The notes under the pieces: model-generated
What the model was told of the DNA's origin: nothing
The model's input: only the letters and a program-made list of their open reading frames with translations
Database searches by the model: none
Assembly: GCA_000708835.1 (NCBI GenBank)
Contig: DF237136.1
Coordinates: 38,928-102,927, forward strand
Source of the DNA: Klebsormidium nitens
Lineage: Eukaryota > Plantae > Klebsormidiophyceae
Reading direction: 5' to 3'
DNA length: 64,000 nt
Position numbers and translations under genes: made by a program
Shown here: positions 1-64,000 of the stretch, piece by piece
How positions within the stretch are numbered: the first letter of the stretch is position 1
How the letters are laid out: each line of letters begins with the position of its first letter

Positions 1-570
1 CGGGTGTACATTTTCAAAATCTCCGGGTCCACGGACCTACGGGAAGGTCTTGGGTTCGACCCCAACCAAGATCGCCAAAAACTTTTCTTTTTACCATGCC
101 GCTAGGGAGCTAAAATTATGAGTGCCGGAATTGGCCCTACCTGATCCTGCGAACGCCCAGGGGGCAACTCCACCAAGCTCGAGGGTCCTATCGGCTTTGC
201 CATCCGTTGCCTCCACTCACGAAAAAGGGCGCAGTCTGTACACGTGTGCGGTTCCGTTTTACCGTCCTACGGTAGTCCTGGCAGGCCAGGGACGAAGTCC
301 AAGGGGGCCTGGCTTTCTCAATTCCGGGTGTATCTAGTTTGCGGCTGGGCTCGATTCCACTCAACTCACTGGAGGTCGTCTGTTAGTCGATCACTTTTCT
401 CGCTTATTTGACACATGACGTGGATCTCTGCCAGGGTTCCCAGCGTCGTCAGCTTCGTGTTCCTCTCTTCTGTCGCGGCCGTCTGTCGCTTTCCCGCGGC
501 CTCACGCTCCGCACCACGGTTGGTGGAGGGGTGCCGGCTGCTGGGCCAGCCAGAATGGCCGGGCTGCCCA

Positions 571-2838
571 TCAGGGCTGCGCGTGCTGCCTGCCCCGCCG
601 TTGGAAGAAGGCCGCGGCGCGCCGCTCGGACGGCGTCCCCTCGCTGGAGGTGGCGTCGTGGCCCTCCCGGCCCGGGCTGGCGCCGTCCTCGTCGTCCTCC
701 CCCCGGAAGCAGGCCGCCGCCAGGCGAAACGGCAGGCGCCGCCGGCGGTGGGGGAGCAGGGCAGCGCTGGCGGTGGGGCCGGCGCGCAGAGCGTCCAGGA
801 GGCGCACCACGGCGGAGAAGTCGGGGCGGCGGTCCGGGGTGGGGTGCCAGCAGGAGCGGATCAACGCGCGGAGGGGCGCGGGGAGACTCGGGGGGACGCG
901 CGGGCGGAGGCCCTGATAAGCGAGGGGAAGACGTGTGAGACGCGGAGCAGGCAAGGAAGGGGACGGAAGGACTTCACTGACGGGCCGGACGCAGACTGAC
1001 ACGAGAGCAGTACTTGAATTGAAGGAAGCGTGGAGTGCTGGACTGCTTGAGCTCAATGGTGACACCGCTTGCGGTGACTGAGGTGGGGAGTGCCTGCCGC
1101 AAGACCCCGCCGCCCTCCCAGCAGGCCCAGCCGCGCGCTGACCTTGTTGACGACGGCGAAGGCGGCCTGCACGCCGCTCATGCCCGCGAAGGCGACCTCG
1201 GCGGTGAAGAGCTCCCACAGCAAAATGCCGAAGCTGTACACGTCCACCTTGCGGCTGTAGCCGCGCCGCCGAATCACCTGCAGCCACATCAGGCGCACGC
1301 GGCTCAGGGCAGGAACAACGAAAAGGGGCGCGGGGCGAGGGCAATGAGCTCCGCAATAACAAACGACTGCCTTCGAAAAACAGTTGCAAGCTCTAAAGGA
1401 ATCTACGATAGGAGCCAAGACTCAATTCTCCAATCGGATGGAAGCCGCAAACTTGGGTGGTGTATCCCAGGCCGCCCTGCTTAAGTTGCTCTTCGACCTC
1501 TAACCCCTGCAGGGCAGGCTACGGAGCGGGCTACGGACGCGGGCCCCACCTCGGGCGCCATGAACTTGAAGGTCCCCGTCTCGGCGGTCATCTGCGCGCC
1601 CTCCTCGCTCTCCACGCGCGCACTGCCAAAGTCAGTCAGCTTCACCACGTGGCTGCGGCTAAGCACCAGGTTGTCGGCCTTCAGGTCCCTGCACCCATGC
1701 CACCATGAGTGCCGCTTAGGTACACGCCCAAATGAGCCACCTGCCTACGTTTACTCAGGACATTGCCAGAAGGCGGTCCCAAGACAACAATGTACAACGG
1801 ACGGATCAGAGGGCCCGGCAGCCGGCTCGGCGCTGACCTGTGGATGATGTTTTTGGAGTGCAGGTAGTCCATGCCCCGCGCTACATCGAGCGCCATCCTG
1901 AGCGCCACCGCAAAGGGGGGCGGCGCAGTCGGGCCGCTGAGGTACTTGCGCAGGGTGCCCCCCGGAAGGAGCTCGGTCACAAGGCAGTGCAGGGGGGGCT
2001 TCTGGCACGCGCCCATGAACTGCAGCACGAAAAGGGAGAGGGAAAAGTGGGACAGATGTACGCGCATCCCTGATTGGATCCTGCTCGGTTACGTCTTCTC
2101 CTCTTGGCAGCGCCAGTGAGCGCTCCCTTGCTTGGGAGTTCAGCTTGAGCACATGCAAGGGTGAGACAGCCGAAGAAGGTTGCGAGTGTCTTCAAGAGTC
2201 TGGGTGCCCGGCTTGCCTGCATAATGTTGGGGTGGCTGAGCTGCGCCAGCATGGTGACCTCGCGCGAGAACATGTCCGCCATTTGAAAGGCCGCCTGCTC
2301 TGACTCGGGGGAGCGCACGATCTTGATGGCCACAGTCTGAGCAAGAACGCGCAAACGTAATAGTCAATTTCAAAAGATTGGCAGTGCCGGAGCAGAGGGA
2401 TAGAGTCGGTGAAGAGAAAGTTTTCAACAGACACCGGAACCGTGAAAGCACACAATTGGGGCATAGTTGCCAGCCACTGCAGCACTGAGCGTCCGAACTG
2501 ATTATTTGACCAATGTGGGTTATTCAAAGACCTGCTGCAACTTAATTGGTACTCTCCGCAACGGTATCCTTGCTGTGTTGGAATTGCACACCTGCTGGCC
2601 CGTCTACCCAAAAGCGAGCGCTGTGTTGGTGAAGGGCCTGCCCCAGTGCACCGGCATACCTGTCCTCGGAAGACGCCAGTGTAGAGCCGGCCGTAGGTGC
2701 CGCTGGCAAAGCGGTCCCCCAGGTACAGCTCGCTCAGGCTGATGGAGTTCAGCAGGCGCTCCGCCGCCGCTGCGCCCACTTGTAACGGCACGACTGCGCA
2801 CCGACTTCTGGCTGCGCGCCAAACTCGCGGCCGCGCAT
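571..2838 (-). CDS. Raf-like (group C, STY-type) Ser/Thr/Tyr protein kinase, multi-exon; 5' end unresolved
   Basis: Spliced exons give ELYLGDRFASGTYGRLYTG..VAIKIV..REVTMLAQLSHPNIMQFMGAC..YLHSKNIIHRDLKADNL..DFGSAR..TAETGTFKFMAPE..DVYSFGILLWE..QAAFAVVNKGLRP..CWHPTPDRRP, with GT-AG introns and stop at 571. The nearest ATG (2838) is out of frame with the kinase exon. Confidence 0.9.
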
Positions 2839-2916
2839 CGTCCGTTATTATTCGCTATCGACTTATTTGATATATCGAATCACTACACGACACGTGTCTG
2901 GGTTACTGCTTCACCG

Positions 2917-3039
2917 NNNNNNNNNNNNNNNNNNNNNNNNNNNNNNNNNNNNNNNNNNNNNNNNNNNNNNNNNNNNNNNNNNNNNNNNNNNNNNNNNNNN
3001 NNNNNNNNNNNNNNNNNNNNNNNNNNNNNNNNNNNNNNN
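2917..3039. other. Assembly gap (123 N)
   Basis: Run of N directly visible. Confidence 1.
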
Positions 3040-3090
3040 TCGTATATCGTCTCTCTAGCCCGTATCTCTCTCACCCCGAGTCGATTCTGT

Positions 3091-3642
3091 TCAGCGCCGC
3101 TTCACCACTGCCCCAGACCCGGCATCTACATCACTGCACCCATTGCCAGGGGGAGTGCGCAGGCCTACTGCTTTGCTCTCAGATTTCTTCCTTTTTTCAC
3201 GCATCCCTGTCAAGCCCTCCATCCCCCCACTGGTCAACTCTTGTTGGGACTTGGCGGCAGGCCCATCTCCACCTCTCCCAGCTGGTGCACCCCCTATGGG
3301 TGCCTCCACAGAGACGGGGCTGCCGCTGGCAGCCTCTGCCCAGGGCCATCTCTCCTTTTGCAGCAGTGTGTGGCTGGCTGCGCTGCTGGCCATTCCCGCC
3401 ATGTTCCCCCCCTGGGAGTCAGGGAGGGCGTGCAGGCGGCCAGCGCCCTCTTGCTTCAACATGCGCTCCAGGGAGTGGCGCTCCGCAGCGCTCCTCTCGC
3501 TGGGGGTGTCCAAGCTGGTGCTGGGCTGCAAGGAGCGGCCCTCCCTCTGGGCGCCTTCGTGTGCTCCTTGCTCTGCAGGGGATGCGCCTCCTTGAGAAGG
3601 GCAACACAGGTGCGTGGGCTGGCCCCTGCTGAGACTGGGCAA
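3091..3642 (-). CDS. Hypothetical low-complexity ORF; may be an upstream exon of the STY kinase or a separate gene
   Basis: 183-codon Ser/Gly/Ala/Glu-rich open frame with a plausible acceptor near 3595. No recognisable domain; upstream frames (3696-4900) are broken. Confidence 0.25.
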   Translation of the reverse strand: MPSLSRGQPTHLCCPSQGGASPAEQGAHEGAQREGRSLQPSTSLDTPSERSAAERHSLERMLKQEGAGRLHALPDSQGGNMAGMASSAASHTLLQKERWPWAEAASGSPVSVEAPIGGAPAGRGGDGPAAKSQQELTSGGMEGLTGMREKRKKSESKAVGLRTPPGNGCSDVDAGSGAVVKRR

Positions 3643-5603
3643 CAGAAAGTGAGGGGAAGGGCAGGCTATGCTCTGGAGCAGCTAAAAGAGAGAACCTACT
3701 CTTGCAACCGCCTCTCACCGCCTCTATGGCCAGACTCTGCAAAGTGTGTGCCACAGGGATCCCTCACCTTGCCTGCCATCTCCCATGTTGCCATCGGACC
3801 CTGCCCCTGCTCTCCTGCCGCTGGAGCCGCCTCTGACTTCCAAGCTGCTTGCTGTGGGCCTGGTGTCACCACTCCCCCTGCTGAGCACCAGGACTGCCTT
3901 GGACATCGGGCCTTAAAGCCGGCACTGGGGTGAGCGGCCACCGCCAGCTGTCACGGCACGTGGGCTGGCTGCCGCAGGCTGGCTTGACAGGCACGCCGCA
4001 GGGGAGAAGGACCAGGAGGGAGGCCTCCCGCAAGGGGCAGCTGCTGGCAGGACTTGCGGGGCAGACGGGTCGTCTCTTTGAAGGCCCCTTGCTGCGGGCG
4101 TCTGTCCACGTAATACGGCGGGGCAGGTTGCTGCCAGTGTGCTCTACATTATCTGATTGTTCGGGAATCTCAAGCAAAAGAGCACTGTGGCGATGGCGCT
4201 GATCAAGGCTGGCTTTGGACCACCTTAGTCAGGGACCCTATGAGCCTGCTGTGCCGTACAAGGACGATAGCGGTACTGTGTAGGAATGGTTGGAACAAAT
4301 TCGGGAATTCTGGCTTTACACTCCCGCGTCAAGGTAAGGGACTCTGGTGCATCTGGAGAAACTCCGGTGTCATTGCTCCGCCGCCTGCACGAACAAATGG
4401 GCAGTCCCCGTGCTTGACGGGCAACCTCTTGCGTGTTGCCTCTAGCTAGCGCGAGCGCAGCCCTCACGAGTCACGGCATGCACACGCAGGAAAGAAGCGG
4501 GGCTCGTGCTTAGGTTGGCTTCGTTAGCAAGAGCCTCCAGTAGAGTTGTGGCCTAGCGGCGGAAGAAGGATGCTGGGGCAGGCGTTGTGGGCTCATGCCA
4601 GTGTAACAGGGTAGCCGGCTCTTGCACACACATACCATCTCCTCAATGATGGACCTCGACGTCACCTTGAAAGTATCTAAAGCATGATTCGAAAGCGATT
4701 CTTGAATCTTACCGCCGCTGGGTTGGCATGGCACGCGGACCGGAAAGGCCACGGCCCACATGACGGACAGGCTCTACCGAATCTGGCGAACACTGTGCAT
4801 AATGTCGTTGAGACTTCCGCTGCCTTTGTATTAGCTTTCACAAAATGCGGCGCAAACTTTTGGAGCACTAGTGTACTCGCAATGTTGATATTTGCCAATG
4901 ACGATATTTGGTCAAGCCAGAGCGCACTTAAGCACTACCGAATTCAACGGCCCGGGTACTTACTGAATGGTTGACCTGTCCACCAAACAACTACTGCATT
5001 ATGCACACGGGGCACACGTCGACGGCTGGAGTAGCTGAAAAGTTTGTTGGCCGTTTCCAACGGAAATCACAGGTGGGGTCCCACTCACAGCCAAGGGGAA
5101 ACATGGGAAAAGAAGAGAGAAAAGGGAAGAAAAGAGGAAAAAGAGAGATATAAGGGCCGAATAATCGCTTGTATAAGACGATATCAGGAGTATGAAATGG
5201 ATCCCAGATGGCCGTTCGATACAGTAAATGAGTCACTGAGACCGTCCGATTATTAGAAAGTCACTAAGTGACTAACAAATGACGTTGCATCAAATTCTAT
5301 TTCCGGCGACTCGGACCTCGGTCTATGATCGACACGTGGTCTTTTTGACACGCGGCCCAATCAAAACGGCGGATTTTATGTCCATGTCCCTATCTGAGTG
5401 GGACCGACCACCCCCGGGCCCCGAGTCCCGACCGTACCGGACTCGTATTATTACTCGTGACTCGGCCCTCGACTAGCTAGCTCCTCCGGGCCCCTAGCTG
5501 GCGGACGCCAAGCAGTGCAAGATCACCCGGGCCCCCGCCCGGCCCAGACATCACGTGCCTGCCATTATCCATACCTCCAGAGTAACAAATTCAGACATTG
5601 ATA

Positions 5604-5877
5604 CCGTAGCGCCAAGGGAATTCACCTGAAATTAAATATTGAGGGGTCGGTGTAAAAATTTTGAAACTATTTGAAATCCGAGGTTGAAATGACGAAATGA
5701 AAAATATTGGTAAAAGTATTGTCATACTGCTGGAATATAGGGGAAAATGGGCCAAAAAAACCAAATTCGCCTTTTGTGCGAAATGTTGGAAAATATCCAT
5801 TCCGCTCGGTGAAACCTAGAATTTTTCGAAAATTAATTATTCGCACAAAAAGGTGGTGAATTCCCTTGGCGCTACGG
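5604..5877. mobile_element. MITE, Tc1/mariner-type (TA target duplication), 274 bp
   Basis: Perfect 23-bp TIRs CCGTAGCGCCAAGGGAATTCACC (5604-5626) and GGTGAATTCCCTTGGCGCTACGG (5855-5877), TA on both sides (5602-03, 5878-79), AT-rich non-coding interior. Confidence 0.92.
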
Positions 5878-7209
5878 TACTTTAATTACTGCTGCTGTAG
5901 CCAATCTGCCCCGGGTCCGCTTTTCCATTATCTCGGGGCTAAACCTCTGGGCCCCGGGGTGCAGTAGCGTCCGGGCCCCGGGGGGAAAGAGTTGCTCGTT
6001 GACCGGCGGCATAATGGTCAACGCCGACGTGGCATGCGGAGGACGCCACACGCGGCTTACGAGTACTGCCGCGCCGACTCGATCCGACGCGCAATCGTAT
6101 TGTACAACTGGGCGGCCGGCCGATTGGAGAATCGGCCGGCGCCACAGTCACATAGCCCTGCGATGATTCCACGTGGATCTGGAATAATGCCAGCTCCGTC
6201 GATAAGCATTGTTCGCGCGCGGACGGAACAACGTGACTCTATGATGGGCGGCCTGGAAATCGAACGGTGCAGTACCTATCACATGAGGGGCGGCAGCCGT
6301 GACAGAATACAGTACATCACACAGAACTACAGCACCTAATCTTGAATTCTAAATCAGATATGGCCTGATGTACTCTACTTACAAAGTATTGCAGTGGGCT
6401 TGCATCATTGACTGAGCGCCTGGAAATTTAATGGGGGCAATTTGCCAGTAATTGGTTCTCCGGATCTGAAGAAGTTCCAGAGCAAAACATGGAACTTGAA
6501 CTCTGGAGTCTGAAGATTAACAACATCATTCTTGTCTGGTAGTGGACTTCGCTTGATATGAATTTAATAAGCACACGAAATTGAGCGCCCGACCTCTGCA
6601 ATATATTGCGCCTGATTAATTGCAGATTTCGACGCTGGACGCCGGACGTTGCCGCCCTGGTTGCAGAGGCTGGCTGGCACCAGCCTTATGCCAACGGAGA
6701 CTATTAGTATCTATCTTAGGACGACCGGTTTGCTGATCCAGCACATTGCATCGTATAAATATGCACCCGCGCCGCAGCAACCAGTAGAACGGGATGCAGC
6801 ACTTGCTAAGCCCCGCTGAGAGCCGTGGCGCGACACCTGCGATCCATGCCCTATGCCAGCACGACCATCAGGATACAGTCTGCCGATGCCACCTGCCGGG
6901 ACCGTAATGTCAAGCCCCAAGTAGACTTTTGGACTGATGCGCCAACAAAAGGCTGGTGGATGGAGAGTCAGGGGCAGCATATAGCGCGGATCCCATCCCT
7001 TGGAAGCTTTCAGCAATAATCAGTACCGGCGGTATCTTCGTGTAGCGCTTCGGTCTGCTCCTTGATGTTGCGTACAATTTGGATGCAGCTCCGACGTGCA
7101 GCACCTCAAGAGCAAGGCCTTGAGCTTTGACGCATCCTGCCGGAGCAGGGCCGTGTCGTCCTGCTCGCTGGTGGCCCCGGCCGGCCACTGGGACTGGTGC
7201 CCCACGGGC

Positions 7210-9841
7210 ATGGCGTCCCTGGAGGACCGGCTGGCCCTGCTGCAGGATGACGTCGTGGCGGACTACTTTGCAATGCTGAGGTAGGTGCCGCCGCTCCACG
7301 TTGTGTCACCATCATGGGGGAGCTGGCGCAAGCGAATTGGCTTATGCAGTCACAGGCAGCGAGCCCCTAGCTTTCCATCTCTTCTTGGTTGAGCAAGAAT
7401 GCCAAGATAAAGCATGGGCCATGCCGGTGGGTTTCAGGAGCTGATTGCTGTGGGGGGTAACCCGTTGAGGTACCCTTCCATGGGCCATTGCAAGCGCTTC
7501 TTTACCGCTCTGTCCTGCTGCGGTCTGCCCCGTTGGCTGCAGGGGCCCCAGCACGGCCCTTGCTGCACGCTGCCAGAGGCAGGCTGTCCAGCCAAGCGCT
7601 TAGCATACAAGTCAGATTCAAAGCTTCTTCTTGATGACTGTCTTTTCAAGTAAGCTGTAGACTCAGCTGCCACTGCAGATGGGTCACGGCTGACCCCGCT
7701 GCCCTGCTGCTTCTGCTGCTCTTGCCAGAGAAGCGGAGGCGCACCGACCCCACGAGACGGCGGCTGCGGTGCGCATCCAGAGTGCCTGGCGGGGCTTCTT
7801 CCTGCGGTGCAGCCTGGCCCGCCTGGCTGCCACGTGTACTGTGATCCAGCGTTGCTACCGCGGCCACCTTGGCAGGCAGTACGCAGCAGCCTGCCGCAGA
7901 CAGGTGAGCGCCCCTCCCTGCTCCGCCAGCATGAGACCTGAAGTTTAGACACAACAGGCTGCCCTCAGGTACCAGCAGCTCAACACGTCTCCTTGCTGCT
8001 GCCGCAAGACTGCACCGCCTCAATGCCACGAAGCCGCAATGGTTGACAATCAGCCAACTAGATCTCGTAGGCAGATAGAAGCTCGTCACTGGTGTGATTC
8101 TTGACCGTGTTGTTCGGGAATCTGCTTATATCGACCTGAGAGCTTCATTTGCGTCCACTCGACCAGTTACACATATGACAGCCTGGCTCCGAGACGTTGC
8201 AACCATTGCTCACGTGACCATCTGCGCTTCTCCTCAAGAACCTCGACAGTGCAGAGTCTAGCATGGTGCTCCTCTGTCGTCCCTCTTCTCGCTCGCCTGG
8301 CCGTGTCCTGCTGCTCCCGCTCACCCCCGCTGCTGTGGCCTGCGTGTGGCAGCGCGACCGTGCGCTGCGGCTGGCCTACTTCCACGCGGCCGCCACCGTG
8401 ATCCAGCGCCACTTCCGCGGCTTCCACAGCCGCAAGTACCGCCACAGCTACTACGCACGCGCCGCCTACATTGCTGCTGTTCTGCATACCACGGAGCGCC
8501 TGCGTGCACACTTGCAAGGTGCGCTGGAACCTTTCACGGCCGTTTGGGATTACGCCTCATCGATCACTGAATCTGCTGAAATGGAGAACGGGTTTAGGTC
8601 TTCCAAAGGCGCTCGTTGAGTCCGTGAAGCAGGGCACGAAAGGGATTCTGGTCAGCCGTTGCCTTGATTCCCGCCCGGGTCAGCGCGTCCCATCGCACTA
8701 GTCTTCCAATCGGTGCACCATGCGACGGGCCTTGACCTGCCTCTTCTCGACTTCCCGTCACGTGCGCTGCATTGCTGTGCAGAGTCGTACGAGCAGCAGG
8801 CGGCCGACGCGGCTGCCGCGGTGCGCGCTACTGCAGCGGCGCAGTACCAGGCGGTGCTGCGGCAGAGCCACCACCTCGTGAGCACGCGCTCGTGCCCGGG
8901 GGTGTTCCGCGCCCCACGCCACGCGGGCGGGGTGCCCGCGCTGGACGGCCTCTCCGTGGAGGAGCACCTCTGGCACACCGTGCACACCGCGGGCCGCCCG
9001 GGCTCCGCCACGGGAACCAGCACGTCGTCCTCGCATTCGGGCAGCCTGAGCGAGCCCCCGAGCGCCCCGAGCAGCGCGGGGCAGGTGGAGAGGGCGGGGG
9101 GCGCGCGCGTGCAGCCGCTCGACCTGGCGCCCCTGCGCGCGGGTCTGCTCCAGGCGGAGTCGTCGCTGGCCCGGTCGACCAGCCGGGGCGCCTCCATCTC
9201 GGACCTCATCCAGCGTGCGGCCGACTATGAGACGGCCCTGCGTGCGACTTCTCCCGGGGAGGCACGCGGTCGGGGTACGTGAGCGGGCGGGACAGCAGCC
9301 ACGCGCACTCGCCCGGGAGCCGGCTGAGCGTGCAGGCGGCGTCGCCGTACGCGGCGGTGGAGGACCGCGAGCGCCTGGAGCGGCAGCAGAGCGCGCGCCT
9401 CGCGGTGTCCCCCCGCCCCTTCCTGACCGCGGTAGGGGCGGACCGGCTGAACACGGAGAACGTCAACGGCGCGGGCATCAGCCAGGGGACCAGGTGGGGG
9501 CTGCTCGTCGAAAAGCAATCCAAAGACAAGATCTGGTTCCCTGTTGTCTTGCAGCTGCTGAATTCCTGCGCGAGGCGTGCCACGGTTTGCAGCAAAGCAC
9601 GCTTGGCGCGTGTGGCGTGCATCCCCGTGATTGTGCCAATTCGCGTGCCACGTGGGCGCTGGCAGCCGGGTGAGGGGCGGCGGGCTGTGTGTGCAGGTAC
9701 GGCATCCAGGAGGAGGCCCAGAAGCTGGAGCGGGCGAACTCGGAGCGGCTCATGCGCCAGATCTCGCCGAAGCCCTTCAAGGTGGCCGCGCGGCCGCGCC
9801 AGCTGTTCGAGGACGCAGCAGAGCGGGTCGTCGTCCTGTAG
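7210..9841 (+). CDS. SPATA17: SPATA17-like IQ-motif flagellar/ciliary protein; apparent frameshift near 9272-9282
   Basis: Exons 7210-7280, 7729-7903, 8353-8518, 8783-9493, 9697-9841. Three IQ motifs (AAVRIQSAWRGF, TVIQRCYRGHLGR, ATVIQRHFRGFHSRK), then SYYARAAYI and SHHLVSTRSCPGVF, resembling SPATA17 (NYYYLKEYL; MHYLLSTKQIPGIY, recalled from memory). Confidence 0.75.
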
Positions 9842-11522
9842 CCCAGGCGGGCTTCTGGCGGCCACGTGGCGCAGGACCAGTGGGTCCGTTGGAGGTCTCT
9901 GTATGACACTGTCCGTCATTTCGTGTGGCCGGGGGACGTCCATCCCGTGATTTATGGATTTTCTGGACGAGGATGAAGGTCTGCATGAGTCGGTGGATGG
10001 ATGCGTCGAAACATTCGAGGGAGGCCGCCGTGTACAATGCACTTTGCTCATCGGGCGGCTCTTCGTTTCTAGAGTACCAGCGCTTCATACGAAACACCGT
10101 CCGACTTTATATAAAAGACCTATACATGTTGATCAACCCTAAAGCTTGTCAACTCGGAACAATCCATCCTCACCAGAACTATATTCATGGTCAATCTGGC
10201 TTGAACAACCGTATGCAAATCTGCACAGCCCAGGATCCCGGCTTATGAGTGCCCGGCCCGCGAGCACGGCTCATTGCACTCGAAAATTAGTGACTGAAGA
10301 GGAATCCTGGGCGGCAGTACGTGTACCGTCGTTGCCCAGTATTATCATCAGCTAGGCAAGGCTCTCAATGCACGTCTGCAGATGATGCACGCGGCGTCAA
10401 CCATGTCTGCCACGTCTCGAGCATGAGTCGTTCAAAAGTAGTCTCGACGCTTTGGCCATATGTTTATTCAGACGATTGATGACCCACTTTATACATGCAT
10501 CATTGCTGCACGCATGCCGGGCGCCGGGAGTCATGCACACTCAATCCGCGGTCGAGTCTTCATGACTCGCGGGAGCTTAGATATATGATTGAAAAGGTGA
10601 AGCAGGTGACCGTTTCCGAGATCCGCCATCATTCCTGAATCCGTGCAATAGGGACGGTCAACCCGAGAAACGTGTGCCGCAACGATAATCCGAGTTCAAA
10701 CTCTGCTCGCAAGTAGCTGAAGCTTTCAATTTTGGTTGCCCAGAGCTTATTGTTCCAATTGGTCATGCGTCCATCGATTGGGTGTCGATCCACGTTCTGA
10801 AGATGCATGGAGAAAAAGAGCTGAGCTTGCACTAGCTAGGATACAGGATCTCGAATGCGATGGCCAAGTGGCAAAGCTCACAATGGGTTTACTTCGTTCA
10901 GCCAAGTTACTGTACTGAAGACGATGCATAACAGCACTTTGTATCTAAGAACTAGAGCCTCATTGTACTGTGCAAGCCACTTACGGTACCAGCTGCAGTG
11001 CAGCCGTCACAGCCAGCTGCTAGTGACGGCCGGGCGCAACCGCTTGCCTTCGTACTGTACCTTTCCTCGGCCAAACCTGCTCAACCTCTAGGCTTGTTCC
11101 GTTGAGAAGCGGCATTTGCGACTACAGGTGTTCTACTTTCACCTTGTTTGGAAGCCCAGGGCTTCTCAACCTGACCTGCAGTCGCCTTTCCTTTCTAGGC
11201 CTACAAGCTTCATCATGTACCTCCAATATTGCCAGCTGCTCTGACGCTCACGTGGGTCAATGGACTGTCGCAACCCATAAGTAGCAAAAGTTCAAAAATG
11301 GTCTGGTTTGCTATCTGAAGCGACAGGGGTAGTCAAGCCTATTCTAAAGTGACTCTCATTTCCAAGCAATTGTCAAACAACTTCTCGACTCTGCTGACGG
11401 CCTCCGACTGTGTCCTTCTACGGCCAGGCTAAGAATCTACCGTTCTGGGGTGTCCCATCGCCGGAGCAACTTCCTCAGACAGCCGCTGCCACCTGAAGGA
11501 GTCTTTCTTCCGGTTGACCACG

Positions 11523-14500
11523 CTACGAGGTCCCCAGCAGGGGCACGCGCTCCTGGGCGCTCTCCTGTCTGCTGAACGGCGACGTCGGCTGGCCCCGGGC
11601 GGCGCCAAGCCTCCCCACTGGCCCCGTCTCCAGCCCCGCCTTGCTCCCTGCTCCCGCGGGCAGCAGCAGCCGCCGCAGCGGCGCCAGGCCGGTCGCGTAC
11701 ACCCCCGCGCCCGCCAGGCCCAGCGCGAGCACGAGGAGGGCAGCGCCCATGGTGGCAAAGCGCTGCGGCAGGGTGAGGCGCAGGCCGTGCTGCAGCGCCG
11801 CCTGCATGCCCGCCTCCGCCGCCACAGAGGCCGCGGCGGTGCCAGCAAACAGCACGGCCAGGCGCTGGTCCGCCGTCGAGCGCAGCAGCGCGACGCGCGA
11901 CGCCGTGGTGGAGAGGCGGTGCAGGGCGCGGCTGGTGGCGGTGGCATCCGCAGTGGCGATGGCGGTGGCGACCACGGTGGAGCACACGATGGCCGACACC
12001 TCGTGCACGCACTGCACGCAGAACAGCACGCATTACGGACTGGCGCGGAGCTCGGAACAGGCAGGCCGCACCGCCGATGGGGCCCCCCGAGGAAGGGGAG
12101 AACGCAGCTGACGTCAACCCAAAAACTTGCTCGCTCAAGATTTTGGAGGCGCACCAGTAGATAAATGCGGATGCCTCTGTCAGTGCATCTCGTCTGCTCG
12201 GTTGCACAGAGGAGTCGCTGCGCGGCAGGCGTGGCTGACCTGGTACGCGAGCAGCAGTGCGTAGGTGGACAGCAGCGGGGCAGGGCGTGCGGCGGCCAGC
12301 AGCAGGGCGCCGCACAGCGCGGGGCTGCCCAGGAGCACCGCCCAGTGAAACCGGCGCAAGGGGGCCCGGAAGGTGGCAAACGCAATGGCCGCGGCGGCCA
12401 GGTAGGAAACAGCGGAGAAGTAGCCGTTGTAGTCGCGTGAAGAAGGGCCGCCCTTGACACGGACCAGAGACTGCACGCCACAGAACGGGCTTGACGCGGA
12501 CAGGCAAGCCAACGAGCATGCGCTGTCGGACTGAGACCAGGCAGCGAAGCAATCAGTGTGGCAATCAGCTTCTGCATGACTTGCCAACACCTGATCGTGG
12601 TAATAAGTATAGAATCTTGAGAACTGGAGTTGGCCGGACGCTCCTGCGAAATGCATGGTTTTAAGAATCATAAGAATGCCAAGGCAAAGCTTGGCGTAGT
12701 CACCTGCCAGTAGGTGAGCGTGGCGCGGTGCACCGCCCCCGCCGCAACGGCCCACAGCGTCCAGGGGAGCACGCCCTCCACGCGTACCGCAATGCCCACG
12801 TCCTGCACCGCCCCGCCCAGCGCACCCGCCGAGGCACCCACTGCCGCCACCGCACTCGAGACGAGGCCCGGTGGTGCCGCCCCCTCCTTGCCTCCGCGAG
12901 GAGTCCCCGAGTCTGCCGGGCTCTGGGCCTCCACCGACACTGCACGGAAAGGGAGCGGGGATCCGGTTGACCGACTATGGCTGGTCCTTCGTGATCGAAA
13001 GGAGCGTTCGTGGCTGGAGCTACGGGAGATTGGCACTACTTCGGGACGAAGGAAACCTCCCTCCCTCTGGTCTTCTAGTCACAGTGCAGGAGCCTGGGGC
13101 GAGGTACTTCACTTTCCGGCTTAGCTGAGGTTTACAAAAACAAGCCTTGTCACGCGGCCCTCGACCGAGTTGTTCCCTCGAAGGGACTCTGCAGGCCCGT
13201 AGACTGAATTCTGACTTAGCCGTTTGACAAGGCCCGCGCAGCCGTCCTGTATGGTCGTTTACTTTTAGTTTGAGCATCTCCTTCAAAGATTGAAAGAAAG
13301 CACCATTCAGAGGTGTCGAGAGAAGCCGAAACATGAAAACGATCACTTAACATCACTTGAGAATGGCCGTCAGATGTGTCTGCACGGCTGCTGAATCGAG
13401 CAGCATCCTTTCTGACCGAAGGTCCCAGGCTTAACTTAGGAAACTAAGAGCCTTCGCGTTATGTTTTGCATTTCTCTTGATAACTTTCATGGAACATAAT
13501 CTTGAATCGTTTTGGGACAACAAACGACAGCCATTCTTCCCCTTCGTCTGTGATTTAGAGGTAAACCAACTTCACAGCTCGCCAGGCGGGCGGCCGCCAT
13601 AAATTCCACTAGGTGAAGTCAACTCTTCCAGTCAGTGCAGCCTGGGACTTCACTGTTTACCCAAGAGGATTCCGAAAGCGAAGTACGGGGCTGACCGTGG
13701 GCGGGCGGCGTCTTCCTGGTGGCGGGCAGGCAGCAGGCAACGAGGAAGGCGACGGCCTGGCCCGCCAGGGAGGCGCCAAACAGAGTTTTCAGCGGGAAGC
13801 GGGGCCGCATCAGCTGGCCGAGCACCGCGGCCAAGCAGCTGCCTGGGGGAGAGGGGATGCGTCAGGAACAGGGGAGTAGGGGAACAGGCAGAGCAGAGCG
13901 GGGCGTACACAGCAGCAGGCGCAGCGCGGGATGCTGGCGGACAAGTGAATGGGTACAGTCCCGCAAGGCTGCCACGAACTGACTGGACACAATGCTACCA
14001 ACACCAATATCTGGACCTGGAAACAACAGGCAAATGGCTCCTGACTGGTTGCAAGGTATCTCAAGGTACCGCAATCAGGCTGTGCAGGGGAAAGTTCTGC
14101 TGGAGGACGTGAGCATCCTTGCCTGCCAGCGCAGCCGCCCTGGAGAAGTGGGCCGCAATCTGGTAGCGGCCAGTGGGCAATGAGCCATACACGAGCGCCC
14201 ATGCCGCGGAGTGGCTTGCCATCGAGAGGGCCACCGTCAGCTGAACCCACCCACAAGGACAAGGAGATGCTCAGGCGGTGTACACGAACTCAACCAGCGT
14301 CCTCAAGGATCCCCCGGGGAACCTACTAGGGGGTTACCAGCTAACCAGGAGGCAGAGGTGCGCACAGAGGGACTGGCCTAAGGGACGGGATGGAGCCACA
14401 TGCCGAACACCCGGTCACGAATGATGGAGCTCATTCACAAAAAACTTTCAAAGGTATGTCAAACTCACACAGAGCCAACTCCACAGTTCAAAAGCAGACG

Positions 14501-15762
14501 AGTCTGCAGAAACGTCCAGAGGGGCAGTAATTCCGTATAGCCAGCAGCTAAGACACCCTAAAGCCCCTGAGCCCACAGCGGGCTAGCTAGTGGCCCCCCT
14601 CGTTCACCTCTGCCATCTGCAGTACCGCGAGGCGCGTGGGGAACAGCGTGAGCGCCACAGTGGCAGCCCCGCACACCGCGCCGGCTACCACCACCGCCTT
14701 GCAGCCGACCGCCTCGCTGGCCACGGCCACCAGGAGGAGCGCGGGCAGGTGGCTGTACTGCCACAGGGGGAACACGCGGTCAACAACCTGCAGGACGAGA
14801 CAAACACACGGCCCAGTCAGGCCCCACAGCCTCGCATCACTTCGTGTCCAAAAGGCAGGGGCTCAGGCAGAGGCCGGCAGAGGGCTCTACCAAATGGAAC
14901 CTATGCAGGCAAAGTCATATGGTGGTCATCTGCCTTGATGGGTGTCCTCATGAGGACTGTTGCTGGATGCTTGCAGAGGTGCTTGAAGACTTTGGCTTGC
15001 TGTCACTGCCTACGGAAAAGGGCTGCATATTGATGGGGGAGGCCATACCTGTTTGTTTGTGAGGCCTTTAATATCCACGTAAAAGTCGACTAGGAACGGC
15101 TCCGACGGCTGCGCAAGAAAAAGAAGCCGCAGGGCAGCTTTGCATCAGAGAACGTGCTTCCACATCCAGTGCCGTAGCATGTTGATCCAAATGACCAGGA
15201 AAACAGCACATGGGCTTCCCCTCTCTAAGGCAGCCGAATGAATGACTCCACACGCATGCCTGACAAGGTCCTACGGAGATGCCTCCCAGAGGCTGCCCAG
15301 CAACTTCTCAACCTCCACTGATCTGGTCCGATTGATCATGAGGTGGTGTGTTAGCCGAGCATGCCTGCCGTGGTCACCTTGAGCCAGCAGATGAACAGGA
15401 AGATGCACATCAAGTAGAGCGGGCGCAAAGTTGGGGGGGGGGCAGCAGCGCCCAGCGGACCGCCAATTGTGACGCTTGCAGCATTGCTAGGATCCTGCAA
15501 GGATAGCCCGATGAGGAATTTGAGTGCAACCAATACAGATGCAATGCACGGTTGACCACAGTGTCAAACCAAGTGAACATGTGAGCTGACTCTAGCTGAT
15601 GAGCAGCTTAGATCATAGAGGCCACATGGTACCTGCAGTTTGCAGTTCCAAGAGCAGCTGGTCCTCTGTCGCATGAAACGCATTGGGCTTTGCAGAGCAT
15701 ACCTGCTGTGCACGATGCACTGGGTCGTTTGGCGGACTTTGGTCTGCTTCATGCTGCGTCAT
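11523..15762 (-). CDS. SLC19A: SLC19 (reduced folate carrier / thiamine transporter) family MFS protein, multi-exon
   Basis: Spliced N-terminus LMCIFLFICWLK|PSEPFLVDFYVDIKGLTNKQ|VVDRVFPLWQYSHL matches the SLC19 signature (RPSEPFLTPYL..QVTNEIYPVWTYSYL). Also GRYQIAAHFSRAAALAG, DYNGYFSAVSYL and LAVLFAGT..HGLRLTLPQRF. Stop TAG at 11523. Confidence 0.85.
13107..13683. mobile_element. MITE family 2, copy A (577 bp), in an intron of the SLC19 gene
   Basis: Imperfect TIRs CTTCACTTTCCGG / CCGAAAGCGAAG flanked by TA (13105-06, 13684-85). Colinear with 55367-55974 (shared blocks GATCACTTAACATC, GCTGCTGAATC, CGCCAGGCGG, CACTAGGTGAA). Confidence 0.75.
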
Positions 15763-15970
15763 GCTGGTCCACCTCAGGACGGCCCAAGAACCCCGCCTGG
15801 AGGACGGCTGGCAGCGGAGTTTTAATCTCACTATTTCATCAAGACATTGAGTATTAGGAATTCACGGAGTTGAGAATGGCGCCTGCATAGCGCCAACTGA
15901 CCTGTTCAGCGCTTTGATCCTTGTCAATCATCAATGTACGGTATGGCCGAGGCGCCAGCAGACAAAGGAT

Positions 15971-16003
15971 GACTCTGACTCTGACTCTGACTCTGAGTCT
16001 GAG
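15971..16003. repeat. (GACTCT)n hexamer microsatellite
   Basis: GACTCT x4 followed by GAGTCTGAG. Confidence 0.85.
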
Positions 16004-16082
16004 CCTTGAGGCACTGGTCTGAGACTCAGCCGCGCTTCGACTAGTTGCATGGGAGCTAGGGGACTATCTAGCTAATACAAGG

Positions 16083-16090
16083 TATATAAT
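16083..16090 (+). promoter_or_regulatory. TATA-like element ~29 bp upstream of the 5S rRNA gene
   Basis: TATATAAT at the position typical of plant 5S Pol III upstream elements. Confidence 0.55.
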
Positions 16091-16111
16091 TCATATAATT
16101 ACATAGTCGCC

Positions 16112-16231
16112 GTGGTTCGTTCATACCTAGGCTATTGCGCCGGATCCCATCAGACCTCCGAAGCTAAACGCCTGTGGGCGAGAACAGTACTGGAATGGGT
16201 GACCTTCCGGGAAGTCCTCGTGACGAACCCT
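16112..16231 (+). rRNA. rrn5: 5S ribosomal RNA gene (single, dispersed copy)
   Basis: CATACC..CCGGATCCCATCAGA.CTCCG.AG.TAA.CG..TGGGCGAGA..AGTACT.G.ATGGGTGACC..CCGGGAAGTCCTCGTG aligns with plant cytosolic 5S. Terminal helix GGTTCGT/ACGAACC and helix II AGGC/GCCT show compensatory changes. 5' end uncertain by 1 nt. Confidence 0.95.
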
Positions 16232-17180
16232 CTTTGCTTCCTGCGCCCTTTTGAAATGCCTCGTGACGAACCCATGCCACGTGATGCACCTTGCCACGTT
16301 TTTGCTTTTCTGGAGTATAAAGGCCATGCATGGTGGCCTTGAAGTACTGGCCGCCACCTTGTATGCATCAGTCAGTCATGTATGCACAAATCCACAAAGT
16401 TCATACGTATGCATGCAATGGCATGCCCGTGATGGCATGGTGCAAGACGGATGCCATGGTGGCCCAGGTGCGGCTACGGCGTGCGTAGACATGAAAACAC
16501 ATACCGAATTCAATACCATACTTTTGACTATGGTGCCGAGAGCTACCCCGTACTATATACATGGCCGAAGCAATGAGTTGATGCAATTTAATGGCGCGGC
16601 GAGCCGCTGCATTCTAAGGAGCTATTTGGCTCCACGAGTTCCAAAAGACATCGGTGCAATCTAAGCAATTGATTGAACCACAGCATGTCCAGCTGTATTC
16701 AAAGCGCCTGGCACCGGGTTACAAGATAGTGCACATGATATGCTCAGTTAGTGAAAAGCCTCTCGTCCGGACGAAACAGGTACCGCATGCATCAAGCACT
16801 GAACCTATCGATCCGGAGTGGTGACCTTAATATCGTCGCCTAATTATTTTTTCACGACTCGGTTGTCGACTCTAAGTTGCTGGCATCACTTGAATGCTTT
16901 GTACATACTACATTTAGTGAAATACAATCATCATGTTCTTCTGGCAACGATGCTCGCCCAAAGAAGTTACTCCACGTTGAATGACACATAATTGCTCTAT
17001 AGACCGCTACCCACTTCAATCATGGACATCGTCCTAGCGCGCGAATCATGAACAAGTCTTCCATCTTTTATAGGAAAGAACGCGTTGGAGCAAGTTTTAC
17101 AAACAATGTCGGAGAATTACCCCATCTAAGGTCTCAAACACAAGAATGTCAAGTGCTCAACGTCCACGCTGAGTGGGGTA

Positions 17181-20100
17181 TCATCGATACGCAGATTTGC
17201 CAAATCTTGAGTGGACTTCAATATCAACATGCCTCATCTCCGGCACTTTCCTTTGTATCACCTGCTCGAGTCGATCCACTTCGTCTCCGATTGACTGCAC
17301 AATGGCAGTACCTGCAGCGAAAAAGTTGAGCATGAGCCTTTTCACCAGAGCATCGCTGCTGGGCACCACAATGACGAAGTACACCTCGAGTCATACACGC
17401 GCTGACCTCCAACGACAAGCCTTGGGACACAGAAACTACACGTGCCAGGTCGTATCGTGGAAATGCAAGCTCGCAGAAACTACGGCTGATGCTACAAAGG
17501 CCTGCAGCCCTGACGGCGGGCCGGCCCGCCGGTGCTTTGGCTGGGCGGGCCGCCTCACCGTACTGTTCCAGCGCTTCCTCAACAGCAGCGTCCGTGTTGT
17601 TGGCGAGGGCCTTCTCAAACTGCAAACGAGCGCCAAGCAAAAACTCAGTGCGTCACCAACAGTCCAACCATACGTCTTCTTGAACTCGATGACCGCAACG
17701 CACTACTGCTCAAGCAGCAACTGAAAAAAGAAAGAAGTCACGCAAAGGAGAGTGTCGCAGTTCCGAGCGTGCCCTGGCTGGCTGCCTGCCAGCCCGGACC
17801 CGCGAGCAGCCTGCTGGTGGCGCCTCACATGATCCAGGACCTGCCGGTGGCCCGCGCGCTGGAGAAAGTGGCGGACCACCACGTGGCCACGAAAGTCTGC
17901 GCACGAGAGGGCTTGAGATTCAGGACTGCACAAGCAATGCAGGGAAGACGGAGCCAGTCGAGGGACTGTCTTTGAGAGTACGCTCCTCATGAGAGATATC
18001 ATATCTCAGAGGGGCAGCGTTGGCTCGACACAGGCACAGGTGTGGGTCCGTTGGCGGCTCACCAATCTCGGCCTTGAACCTGAACTCGCCGGGCCCGATC
18101 ACCTCGCTCTTGGCGTCGTAGATGGCGTGCACCACCTGCGGCACAGCACACCCATGCAGCACGCGTCACGTCCACACTACCGTCCACACTCGAACGTGAC
18201 AAGGAGCCACAAGATTGACGCTCCCATGAACAACGAGGCGTCAACCCCGGCGCGATAGTCTTCATGGGACCATGGTCGCAAGCTGTGCAACGGAAAGAAC
18301 GCTGGCAACCTGCTGCAGCGGCAGCGGCAGCGCGTGCTGCAATGGCGCAGCGGCCGGCGTGCAGCTGTGGCGCCCCCCTCACCGGGTCGGCCTTGAGGAG
18401 GTGCATCAGCTCCTGCATCTCGTGCTCGTCCATGGAGCGGCCCAGCAGGGCGGACCGGTTGCGCTGAATCAGAAAGGCCGCCACCTGGGCCACAGCGGGA
18501 GCCCGCAATCAGCACCGCCCCGGACGAGCGTGACCTGCTGCAAAACTGCTGGGGGCGGGCGGGGAGACCGACCGAGCTGGCCCATCGCGAGCCATGAGGC
18601 AACATCGAAGACTGTAACGCCAGCTTCATGAGAAGACGAGAATCACGGCGAGATCTCTTGAACCGAGGCCTCGTCTTCGCTAACGCGGGATTAGGCAATG
18701 TGCTTGAAAGTTGTGGTGGTATTGATAGAAGTTTTGCCTGCGTCTCGTGACAGTCATCTAAGCAGGCTAATTGTGTGCTCACCCCTCCCAGCAGCACGCC
18801 CACCCCAATCGAGCCGATGGCGTCATACACGGGGTTCCCCGTCGCGTGGGTTGCCACCAGCGCCGCTGCAGCTACGCCCAGGCCAATCACCGCCGCGCCG
18901 TCCTGGAGAGAAGAGCAGTGCCACTGGAGTATACGACCAGCCCGTCCTCATGCTTGTCAAACACCAACAGGTGACGTGTAACTCGATCAGACGAAAGACT
19001 GGTGACTCATGAAGAATCAGGAAGGCGATGTGTCATCCAGTCTCTTGCTCGTCCGTTTTCAAAGGGAGCCGTATTGCAAGACAGGATGAGAAGCAAGGCG
19101 CCGCTGTTCCTGCGGCTCGAGGGCCACGGCCGCCTGAAGTGGACAGAGCGCGCACCTCCATGAGGACCGCAACGGCGGTGGGGTCGAGCCCCGCCCAGAG
19201 GTACTTGATGGTGGGCATGTTCTCCGCCTTGGCGCTGTCCCGCACCGCCTTGTACGCCACCCAGAACGAACCGCCTGCCATACGTATGGGCACCCCGGGT
19301 GGGCAACGCAAAATGAGAGCAAGAGAGCAGCATGGAGGCAAGGTGACCGGGACGGCCAAGCAACCAGAAACGGGGTGTAGCCCACCCAAGAGATCCTGCC
19401 TCGAAAACTGAATACCGATCTACGTGCTATCAAATGGGGCCCATAGCAGACTGGAATGTTCGTCATTGGTGCGAAGCCGTCCACGTGAACCAGATCAAGC
19501 CACTGCAGGCAACCAGGCTCCAAAGAAAGGGCCTCTTGCTCAGGACAGAAGGTGAGGAGCTTCATGAGTGCAATGAAGGAGCCGCACATACCTTCTGCAA
19601 GTCCCGATGCTGCCAACACGGCTAGCCCCAGTCCGATGTTTGCAACAGGCTGCAGAGGACAGGCAGGCAAGCGGTCAGTAGAGGAGGCCATCCTGCGAGA
19701 TGAATCCACCAAGAGGCTGGGTACGACCTGGAGACAGGATCCATCAGGGGCGATCAACTTCCAGCTCTGCTAAATTTGCAACAGCATCCGTTGAAATCAA
19801 CCAAAAAACGAAGCTTGGGATTGCCTAGCATGTCCTTCGAAAGCAAAAGGACTGTCGACAGCCCTCCTTGAGACCCGCAGGTCGAGTGGGCCAGAGTCCA
19901 CGCACCTCTGGTGCCATGAGGCAATGTACCCCATGCACGATGTTGATGCCCGCGCCACAGCAGAAGATGCCGGTGGCAGAGATGAGGGCCCAGATGAAGC
20001 GGTCCTTCCCATAGCCGTACCTGCAGCACAAGTCTCACTTCAGCTGTTGAATGCATCGACTGTTACATGATTCCAAATCGTACTATGACCCAGGTAAGCT

Positions 20101-21877
20101 TCCGTTCACTTGTAGCCATTCATGGGCTGCTCTTAGGTCTGCAGAAAGCAGGTCAGAAGTTGACAGCTTGCACAAAAGTGCAAGCAAGGATGTGAAGACT
20201 CACGGGTGCCACTTGTCTGGAGCCCTTCTGGAGAGGTATATGCCATAGGCTAGTAGTGCCTGCAAGAACATAAGGAAGATATTGAGGCTGATGTCATTTC
20301 AAAAACCAAGAAACGCCAAAAACAACGGGTGGAAGTAGTTTCCAGTAGAGATATGAACATCTTCTCAGACATTGTTGCTCCTTTGTGTACACTTGTGGCC
20401 TCATCAACGCGTGTGCGAGGGCTTTCACTCACCTGATTTGCAATATCCGCAAGAGAATGTACTGCTTCTGCCAGCATAACATCACTGGAGGTCCAGAAGT
20501 AAACAAGAAGCTTGCCAAAGAAGACGACGCCATTGATCATGAGTGCCACGTTGACCGCGTGCTCACTGCAAAAACGCACTTGGCGGGTCAGATGAACCGG
20601 ACAGAGTGTTGCTCAAACTCAGAGGCATACTCAATTCGTGCTAGCTTGAACCAGAAAAGGGCATGACACTTCTGGCCATCCTAAAGCTTGAGCCAAGATG
20701 TAATGATACTTTTCAGTAGTCCCAATCTACTCTTGCGCATGCCTGCCCTGGTCCGTGTCGGCCTGCCCCCCCACCTGTGGTCCACCACCACCTGCTTCTG
20801 GATCTCCGCCGCCGTGGGAGGGGGCGTCCGCGGAGCATTGAAAGCCTCAGGGAAGACGTGAAGAGGGGGCTTGGCCTGTGTGCTCTCATACCTCCCTGCA
20901 CCATCCAGCGCCCTTCAGCAGGTCGCAAGTTGAATGGAGTCCAGACAAGCTAACGCCAGGTGCTCATGGACTGATGCACCTAATCACATACGGAATGCAC
21001 AAGGGCCTTCAATCCGTTCAGGAAGACAAGTACCTAGGACATACCACCTACTGACTTAGGTGGCCTGCAATTAATTTTGTGCAAATATGATGACATCAAA
21101 CTCCGAAATTGGGGGTTCCATCTCAATGGGATCCTTTTGTAAACTGCAAAAGTTGTCACTGCTTCTTTTCAAACTTTCAATTGCAGCATGATCCCGGCAG
21201 TTCAGATACAAGAGCTCAAACATTGGGCGGACGACAATCAGCTGATTTTCCAGCCATCCCTCACCTACTGCCCAAGAGGATTGTCGGGAGACTTGTGTTT
21301 CTTCCTCATCATTATGTTTCAGTGGCGAAAGGCCGGCTGCCTGACGCCTTTCTGTAAACCATTTTTGCTTCCACCAGCTTTGAGTATGGAATTTATGCCC
21401 TACAGATTTCTTCCACAATGCCGCTGCAAATGAGCCTCCATTACTGCCTTCGGCTCTGGTGCAATGCAGGTTAGCCCTCTCAAAGTGTGGCCAGTGATGG
21501 TTGTTCGCATTATAGCTTGGTGATTGTCCAAATGAAGCCCGATCTTCTATCCCCTCTGACAGACCTTGTGCGGCTGCAGAACAAGGGGTTCTGATGTCAT
21601 CAGCTATCTGAGTGCAGCTCGTAGCCTCCACACCTTGCCAGCTAGCTTGGTGAAAACTCCTGTGATGTAGATCTGCAAGTGATTGCTTAGCCGGCCCTTG
21701 CAAAATTGTCTGAGGAATGAGCACCTCAGATCTTGCCTTTACTTGCTGAGAAAACACTGGTGAGGTGCCTCCTGGATGATTCAAAACTGCAACTTCCTGA
21801 CTCAATTGAGCAAATCTCCTGAGTTGAGGAAGTTGCCAATCTGCTCGCATCAACGAGAGGCTGCGCTTGGCGGCCAT
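17181..21877 (-). CDS. MTP7: Cation diffusion facilitator, MTP7 / ZnT9 (SLC30A9)-like zinc transporter with long N-terminal extension
   Basis: Spliced: HSEHAVNVAL..LAEAVHSLADIANQ|ALLAYG..HP|YGYGKDRFIWALISATGIFCCGAG..DPTAVAVLMEDGAAV..DAIGSI..NRSALLGRSM..AKSEVIGPGEFRFKAEIDF..GDEVDRLE..MRHVDIE. Stop at 17181. The start (MAAKRSLSL, 21877) is a best guess inside a 357-codon ORF. Confidence 0.88.
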
Positions 21878-23091
21878 GCTTCTATGCCCCAGGGCACAGC
21901 GACAGAATTGCTTGACCTGCGGGCAGCGTGCAGCCCTGCTCGCATGCAGTGCTAGCTCTGCCAGCGATGCTATTTCAATAAATCCCGCGGGTAGACCACC
22001 ATAAGCGCCCATCAATTTCAGCGTTATATAACATGTTTTAGCCATCATTTTACGTTGACTGAGGTCTGGACAACCGTCATTCAAAGCCGCGTGTATTGAC
22101 GTCTCTTGAGTTGAACCTGAAATCGCATACGAGGATCGCAACACGAGATAGTCGCGTCAACCAGCTGACGCCTTCATGCCGGCGCCTTTTGCTCCATCTA
22201 ATACTGTGTTGTGGACAGAAAATGGTTCAAATTCCACAAATATCTGTCGGACGAGAGCAGGCTCTGGCTCGGGCCTGGACAGGCTAGAGCCAGACACTGA
22301 CAGTGAGGCAAAAAGGTCAAAGAACGAAGTTGTAAAAGTGTTCAAATGCTACTTTTACGCGCAAGGTGCGTCAGCATCTTTAACACTCCGGGCACTCGGT
22401 GAAGATCATCAATATCTTGGTTAAGGGCTAGGTAACCGCAAGACAACCGGGGTGGCTTCTGAGGGTCAGCTTGATCACGGTTAAAGCTTCCGAGCTGGTA
22501 ACTAGTAAGCTTCGGTCTTGAGGCTTCAGTGTTTTTGCCTGGTTGAGACCCCGGTTTGGTAATTGACTACCTAGAGAATCGGTGACTGTTCGGTCATGAA
22601 GGAATGCCACTAATAAGTTACTCTATACCCGGTGGTTTGAAGGAGTAGCTTAGGGCGTCCGGTGCTTTGTTCAGGGACCTTGGATGACGCGCTACCGCAC
22701 CCGCGACGACAAGATCATCGGCAATATTGTGGCCGACAGTGCTGGCCTGGGTAACACTCGGCTGATAACACTTTTACAACTTCGTTCTATTGTACTACTA
22801 GCGACAGTGGCGAGGAGTCGAGGCACCTTGCAGAGCCAATCTGCAACTTGCAGTGCCATGCTATGTCTGGTCTGAGCGCAAATGATTTTGTTGTAGGTAC
22901 CTACGTTGCTTTGCCACCTGGCCTCCATTTCTTCGTCATTGCCTCAGGAAATCGAAAGGGATTGCAGATAGGTTCTTCTTGCCTTGCATTGCAGAGGGGC
23001 AGAACGTCGGGGCTGCGCAGGACCATTGCCAGTCAATCACTTGCCACAACTGGTCGGTGTTGCCTGTGAGGGCGCCTGTGCGCTCTCAACG

Positions 23092-26000
23092 ATGATGGCA
23101 GAAGGTTCTGCAGGGAAAGCAGCGGACCCCATATCAAGCATCCCATGTGTCAAATGTGATGCACCAGCAAAACTACAGTGAGTCTGCTTCGGTGCACTTC
23201 CTCATAGGGTCTGGAGGACTGTGGCCCACGTTGTGCACACTTACATTGGTGTCACAGAGTCGCTGCACGAAAAGCCTTTCTAAAAGCGTTTTGCATGTGA
23301 ACTCGAAGTGTGCAGATTCAGGATAAGTCAGGGTTGAGTGGGTTCTCCTGCCAATTGCTTGCCTGCGGCAGTATGCGATGCTTGCCACTCTGCACGTCTA
23401 CTGCCAGGAGCAGCTGGACACTTGCCCAAGGTATTGGCTTCTCCCGTTGTTTCTATTTGCAGCCTCAGCATTGACTCTTGATGACTGTCGAGTGCGCCAC
23501 GTGCTTTGGGCAACATCTCTCGTCCTGACCATCTCCGATGGGCTCTTGGGTATGGTCTGGCATCATGGCTTTATGCCGCTTTCAAAGAGTTGAGATACTG
23601 AGTGCGTCACTACAGTGCACCATTGGCTATTCTACAGTCACCTCAATGTGGTCGCTATAAAAGAACATCTGGAATTCTTCAATCACCTCAAAGGGGTCTT
23701 CAATCAGATACTCCTGCAGTGGCGCACTTTCGTACATGGCACTCGATGGATGATTGTTGTGGTGTGCCCTTTCCAGATGCCCCAAGTGCCTGGAGATGCG
23801 GCTCCCCCGCGACGTGTCGGCGTACTGCAGCCAGGCGTGCTTCAAGGCGGACTGGCCCGGCCACAAGGTGCACCACCGCGTGCAGCTGCCGGCGGAGCCC
23901 GGCGCCAAGCTGGACCTGGCGCAGGCCGCGCTGGCCAAGGGCTGGCTGTACGCCACCAAGAAGGGGGCCGCGCGCACCGACCAGTGCCCCACGTTCGCCT
24001 GGACAGGGTGAGCCGCATAGGCGGGGGGTTGGGGCAACGGCCGAGCCTGGGGCCAGCTGGGGAGGATGGGCGCGGACTTTCAGGGGTTTGTAAGAGTCAA
24101 ACAGCTGATGAGGCTCTACCCGACGAGGCTCTTATAAGCCCTCATTAGATCAGCCGATTGAAACTGCCACTGTATGCTATCCATACCATGTTCAGGACTT
24201 CTACTCACGGATGCAGCCTGCGGGCCCAGTCCAGCCTGCCTGCCAAAATGTCGGTGCCGCAGCAACAAGCTGTTACCTGAAGCTGCGTCTTGGCTCCTGT
24301 GCAGTGACCTGCGGCCGCTTCCCATTTCCCCTCGCCGAAGAGTGCCCACTAGCATCCCCCGGCCCGAGTGGGCAGAAACAGGCTACCCGGAGCAGGAGAT
24401 TGAGAGCAGACAGCAGAGGACTGTGGAGGTGAGGGGACGCTTGTGCAGGGGCAGCGGACAGGGCACCAGCATGCCGGCAAGGATGTCTTGGGCACCCAGG
24501 GCAGATCCTCGGGATGCATGGGCTGCCTAGGAAAACGCGGCTGCTGGTCGGGTAGCTGCTCACGTGGAGTGTCCCAGGCAAATGGTTGCAAATTTCGAGG
24601 CACCAGATTCAAACAGCTGCTGTGGATTGAGACCTTGAGAACCAAGTCCCTGGAAGGTGAAAGGATTGTTGCGCTTGTGAAATTTAGTGATGTTTGGGTC
24701 CGATCTTCTAGTCGTCAAGTGTTCCACAAATGCATCCTGAGGACTGCGTGTTTCACGTCCATTCCTAGAGACTTCGACTGCATGGCGGAAGTTCTGCATC
24801 TCGTTTAGCGCACTGTCAGTGAGGGGGCCAGATCGGCTGGGTCGCTGGTCACCAGGCACGTCTACGCTGTGACCTCGGTGTCTGGCATCCTCCACGAAAC
24901 AGCCTCGTCTCTGTCTGCAGATTCGGACGCCAAAACAAATTGCAGGCATCAGGGCAGCATGCAAGGTCAGCTCTTTGTGTTTTAACACCGCCGTACATTT
25001 GGCGATGGTTTCTGGCAATGATTGCGGACTGTCAGTGCCTCTTACAGTCATAGGACGTTTTTGGGAACTTACTTTGGTTGATGAATCCTCCGAATCCTCC
25101 TACGAAGACTAGATTCGCGACGATCTGGTGGGCTGAGCAAGTAGACTTGAACCGAATACTCTGTTCATCCACCGGGTGGCCTTGATCCCTGAAGTGCATG
25201 AGCAAGCCAAAGCACGAGGGCAGCTTCTCTGGTGTCCGTTAGTTGTCTGGTTGTCGCGTTCGCTACGTCCAACTTGGCTGGCGCCGCACCACTGCTGCGG
25301 GACTCATCGCTGGTGTGATGTGTGCAGCTGGGGCGCGAGGTCCTGGACGCGGCTGCCGCGGCCATCCGGCCGGGCATCACCACGGACGAGATTGACCGCA
25401 TCGTGCACGAGGCCACCATCGCAGGCGGCGCATACCCCTCCCCCCTCAACTATCACAACTTCCCCAAGTCCACCTGCACGTAAGTCCGAGGCGTCTTGCA
25501 AATCGTCTATGCGCAATCTGTATGTGTTCCTCGAGGACAAAGCTGACTTCGCACAAGTTCCGTTCTCTGTTTTGCATCTGCGTCTTTCCAGATCCTCAAG
25601 ATGTGTAGTTTGGAACGGTCGAAAAAACCCGACGCTTGAGGCACTTGTCAAATACGGCCCTGTCACGCTGGCTGGTGTAAAAACTGCACTCCCTCAAAGC
25701 TTTCAAACCAGCAAACGGCAACCTGGCGGCCGTTTGGGGGTCTCGGTTTCGTGGCTGGCGGAAAGTGGCGGCTATTCCCGCAAAGACCGGATTCGGAGAG
25801 ACCGTGTCTGTCGCTCGTCCCAGGTCCGTGAACGAGGTGATTTGCCACGGCATCCCTGACGCACGGCCACTCGCGGAGGGCGACATCGTGAACGTGGATG
25901 TCTCAGTGTTTCTGAACGGCTATCACGGGGACCTCAATGAGACCTTCTTCGTCGGCAAGGTGGACGACGTGTCGCGACGGCTGGTACAGACCACCTACGA

Positions 26001-26984
26001 GTGCATGCAGAAAGCCATCGAGATAGGTATGCGCCCCACACGGCGAGCAGTGCGAGCGGCTCGGCAGTCCGCATGCTTCGATGCGGGTTGCTGGGAGCGA
26101 ATGCCCCATCCATTCGCTCTGACGCTGGTTCTGGGTTGGATTGCCGCAGGTGGTGTGCTTGCATGTCCTGGTCCTGTGAAGATGGAGGAAAGTAGATTGC
26201 GTTCGACTGGACCGGTCCGTAATTGTGCCGCCGCGCCTGTTGTGCCTTGCAGTCAAGCCTGGCGTGTTGTACCGGGAGGTGGGGGAGGTCATCAGCCGAC
26301 ATGCGTCCATGAACACCTTCCAAGTGGTGGGTACCGTTGCTATGCAGCACAGGTCTCCTTGCGGAGGTTTTCGTGTCGTCTACGCCCCAGTCACGTTGTT
26401 GCTTCTGAGGGTGTTTTGAGAGCATTGTCTGTGCGGATTGATAGTTAGCGGACGCATTCTCCTCTGCCCAAGAGAGACTCTCTTCAGGGGCAGACAAGAC
26501 GCACTTTTCGCGGCCCGTGCAGGTGAAGTCGTACTGCGGTCATGGCATAGGAGACCTATTCCATTGTGCGCCCAACATCCCGCATTACGCTCGGAATAAG
26601 GCGGTCGGAGTGATGAAAGCGGGCCAAACATTCACAATTGAACCCATGATCAACACAGGTCAGTCTGGCCCTGAGGCCGGGTGTGTCGCTTTGCTCATGT
26701 TTTAGTCACTGCCGATGTGGCAGCAAGGCATCGTTGCTCGTGTGCTCCGTACAACTCTTTGGTTTGCAGCTCACCAGACAAGATAGCAACAGACAGGCCC
26801 TTGTCCTTTTCTGCCAGGGGTCTGGCGGGATCGCATGTGGCCAGACGGGTGGACTGCCGTGACCGAAGACGGTGGCAGAAGCGCCCAGTTCGAGCACACA
26901 TTGCTGGTTACGGAAACCGGCGTTGAGGTGCTCACTGCCCGTTTTCCAACGTCGCCAAAAGTGTTCCCATGGCTGCACGAATGA
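23092..26984 (+). CDS. MAP1A: Cytosolic methionine aminopeptidase 1 with N-terminal zinc finger
   Basis: CVKC..LQ|[19 protein letters not shown] zinc finger; [29 protein letters not shown]; [17 protein letters not shown]; SYCGHGIG; FTIEPMIN; [19 protein letters not shown]. All introns GT-AG in consistent phase. Confidence 0.97.
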
Positions 26985-28114
26985 AGGTTGCCAGGCATAG
27001 TTTCTGGGCTATGTAACAGTATCTCTGATAATGACACGGACATCGGAAAGAACAGTTCCTCATTCATCTTGACAAGCCTCCACGTCGCATCATGACTCAT
27101 CGCGATTGCTACTCAAACGTGCATGATTCGAGTAGCTATGTATAGCTGGCATCTGTATGCAAAGTCACTGATCCGTTCATCCGGCCTAGAAACGGATTCT
27201 TGTCGAAAGCTAGCTCTCGACTGTTTCAATGCGGCATATATATGTATTTCAGACACGCACGGTTGGCAGATGAGCCATAACTGTTTGAATACCTGAGTTA
27301 TATTTACTGTTGATGCTCCGGGGAAGTCGACATGGCGGTTATAGATGCATTCGTATAATGCACATGCATGAGCATGGCCATGTAGTGTTGCATGGTTGCA
27401 TGTCTGTGGAGCCCATGCAATTGGCTTAAGCATGATGCTAGAAGTGACTGTTGCATAAACATGCGTATCGTGTCATGCATTCACGCATTGATTATACGTC
27501 TAGATTTCTAGCTTATTAATCTCATATTGATACCATTGCAGACTATGACCCTAAAATCCGATAATCTTTACGACGTACTTTCCACTAAGGAATAGAGATC
27601 AAGGCATGCCAGCGCGCTCGGCAGGTGACAGGATTCCGATTGCCGGAAACTGAACGCTGTTGCAGAATGAACAACATGTCATTCCTGGTCAAAGCAGCCA
27701 TGTGCCAGTTTGTGCCAATCCGACCCCATGCCTCGTGTAAGAGCATCATGTGATTGGATAGGTCACCGACATGATCTTCCTCCTCCGATCTCGCCATCAA
27801 GATAAAGTGTCGACTACAATTCACGAGTTTCTCGTATCCACGGCAGACATTTTTCTCAGCATCGGCAGCTAAGGCATGCGTCGCTCCAGCAAGAGGCGTC
27901 AATCGACCTGACAAAGGATACTTATGTGAAACTTGACATACCTACATACCTTGGACAAATGAGAATAACCAGTTAACAAGATGGCAACCTCAAGTTCGTA
28001 AGTACCTGAGACTTCGACAAGAACGCAAGGTATAGAAAGGTCTGGCTCTTCACGATCAGATGTGCTCGAAATACCTGCGCTTTCCAAGTTTGCAGCTTCC
28101 GCTGTTTAGCACAA

Positions 28115-30368
28115 TCAATGCTGCTTCTCTTTTGCCCATTCCACGTAGTTGTCAAGCAGCAGCGGCCAGGCCTGGCTCTCGTCGTAGTTACTGAGATCCG
28201 GCTTCACCTGTTGGCATATCCGCCATAAGAACGACAACTGTAAGCGATGAACAAGGGAAAAGTAGAGCACATCAAAAAATTTGAGGGATTGGACTTGAAC
28301 AACACTCCTACACAGACTGGGCGTCACTTAAGCAGTCGCACCCACCTCGTTGCAAAACCGGAGGAATGCTGTCCACTGGTCCAGGTTGATAGCCTTGTAC
28401 TCCTTCTGCTCCTGCATGAGTGCAGCAGCAACGAATCCATCGTTTAGTCAGCAAGCTCACAGTGAGGTCAACTGGACTCCTTAGAAGTACAGAGCTCATA
28501 TCCAAAACGGAAAACTCTGCTCCATTCAAGAACAAGGAAGGTATAGGCAGGTCTGATCCAAGTAGAGTGAGGTAGCGGTTAATCATCATTTCGCAAAGGT
28601 ACACATTATTTCACGGTGGTCAGCAATCTGCAAACGTGCAAACAAGAGTCAAGTGCGAATGTGAGACCTTGACGGCAGCAACTCCCACTTACTTGGAGAA
28701 ACTGGACAAAAGTTGGAAGATGCGGGTGGGTCCCCAAAACCAGCTCCAGCATCACAGTCGCTGTTTCAATGTCCAACGTCTTTTGCAATGGTTCTGCAAG
28801 TAGAGAATTCGACAGTGATATAGTGGTCTGCGTCCAGCCGAAAACCATCACTCTATCCTCGCATAGTGACAAAGTTTGTTCTCCTGACAGAACATGCATA
28901 TACTCTCGCTGCTTTTACGGCCTTGGAAGTGCCGTGCTGAGTGAATATTGAGAACAGCTCGATCAGAATCTGCAACATTTACATAAATGAACAATGTAGT
29001 GACGTCAAAATTCTGGTGCAAGTGGGCCTCGCAGCAACCACGGTGTATTTTCAAAGAGCCACACGCGCAGGATGGAGTTAAGCCTGCTCAAGAGCTGCTG
29101 GCACAGGAATCAACATGAAAGTCTCAAATCGTTTTGGCCCTGGAGGAGCTTCCTGGTTTGAACTCTCACCGGTTAAGCAGAATCTGAAGGCAAATTGGTA
29201 AAACTCCTTGAAAGTGTACGGGTTTGCAACCTGAAACACAAAAAGTTCATCAATTACTTTTACTGCATAAAAGGCATGCGAATGGAAAGGATGGGACACT
29301 TCAATGTTGAACCATCATGCCAAAAGATGTTCCTTATCATGGTACCTCAGATTGCACATACAAGAAAACAAGGCTGCGCTGGACAGTCAAGACGTCGGAT
29401 GCGATGATAAGGCAGAAACTGTTGCTGGCAGCCTTACCTCATCTTGTAAACTTGGAAGAACCCTCTTCAACTTATCCAGGGAGTCGACTCGCAGACCCTT
29501 GAGGCCTTGTCGCCACTCATCTCTTGAAAAGTACCCCATCCGAGATGCCTTCAATCTCCTGGCAACCAAAGACTTGCTTGGATCAAGCAGATCTATCCTG
29601 CCTCACACAACCCAAAGCCGGAGAATCTTAACCGTTGCGAGAAATTAAGACATGGAAGTGTGTACGTAGCAGCACTACAATTAACTTCCCCTCGGACTCT
29701 CACCATGCCAGCAGGAGAATCCTGATGTCAGTTGTGCTTATCCCCAGATCGTCGCACAGTCTCTCCACTCCAGTGGGCCTGCCAAACAAAATAGCGAGAA
29801 AGTTGGGGGTTTAGTGAGTGTAGAGGATGACACTCTCTTTACTGGTAGAGTAAAGCAGAGTTAGATCCAAACACGAGCAATGATCAGCAAGCCCTGTGCA
29901 ATCATTCTTCGTGTTGCAAGAGTGGGTCTCGTTGAGGTGAGCTTACCCGATATCCGCCTCGTCATCGGCATAATGTGCAAACAATGCTTCCACCTTCTCT
30001 GAGTCCCCTCGACTTGTCCGTCCTATCAAAAAATGAACATGTGAGTTATAAGCTGAGCACGCGATGTTGCAGCTGACCTAGACAGTGACCAACAGAGAGC
30101 AATCCCTATATCGTCATGTACAAAGTCTGCGACTGACTTTTTGCTTTGTGCAGCATTGGCTAAAAGCTTAGCACATCATACAACATTGTAAGCAAACCCA
30201 TCAAACAAGTGGCCAAGCGGAAAACAGAACAAGGAGACCCTAAAAGCGCTTCTCAACTTGACATTACTACCAAGAACAAGGCCAGGTCAGCAGCTGCTTC
30301 TTCCACTCCCCAGGCCCTTTACCTGCTGAAGGTGCTGGAGTTGGCTGACTCCTGGAAGACCTCCTCAT
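28115..30368 (-). CDS. DCN1: DCN1-like (defective in cullin neddylation) PONY-domain protein lacking UBA (DCUN1D4/5-type)
   Basis: Spliced: MRRSSRSQ..EALFAHYADD..IG|PTGVERLCDDLG..ILLLAW|RLKASRMGYFSRDEW..FKEFYQFAFRFCLT|E..QKTLDIETA..YKAINLDQWTAFLRFCNE|VKPDLSNYDESQAWPLLLDNYVEW. Confidence 0.93.
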
Positions 30369-31147
30369 ATTGGATTCAGAAGCTTCGAGGGGGGAGACCT
30401 GGCCCGGGCTTGCAGCCCAGCTCGTGTGGTGGTTGGGAAGTGCAGCCCGGGCCTGCGGACGGGAGCTCCAGCAGGAACCTATGGTGCCGTCTCTGCTGAC
30501 ATCAATGACGCGATGCCAGGCCGATGCATCCAACCAAAGGCCGTTGTGAACTCTCTAGCTCTCACTGCGCCATGTTCTGCATCCTGATGGGGACGAAGCC
30601 AAGTCACAAGTGGGCATGAGCAAGCACATCATGCATCAGGCTGAGAAGGTCTGCATGCAAAGTCTTCAAAAATGGTCGTACATTCTAAAATAATATTATT
30701 ATTATTGCCCCCAACTCCAACACTAGGTTTAGAAAAACGGGTTGGCAACCTGGGTTGGCCTTCGTGGGTCGTCCGATTTCCTCACGGCGACCATTGAAAC
30801 GTCAGCTTTTTCAGTCGTTTCCGCACGTTTCTGTTGTCGACACAAACTCTTGAGGATCACTTTTTTGACCCGGCCGCATTTCTGTTGGGTACAAAGAACG
30901 TTACCATTACACAGAGCGACGGCACATGAGCGTTTATTGTTTGCGCTGGTCAGTGGGTGGTTATGTATAAGGTTAGAACCACTCGTGCCAGTTGACTTTT
31001 CAGTGTGGAGTCTGGACGCAGAAGTTCAGGTTAGAACATGCCCTCCCGAGCTTGGGCCCTGGCCCTGGCCCTGCCAGGTGCTGCTCGACTCAAATTGTCT
31101 CGGAGTGGAAGTGGCAGTGGAACAGGGCTGAGGCTGAGGCTGTAGGA

Positions 31148-31202
31148 CCAGGTACGCTGAGTTGGAACTTGGACACCACCAGGTACACTGAGTTGGACAC
31201 CA
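31148..31202 (+). repeat. Imperfect tandem duplication immediately upstream of the predicted aminopeptidase N start
   Basis: CCAGGTACGCTGAGTTGGAACTTGGACACCA (31148-31178) followed by CCAGGTACACTGAGTTGGACACCA (31179-31202). Confidence 0.7.
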
Positions 31203-34200
31203 TGCCGGCGGTTGCCTCCGTTTTGAGTCTGCGCACACACAGTTCAGCTACTTTTCTGAGAGCAAAATCGTTCTCCAATTCAGGCAGCAAGGATTGTATG
31301 CAGGCTGGTGCAGCTATCGTGCGAAGGGTAAGCTCGCTGTGTTGAGATGCTGGAGGGCCTGCTCGTGTAAAGTGCCTCATAGCATTCATCGATTTGTGCC
31401 ATCCATAGACTAGAGTTTTGTATGGACAACCAGTTTGCAAAATTGCCGCAACTGTTCCATCCGGCCTTCAACCGTATTCAACATCAACAGGTCGCAGTGG
31501 CGAGCGGATCTCTTTAGAGGCTCTCCTGACGTATCTAGTGTCTCTTATCGTGCAGTGTGCTCGCTCTTTTCTCCGGACACCCCCAAAGCAGACGAGGACT
31601 GTCTTAAGTACCTCTCGCCCCTTCCGCAGCAGTGAGACACTTTCTGGACAGGTAAAGCAGGGCAGTTGGCGCGAGCAAGAGTGGACGTCTAGGCCCACAT
31701 GCGAACCACTGGAAGGAACCTGTTAAATTCGTGAGGAGCTTGCATGTGGTTGTTCAGCTGCGGTGTCGTCTGTTGAGTACCAGCCCTGATCCTTTATCTG
31801 CATACGCTGCTTGAATTGCACAACCAAGTGAGCTTCTTTGATGTGCTCTGTTGCAGGGATTGAGACCTTCGCAAGCGAGCATCGTGCCCACTTCGCTGTT
31901 CGCTGCTCTGGTCAGCCTCGTGCACCCTCTCTCCAGAGATTGCTTTTGAGTCGATGTAGGCTGCTGGTAGAATCAGGCTCTGTCAGATTGGTTGATTCAC
32001 TTCTTCAAGGGCACATCAAAGTGGTTGCTTTTCTGCTCCACCACCTCTCCATCAATCTCATCAACTTGGGTATGTGATGCTGACGCCACCCTTCTTTCTG
32101 AGCAACTCGGTTTTAATTAGGCCAACATGCTTCCTGTCTGCTCCTGTTCAAATAGTCCCTTGGTTATCCGTTGCAGCCCAGCATGGCCCCCAATGTCGAG
32201 CGTACGCAGATGACAGTAGCCACCCAAGCGGCTGCTGAGCCCGTAGAGAAGAAAGAGGCTCCAAAGCCGATCTTTTTGAAAGACTATAGGGCACCGGATT
32301 ATCTTTTTGACAAGGTGAGCTGGACAACTGATTAGGATCTTCACATGGAGCCGGGAACAAACAGGGCCCCCATCAAGGCAACATAGACGTCATCTGCACC
32401 AGCCCAGGAATCGGATTTGCAAGGAACTGGGTGTGGTCGCTTGTTGCCATGTTCAGTTGGCTACTCCTTGACTTGACTTGACTCCTTAAAAGTTCAATTG
32501 ATGCAGGTCAATCTGACTTTTGAGCTGGGTGAAGACTACACGACTGTCACTTCGAGCATCCTGGTGCGGCCCAGCCACTCAGGTATGGTGTGGGCCACCC
32601 TCCGTTTTTACAAAGTCCATCTCAGCACGCAGTTCGATGGCTGCCAACCCGACTCTAGAGCTCCTTTGGCAAAGTCAGGTTAGTTGGAAGCCTGTTGAGT
32701 ACCGGGGCTGTCCCTGCCTGTAATTACACCGCTCTTGCTGGCACAGGTGGCAGCCCTCCTCTGATCCTGGATGGGGCTGAGCCCAAGGACCTGGAGCTGG
32801 TGAATGTCAAGGTGAACGGGAAGGCGCTGCAGGTAGGTCTTTTCGTGCAAGTCGTGAGAGACAAGGGATTGCCAACTTGAAATGATATCTCTAGAATAAG
32901 TGGCTCAAAGATACTGCCAAGCTTCTCATCTGAATGATAGGTGCTTTTCAGCCACCCTGATTGCGGAGCCCGAGATTGGGAGTCCACTTGGGATGGACTA
33001 TCGACAGGGTCATAAACCCTTCAAGGTTGGTCATGCGGCACTGATGGCTGAGTAAGTGGATGAGATGTGGCTTTGTTGTTGTATGCGCAGAGAAAGTCTT
33101 TGAGGGGCATCTTTGACCTCGATCTCTCTGCGGATTCTTTTTGCTTTAGGCATCAGCAGAGGAAAGAGTTCACTGAAATGCTGAACCAGGGTTAAGCTGC
33201 TGCAGCCTAGTCCAGAGGTGACTCCGCGTTTGGGTATGCTTGCCTGCAGACGGGCGACTTCGAGCGCAGCCAGAAGAAGTTGACCATCGTCTCCCCGCCC
33301 GCGGAGGCGTACACCCTGGAGATTGAAACCAAGATCCAGCCCCAGAACAACACCGCACTAGAGGTCAGCAGCCCTCCGCGCAAGCAGGGGGCCGGCTTAA
33401 GCAAGTCTTAGATTGCCATTGGTCGAAGATGATGGGCGACCTAAGGCCGTCCAACGCGCCTTCCCTGTTTCCTTGTCCTGTGTCAAGCCACTCCTGGAGG
33501 AGGTTGCTGGTACAGCTGCTTGCCTGTGACCTCTTGCCCATTCAGGGCCTTGCTGCAGTCCAGTGGGCCTGCTCGTGTGTCCTCACGCACTCAAGCTTGC
33601 CGCGTGGCAGGGCCTGTATAAGACGAGTGGCAACTTCTGCACCCAGTGCGAGGCGGAGGGCTTCCGGCGCATCACCTTCTACCAGGACCGCCCCGACGTC
33701 ATGGTAAGGGGTCCTCCGAAAGGACCTGGTGTCCTAAGCCCTGTTCATTGTAACAACCGTGAAAGCATTCAATGGAGGAATCAACGGCTGCCACTCTTCG
33801 ACCTGCCATGTCAATTGACCATATTCTTACTGAATGCTAACAAGCCCTTTCTGACGACAGGCCCGCTACACGGTGCGCATCGAGGGTGACGCGGCGCGCT
33901 ACCCGGTGCTGCTGTCCAACGGCAACCTGGCGGAGCAGGGCGATCTGGAAGGGGGCCGCCACTACGCGGTGTGGGAGGACCCCTTTGTGAAGCCGTGCTA
34001 CCTGTTCGCCCTGGTGGCGGGCCAGCTGACGCACACGGAGGACAAGTTCGTGACCATGTCCGGCAAGGAGGTCACTCTCCGAATATACGTCCAGGTCAGG
34101 CCGCCACCGCAAGAGGAGCACTGCTGGCGTTCTTCTTCGTTGGACCGGTGCGATGGCTGCATGCAATCCATGAAAACGTGCGAGTATCGTGCGGGTATTG

Positions 34201-37200
34201 GGCCCGGATTCTCCACAGCCATTCAAAGCCCATCTACATATATTGTTTGTCAATTCACAGAAGCTCTGCTCCTAAATTCATTCAAATTGAGCCTCGTTTC
34301 TTTGTTTTCTCTCCCTCTGTTCATTGTCTCACACAATACCTTGACTGGTATTGGTCAATATTGAACGTGTGCTGACGACTGCTTCTGCTTTTGGACATGT
34401 AGGAGCACAACAAGGACAAGACTGCCTATGCCATGCGCTCGCTGCAAGCCGCCATGAAGTGGGATGAGGATACTTTCGGCCGGGAGTACGGTGAGGCTCC
34501 AGCGCAGCCAAGATCCTTTGCGGCCGTTCGTGTGGATATGGTTCTGCACGACATATCAAAAACATTGTCCAACAATTGTAAGAGGCGCTTTGGTGACCGA
34601 TTCGTGAACCCGATCCTTATCCAGAAGCTTTTCGCAAACTGATATTGGCTTTTCCTTCACCCAACTCATTGCCTTTTCTTTTCATCCAGATCTGGATCTG
34701 TTCAACATCGTGGCTGTCGACGATTTCAACAGTGAGCGTTTCGACGACTTTCTTATCGCTTGCCATCCGACTCGTCTGAAGCAGCCTCTGGGTCGCCTCC
34801 GTCAGAAGGTGCACGAGAACATCTTTGTGGGTGCCTTGGCATGCAACCCGCTTGCCATGCCCTCACGCGATATTCCGCCAGGCGAAAAGCAGCCTGCTGT
34901 TTCCAGGATGCCGAGCGACTGTGTGCGGCAATTGTTTCCGATATGGGGATTCTTGCTCTGATTTGTGCTGTAAAACGGGCTTCCAAACCGGGTAGCACAG
35001 AGTGCTGTAGGTGCAGCCTGGTAGGTCAAGCGGCTGTATGACGTGCTGTGTGGCGTGCGCAGTGGGTGCGATGGAGAACAAGTCGCTGAACATCTTCAAC
35101 TCGCGGCTGGTGCTGGCCACCCCCGAGACGGCCACCGACGGCGACTACACGTCCATCGAGGGCGTCGTCGGCCACGAGTACTTCCACAACTGGACCGGCA
35201 ACCGCGTCACCTGCCGCGACTGGTTCCAGCTCTCCCTCAAGGAGGTAACACCACCGGATCCTCGTCACTTGAGCGCGTGTGGGTAAAACATGCTTCACGT
35301 GAGATTCGAATCCTGGGTCGAAAGGGTTGCCACATGGTACTGTCTGCCTTCCAACCGCGGTTGTACAGGAAATGAAGTGGCCTTCTATTTGTGCAGGGCC
35401 TGACTGTCTACCGTGATCAAGAATTCACGTCCGACATGACGAGCCGCGCGGTGACGCGCATTGGGGACGTGCAGCGGCTGCGCATGGCGCAGTTCCCGGA
35501 GGACGCAGGGCCCATGGCGCACCCCGTGCGGCCACAGTCGTACATCAAGATGGACAACTTCTACACGCTGACCGTCTACGAGAAGGTCCGCACACACTCT
35601 TGCTGGGAGCCAGCTCCAGAGGACAGATTAAATTGGTCCTCTTGGAACCGTATGGTTGACTAATTGCTTCGGATACCGCGTGCGCTGCGGGTCTCGTCAT
35701 GCCTGGTTATGCGGCCCCAGCTGCACAGTCTGACGTCCCGGGGGTGTGTGCCACGCAGGGCGCGGAGGTGGTGCGCATGTACGAGACGCTGCTGGGCAAG
35801 GCCGGCTTCCGCAAGGGGATGGACCTCTACTTCGAGCGCCACGACGGGCAGGCCGTCACCTGCGACGACTTTCTGGCCGCCATGCGCGACGCCAACGGCG
35901 CGGACCTGGGCACCTTCCCGCTCTGGTACCAGCAGGCCGGCACGCCGCGGCTGAGCATCACCACGCACTACGACGAGGCGGCCAAGACGTTCACGCTCAC
36001 CACCAAGTAAGTAAGGGGGGCTGCGCGCAAGGACCACCGGGTGTACCGATGGCGGCTTGTCAGGCACTGTACGCCTGGGAGTCGTCTTAAAGACCTGATG
36101 TCTTTTTGAAATTGGCAGAGCTGGTTGTAGACGGCTGGCCCGGGACCACCATCAGATGATAAGCCGGACGTGGGAAAGTCAGCCTCTAACTACCCTTGAG
36201 CCAAAGTGCATATGCCTATTGCCAGAATGGAGAGGTGGCGTGCAGTTTAGGTGTTGATGTACGTTTTAGCCATGCCCTATTCCGGTTCCATTCTTCAAAG
36301 AGACGCCTTTCGGAAGCTTGAGACATGCTTTACCTTGCTGGTACGCGACTAAAGGGACGTCAAGTGACAACAGCACGTTTCCAAAGTTGTTGACGCTCCT
36401 TTGGTGGTGGCGGCTTTCACAACTTGGCTTTCCTATGGACGACTGTCTAACTCATTGTCGGGCACTTCGTGTCGCGCCAGGCAGGAGGTCCCACCCAGTG
36501 CGGGCCAGCCCGTGAAGCAGCCCATGCTGCTGCCGGTCACGGTCGGCCTGCTCGGGCCGGACGGCGCCGACCTGCCCCTCTCCTCCGTCAACGGGCGGCC
36601 GCTGGCGGGGCCGGACGGAGCAGCGCCCACGTCCACGGTGCTGCGCGTGGACCAGGCAGAGCAGACGTTCACGTTCGACAACATCCCGGCGCGGCCAGTG
36701 CCGTCCCTGCTGCGCAACTTCAGCGCGCCGGTGCGGCTGACCTCTGACGTGACGGACGAGCAGCTCATCTTCCTGCTGGCGCACGACTCGGACCCGTTCA
36801 ACAGGTGCGCAAAGCAGCCCCGCACGAGGCACGCACGAGTCTAAGCTGCTTCTCTTTGCGAAATTGTGATCTTGTGTGTCTTGCTTAATTCTTCCAAGTT
36901 TTCACATCGACGAGATGCACGCGCACGTCAGAATTCAAGAAGGCCGCTCACCTTCCACACGCCTACATCCGGGAAGAAGGTCAGCGGCTGCTGCAGCCCC
37001 GTAGCCCTGAACTCTGTTGGGCACGGTTTCGTTGATGCGGGTGTGTCCGGGGTGGTGTGCAGGTGGGAGGCGGCCCAGACGCTGGCGCGCAAGCTGATGC
37101 TGGACCTGGTGGGCAAGGCCCAAAAGGGGGACACCCTGCAGCTGGCCCCCGCCTTTGTGGCCGCGCTGAAGGACGTCCTCACGGACGCGGCTCTTGATAA

Positions 37201-39266
37201 GGTGAGCACCGCGGCATCTCCAAACAGAATGTGCTGGCAGCAGCGGCAGCGGCTTTGGATACAGCGTATTGCTGCGTTTTCTCTCGATCATCGGGGTCTT
37301 GGGTCTCTGCGCCGGCAAATTGCTGCCGTCATTGCGACGTTCCATCCAGACGCTGCCGGCTTCTTGTATGGGCCCTCGTTCACATCAAGCTCAATATGTT
37401 CCCTTATTAAGCAAGTTGCCATGATTCGATAAACACAGCCGCCTACTGATTACCCTCGAACGAAGAGCTGGTCTTTGTGTGCTGCACCAGGCGTGATCTT
37501 CTCGATTATCCCCCCCGTCTCCGAAACGTATAAAGATGCATGTTGGTTCCCTTGGCGCAGGCCTTCATTGCGCGCGCCATCAGTTTGCCGTCCCAGAGCG
37601 AGCTGGCGGACATGATGGCGGTGGCGGACCCTGACGCCATCCACGCGGTGCACAAGTTCGTGACGCGCACCATTGCGGCCGAGCTGCGCGCCGAGCTGCA
37701 GCACGCCGTGGACAGCAACCGCACCCGCGACGCCTACAGCCCCGACACCGCCAGCAAGGCGCGGCGCGCGCTCAAGAACACGGCGCTGGGCTACCTGGCC
37801 AGCCTGAACGAGGCGGACATCACAGACATGGCGCTCGCGGACTTCAGGTGAGGCGAGGGCATGCCCCCCGCGGGGTGAAGGGGATTTCCCAGAAATGTCA
37901 GGGAAGAGGGGACCGGGATTCGTGTCGAACTTCGTGAAAGGGCAGGGGAAAGCTTCGCTTCTTTTTGATTGCGAAACAAATGAAGAGGAAATCGCGAAAT
38001 GATGTGTATGAGGAGATAAAGCCAATACCCGAAAACATCGATTGTCTGACAAGAATTTTCTTTGCGACAAGGATTGCAAGCACCTCTTGAGTAACTACAG
38101 GGTCCACAGGTCTCGTCCCATCGGCCTGATCTGCTTGGACGAGACTACTCAGATTGTCTGTTCTTCGGGTGCTTCCTTTCGTCTATCCTAACTGAGTTTC
38201 GGCAATTCGAGAAATTTGTCCTTGTTCCGATCTCTTACTGCGCCGCTGTCGGCTTCTGACCGCTGGCTGCTGCCCGTTCAGGAGTTCCACCAACATGACG
38301 GACCAGCTGGCGGCCCTGGCGGCCCTGGCTGTCAACCCCGGGGAGGCGCGCGACACGGCGCTGGCGGAGTTCTACGAGCAGTGGAAGGGCGACGGCCTGG
38401 TCATGAACAAGTGGCTCGGCATCCAAGCTGCGTCGTCCCTGCCAGGTCAGCGGCGGCTGGGGTGCACGGCAGGGGAGCCAAGGGAGGGCCAACAGTGCGA
38501 TTCATTGTGATTGCGATTCAGTTGTCGATTCGGAGAAATTTTTGGGGCGAACGTATCGTTCAACTCCGCTTCTGAGAATTGCAACGCTTGTACTCTGTCA
38601 TGCAGGCTTAGGCCTTTGTTTGGAGGACGACATGTTGTACCTAGCGTAAGTTGGGTTCTACTTCAAAGCCGCGCCTTCTCCTGACGGGCTGCTTCTCTGA
38701 CAGGCAACGTGGCGCACGTGCGTTCGCTGCTGGAGCACCCCGCGTTCGACATGAAGAACCCCAACAAAGTGTACGCCCTCGTTGGTGGCTTTGCCAGTGC
38801 CGCCGTCAACTTCCACGCGCGGGACGGCAGCGGGTACGAGTTCCTGGCGGAGCAGGTGCTCAAGCTGGACAAGATCAACGCACAGGTGGCGTCCCGCATG
38901 GTCAGCGCGTTCACCCGGTGGCGCCGCTACGACGACGACAGGCAGAGCAAGGCCAAGGTGAGGCGCGCGGTCACGCTAACGCGTCCGGACGGCTGATCCG
39001 TGGTTCTGCATGCTTCTCGAAACAAGGGTCTCTCGATCCAGGATGTGCCAAACTCATATCCTTCTTCATGTCGCTGCAATGGAAGTTGTAGAATGGCTCG
39101 TCTTTGGTTATCGCACGTGGTCCTTTGATTTTGAGGTTTTTACAGGATTTGCAGTGACGCTCTAGTCTTGATTTTGCAGGCTCAGCTAGAACGGATTGTA
39201 CGGACAGAGGGGCTGTCCGAGAATGTGTACGAGATTGTTTCCAAGAGTTTAGAGCCTGCGTCCTAG
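31202..39266 (+). CDS. pepN: M1-family alanyl aminopeptidase N (bacterial pepN-like plant type) with N-terminal organellar transit peptide
   Basis: [14 protein letters not shown]; [29 protein letters not shown]; [17 protein letters not shown]; [13 protein letters not shown]; [26 protein letters not shown] (HEXXH..E); [17 protein letters not shown]; C-terminus [14 protein letters not shown]. Stop 39264-66. The transit-peptide exons are less certain. Confidence 0.95.
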
Positions 39267-40482
39267 GAGCAAGTCTGGAGCCTCATCATGTGACTCACTG
39301 CATTTTTACGCTGTTGACATTCATAATGAAAGGCCGTCAACCCATCTTAGAGGCCTGAGTTGAGCTCTATTTTGATGCGGAGAATTCTTTTCAGGCAATG
39401 AACAGATTACGCTTTCCACGACGCGTTTCTTCTTCTTGGATACTACAGAACCCCTAGTGCAGGCTCGCGCTTTGAGACAGTCTAATGACACTGGTTCGTC
39501 CTTAGAGGGAGTGTGATTCACATGCGTCAAGTTGCAACGTGGATACAGCGGCGCATGCTCCATGATATCAATCCTTACCCTTTGGCCGAATTCAGTGTCT
39601 ACTCTACAGTGAAGCGTGACTCACGACCCCTTGTAATTCGCCTCATCGAATGATCATACATGAATGTCAGGTTCATCATTTTCGAGGTTTTCTCTGGGTT
39701 GGGCATGTGTTCCGGGATTTGCATGCGCCGCAACCAGAATGACGGTTTCATATCTGTACATGGCAACTGTGTTTCTATCTGAAGATTGCGGTGGCGTATA
39801 CATTGCGCGCATGCTGCAGTCGCTGTTTTCGCATGGCGGCGCATGCTCACTGCAATGATGGCAAATGGTATTAAATATATCTTCGATCATGAATGATGGA
39901 TCTGTGCGTACATACAAGCCATAATGACACATGTGCACCTGCCGACGCACGCAATTCTTGCATGCTGCATTGCACCAACTCCGTATAAATCTCAGATAAC
40001 ACAGTTTTCAGTTCAATATGCGGCCCGCCGATATATGGATTGCAGGCTGGCATGCAATCTATACTTTTCAATCAACTCCACATGAAAGAAGCTCAGCGGA
40101 ATGTCAGTGTTCAATTTTGTCGGCGACGCTGAAGTACAATGACAGGTCAAGATTGCAATTTGTATGCAACTGCAATTCGTCACTATCATAGTATGCAATC
40201 TCTGCAGACCAAGCAATGAAATAACCTCACCGACTTTGCTTTCAGTATACAAGTACATGATCAGTGACTCGAGTACCGTGGACCTTTAATAGGTACCTTT
40301 CAGTACAACTCGACCATACCTGGCCTAGCCTTAATGGCTGCTGCGCCGCAACGAAGGACGACCATACCGCAAGCTTCAACCTGACTGCAGTTTCATGGCT
40401 TCGTCTAAGTTCAGCCTTTGACTGTTTACGCGTGCATAAATTTTCTCGAACGAAATGTGAGGAATCTAGGGCCACTCGTTGG

Positions 40483-42986
40483 TCACGCCACTCTTTCCAA
40501 CGTGTGAACGTTTTGAGGAACAGGACACACCGGTAGTGGTGGTGAGATGCTTGCTTCTGCCCCGTTCAACTTCCTCTTCTCGACGGCCGTCAGCTCCTCC
40601 CCCCCTGTCTTGCTTGACATGGACGTACCCCGTGAGAAAGGCCGCTGCTCTTGAGGGGCTGCTGTCGGCTTCTTCTCCTCTGATGTAGAGGCAGCTCCTT
40701 CCGTGACTGGGGGGCCAAACATCCACCGGTATGCATTTCTCCCAGCAACACTCATATCGTTCCGCAGTTGCCGCAGCTGCAAGAAGAACGACATTTCAGT
40801 TGAAAATGGGGAAGGTGCCGTCTGAACCTTGGTCTCAACGTTGCTTGACCAGCTAGACATCATTGTCGGTGCAATGGGCTCCATGATCGTGCAACGTGGA
40901 GGTTGTGGACTCGAGGTGCTGGTTAGAGCTGTTAAAGCCCTCTCTCTCTGCCACCAAGGAAGGAACTGCAGGATATTCAGGGTCAGCAAACGATCGACTT
41001 GAGCCTGCTCGATAAGCCTTGGCAGGTGCCTTACCTGAAGCATGGTTGCCCCGGCTAAATCTGCGGCAGAGTCACCAACATTGGCGAATCTATTCACCCA
41101 AGCTGCACATAACGGGATGTGGCAATTGTAAGGACAAGCAGCTTCTCGGGACACCGCTATTCGACAGTGCAACGCTCTCCCATTGATCCTTGCTACCACT
41201 CTAGGAAAGTACATTCAGCTTACTGAGTTCACTTCGAAAATCTATCAAATGCAGCAACACCTGTCGATTTACAAGTTGATGCCAAATCAAACGATGATTC
41301 AAAATGGCTTCAGAGATTTGGACACCGGCAGGTCGCCTAGCGGGAGAGGGCTTCAACGGTGCAGCTTTCCTGGTATGACTTTCACAAAGAGGGGATTGTA
41401 ACCGAGAAGGGGCCCTCACCTGGTATGAGCCCCACCCCAAGCCGTTTACTGAACTCATCACAGAAGTGGTTGCAGTTTTTTGCCAGCAGGTCATATGAGC
41501 TGCAGGGAACGTGGACAGATAAGTGAGGCCATTTTGAGAGTGCGGTCTGCCAGGTGTGTGGAGTGCGCTCATCGCCATAGAAACAAGTACAGAAGCTGCA
41601 CAACTGCACCTGGCTGCAATGTTCAGCTCCTTACTTTGCAGAAGCTCTGGAAACCTTCAGTTTATCCTGAACCAAACGTGTGCAATTCCAAACTCCTCTC
41701 CCCACTTTGTAGTCTTTAGTTACCCGACCCCCTCTCCTTTTTTTTTGGTGCCGCAGGAAAAACCTGAGACTCAGAGAATGTCACGTGGAGGCGTTGGAGC
41801 TCAACAGGAGAAGTCCGCTCACACCGAGTCAAAGCTGGCTGCGATGGGTAGAAAGAATGGGGCCCACAGATACCAAGAAATGATTTCCTTTGTGATACTT
41901 GACAAGCAGGCCTTACTCAGAACCACAGTGGGCACAATGACCTGCAAGCAGACCGGATGAACAATCTTGGAAATAGAAGCGAACTGACAGCACCCTTGTC
42001 TGCGTCTTGCCATTCTGACCACAAGGTTTAACAACTGGGACTATGTAAAAGACTGCTGGGCTCCCCAAATGTCAGAATCAGGCACAGTCCAGGACCCCAC
42101 CTGCCGGGCCACTCCTTGGAGAGGGCCACCAGGATCTGGCGCACTTTCTGCTGGTCGAATGCTGTCATGCCCAAAGGTATGGACTCGCGGTACTTGTACA
42201 TGGGGTTCTGCTTGGGGGGGCAGGAGAACACCCCTGACCCATCCTCGCAGTACCCAAACGACCATTCCTCCCCGTAGACCTGCACAACACCAAAGGCGAT
42301 TGCATAAGGTCCCTCTGAAGACAAGGCTGCTCAGATTGGCAAAGGAGGGCATGCTCTGGTCGTTTGCCTTTCACGTGGCTTGATTTTGAATCGACCATAC
42401 TATACTCGCTAGCAACTAATCATACTGCTGACTTGGTTCGTCAGCAAAAAAACTATGTTTGCCTGTCCAGAAAGCGAGCACAAACCTGAAAGCAAAGTCA
42501 TTCAAGACCTTGGATGCAGGGTGCGAGCCCATTGGATAACCCACTCGAGTTTCAAAACAAAGTATTCGAGAAATGCAAACGCTTTAGTTCCTTGTCCAAA
42601 GGCTTGGTTTTAGTTCCACTGCTCTGATTGCACCGTGCTTGGAAACCCTGCAAACTTTGTGATAGAGTTACATGAGGCAGCAATCTCTTTTGGGGGCAAC
42701 AACAAAGGTTGGGCAATCCAGGAATCAAACACTTCTGCCTGGAAGTGCGTCGCACGGGCAGCACTTCAATAACTGGGGCCACTTACTCGCGCAAAGAATG
42801 CCCCCTGAAATCAGCCTTTGAGGTTCCATCATTGACAAATCTTACCTCAATCGCTCCATGGAAAATCCCTCCAATGCCGAGAGCGTCCCTGGTGATCCGG
42901 TTGATTCGTAAGATGTTCGCATTCGTGGAAGGAGTAGAATTTGTAACGTCATACACATGCAGGGTGGCCATGGAGACGTCAGCCAT
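40483..42986 (-). CDS. PPPDE / DeSI (deSUMOylating/deubiquitinating isopeptidase) family peptidase
   Basis: LHVYDVT..LGIGGIFHGAIE|VYGEEWSFGYCEDGSGVFSCPPKQNPMYKYRESI..EWPG|.SYDLLAKNCNHFCDEF..G|WVNRFAN. Catalytic His (FHG) and Cys (NCNHF) are present. The C-terminal end is less certain. Confidence 0.92.
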
Positions 42987-44013
42987 ATAGCCACCTTCAC
43001 GCACTCCCTGCCGCTGCGGCTTCAGAAAGGGATTGGAAGGTGAACAAGACGCCTTCGAATCTGAAATGCACTTCTTGCACGGAGTCGAGATCCGAGAGAA
43101 TAGGTCCCCTACCAACCTACGGTACCGTAGTGGGGCAGAACCCTAATTTCGTCGAGCCTCATATAGGTCGGTACCTACTCGGCCATGTGCGTGACTCATG
43201 GGACTTGGTGCAGGTTCAAGTTCAACCTCGCTGGTTGCTGCGCAGGACAGATGAGGATCAGGAGCAAATTGGAGCATGGGCAGCATCCGGGCAGCATGGT
43301 GCAACATGATCCAGGGCACAGCTATATAGGGACAAAAGGAACGAAGAGAGGACCAAGATCAACCAGGGGCGGCCATCATGACGTTTGAGCGCGTCAGTGG
43401 GGAATGTATGAGCCAGCGTGAAGTCAAGGCAGCAAAAGGCAATCCTCTGGAGACAATGAAGAAGTTTCTTATATGATGATCCGCACATGATGGCACTAGT
43501 GCTGCGTTTCAGACACGGGCCGTCCGCCCAATCCTGTGTGCAAAAGGTCACGAAGAAGGTGCGGCTTTTACTGATCAGCGGTTTAAAATTTGCCTCATCC
43601 TTGTCAGACTTCATTGGAGTGAATGTAGGCAAGGGAGCTGGGTTTGACAGCTGCATTGCAGCTTGGATCTCTACGCATTATTTACATGTTGAGTTTTGTT
43701 CCCTCTTTAGCTCTCTGCTAAATCACGCATATCACCCAACTCATGGTTTTGAAAGATGCCTTTATGCTACATGGCACAGCACTATGCATGGCTTCAATGC
43801 GTGTTTGTGCCTGGGGCAGCAGGCGTAATGGTATTCTCTGCGGTGGTTGGCACCTCCAGGATATGACTGCGGCAAATCTGTTAACTCCAAAGCCGAGCCC
43901 CGAATCGTTCACAGGCGACAGACAGCCGACTCATCGTCCAACCTAGGTGACCCCCCAGCTTAGGGCCTGCGGCAGCGCGCTGCCAGCAATCGCCCTCCGA
44001 GATCGCATTGCCG

Positions 44014-46639
44014 ATGGGATGCATAGGGTCCAAGAATGTGACAGAGACGAGACGACCCCCCGGATACGAGGAGCCTGAAGTTCTGGCCAGTGAAACAGCA
44101 TGTAAGTGGCACCGCGTCTCCTTGGCTTGCCCGCAGGGCCATGTGCTTCTTAGAACCCAGCTTCCAAATGATTCTGTGCCGCAAGTGTTCTCAACTTCAT
44201 CATTGGTGGTCAAGATTATAGCATGCTCACATGACGCTTAAGTCCTACATGTTGCAAAGCAGTGTGTCTTTCTTTGGCGGTTTGTTCTGTTGGTCACCCA
44301 CCCAGTGTCCCTGGAGCCTCGTTACAGACCCTTGTCTGCAGCTCCTCGCTCGAAGCTGTAAGTTTTAAGACCTGCCTTGGTGGCTCTCAGCTGATGTCTC
44401 TGTTCCCACGGTTATGCAGTTTCTGTTAGCGAGGTTGAAGCGCTTTATACACTCTTCACCAAAGTGAGCAACAGCATCATCACAGATGGGCTCATTCACA
44501 AGGTAAGACAACCACGGCGATAGTATAGCTGTCAAAAGCCTTATTGCACCACTGATGACCTGCCATTTTTAAGTGGATGGGTTATTTTGGTTCAGCATGT
44601 GCAGCATCCATCATGCCAATGTTGCCGATTGGCAGCTGGGGCTAGGTGGTCAGAGGGGCATGATTGGTGATTGTTGTGTCTGTTCTATTCAGGAGGAGTT
44701 CATGCAGGCCCTCTTTAAGAATAGCAACACAAACAACCTCTTCGCAGAAAGGGTGAGCCCTCTCGACCTTTGCCAAATGTGAGGATGTCAAGGTCTTAAA
44801 TTGCTGCCATTACCTTTGCAAGACGAGCGGCGTTTTCCATTTCTATGTCCCAATTGCCGGTTGCTTCAGGTTATTGCATGTCCAACTTGGGAGCCTAGCA
44901 GTCAGTATTTCCACGTACTGCTCGAGTTCAGCAAACCAACAGTTTTTGTATCTTGGTACATGTGACACAGTGCTTGTCAGGCACAACCTCTCTGGCCGGT
45001 TGCACTCGGCACAGCAAGACGTGGTCTGTTTGTGAGGCAGATTAATCCAGTCTTTTCCAAGAAAGAGGGAGACACAGCCAACCTTTCCTAGTGGAGACCA
45101 ATTTTTAGATCCAGGGCAGAGAGCTAACAGTACACACATCCCTGAACCCTCAACTGCAGGTTTTCGAGCTGTTTGACATCAAACGCAATGGCGTCATCGA
45201 GTTTGGCGAGTTCGTGCGCTCCCTCAGCGTGTTCCACCCCAGGGCCCCCACCAACGACAAGCTGGCCTGTGAGGCGGCGCGCCCCGATGTCTCTCCAACA
45301 CCTGCCTGCCACACTTGCGCTGCGCCTACTACTGCCCAATAGGGCAGCTGTGGAAACAGGGTGTGCCTGCTCAGGACGGCCGTGGTTCTCAGACCAGAAC
45401 CGGACGATGCGACCTTCTTTTCTCCGGCTGCGAATCTGGACTCTTCCGTTTCCCTTGTCAATCGCTCACCCTTTTGGTGCTACTGCAGTTGCATTCAAGC
45501 TTTACGACCTGCGCCAAACGGGGACGATTGATATCGTCGAGGTGCGTTGCCTAGCCACTCCGGCTCACCACGACTCGTTGCATGTGCTGACACCTGTCCT
45601 TGAAAGAGCCGCTGCACAACGCAGCAATTTCCATTTAAGCGCTGGCCGGACCATCAGGCGATGGCATCCACACTCGAGAGTTGTCAATAAGAGCTGTCTT
45701 TCAAGGAGGTACAGTGCTTTGTTGACATGCAGTGCGAAGCGTGCTGGACTTCGAAGCAAGGCCAGCCGCTAACACATGTTGCTGTGCGTGCAGGTGGAGA
45801 TGATGCTGACTGCGTTGATGAAGGAGACACCCGACCTGGACTTCTCCGACGAGGTCATCCGCCACATTGTCGAACAGGTCAGGCCCGCAACACTAGCGGG
45901 AATGAATGAGTCGCTCGAAGGGAGGGCGCTTTATGGGGTTTCGCTCCTCGCGTTGAGTTTCCAAGTCGGTAAACACGGAGGTGGTCGTTCAACTGCTGGA
46001 CTCTTGGATGGCTATTCGCAGCCGTCTATCTGTGAAGGCGCCCTCGCCACTTCCTGCTTTGCTTTTCACCCTCTGGTTGACTGCATCCAGAGGCGTTTTA
46101 GTGGCAAACAACCGCAGAGGTAACGCGTGTGGTGTGGGTCCGGTGCAGACCTTTGCGGAGGCGGACACGAACCAGGACGGCAAGATCGACCAGGAGGAGT
46201 GGGCGGTCATGGTGGAGAAGCACCCCAACATCCTCAAGAACATGACGCTGCCCTCGCTCAGGTACGCCCGCAGCGGGGCCCCGCCTCAACGGCGGCAGGC
46301 ATCATTAGTACACCCGGGAGTGGCTTTCCGTCCAACCCCGTAACTTGTTGGACTTGGAGTTGTGGCGTATATTTTGCAGGTGACGTTTTGTTGAGCACAG
46401 AATAAAACCACAGAAATGATTTGAACAGGTATTTTCGCGTTTGGCATACCTCAATGTGTTGAATGCGTTATTCAGCTTTTGGCGTAGCTGAATGTGTTGC
46501 ATGCATGCATCAGCTTGTTTAGGCTGCCGTTTAAAGTAATGACTAACGATTCTCGCGCAAGTGCAGGGACATTACAAGCGACTACCCGTCCTTTATCTTC
46601 CAATCGGGAGTCGATGATGCCCCTATGGATGACGAGTAG
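44014..46639 (+). CDS. CBL: Calcineurin B-like calcium sensor, MGC-type (myristoylation/S-acylation motif), 8 exons
   Basis: [22 protein letters not shown]|[21 protein letters not shown]|EEF (extended EF1 loop)..[65 protein letters not shown]|[11 protein letters not shown]. Stop 46637-39. Confidence 0.96.
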
Positions 46640-47954
46640 ATAATGAGGGCGGGCTTTAGAAAAGGGGGGGGGCTGTTTTCAACGAAGTGCGGTGCTGCAG
46701 CTTTGCTCCTAGGTGTTGAGAGAGAAACATTCATTGCAGAAGAGTTTTCGACATTTGACACAATCCAATTAATCTGCAGAGACGAAGTTTGTGAAACTTC
46801 AGCTTCTTGCCTACTTATGTTTTACCCCTTGTGGGAGCCGGTGACCAGAATTCGAGCAATCCCAGATCGACTCGTTGTTGTATTTTAGATGTGTCGACCA
46901 TGTGCGACTTCAGTTTTGTAACTTGAAGCTTGATGGGTCAATAGAGACAACGCAAAAGGCTGGGCCTATGCGACCAAAAGTGCGAGCTAGTCGGAAAGCC
47001 AGCTACAAAGGTCTCCAAGCGGCACTGAACCATGTAATCGATCATTGATTTCAGTTGAAGAAGGATGACTTCTGCCGGAAGTTGAACCGGGCAAAGGACT
47101 GCTAGCTAGTGCTTTTCTCTTTTCATGCAAAACGGCGTATAGCCACTCGCGACTGTCGAGTCAAATTTTTTGAATATGCAGTAGAACTTTCTGGCATATA
47201 TTGATAAGCGAACTGCCCAGGCAAATACGGACATGCATGACTATAAAATTGTCGTGATCGATTCTATATATTTTGCGAGGTGGCTGGCCGTAGGCCGGTC
47301 AGCTCCAACGTTTCAGCTAGGTATAGGACGGTCGTGATTAACTCCATCGACTCACTCCGACTCGTCTAAAGCAAGTATGTCAGTCCATAATTTGATACAA
47401 AGTATGATCATTCGCTGCGGCTCACGGTTGCTGCACGCGCTCAGTCATATAAGGACGCATGCAAAGGCCGAATTTTGATATATTGCACATCAGTCGCTGG
47501 CAAGAGCTATATATGTCCGGTTGCATATGTACCCTGCATGGCGGCGATGATTGCAAGACCGGTATACACAGACTACGTATACAGAGTTCCAATGCGCATT
47601 CGGACACGTCCACGTGAACTGTGACAGCCTCGAATAAGCATGTCTTATTATTGCCTAGTTGTACAAGCAACTTTCAACCTTTTCTTGTTCAGGCCCGATC
47701 AAGAGAGGCCGTAAAGCTTCAACGAAAGCATACTGAATATATGTACAAGCGAATGACTGCCTCGTTGCGCCGCAGTGCCATTCTTTGCCAGCGAACCCAA
47801 ACCATAATTATTGACGATGATCACCCTAAGCTGGCGGCCCACGACAGCGACGAAGAGAGCGCTGCATCTACCGTACACCCCTTTATAACAACTCATTACC
47901 TGCTTACCTTTTCAATGACATGGAGCTGACCAAGCTCCATGTAGGGGGCCTCTG

Positions 47955-50900
47955 TCACGTGGCAGGTCCGGTAGCAGGCCCCTCATCCCCGGTTGCAACC
48001 GCCCCGTTGGTGCTTGCAATGGCTGAGGCCTTGGAGGCACTCCCGTCCATGGCACTCAGCTCCGACTTCCAAATGATGTCGGTGCACTTTTGACACAGCA
48101 GCTTGTAGAACTGGTAGACAACAACACGGAGGTCAGGGGCGAGGTTTGGCTGTCGGCAAGCTGGAGGGCACCCGTGGAAACTTGTGGACCAGATAACTCC
48201 GCCGTCCCCTCAAGCGACTCCTTCGTACGCCAGACGTGAGCGTGCCGAGGCACTCCAGCACACCCCCGCCCTCCTCCTTGAAAGCGACGGTGACGAGCGG
48301 GCGCTCACCTTGTGGTACTCGAGCGTGTCGCCGCCGGCCTTCCTGACCTCGACCATGTGTAGGCCGGGCGCCATCTCAAACACCTCGACGGCCACCTGCA
48401 AGATGCCCTTGTGCGACGCGGAGCGGCCCTCCATCCGAATCTGCACATGCCACGCACACGCCCGCCGCAATCAGTGATCACGGTCAGGGACTTGGAGGCT
48501 TGCCGCATGCACCAGAGCTCAAAGCCAAACGAAGGTGCGCGCACCAAGCGGAAATAGAAAGTGCTCCCTTTGACCTGCGGTACGCTCTGCATCTAAATAC
48601 TGAAACTTTGAATGGAGAGCTGCAGTTTGAACTTTTACAACGCGTGGCCTGCCATCCGAAGCTGCCGTCTGTGCCTCACGCCGGCTGCAGTCCATGAGCG
48701 GTACCGGTGCTCGGACCGCCAGGGCAGGGGGTCTGGAGTATACCTTGTAGTTGCGAGTGGCGACAGTGAAGCCGGCTGCGCTGGCAGCGGTAGCAATCTT
48801 TTGGACAATCTCCTTGGCGGGCCGCTTGGACGTGAAGCGCGTCTGCCGCTTCACCATGTGGTCCTGAGCGCGAAAAGTGGAACGAATCAGCACATCGCTG
48901 CAGGATAGGCCAGACCGTTGTAAGCGATGGCAAAGTGGAGGAACCGAACGTGAGGGTGACGGGTCGCGAGGCGAAGTCGGCAATCGTCGGTGCTCAATGC
49001 CGGACCATTAAAAAGTATCGGGGTTGCTCCTGATGCGGCGAGGCCATCGGCGTGGGCAGGCACAGCTATTGGAGCGGGCGGGTGCACGCACCTGGCGCTT
49101 CTCGAAGAAGGTGGAGAGGTTGAGGCCCTGCGAGAGGGTGATGAGCTCGAAGGCATTCATCAGGTGCGGCTTGACCTCCTTTTGCTCCTTCTGCTCGCTC
49201 ACGTGGCTGTCCTGCACGCCGCATGACAATAGCGACCAGTGAGGTCAGCCTGTCAACGGTATCGGAAAAGCAAGGCATCAATCCAAGGAGACTTGAGTGA
49301 GAGCAGACGACTATACATTGCATAGGCAAAGGAGGCCGATGAGAAGGGATGATATTGATGAGGTTCAAAGGCTCGGAATGCAGAACCGAACGGGCGAGCA
49401 ACTTGCCACAGGAATTAGAGAAAGCTGTCTGCTTTAATGCATCGGGCAATTCAGTTGACGGCTGAGAAGGGCGGTGACTGGTCGGTGCGGGCCAGACGAT
49501 GTCGGCAGTACCTCGTTATTGCCAAACACGGCGGCCACATCGTCGGAGTCGTCGGTGTTCTCCTCGAGGGGCTGCACTGGGTGGTACCCCTTGGTGAACC
49601 AGGGGTCGTTGCGCAGCCCGCTCACGCGAATCCGCTGCACGGCAAACAAGAGGAAACGGCGGCTGAGAAGGAACAAGATAAAGCGACGGGGCCTGATTTA
49701 GTACAAGGCAAGCGTTGGTAGTACGGACAATCCGTGCGATGTTGTTCCCAGGTTTTGTCAGCAAAAGCCGGGAACGATAATCGGTTCTTAACGAAAGCAG
49801 TGAGCGGCTCACCGTCTTAGGATTGGGGTCGAGCAGCTTGCGCAGGACGGCTTTGACGCCCAGTGAGAACCAAGACGGACAGGTGAAGTCAGCGCGGTGG
49901 ATCTGCAGCAGCGGGAGGAACGGAGCGGATGAGGAAGAGAGACGACACAGTCGCTCAACCCGTGTCAATGACTGAAACGAGTGCCCCGAAAGAAAGTCGA
50001 GGTCAAGTGATCCAGCGCCCCCAAAGACTTGAATCACAAATATTAGTATGATTTTTCGGTGCAGATGAGCACCTGTCCATTTTCAGCAGGATGGAGAGCA
50101 GACAGGACAGTCCCCAATTTGTGCACCAGACCACCCCTCAGATAATTGGACCATCGATGACCCAGAGAACGAGCCCCGAGGTCGCACCTTTTTATAGAGC
50201 GTCATGAGGTCCTGCTCATCAAAGGGCAGGTAGCCTGCCATCAACACGTACAAAATGACCCCGCACGACCAGATGTCAGCCAGGGCCCCGTCGTAGCCCT
50301 TGTCATTCAGCACCTGCAGAAGAGCAGACACAGCAGACTTCAAGGATGGGTGCGTTCAGGTAGCTTCTACATCTCTACGTGTTAGATAACTGGTTGGATC
50401 CGCCAGTCTTCTTTCATTATCTTCTGACAGCATCCCTTACTGAAACGTGGTGATCGTTGATCTGTTCTTACACTCGGACTTAGCAGTCCTCCCTACAGAG
50501 CTCCTCGACCTTGGTCAAAACTCAAGAAGCCGCACCCGGCACGGGTGGCAGGAGCACCCACCTCGGGAGCAACGTAGTTGGGGGTCCCGCAGGTGGTGTG
50601 AAGGAGGCCGTCATCCTGCATCATCAAATGACTTTCATGAAAATCAGAAGTAAGCTTCTTATTGTGTTGGACACATGGAACAACAGCGGGAGAGGTTATC
50701 TGAATCAACACTTCGAAACCATGGCAGTGCCCGTGGTGGCGGAGCAGCAGTTGGAAAACGGCCGCACCTGGACTTGCATGGGCAATGCACTCAGTCCAAA
50801 GTCTGAGATCTTCAAGTTCCCCTTGGCGTCCAGGAGAAGGTTCTCGGGCTGCAAGAGGTATACAAGAGAGACCTGGGGTGAGGAAAATCGTCAAAGAGGG

Positions 50901-52071
50901 AGGTGGCAAAACTTCGAAAGGGCTTGCAAGCAGTTGTCCCCCTGCGCTGTAAGAGGCAGAGCCGAGGACCTTGTGAAAACAACACGATGCCGCTACAACT
51001 CAATGGGAACACAAATGTCCTGACGGTGGTTTTAATTCATGTACAGCAAACCTGTTCCAGTTGATTCAACGATCATCACTGGTAGGACACAACCAGGAAA
51101 GAGTACCTTCAAGTCCCGATGGAACACGCCTTTGCTGTGGCAGAAGTCAACTGCGTCCACCAGCTGCTGGAAGTAGCGCCGCGCCTCGTCTTCGGGCAGC
51201 TTGCCTTGGTGCACCTGGCAGCAGCAAGTGTGCGTCATTCCAGCAGTAGACACGCCGGTGAAGCATGGTGGGTACCAGGGGATTGCTGTCAAAGCTCCAA
51301 CTTCAATCCAAATCACTTGATTGAACTACTACCAATGCCCCTTGATAAGGTAGAGGTACTCACAATCTTATCGAAGAGCTCCCCCCCCGTCACAAGCTCC
51401 AGTACAATGTAGATCTTGGTCCGACTCGCCAGGACCTGGGAGGGGGAAGGGGGAAAACAAGTGTTGAGGGTGAAAATGCTCTAACAAACCGGGCCTTCTT
51501 GGATCAGCCCATGCATCGCCTCAACACAAGGATTGCTAGCTCAGGGTCACATGCAATTCCAGCTCTGCCAGCTAAGTTGCAGCCGCTGCTGATCTACCCA
51601 CATTACAAGACGCAAGTTGGATATGGTGTTGTCTGTGAGAGCTTACCTCGTGCAAATGCACTACATTTGGATGCCGGACCAGCTTCATTATGGAGATTTC
51701 CCGCTTGATCTGCATCAAGGAAGGCCCATTCGCTTTGAATCATCAGATGCCAGAGCAGCCCTCCAGCTTGCACTTGCATCACCTAGGTCCAAATAGCAGC
51801 ACTGGAAAGTGACAGCATTGCAGACTCGACAGGTGTTTCCCAATCCAGGCAGCCCTAGATGGAACCATTCAGGACTAGGATGCTCGCCGACCTTTGTCCT
51901 GCTTACCTGCTCCACCATCTTGTGCTTCAAGATTTTCTCCTTGTCCAAGATCTTCATGGCCACGCTCTCGCCCGTCTCTGTGTTGACGGCAAACTTGACC
52001 TTGGCAAATGTGCCTTCCCCCAGGGTCCTGCCCACCTCATACTTCCCAACCCGGCGCACCGTCTGCATCAT
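47955..52071 (-). CDS. CIPK: CBL-interacting protein kinase (SnRK3), intron-rich type, 13 coding exons
   Basis: [20 protein letters not shown]; HRDLK|PENLLLD; [23 protein letters not shown]; NAF motif [20 protein letters not shown]; PPI region [12 protein letters not shown]; [15 protein letters not shown]|FY. Twelve phase-0 GT-AG introns. Confidence 0.97.
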
Positions 52072-52738
52072 CTTGGCCCCCGCATAGAAGTGAATGGGCA
52101 GCGAGGCACGGCTCTGCGGTCGTACGTGTCCTGTCAGCCCATCGGGCTTGATAAATTCTTCAAACTCAAATCAGTAGATCAACAAGAATTATGCCAATTG
52201 GCAACAAAGACGGTCAGCCCACGCGCTTGTTCCGCAGCACCAAGGACAACACTGCATGCTGTTTGGGCTTGTCTCCACATTACTCTAAGCTCCACCAATT
52301 ACTGCCTTCGGTCCACTATACGCGGCAGAAAGCTTTCCGTTTGCTCTTGCATGATCCGTCATGGAGATCACCCCTAGAACCCCGTACTCGAGAGGTGGTG
52401 GTGGGAAGATGGATAGCGGCCCGGCCCTTGCAACTGATCACCTGGTGTTGATCAAGAGGAGATTGTTGCCCCCATCATGCAGGGGCCACGTACCTACCTT
52501 GCAGACCAAATGCACAGGTTAAATTCTCAACTTAAACCGGAACCCAAGGGTTTAGGGCAAACCCCACACCCTCAACACTAAGTGGCCAACCGTTAACCCT
52601 TCAACAGGCTAACCCCACCCGTCTCATGCACACAAAACTCTGCCTCAGAGTCAAGGTGGTGCCACTACTAGCACTAGGGCAAAACGGACAAAACTTGTGA
52701 ACTCCTTTCGATTTTTCGGACGTCGGACGCTTACTTTC

Positions 52739-52757
52739 TTTTTTTTTTTTTTTTTTT
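52739..52757. repeat. Poly(T) tract (19 nt)
   Basis: Directly visible, in the divergent intergenic region upstream of CIPK. Confidence 0.9.
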
Positions 52758-53245
52758 CCCGTCAGGGAGGAAGGTGGGCATCCCCCTCCGAGCTAGGGTT
52801 CCCCTCGGAACCGCACTAGCTCGAGGGTTCAAAGGATGCTTAAAAACAGACCGGGTTATGCTCCCGGGCCACCTCCTTTTATCGAGCAATAAAGTCGGTG
52901 ATAAATCACTAGTAGTGGAAGTTGATTAAAAAGCGATCAAGCAAAATCTATATGGTTGCGCCGTTATCATCGAATGAAGGAGATAAAACCAGGTAGCCCT
53001 TATTGTTAAGTTTGCAAAAGGGAACCATTTGTGTCCTCAGATGCAAGAATCGTTTTATGCGCCGTCTTTTGTTTTTTGTGTGAGAGGTGCGGAGGTTATA
53101 ATAGAGAACTTGGACAGATTGTAATAAACGGCATTTTATAGTAGCTTACTTTCCGCTGAATCGGAAGGTACCGCGTAGAAGGGATAAGCGTACAGTATGT
53201 ACTCCGTAAGGCACCTGGCCAGGCAACCGGGCACTCGCTGTGACA

Positions 53246-53388
53246 TTAGGGTTAAGTCACAACGTAGTGATGTTACGCCACTCCCTCTGACGGTTTGTTA
53301 GGGTTACACCCCTTCCCTGTGACTGCTCTCAGATTAGGGTTCCACTAACGGCTAAGCCATTGTTCTTAGGGTTTTGCTGTGTTTAGGG
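53246..53388. promoter_or_regulatory. Cluster of five TTAGGG telomere-motif (telo-box-like) sites
   Basis: TTAGGG at 53246, 53298, 53334, 53366 and 53383; the first four read TAGGGTT. They lie 220-360 bp upstream of the ATG at 53606. Confidence 0.55.
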
Positions 53389-53605
53389 CTACCCGACTGT
53401 TGGGACAGAGGTACCGCAGTCTGAAAGCCCCACCGTCCGGCGTCCGAAAAAACGAAAGGAGTTCACAAGTTTCGTACCTCTTGCGCCACTGGGGAAAGTA
53501 GAAATTGAATGGAATGGAGCAACAAAGAGTCACAGGCCCTTTCTTTAGCAACAAATAGAAAGGGCACTTGTGGGTAGATGCAGGTACGTATTGATACCAT
53601 CCGTC

Positions 53606-56477
53606 ATGTGGAAGTGGATTTCAGATACGGTGGGCCCCCCATTGGGTTTTGCCACCACCGATGGTATGCTCACAAAGGAGCAGGTGCTGGACTTTTGCAG
53701 ATTGAACCTGGCTGCCCTTGAAAAGCCAGGTGCGGCGTGTTGTCCAGATTGGAAGAACTGTCCTGGACTACTGTTCTCAAAGAAGTGTTGTGGCATTCTG
53801 GTAAACACTCAGCTTGTAGCTGGGCTCAAATGCAAACCCCCCGTGGTGCAAAATGCGCTTGTCATTAAATTTGTTGGCTGGATTTGCAAACAAAATTGCT
53901 CAATTTGTTGGCTGCAGAAGTGAAGCAGAGGATTGCTGAACACTTCAAAGCTGGAGAGGTGAGTGGCTTTCTTAAACCGTCGAGCTCTCTTGAGAGGAAG
54001 CCAGTTGAAAGAAAGAAATGACTACAATCCAGCGAGCAGCACCACCCCCATCATCATATCTAGGTGGGGAGAAACTATGAGATTTGACCACGTTTGGTGC
54101 TCAATTTCAAGTTGGCCTTGTTTGGTATTTGGGATTTTCACTTACCAGAGGCTTGCAGCTGATCTTTGAGTTCTAGCAGGCAGCAGCCACCTATGTAAAG
54201 GAGGCAACCCTTTACACCCGATAAGCAGTCTGGCTGATTGTTGGGGTGACCTGTCAACAAGTATGTGGGGAAGTAGTTCAAGAAACTTGCAACATTTTCC
54301 CCACATTTCAATGGCAAGAGGTGTCGGTTGGGGGACAAAATGTTGGCGTAGATAACAAGAGGGTGCATCACTCACTATGGAAGAGCCCCCAACTTCGCTG
54401 TATATGTTTGTTGATCCAGCAGGCCGCGGAAATGACAACCAAGGTCCAGGAGGAGATTTTCAGCTCCATGGGGATCGGTAAGTATGCCTTGGGGGCTTGA
54501 GCAAAAAGTTGATCTGAAAGTTTTCCATCTTCTCGTTGTCGAGTTTGGCATTGGCTATCTTGGCGAGCAGGGCGCCTCGTATAGACGGGGCCTCCACCGG
54601 ACGTCAGCTATGGTGTAATCACTTGGAGCAAAGTCTTCTTGTCCAATGGAAGTATCAGCACTCAGTCCGCCTTCACTCTTACTGATGTTCCCTTCCTGCA
54701 GAACCAAAGTTCGGCATATCTTGCTTGGGGCGTGTTGGGTCTGTTTTCAGGAATGATCAAGAAGTAAGGGTTCAAAGCTTTTCTTCACCTGATATTGACG
54801 GAACTTTTGTTGATCATTGCACTTTCTGAGTTCCTCTCGTCTTCCAAAGATCTGGGCAGCTGTCCAAAGCTTGTCTGCATTTGATACCTTGAGGTGTTAC
54901 TTGCAACTGCTAAGTGTTGGTCCTTTCTTTGTGTCGGCAGGTCATGATGAACTTTATGGAGCTGATAGGAAGGTGAGCCACATCTTGACTGACTTGCCAC
55001 TGATCTCTGAACAACTTGCCCCTCCTTGCTCACAGTCCCTTCTTGTAGGTTTCTACCTGCACCTGTGCATTTGCGTTGGACAAGGGGGCTTGGCCAGTTC
55101 CCAGCTGGCGGCTTGAAGGCTAACTCGTCCTTTTTGTTGGCAGGGAGGAGTTGGCGTGCGATGAGGCGGAGAAACCTGAAGAGTTCAGGAAAAAGATGGA
55201 ACTCATGCAGAAGATGCATGAACAGGTGGGGCAGCAGATCCATATGTTGCTGACAGCATACCCTTGTCTTGTTGTGCGCATGCAGATGAATTCGTGTTCA
55301 CGCTCTTTGACTTCCAGTCGTGGCAGGTGTATCTGACCTTGCCCCACTTTCTAAACGCAAGGCGTACTCCATCTTTCGGCTTGGCTGAGACTCAGCAAAC
55401 AAAGCCTTATCCCTGGGGCCCCAAATGGGGGGGTTTCCTCAAGCGGCCTCTCCGGCTATTGGCCGAAGACCAGACTGCGTGATACAATGACTTCGACATA
55501 GCCGTTCGAACAGGCCCTCGTAGGCATGGTGCAGGGCCGTTTACTTCCAGTCCGAACATCTTCTCCGAAACCAGGAAGCAACCACCAATCAAAGTTGTTG
55601 AAGCTGAATAACTAAAATGATCACTTAACATCCATCAAGTCGCCTGGTCGATGTATCTGCTCAGCTGCTGAATCAGCGCCTTACTTTGGTGAAGCTCCCA
55701 GGTTGAAGCTAGTGCAGCCTAGCTGGATGGCCTCTTTTTCCATTTCTTGTGATACTTTCCAGGAATATGAGCATGAACCACTTTGATACAACTTTGGACG
55801 GCCATAGTTCGCTCCATTCACGCATTCTGATAGACCGACTTCAGACTCCGCCAGGCGGCGGCCGCCAAGAGTCACTAGGTGAAAGTGACTCCTGTAGTCT
55901 GTGCACACCAGGGGCTCTACTGTTCCCCGAAGAGAATTTCCGATTCTGCCCGCCGAACTGGGCCAAACGTGAAGTACCTAGGGGCTAACCAAATCGATCT
56001 CAAGGGCAATCGACTTACCTGCGAACTGACTCTTGAACTGTAGCAAGTTGCAATGGAGGAGCATCTGAAGGGGAAATCACCAGAGGAGCGGTTGGCCTTC
56101 ATCCAAAATGTGAGTTGCTTAGCTTCATCGGGACGTCAAGCTTGGACGTCAGTTCCGGATTGCTTGGCGCCTCGCAAATTGGGGGTGCCTGTAAGCAACA
56201 TGGGCCCTCGATCTTGATTGAGACGAGTCGATTGCACCCAGTGCTGAGTGGAAATTGTTGAGCTTTTTTAAGACACGTCCTCTTTCTACAGATGCAACGA
56301 CAAATGCAACAAAGCAAGACGCAAACCGGGGTAGGAGGGAACAATGTTGTAAGCCCTCAAGAGCAACTGCATTTCTTCCAACAGCAGTATGCACAGTCAG
56401 GGCCCTCTCAACCAAGCAGAGCAGCTTCCTCTAGTGATAGGGCTCAGAACACAAGCAACGTGGTACAAAGACGGTAA
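53606..56477 (+). CDS. Conserved plant protein of unknown function, multi-exon
   Basis: Spliced: MWKWISDTVG..GMLTKEQVLDFC..|EVKQRIAEHFKAGE|QAAEMTTKVQEEIFSSMGI|EPKFGISCLGRVGSVFRNDQE|VMMNFMELIG|REELACDEAE..|QVAMEEHL..|MQRQ. Consistent GT-AG phases. Resembles an uncharacterised land-plant family recalled from memory (QEEIF.EMG.DPRFGLACLG..ENDQDL..EEMACDEAE). Confidence 0.8.
55367..55974. mobile_element. MITE family 2, copy B (608 bp), intronic
   Basis: TA|CTCCATCTTTCGG ... CCAAACGTGAAG|TA; colinear homology with 13107-13683. Confidence 0.75.
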
Positions 56478-57753
56478 CATGAGCATCGGGCTTTCAGTAG
56501 CGTCATGATCAGTCCGGAGTGTAAATAGACGTCAACTCGTTTTCGCCTGGAGCGGGTGTTAGATCCCGGGACCAACTTAAGTATCCATGCATGTTCACCC
56601 GGCAGTATGTAAATACTGACAGGTTCGCGGGCTCGTCCCTGCCTATTACATGCAGGCGTGCTTCAGGTTGACCTAGAAATTGCGGATGTGGAACTTGGCA
56701 TGGTGCTTATAGCGCATGATCTCCAAGTAAAGGTAAGTTATAACCACGAATCTGCAGCTCGCAATACACATTATACATATATCAAATTTCCAGCTTTGTG
56801 ATCGCGATATACTCAAGCTACTAAGGCTCGTACATTGCACATGTTGGATTGCGTTGGCCGCCTGCATGATCGGTGCCATGTGCACCGCGAGCTTAGTGCG
56901 GCACTGAGCTCGGTGGCCCGCGCGTTCATCTGAAGTTGCAGCCGCCATGCCAGGGCCCTATATATATTGATGCAATTTGATCGGACTGTTAAGGCTCATA
57001 TGCATCCATAAATTGAAAGGCATGTCATGTGCAATACATGTGTCTTAGTAGGATTCTATTATAAGTAAGCCCATTCTCACTGTAGGATGCATGACTCGTA
57101 ACTTGAAAACGGAAGTATAACACCGAAAACGTGAATGGACCCACCTATACCGTATATGTGGGTATGATACCTGCTTTGCACCCATGTGCCGGCCCACTAA
57201 ACCCCCTTGATTACTGACCTCACCCGTTCTGCCAGGTATATTCTGATGTCGTAAGCTTATACCTTCTAGCTAACCACTGACGAAGTGACCATTGCATGGC
57301 TACCATTGCCAAAGCTGTAGTAAGGTCCATAGCTGACTCGAGATACATGGCAACATCAATACCGATGATTTACGAAGATCCGGTGTCTCACAATGAACCA
57401 ATGCGACTCGCCAAAATTGGAATGAGGTCCCTAAGTTTGATACGAGTGGCAACATTGTACTGTCCCGCTGATTTTGATTGATAAGGTGTCTCTCATGTCT
57501 AATCGTGTTAGGTATGATACAATCGAGTCTCTAACCAAAGCCAAGTGGCCTTTAGCCTGGCGGTCATTGAGACTCTTTCAATCAGCCACTCGGACTACTT
57601 CCTCGACAAAAGTACCAATTTGCAAATCGAGTACAAAAGCGCGCATGACCGAGTTTAAGACCTCCACGTCAAGCAACGGACCAAGCATTCAACACAGGGG
57701 GATAAGCCAACTTCAGCTGTTTTCTTCCAGATAATTGGAGCACCAATTGTTAG

Positions 57754-60378
57754 CTACCTCCATGTTGGTGGGTACGGCGAGTACATGAGCAACTTCCTGG
57801 ATCCAGGTGGGGTAAGCCCGGGGATTGGCCGGATGTTCTTGTTATTAGGATTCACAACCTGCAAAAACGTCTCCTTAGTTCAGCTTTAAGACCCTTAAAA
57901 GGGACCGCAAATCGAGGCTCAAAATCAATGGGTCCAACAATACCGCCCTACACCACGACAACAGGACCAGGTGCTTTGATCACTTTGGCTAAGACCCGTA
58001 GACAAAACAGACCGTCAGCCAAGAGGATACAGCACAGTCTACAGTAGCCCTGAACTTAGTAGCAACCTGTATCTGCCCTTCTAACATCTACTAGAACCAC
58101 CATCAACAGGCAGGGAAAAGTAACACAGTTGGCGGGTGGTATCCTACCTTGACTATGATGATAGCGATCACTCCAAGAAAGATGATGAAGAGGAAGAACA
58201 TGATGCACCTGTCGGTTGCAATCTGCAAAAGTAGCATGAGGTTGAGAACGTGATTTACCCACATGCATCCAATATTTGACCACCTGTATTCCAATCATGT
58301 GAAGGAGCAAGGGCCAAAAGCTGAAGAAACATCTGATGCAAAGTCAAAGACTGCACGCTCACCTTCGTCCATCCAGGGATGCAAGAAGACATCAAAACCT
58401 CGGCTCATTTGTTTGCTTTGTAGTCTCACAAACATCAACCACGGTGCGACACAGCTCAAGTTTCAACATAAAGTTAACACTCTGATTCCTCAACATACCT
58501 TTTCCGGACAATGAACAGACCTTTGAGAAATTTTATGACTTACCTGTCTGCTGATTTCTTTCAAAAGATTGGCAGCCTTCTTTATAGAGAAGTGGATGGT
58601 GTCGAGATCATTGACTATTCGGCCCATTTGCTCTGTTTGGCCCTTCAATGTGACACCTGTCTGTGCACCGATGTTGATTGTGTCTTCCACGATCTGCAAG
58701 ACAACCAAGTTGTCAAAGGAGCAACTAAGCCGCAGTGACTGGAGTACCCATCACTACATGGTGCGCTCACATCGCCGCACACTTACTGTAAACATTCTGG
58801 CCGCTGCAAGCATGCCAATAGACGCATTCAAATACACCGGCGGCGAAATACATCAACTCACTCTTCTTCCCCGGTCAATGGCTCTGTCAGTCTCGTCCAT
58901 AGTTGCGTTCCCCCGCTCTATCAGCTCCTGATTGCTCATAGCTGCACAAAAAACTTACAACCTTACTTCAGCATGCCTTTGAATGAGAATCACCTTCAAA
59001 ATGATGCTGTGGGCTCAGATCAAGGCATCTCCCCATGGCATCTTCCCCATTGCAGCTCTCCACAAGCTATTAGCTTCAAACGACCTCCCCTGAAAATGTG
59101 TAGATTGCGTATCTGCATAAGGAGATGGTGCCCAAACAAAGCAGTATGCTTGTACAATCAAGCAGAACAACACATCTCCGTTTCCAACTTGAAAAGTGGA
59201 GAGCTCAATCATGCGAAATCATCTACGAAACCAAACCAGCTGCAAAAGGCATACCCATTGTTGTAGACTAGGTCAGGACAGGATGTTCCACCATTTAGTG
59301 AACACGAACCACCACAACTTTCAAGGGAACAATGGAAAAGTAATTGGTTTCCCACTCGATGCTTTCTGAGGGCCATCGTCGGGTCCACCGTCCACTCCTC
59401 CTGCCCCATCAAGAAGCGCCGCTTTATTGTTGATTGTACCGGTGTACGTTTTCCTCAGGGCCACATAGGAGTTCAATTCCTTGATCTGCAGCACCGAAGC
59501 AACTGTGATAAGTGAAGCCCCTGAGAAGAGGGATGCTTCTTGTCTGCCACAAGCCAAATAGGAGAAGATCCCTCTGATGATGGGAACAGCAAAAATCTTG
59601 AAAGATACAGTGCCAATGAGGGCAGCAAGTCAAGTACGTGCAGACTCTGAATGATAGCTCCCAGTACGTGCGCAATTTTGGATGGTCCTCCCGCCAAAAC
59701 AACCCGGTGTCTTCAATCTGGTCCTTACCAGGGCTTGCTTTCGATCGTTCAAGGCCTTCGTCACACTCTCCGGATTGTTGGCCTCTTCCAGCTTAATCTC
59801 CCTATCGAAGTCTTTGATTAACCTGTCGGCGGATTGAGGGACACCATCAGTGCAAGGCCAACGACAGATCATATACTTCCGTTTCGTTCCACAATTCCTT
59901 AGGAACCAATTGCACCGCTAACCCTTCATTCTATTAGCATAGTGCATCTCACATGCTTGGCACGATGTGCAAGAAGATAGACTTGTTTGACTGGAAATAA
60001 TCACTGCAAACCAAACGGAAGAGAATCACGTTGCACTGCACTGAGTGTGCATGGTGGCATCTTACCGTTTGCACTCACGCATCTTGGAGGTAAGATCTTC
60101 CAGCTGCTTGGCTTGTTTTCCAGGATCCTTTGTCTTGTCAAGCTTTTGGAAGCCAGTGCTGCAATCACAAAGTAAGGTGGGATCCTCTCCTTAAACTCCG
60201 AACCATTTTCATGACTTCAGTAGCAATAAGAAGCAACGTATGCACAGGACCTCAAATGCATCAAAACAAGCCTCATCAATCGACGCAGGAACACATACCT
60301 GAGAGCCTTGAAAAGCTGCTGCAGCTGCTTCTCCTGCTGCGACATCTCTTCTGTCTGTGCGCCCTCAGCCTGCGCCAT
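57754..60378 (-). CDS. NPSN: Novel plant SNARE (NPSN11/12/13-like Qb-SNARE)
   Basis: LFKAL|STGFQKLDK..QLEDLTSKMRECK|RLIKDFDREIK..IKELNSYVALRK..MSNQELI..QTEQMGRIVNDLDTIHFSIKKA..|IATDRCIMFFLFIIFLGVIAIIIVK|VVNPNNKNIR. C-terminal TM helix; stop at 57754. Confidence 0.96.
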
Positions 60379-62207
60379 AAGTTCTGATTGCTTCCGCTGA
60401 GGGGATGCCAATAACCCCACCTGCACCAATCACTGAGTGATTAGGACCTGATCGGGCGACAAGGTGCATTGCTACACCAACCCTGTAGCTCCATATATTT
60501 GGCTGTAGTGATCCTGACTTGACGGAGTATCAACAGAGCCTTCCAAGACCTGCAAAAAACCGAAACCCATGTGTCGAAGAGAAAATGCACCCCATCTTAT
60601 ACAGAAAACAAAGGAGCCTTTGGTGGCTCGCTGCCCGCCAGAGAGACAGAAGCCACCCATTATTCCTTTGTAGCCTCACCTTTGTGGGGGATGGTACTGG
60701 GGGAGCCAGATTGTCTGTGGATGCTTTGCCACGGGTTCTAGGTGTCAGAAGTGCCTGGCCTTAGCAAAGGCCCAGATTGCGCAGGAGAAGCCTGGAAGCA
60801 GAGGTACCGGTATCCTGAAAGCGCCCTGGCTTCGTCTGTGCAGTGCTCCGAATTCGTGAAGACCAAGGACGAGGCTCTGAGTCTGAGTCCGAGTCTTCTT
60901 AATCTGAGCAAGCAAGCTTGACTAAGGCGACTCTGAAACATATGCGCGCGCGTCCGTTTGAAAGTATACGGTTTGATATGATTCGCAGTATCGCAGCCGT
61001 CCGTTGCACACGTCCATCCAATATGTGCTGTAAACGCTTTGAATCGTAAGAATCATTTATGATTCTGTACTAAATATTCTTATCTGCATGGAGTGTATTT
61101 TAAGGCCGCGAAGTAAGCCATATCATGCTACTATTAGGTGGCCGCGAGCTTCTACCTACCCGCGCTGTCTTGGCCCTGGGTAGATTGGCCGCGGCACGTG
61201 ACTCATGGATTTCAAAGCTTGCGTACCACAATGGTTGGTAAAACCGTCAGCACAAAGTCGCATCATATCAATGCGTATTAGTGTCATCCGACATTGATCG
61301 CGGATTAAAAGCGAGACGTGCGCATAGAAAAGCACAGGGCGGGCCCGCCATGCGCAGTCGCCACACGATGTCACGGTCACATGTACATATGAATGTGGAC
61401 GCCTACAGAACTATACTTCCGGATCGACTAGCTATAATAGTCGATTGTCACTCGCTTGAACCGACTCAAGGCCGCCTAAAGTTGTTCGCATGGTCTGTAG
61501 CTGATGAAATGATTGTTGAACTAAGTGATCAAGGCGGCCAATCCTTTGCCTTGGCCGCCGTCCTAAGTCTCAGCTTCAACGGTCACACACAAGGTATTTC
61601 AGTCGGAGCTCCATGGAATTGCATGGAGTTCCAATACATGCTCGCAAATGATGGCCGTTCCAATATAACTATGACCAAAACTGTATACTTGAAGTGCCAA
61701 TGGTGCCATGATGACGCGGCATGGCTGATGCAAGCCCGAATGCAAGGAAAGGCTTCATCAACCCTTTGCAACTGACGCACTCTGGCTTTCCTTTCGGTGT
61801 AAGTTCCTTAAGCCGTCTAGAAGGTGACTAGGTTCCACCCCTTCGAGAAACGCTCTATGACCCTCTGCCTTCGCCTACGCTCGCCAAACACGAAGATACT
61901 CAACATGGCTGTTGCATGACGGCAGCCCCCAAGACTGCATCAGACTGTCGACGCCGCGATCAGTGTACCACCACATGCTGGGCCAGAAGCGGCGTAAGCA
62001 GGAGCGGAAAGCCACGCACACCAATGAGAACGACACTGGCCACTACCTGCAAGCGGAGCAGCGATGACATGAAGTGATTGCAAGCTTTTTCCACAAACCT
62101 CTTAGCCAACCTCTTTTAAAGTTCGTTCAGAAGCAGAATGTGGACGAGCACAGAGTGCGCCTTCAGTAAGGCAGGTCGCACTTTCGCGTACGAAACATGC
62201 CTACCTC

Positions 62208-64000
62208 TCATCGTTGACTAAGTGGAGCGGCAGTGAAGATGGCAGCCGGACTTCCGGGGGTGGCGGCAGCGACCCGTGCCTTTTCTTGAGGCGTGACGGA
62301 CGACAGAACACTCTCGTCGGAGGCGGGATAGAAGTACACCTCCTCCAGGCCGACAGTTCGCTGCAGCCACGCAGGCAGGGACGTCAACTCTGCAACTCGT
62401 CGAAAGCAGCCAGGGGGATCATTGTACGGAACGTTCCTGAAGTCGCCGGTGATATCAGCCGATGTATTGAGATGGCAACCAAGACCCTTTGGAAACACTC
62501 CTGCTGCCAGTCAGAATGCAAACTGTGACGTTAACATGACGTCATGCAAATTGTTCAGCTATCGTAATGCCAATCCCAATCAATTAGAACGTTTGTGGTT
62601 TGCTAGCAGCAACCAGGGTCTTCATCCGACAAAAAGCTGTCAGAACAATGGGAGCCCTCCCATCCTGCAAGAATGAGCCTGCAACAAGGCGCCCGGGCAG
62701 GAGTTGGCTTTGGCGGCGGTCACCTTGATGAGCTCCTGGTTGTCCTGCAGCACGGCGGCCTCGTCGAAGGGCAGCTTGGACTCGAGCACCTGCGGCCCGA
62801 TGCGCACCGCCTCGGCCTGCTTGAACTTGAGGAACGGCATGCACTGCTTCATCACCGCCTTGAAGTCCGCGCGCTGCCCCACCTCGCTGCCCTTCACGGC
62901 CGCCATCAGCTCGGCGTCGCCCGGGAACGTCTTGCTGCCCGGGTCGAACTTGGAGGCCAGGATGGTCAGGCACGTCTCCTGCAGCGGAAAGGGAAACTGA
63001 GGCTCGGGACACCTCTCAAAGCAGCGAGCCGACTCGTGGTGCCCATACGTGATAGACGGCCGTGACAGACAACAAAAGAGGCGGCTCGCTCCTCGGTCGA
63101 ATCAGCTTGTGCAATGAGAGGTGATGCCCGTTTTCATTCGGCGTGGCCTCTTTAGCACAAAGCGGTTGCCCGAAGCGTTCGCAGCAGCCGTGCATACAGC
63201 AGTGGCTCAGAGGCCGCTGGAGTCTGATCAATGACGCACCTGCCAGCCACCAAACTTCTCGGCGATGAAGATGCTCCCCACAGTGAACTTCACCGGGGCT
63301 GCCGGGGGCTCGGCCCCCTTCTTGGGCGCCTTTTTGGGCGGCGCGAGGTGCTTGGCGAGCAGCTTGCGCAGGTCGACAATGACCTCCTGCAGGTACGCGT
63401 TGGCTCGCTGCAGCGTCACGTCCGGCGGGGACGCCGCGGGCCAGCCCGCCACCAGCACCGACCCGGGCTTGTGGAGGAGCGTGCGCCACACGTGGTCCGC
63501 AAAGTGGGGGCAGAACTGGGCACGAGCAATACAGAACGGGTGAGCGGAATAGAGGACAAACAAGGAACGTTGGCGTCTTCGAAGGCCGTGCATCATTTAC
63601 ACGGGCGACTTGGTGTCTTCACTCGGGTTCAAATAACAGCTACACTCGCACCGTAACGAAGCTGCGTAGGCGATGTCTGGAGAATGCAGAGCCAACGATC
63701 TCTCAGCGAGAACATATTCCAGTATGCACGCTAATTCAGGGGTAGTCCGCGTCGTTCTGCTGACTACAAGGCTGTGCACAGTGACTGCCGTTCTCCTGGA
63801 GCGTCCGCTACTTACTGGGGTGATGAGCAGGGTCTGCATCTCGATGAAGCGCCGCGCGAGGTCGGCGTGCATGCCGGCGGCCCCGCAGCTGACGCGGTAC
63901 TCGTCGCGCGCGTTCTGCGGGTCGTACCAGCCAGACTTGAGCGCCTCCCGGAACATGAGCGCCTCGTAGTGCCGCTCCGTCTCGGTGACCGCCACGTCCA
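62208..64000 (-). CDS. LARS1: Cytosolic leucyl-tRNA synthetase, C-terminal part (continues beyond the window)
   Basis: MFREALKSGWYDPQNARDEYRVSCG; CPHFADHVW; AGWP..PDVTLQRANAYLQ; CMPFLKFKQ; LPFDEAAVLQDNQELI; GLEEV..PGSPAAIF. Stop at 62208. Confidence 0.95.

What the first reader, a model, noticed from the sequence alone, without database searches (positions are those of the whole stretch)
44014..52071. Physically linked CBL-CIPK calcium-signalling module: sensor and cognate kinase tail-to-tail, 1.3 kb apart
Seen: a complete CBL (+, 44014-46639) and a complete NAF-motif CIPK (-, 52071-47955) converge with 1315 bp between stops. Established: CBLs activate CIPKs by binding the NAF motif. To my knowledge the two families are dispersed and unlinked in angiosperms. 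Inference: in this early-diverging streptophyte the two halves of the pathway form an adjacent two-gene module, possibly a relic of ancestral linkage, or co-regulated through overlapping 3' ends or antisense RNA.
Basis: partly seen in the sequence, partly recalled or inferred. Interest (0 to 1): 0.8.

Follow-up and report, generated by a model that had tools for sequence, protein, structure and literature searches.

The report
Adjacent calcium sensor and kinase genes
In the alga Klebsormidium nitens, the only CIPK kinase gene lies next to one of the three CBL calcium-sensor genes that activate such kinases. Both genes are ordinary and already published, and the adjacency is not shared by any other green lineage I could check.

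Summary
The window is Klebsormidium nitens scaffold DF237136.1.

- **The two genes.** An 8-exon CBL (+, 44014-46639, 220 aa) and a 13-exon NAF-domain CIPK (-, 52071-47955, 469 aa) converge with 1315 bp between their stop codons.
- **Support.** Exon translations match the family domains. Spliced RNA-like contigs from four studies match every intron in the stretch examined. The public annotation calls the same two genes.
- **Identity.** They are the published KnCBL2 (GAQ84394.1) and KnCIPK1 (GAQ84395.1). They are most like Arabidopsis SOS3 and SOS2.
- **Prior reports.** I found no paper that remarks on the adjacency.
- **Chance.** With 3 CBLs, 1 CIPK and 16,215 genes, chance adjacency is about 4e-4 for this named pair. 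The pair was picked after the fact.
- **Ancestral linkage: not supported.** No CIPK lies within 10 kb of the CBL in Closterium, Marchantia paleacea, Selaginella, Trebouxia or Chlorella variabilis, or on five environmental contigs over the partial flanks they hold. Published gene IDs show none in M. polymorpha or Physcomitrium.
- **Overlapping 3' ends: not seen.** Transcript contigs stop about 380 bp apart in all four runs.
- **Promoters.** They lie at opposite ends and share no motif beyond chance.

Verdict: a real, canonical sensor-kinase pair. Its adjacency is a lineage-specific curiosity of modest interest.

The parts
44014..46639 (+). CBL calcium-sensor gene (KnCBL2), 220 aa. Coding exons: 44014-44101, 44420-44502, 44693-44752, 45160-45268, 45489-45541, 45794-45877, 46149-46261, 46567-46639 (includes the stop).
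   Evidence: Frame and splice-site reading. 100% identical to P0001, 220 aa, K. nitens. EF-hand Pfam hits on exons 4 and 7. Spliced contigs confirm introns 4-7, and a loose end confirms the exon 3/4 joint. Best solved relative is AtCBL4/SOS3, E 1e-76 over residues 1-209.
46640..47168 (+). CBL 3' untranslated region: the furthest reach of CBL transcript contigs.
   Evidence: Contigs joined to exon 8 run on to 47092, 47099, 47144 and 47168 in runs X1, X13, X5 and X7 (table 8).
47169..47550 (.). Spacer between the two transcript ends, with no RNA contig.
   Evidence: Depth is 0 in bin 47200-47399 in all four runs, although low-depth intron-retaining contigs are seen elsewhere. No Rfam family. No notable repeat. 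No N.
47551..47954 (-). CIPK 3' untranslated region.
   Evidence: Contigs spliced to the last CIPK exons begin at 47551, 47555, 47555 and 47573 (table 8).
47955..52071 (-). CIPK kinase gene (KnCIPK1), 469 aa. Coding exons: 52071-51907, 51709-51647, 51435-51364, 51214-51107, 50848-50768, 50615-50562, 50313-50188, 49902-49813, 49634-49512, 49211-49092, 48863-48744, 48440-48309, 48110-47955 (includes the stop).
   Evidence: Frame and splice-site reading. Pkinase hits on exons 1, 4 and 7. The gene called in the public record is 469 aa with Pkinase+NAF. Eight introns from 48111 to 50767 are confirmed by CT..AC joints, and a loose end confirms the exon 4/5 joint.
48744..49211 (-). NAF/FISL CBL-binding motif, split over exons 10 (49211-49092) and 11 (48863-48744).
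   Evidence: Pfam NAF PF03822: E 1.9e-9 (profile positions 1-24) on exon 10 and 1.4e-7 (positions 24-53) on exon 11, both above the gathering score.
48309..48440 (-). Exon 12, part of the C-terminal phosphatase-interaction (PPI) region.
   Evidence: phmmer against PDB: CIPK23 (4czt) residues 378-420 at E 3.5e-11, and CIPK24/SOS2 (2ehb_D, 4d28) at about 1e-10.
40483..42986 (-). Upstream divergent neighbour of the CBL: Peptidase_C97 gene, 253 aa.
   Evidence: Called gene at L001 6470-8973; window position = L001 position + 34013.
53606..56477 (+). Upstream divergent neighbour of the CIPK: 216-aa product with no Pfam family on record.
   Evidence: Called gene at L001 19593-22464.

Best explanation
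This is the canonical CBL-CIPK calcium-decoding pair of Klebsormidium nitens: KnCBL2, which resembles SOS3/CBL4, and the genome's only CIPK, KnCIPK1, of the SOS2/CIPK24 group. The following mechanism is inferred by homology. The CBL is anchored to a membrane through its N-terminal MGCxxS lipid-modification motif. It binds Ca2+ with its four EF-hands and then clamps the NAF motif in the kinase's C-terminal regulatory region. That releases autoinhibition. The active kinase phosphorylates its targets and also the serine of the CBL's C-terminal YPSF motif. The genes are convergent immediate neighbours. Each has its own promoter at the outer end of the 8-kb unit, and their transcripts end about 380 bp apart. 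I read the adjacency as a lineage-specific arrangement that arose by chance rearrangement in the Klebsormidium line. I do not read it as an inherited, conserved or mechanistically coupled two-gene module.
For: Gene identity and completeness:
- Exon-wise Pfam hits are EF-hand, Pkinase and NAF.
- The CBL equals P0001 over its full length.
- Its best solved relatives are AtCBL4/SOS3 (1v1f, and 2ehb, the complex with SOS2) at E about 1e-76. The 14-residue first EF loop, the MGC start and the (F/Y)PSF tail all align.
- CIPK exon 12 matches the PPI region of CIPK23/24.
- The exon translations show GxGxxG, VAMK, HRDLKPEN, DFG and the full activation loop with its Ser/Thr/Tyr.
- The published phylogeny puts the single K. 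nitens CIPK in the AtCIPK24 group.

Expression and splicing:
- Spliced contigs come from four studies.

Arrangement:
- The called gene order is Peptidase_C97(-), CBL(+), CIPK(-), unknown(+).
- The accessions GAQ84394.1 and GAQ84395.1 are consecutive.
- No transcript contig lies in the spacer.
- The longest k-mer shared by the two upstream regions is 10 nt, inside the range of 200 shuffles.

No conservation:
- No kinase lies next to the CBL in ten other loci.
- Gene IDs show no adjacency in M. polymorpha or P. patens.
Against: For a pre-named pair, chance adjacency is only about 1e-4 to 4e-4, so pure chance is not a comfortable explanation by itself. The nearest relatives could not be examined: other Klebsormidiophyceae, Chlorokybus, Mesostigma, Chara and Coleochaete. 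Linkage could therefore be old within part of the streptophyte grade. Only one CBL per multi-copy land-plant genome was looked up by context. Contigs cannot exclude rare read-through antisense transcripts. No binding, kinase or co-expression data for these two proteins exist here.
Confidence: 0.75

Rival explanations
1. Relic of ancestral linkage. The single ancestral CBL-CIPK pair of green plants or streptophytes was encoded by neighbouring genes. Klebsormidium kept that state and other lineages lost it.
For: Green algae are thought to have started from a single CBL-CIPK pair. The sole CIPK of K. nitens sits beside the most plant-like of its CBLs. The chance expectation for this pair is low.
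Against: No adjacency was found in Chlorella variabilis or four related environmental picoalgal contigs, which share a different conserved block (FTCD_N, CBL, malic enzyme, glutamine synthetase, CDC48). None was found in Trebouxia, Closterium, Marchantia paleacea, Selaginella or an unidentified streptophyte-like contig. Gene IDs show none in M. polymorpha or P. patens. This reading would need many independent losses.
Confidence: 0.08
2. A selected co-regulation module within Klebsormidium. The adjacency is young but is kept because a shared chromatin domain, or transcriptional interference or antisense effects between the convergent genes, balances the doses of sensor and kinase.
For: Both genes are expressed and spliced in all four runs examined. 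The tail-to-tail spacing is short. Convergent pairs can regulate each other where their 3' ends overlap (yeast, PMC6993858, seen).
Against: No contig crosses the ~380-bp spacer in any of four studies, although low-depth unspliced contigs are recovered elsewhere. The promoters are 8 kb apart at opposite ends and share nothing beyond chance. Contig depths cannot be used to test co-expression (tool caveat).
Confidence: 0.14
3. Assembly artefact. The two genes were joined falsely in the 2014 short-read scaffold.
For: The genome was assembled from 454 and Illumina reads into 1,814 scaffolds. No independent assembly was available here.
Against: The sequence from 40000 to 57000 is continuous with no N. 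The 3' UTR contigs of both genes extend several hundred bases into the spacer and match it exactly. There is no repeat in the spacer at which a misjoin would be expected.
Confidence: 0.03

Closest known systems
Arabidopsis SOS3 (CBL4) - SOS2 (CIPK24) salt-stress module
   Same: These are the best solved relatives of both proteins. Shared features are the MGCxxS start, four EF-hands with the long first loop, the (F/Y)PSF tail, the kinase core, the NAF motif and the PPI region. The published tree puts KnCIPK1 in the AtCIPK24/8 group.
   Different: In Arabidopsis the two genes are megabases apart, and no CBL neighbours a CIPK (locus codes from my memory, not tested here). In K. nitens they are immediate convergent neighbours. 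A function in salt or K+ signalling is untested in K. nitens.
Single CBL-CIPK pairs of chlorophyte algae (Ostreococcus, Bathycoccus, Chlorella)
   Same: A minimal network of one sensor and one kinase (citing Edel et al. 2017).
   Different: In Chlorella variabilis and four related contigs the CBL lies in a conserved block of FTCD_N, CBL, malic enzyme, glutamine synthetase and CDC48 with no kinase nearby. Those genes have few or no introns. K. nitens has three CBLs.
CDPK/CCaMK, where the calcium sensor and kinase are fused in one polypeptide
   Same: The same logic of coupling an EF-hand sensor to a Ser/Thr kinase that is relieved of autoinhibition (established knowledge).
   Different: Here the sensor and kinase are separate genes on opposite strands with separate transcripts. 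Nothing suggests a fusion or a fission intermediate.
Convergent gene pairs regulated through overlapping 3' ends (cis-natural antisense; yeast study PMC6993858)
   Same: Tail-to-tail orientation with a short distance between the stop codons.
   Different: The transcript contigs stop about 380 bp apart, and no overlap was seen in four runs.
Conserved linkage of interacting regulators in plants (CCA1/RVE with PRR genes, PMC9516744)
   Same: Functionally interacting signalling genes found physically close together.
   Different: By its title, that linkage extends across the green lineage. The CBL-CIPK adjacency was found only in K. nitens.

Membership tests
Calcineurin B-like (CBL) calcium sensors | Four EF-hands, the first with an unusual 14-residue loop | tested here: met
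   EF-hand Pfam hits on exons 4 and 7 and precomputed EF-hand families on P0001. The first loop aligns residue for residue with that of AtCBL4, and EF2-EF4 keep their acidic position 12.
Calcineurin B-like (CBL) calcium sensors | N-terminal MGCxxS/T myristoylation/palmitoylation motif (plasma-membrane type I CBLs) | tested here: met
   The protein starts MGCIGSK.
Calcineurin B-like (CBL) calcium sensors | C-terminal FPSF motif with the serine phosphorylated by CIPKs | tested here: met
   YPSF aligns with FPSF of AtCBL4. The serine is kept and F to Y is conservative.
Calcineurin B-like (CBL) calcium sensors | Ca2+-dependent binding to a CIPK NAF motif | not testable with these tools
   Needs yeast two-hybrid, BiFC or pull-down with KnCBL2 and KnCIPK1.
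CBL-interacting protein kinases (CIPK/SnRK3) | N-terminal Ser/Thr kinase domain with intact catalytic motifs and the activation-loop Ser/Thr/Tyr | tested here: met
   Pkinase hits on exons 1, 4 and 7. The exon translations show [20 protein letters not shown] and DFG...APE. The called gene carries Pkinase.
CBL-interacting protein kinases (CIPK/SnRK3) | NAF/FISL motif in the C-terminal regulatory region | tested here: met
   PF03822 scores 38.0 and 32.0 bits on exons 10 and 11 against a cut-off of 25. The called gene carries NAF.
CBL-interacting protein kinases (CIPK/SnRK3) | PPI (PP2C-interaction) region after the NAF motif | tested here: met
   Exon 12 matches CIPK23 residues 378-420 and SOS2 residues 373-415 at E about 1e-10 to 1e-11.
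CBL-interacting protein kinases (CIPK/SnRK3) | Intron-rich 'algal-type' gene structure | tested here: met
   Thirteen coding exons. Eight introns are confirmed by spliced contigs and a ninth by a loose end.
Conserved (ancestral) linked gene pair / microsynteny block | The same adjacency in other lineages | tested here: not met
   No Pkinase/NAF gene and no CIPK-exon tblastn hit (E<=0.01) within the flanks of the CBL in L002-L012. Mp and Pp gene IDs are not adjacent. Closest relatives were not sampled.
cis-natural antisense (3'-overlapping convergent) pair | Transcripts of the two genes overlap | tested here: inconclusive
   In four runs the contigs end at 47168 or before and start at 47551 or after, with depth 0 between. 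Contigs show presence, not absence, so rare read-through is not excluded.

The most novel reading that the evidence does not exclude
The adjacency is not chance. Under this reading it is a linkage of the sensor with its only kinase that is maintained in Klebsormidiophyceae, or is older within the streptophyte grade. It would keep the two in one chromatin or expression domain for dose balance and was broken up only in the Zygnematophyceae-plus-land-plant line.
Probability: 0.15. Interest if true: 0.55.

Novelty: already known. Interest (0 to 1): 0.3.

Why it matters
CBL-CIPK signalling is thought to have grown from one sensor-kinase pair in algae into the 10 x 26 network of Arabidopsis. If the founding pair had been physically linked, that would say something about how interacting partners are kept in balance before families expand. 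It would also give a simple genetic handle: one 8-kb locus to delete or transplant. The evidence here points the other way. The pair is canonical and already catalogued. Its adjacency is confined to K. nitens among the genomes reachable, and no coupling of the transcripts is visible. The practical value is small but real. The whole minimal module, both genes with their own promoters, fits in about 11 kb (42987-53605), which is convenient for functional work in a streptophyte alga.

Tried and rejected
- **Prokaryote-style ORF listing.** It was useless for gene models, so I replaced it with frame-by-frame reading plus splice sites.
- **First Pfam call.** It failed on a wrong exon coordinate. I corrected it.
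- **Full-length CIPK protein.** No stop-free stretch is long enough to reach a 469-aa protein in the word search. All CIPK evidence is therefore exon by exon, plus the public gene call.
- **Big representative search.** Not used. The operators flagged it as costly, and neither protein is 'open'. Its 50% clustering would also bury the streptophyte-algal CBLs among land-plant ones.
- **Failed look-ups.** Sphagnum (P0089) and Diphasiastrum (P0061) are not on record.
- **Metagenome scan.** It returned only chlorophyte-like intronless CBLs and no Klebsormidium relatives.
- **Literature.** Searches for reported linkage, for kfl00187 and for the GAQ accessions found nothing.
- **Other notes of this scan.** None mentions CIPK, calcineurin or NAF in this genome.
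- **Contig depths.** They look roughly parallel for the two genes across runs. I rejected this as co-expression evidence, because depth per contig mainly tracks run depth and the tool warns against using it.
- **Shared promoter motif.** Rejected.
- **Hidden RNA gene or repeat in the spacer.** Rejected.
Full report
**What is there.** The window is part of Klebsormidium nitens scaffold DF237136.1 (158,955 bp, assembly GCA_000708835.1). Window position 1 corresponds to record position 38928.

The plus strand carries a CBL gene of eight coding exons from 44014 to 46639. I derived the model by reading the frames and the GT/AG sites. It gives 220 codons and is identical to public protein P0001, 'Calcium-binding EF-hand family protein [Klebsormidium nitens]'.

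The minus strand carries a CIPK gene of thirteen coding exons from 52071 down to 47955. The exon lengths sum to 469 aa. That equals the length of the gene called in the public record, which carries Pkinase and NAF.

**Evidence that the genes are real and complete.**
- Exon-by-exon Pfam scans give EF-hand on CBL exons 4 and 7, Pkinase on CIPK exons 1, 4 and 7, and NAF above its gathering score on CIPK exons 10 and 11.
- Against solved structures, the CBL is most like Arabidopsis CBL4/SOS3, E about 1e-76 over residues 1-209. This includes entry 2ehb, the SOS3-SOS2 complex.
- That alignment shows the MGCxxS lipidation start, the long first EF loop, three further EF loops with their acidic twelfth residue, and a YPSF tail aligned to FPSF.
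- CIPK exon 12 matches the C-terminal regulatory (PPI) region of CIPK23 and CIPK24/SOS2.
- The exon translations show the glycine loop, the VAMK lysine, HRDLKPEN, DFG and the full activation loop.

**Expression.** The runs that hold this DNA hold about half of its sampled words, as expected for spliced RNA. I laid contigs of four runs from four studies on 45000-50999. They show GT..AG (or CT..AC) joints at every intron I had predicted in that stretch, twelve in all. Loose ends fit the exon 3/4 joint of the CBL and the exon 4/5 joint of the CIPK. The kind of these runs is only guessed to be RNA. The exact intron joints support that guess.

**Published identity.** Table S1 of Tansley et al. 2023 lists KnCBL1 GAQ81593.1, KnCBL2 GAQ84394.1, KnCBL3 GAQ80563.1 and KnCIPK1 GAQ84395.1. 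The text states that K. nitens has a single CIPK, placed in the AtCIPK24 group. The only CIPK is therefore the gene in this window. The consecutive accession numbers fit the gene order found, so the CBL here is KnCBL2. This last step is inference, because accession numbers are masked for the window's own proteins. Both proteins have thus already been used in published phylogenies. In the searchable literature I found no statement that they are neighbours.

**Is the adjacency more than chance?** K. nitens has 16,215 annotated genes. With three CBLs and one CIPK, the chance that the CIPK has a CBL as an immediate neighbour is about 3.7e-4. It is 1.2e-4 if only this CBL counts. That is small, but the pair was noticed after the fact in a scan of the whole genome. 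Any of thousands of known interacting pairs would have drawn the same remark. The figure alone does not establish meaning, so I looked for conservation.

**Conservation test.** Using CBL relatives from two word searches and one metagenome scan, I fetched the genomic surroundings of the CBL, up to 10 kb each side. I read the called genes and searched the DNA with the thirteen K. nitens CIPK exon peptides. No hit at E<=0.01 appeared in any locus.

| Locus | Source | What flanks the CBL |
|---|---|---|
| L002 | Closterium sp. NIES-68 | No neighbouring gene called |
| L003 | Unidentified streptophyte-like Logan contig; same eight-exon CBL | 5.1 kb downstream, no kinase |
| L006 | Marchantia paleacea | Next gene is a PP2C, 8 kb away |
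| L010 | Selaginella moellendorffii | DEAD helicase and VHS/GAT genes |
| L011 | Trebouxia sp. | OHCU decarboxylase and Tub genes |
| L007 | Chlorella variabilis | FTCD_N, CBL, malic enzyme, glutamine synthetase, CDC48 |
| L005, L008, L009, L012 | Four environmental picoalgal contigs | The same block as Chlorella (L005 is cut just upstream of its CBL) |

- L004 is a further environmental contig of only 1.9 kb, so it is barely informative.
- Gene identifiers in the same Table S1 show that no CBL neighbours a CIPK in Marchantia polymorpha.
- They show the same for Physcomitrium patens. Two of its CBL-CIPK pairs share a chromosome but lie hundreds of gene models apart.
- The CBL in Chlorella and its relatives does have a conserved neighbourhood, and it is not the kinase.
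- The ancestral-linkage reading would therefore need repeated independent losses, and I rate it low.
- The important gap is that I could not reach the nearest relatives: other Klebsormidiophyceae, Chlorokybus, Mesostigma and Chara.

**Coupling of the transcripts.** The genes converge, so they cannot share a promoter. Each has a divergent neighbour at its 5' side: Peptidase_C97 for the CBL and an unannotated 216-aa product for the CIPK. The two upstream regions share nothing longer than a 10-mer, within the range of shuffled controls.

In all four runs the CBL 3' contigs end between 47092 and 47168 and the CIPK contigs begin between 47551 and 47573. The 47200-47399 bin has zero depth, even though low-depth intron-retaining contigs are recovered elsewhere in the same runs. 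There is no Rfam family and no notable repeat in the spacer. So I saw no 3' overlap and no antisense RNA. Contigs cannot prove absence.

**How it most likely works.** What is shown here is two intact, expressed, spliced genes with every diagnostic motif of a type I CBL and an intron-rich CIPK. The mechanism below is inferred from the Arabidopsis SOS3-SOS2 and CBL-CIPK23 systems:
1. The lipid-anchored CBL binds Ca2+.
2. It then binds the NAF motif of the kinase and relieves its autoinhibition.
3. The kinase phosphorylates its targets and the CBL tail serine.
4. A PP2C can dock on the PPI region.

What the pathway controls in K. nitens is unknown. The authors of the Marchantia study suggest ion homeostasis under salt stress as the original role of this CIPK group.

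I also did not launch the costly representative search.

**Verdict.** This is a textbook sensor-kinase pair that happens to be adjacent in this alga. I found no conservation of the adjacency and no transcript coupling.

Noticed in passing
L007 8626-21617; L008 8365-17213; L009 8925-17353; L012 8294-17095; L005 418-7435: Chlorella variabilis and four environmental picoalgal contigs share a conserved gene block around their CBL: FTCD_N, CBL, malic enzyme (tail-to-tail, only 12-60 bp away in the compact genomes), glutamine synthetase, CDC48. L005 is cut just upstream of its CBL, so its FTCD_N side is not seen. The sensor's neighbourhood is conserved there without the kinase.
   Followed up: partly
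L006 22392-24231: In Marchantia paleacea the next called gene downstream of the CBL, 8 kb away, is a PP2C phosphatase. PP2Cs are known partners of CBL-CIPK complexes, but the family is large, so this may mean nothing.
   Followed up: no
window 45515-45821, 45848-46175, 46233-46593, 48413-48750: Low-depth (3-14x) unspliced contigs span introns of both genes in several runs, next to the high-depth spliced forms. They may be retained introns, pre-mRNA or a trace of DNA in the libraries.
   Followed up: no
Physcomitrium gene IDs in PMC10953335 Table S1: Two CBL-CIPK pairs share a chromosome in P. patens (Pp3c5_9970 with Pp3c5_7750; Pp3c16_24350 with Pp3c16_15230), hundreds of gene models apart. 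With 28 possible pairs on 27 chromosomes, about one such case is expected by chance (the chromosome number is from my memory, not checked here).
   Followed up: no
window 53606-56477 (+): The divergent neighbour of the CIPK encodes a 216-aa product with no Pfam family on record.
   Followed up: no
L003 946-3560: A Logan contig from run SRR22405887 carries a CBL with the same eight-exon structure and similarly short introns. It is about 62-66% identical to liverwort and lycophyte CBLs and has no close named relative. The organism was not identified.
   Followed up: partly
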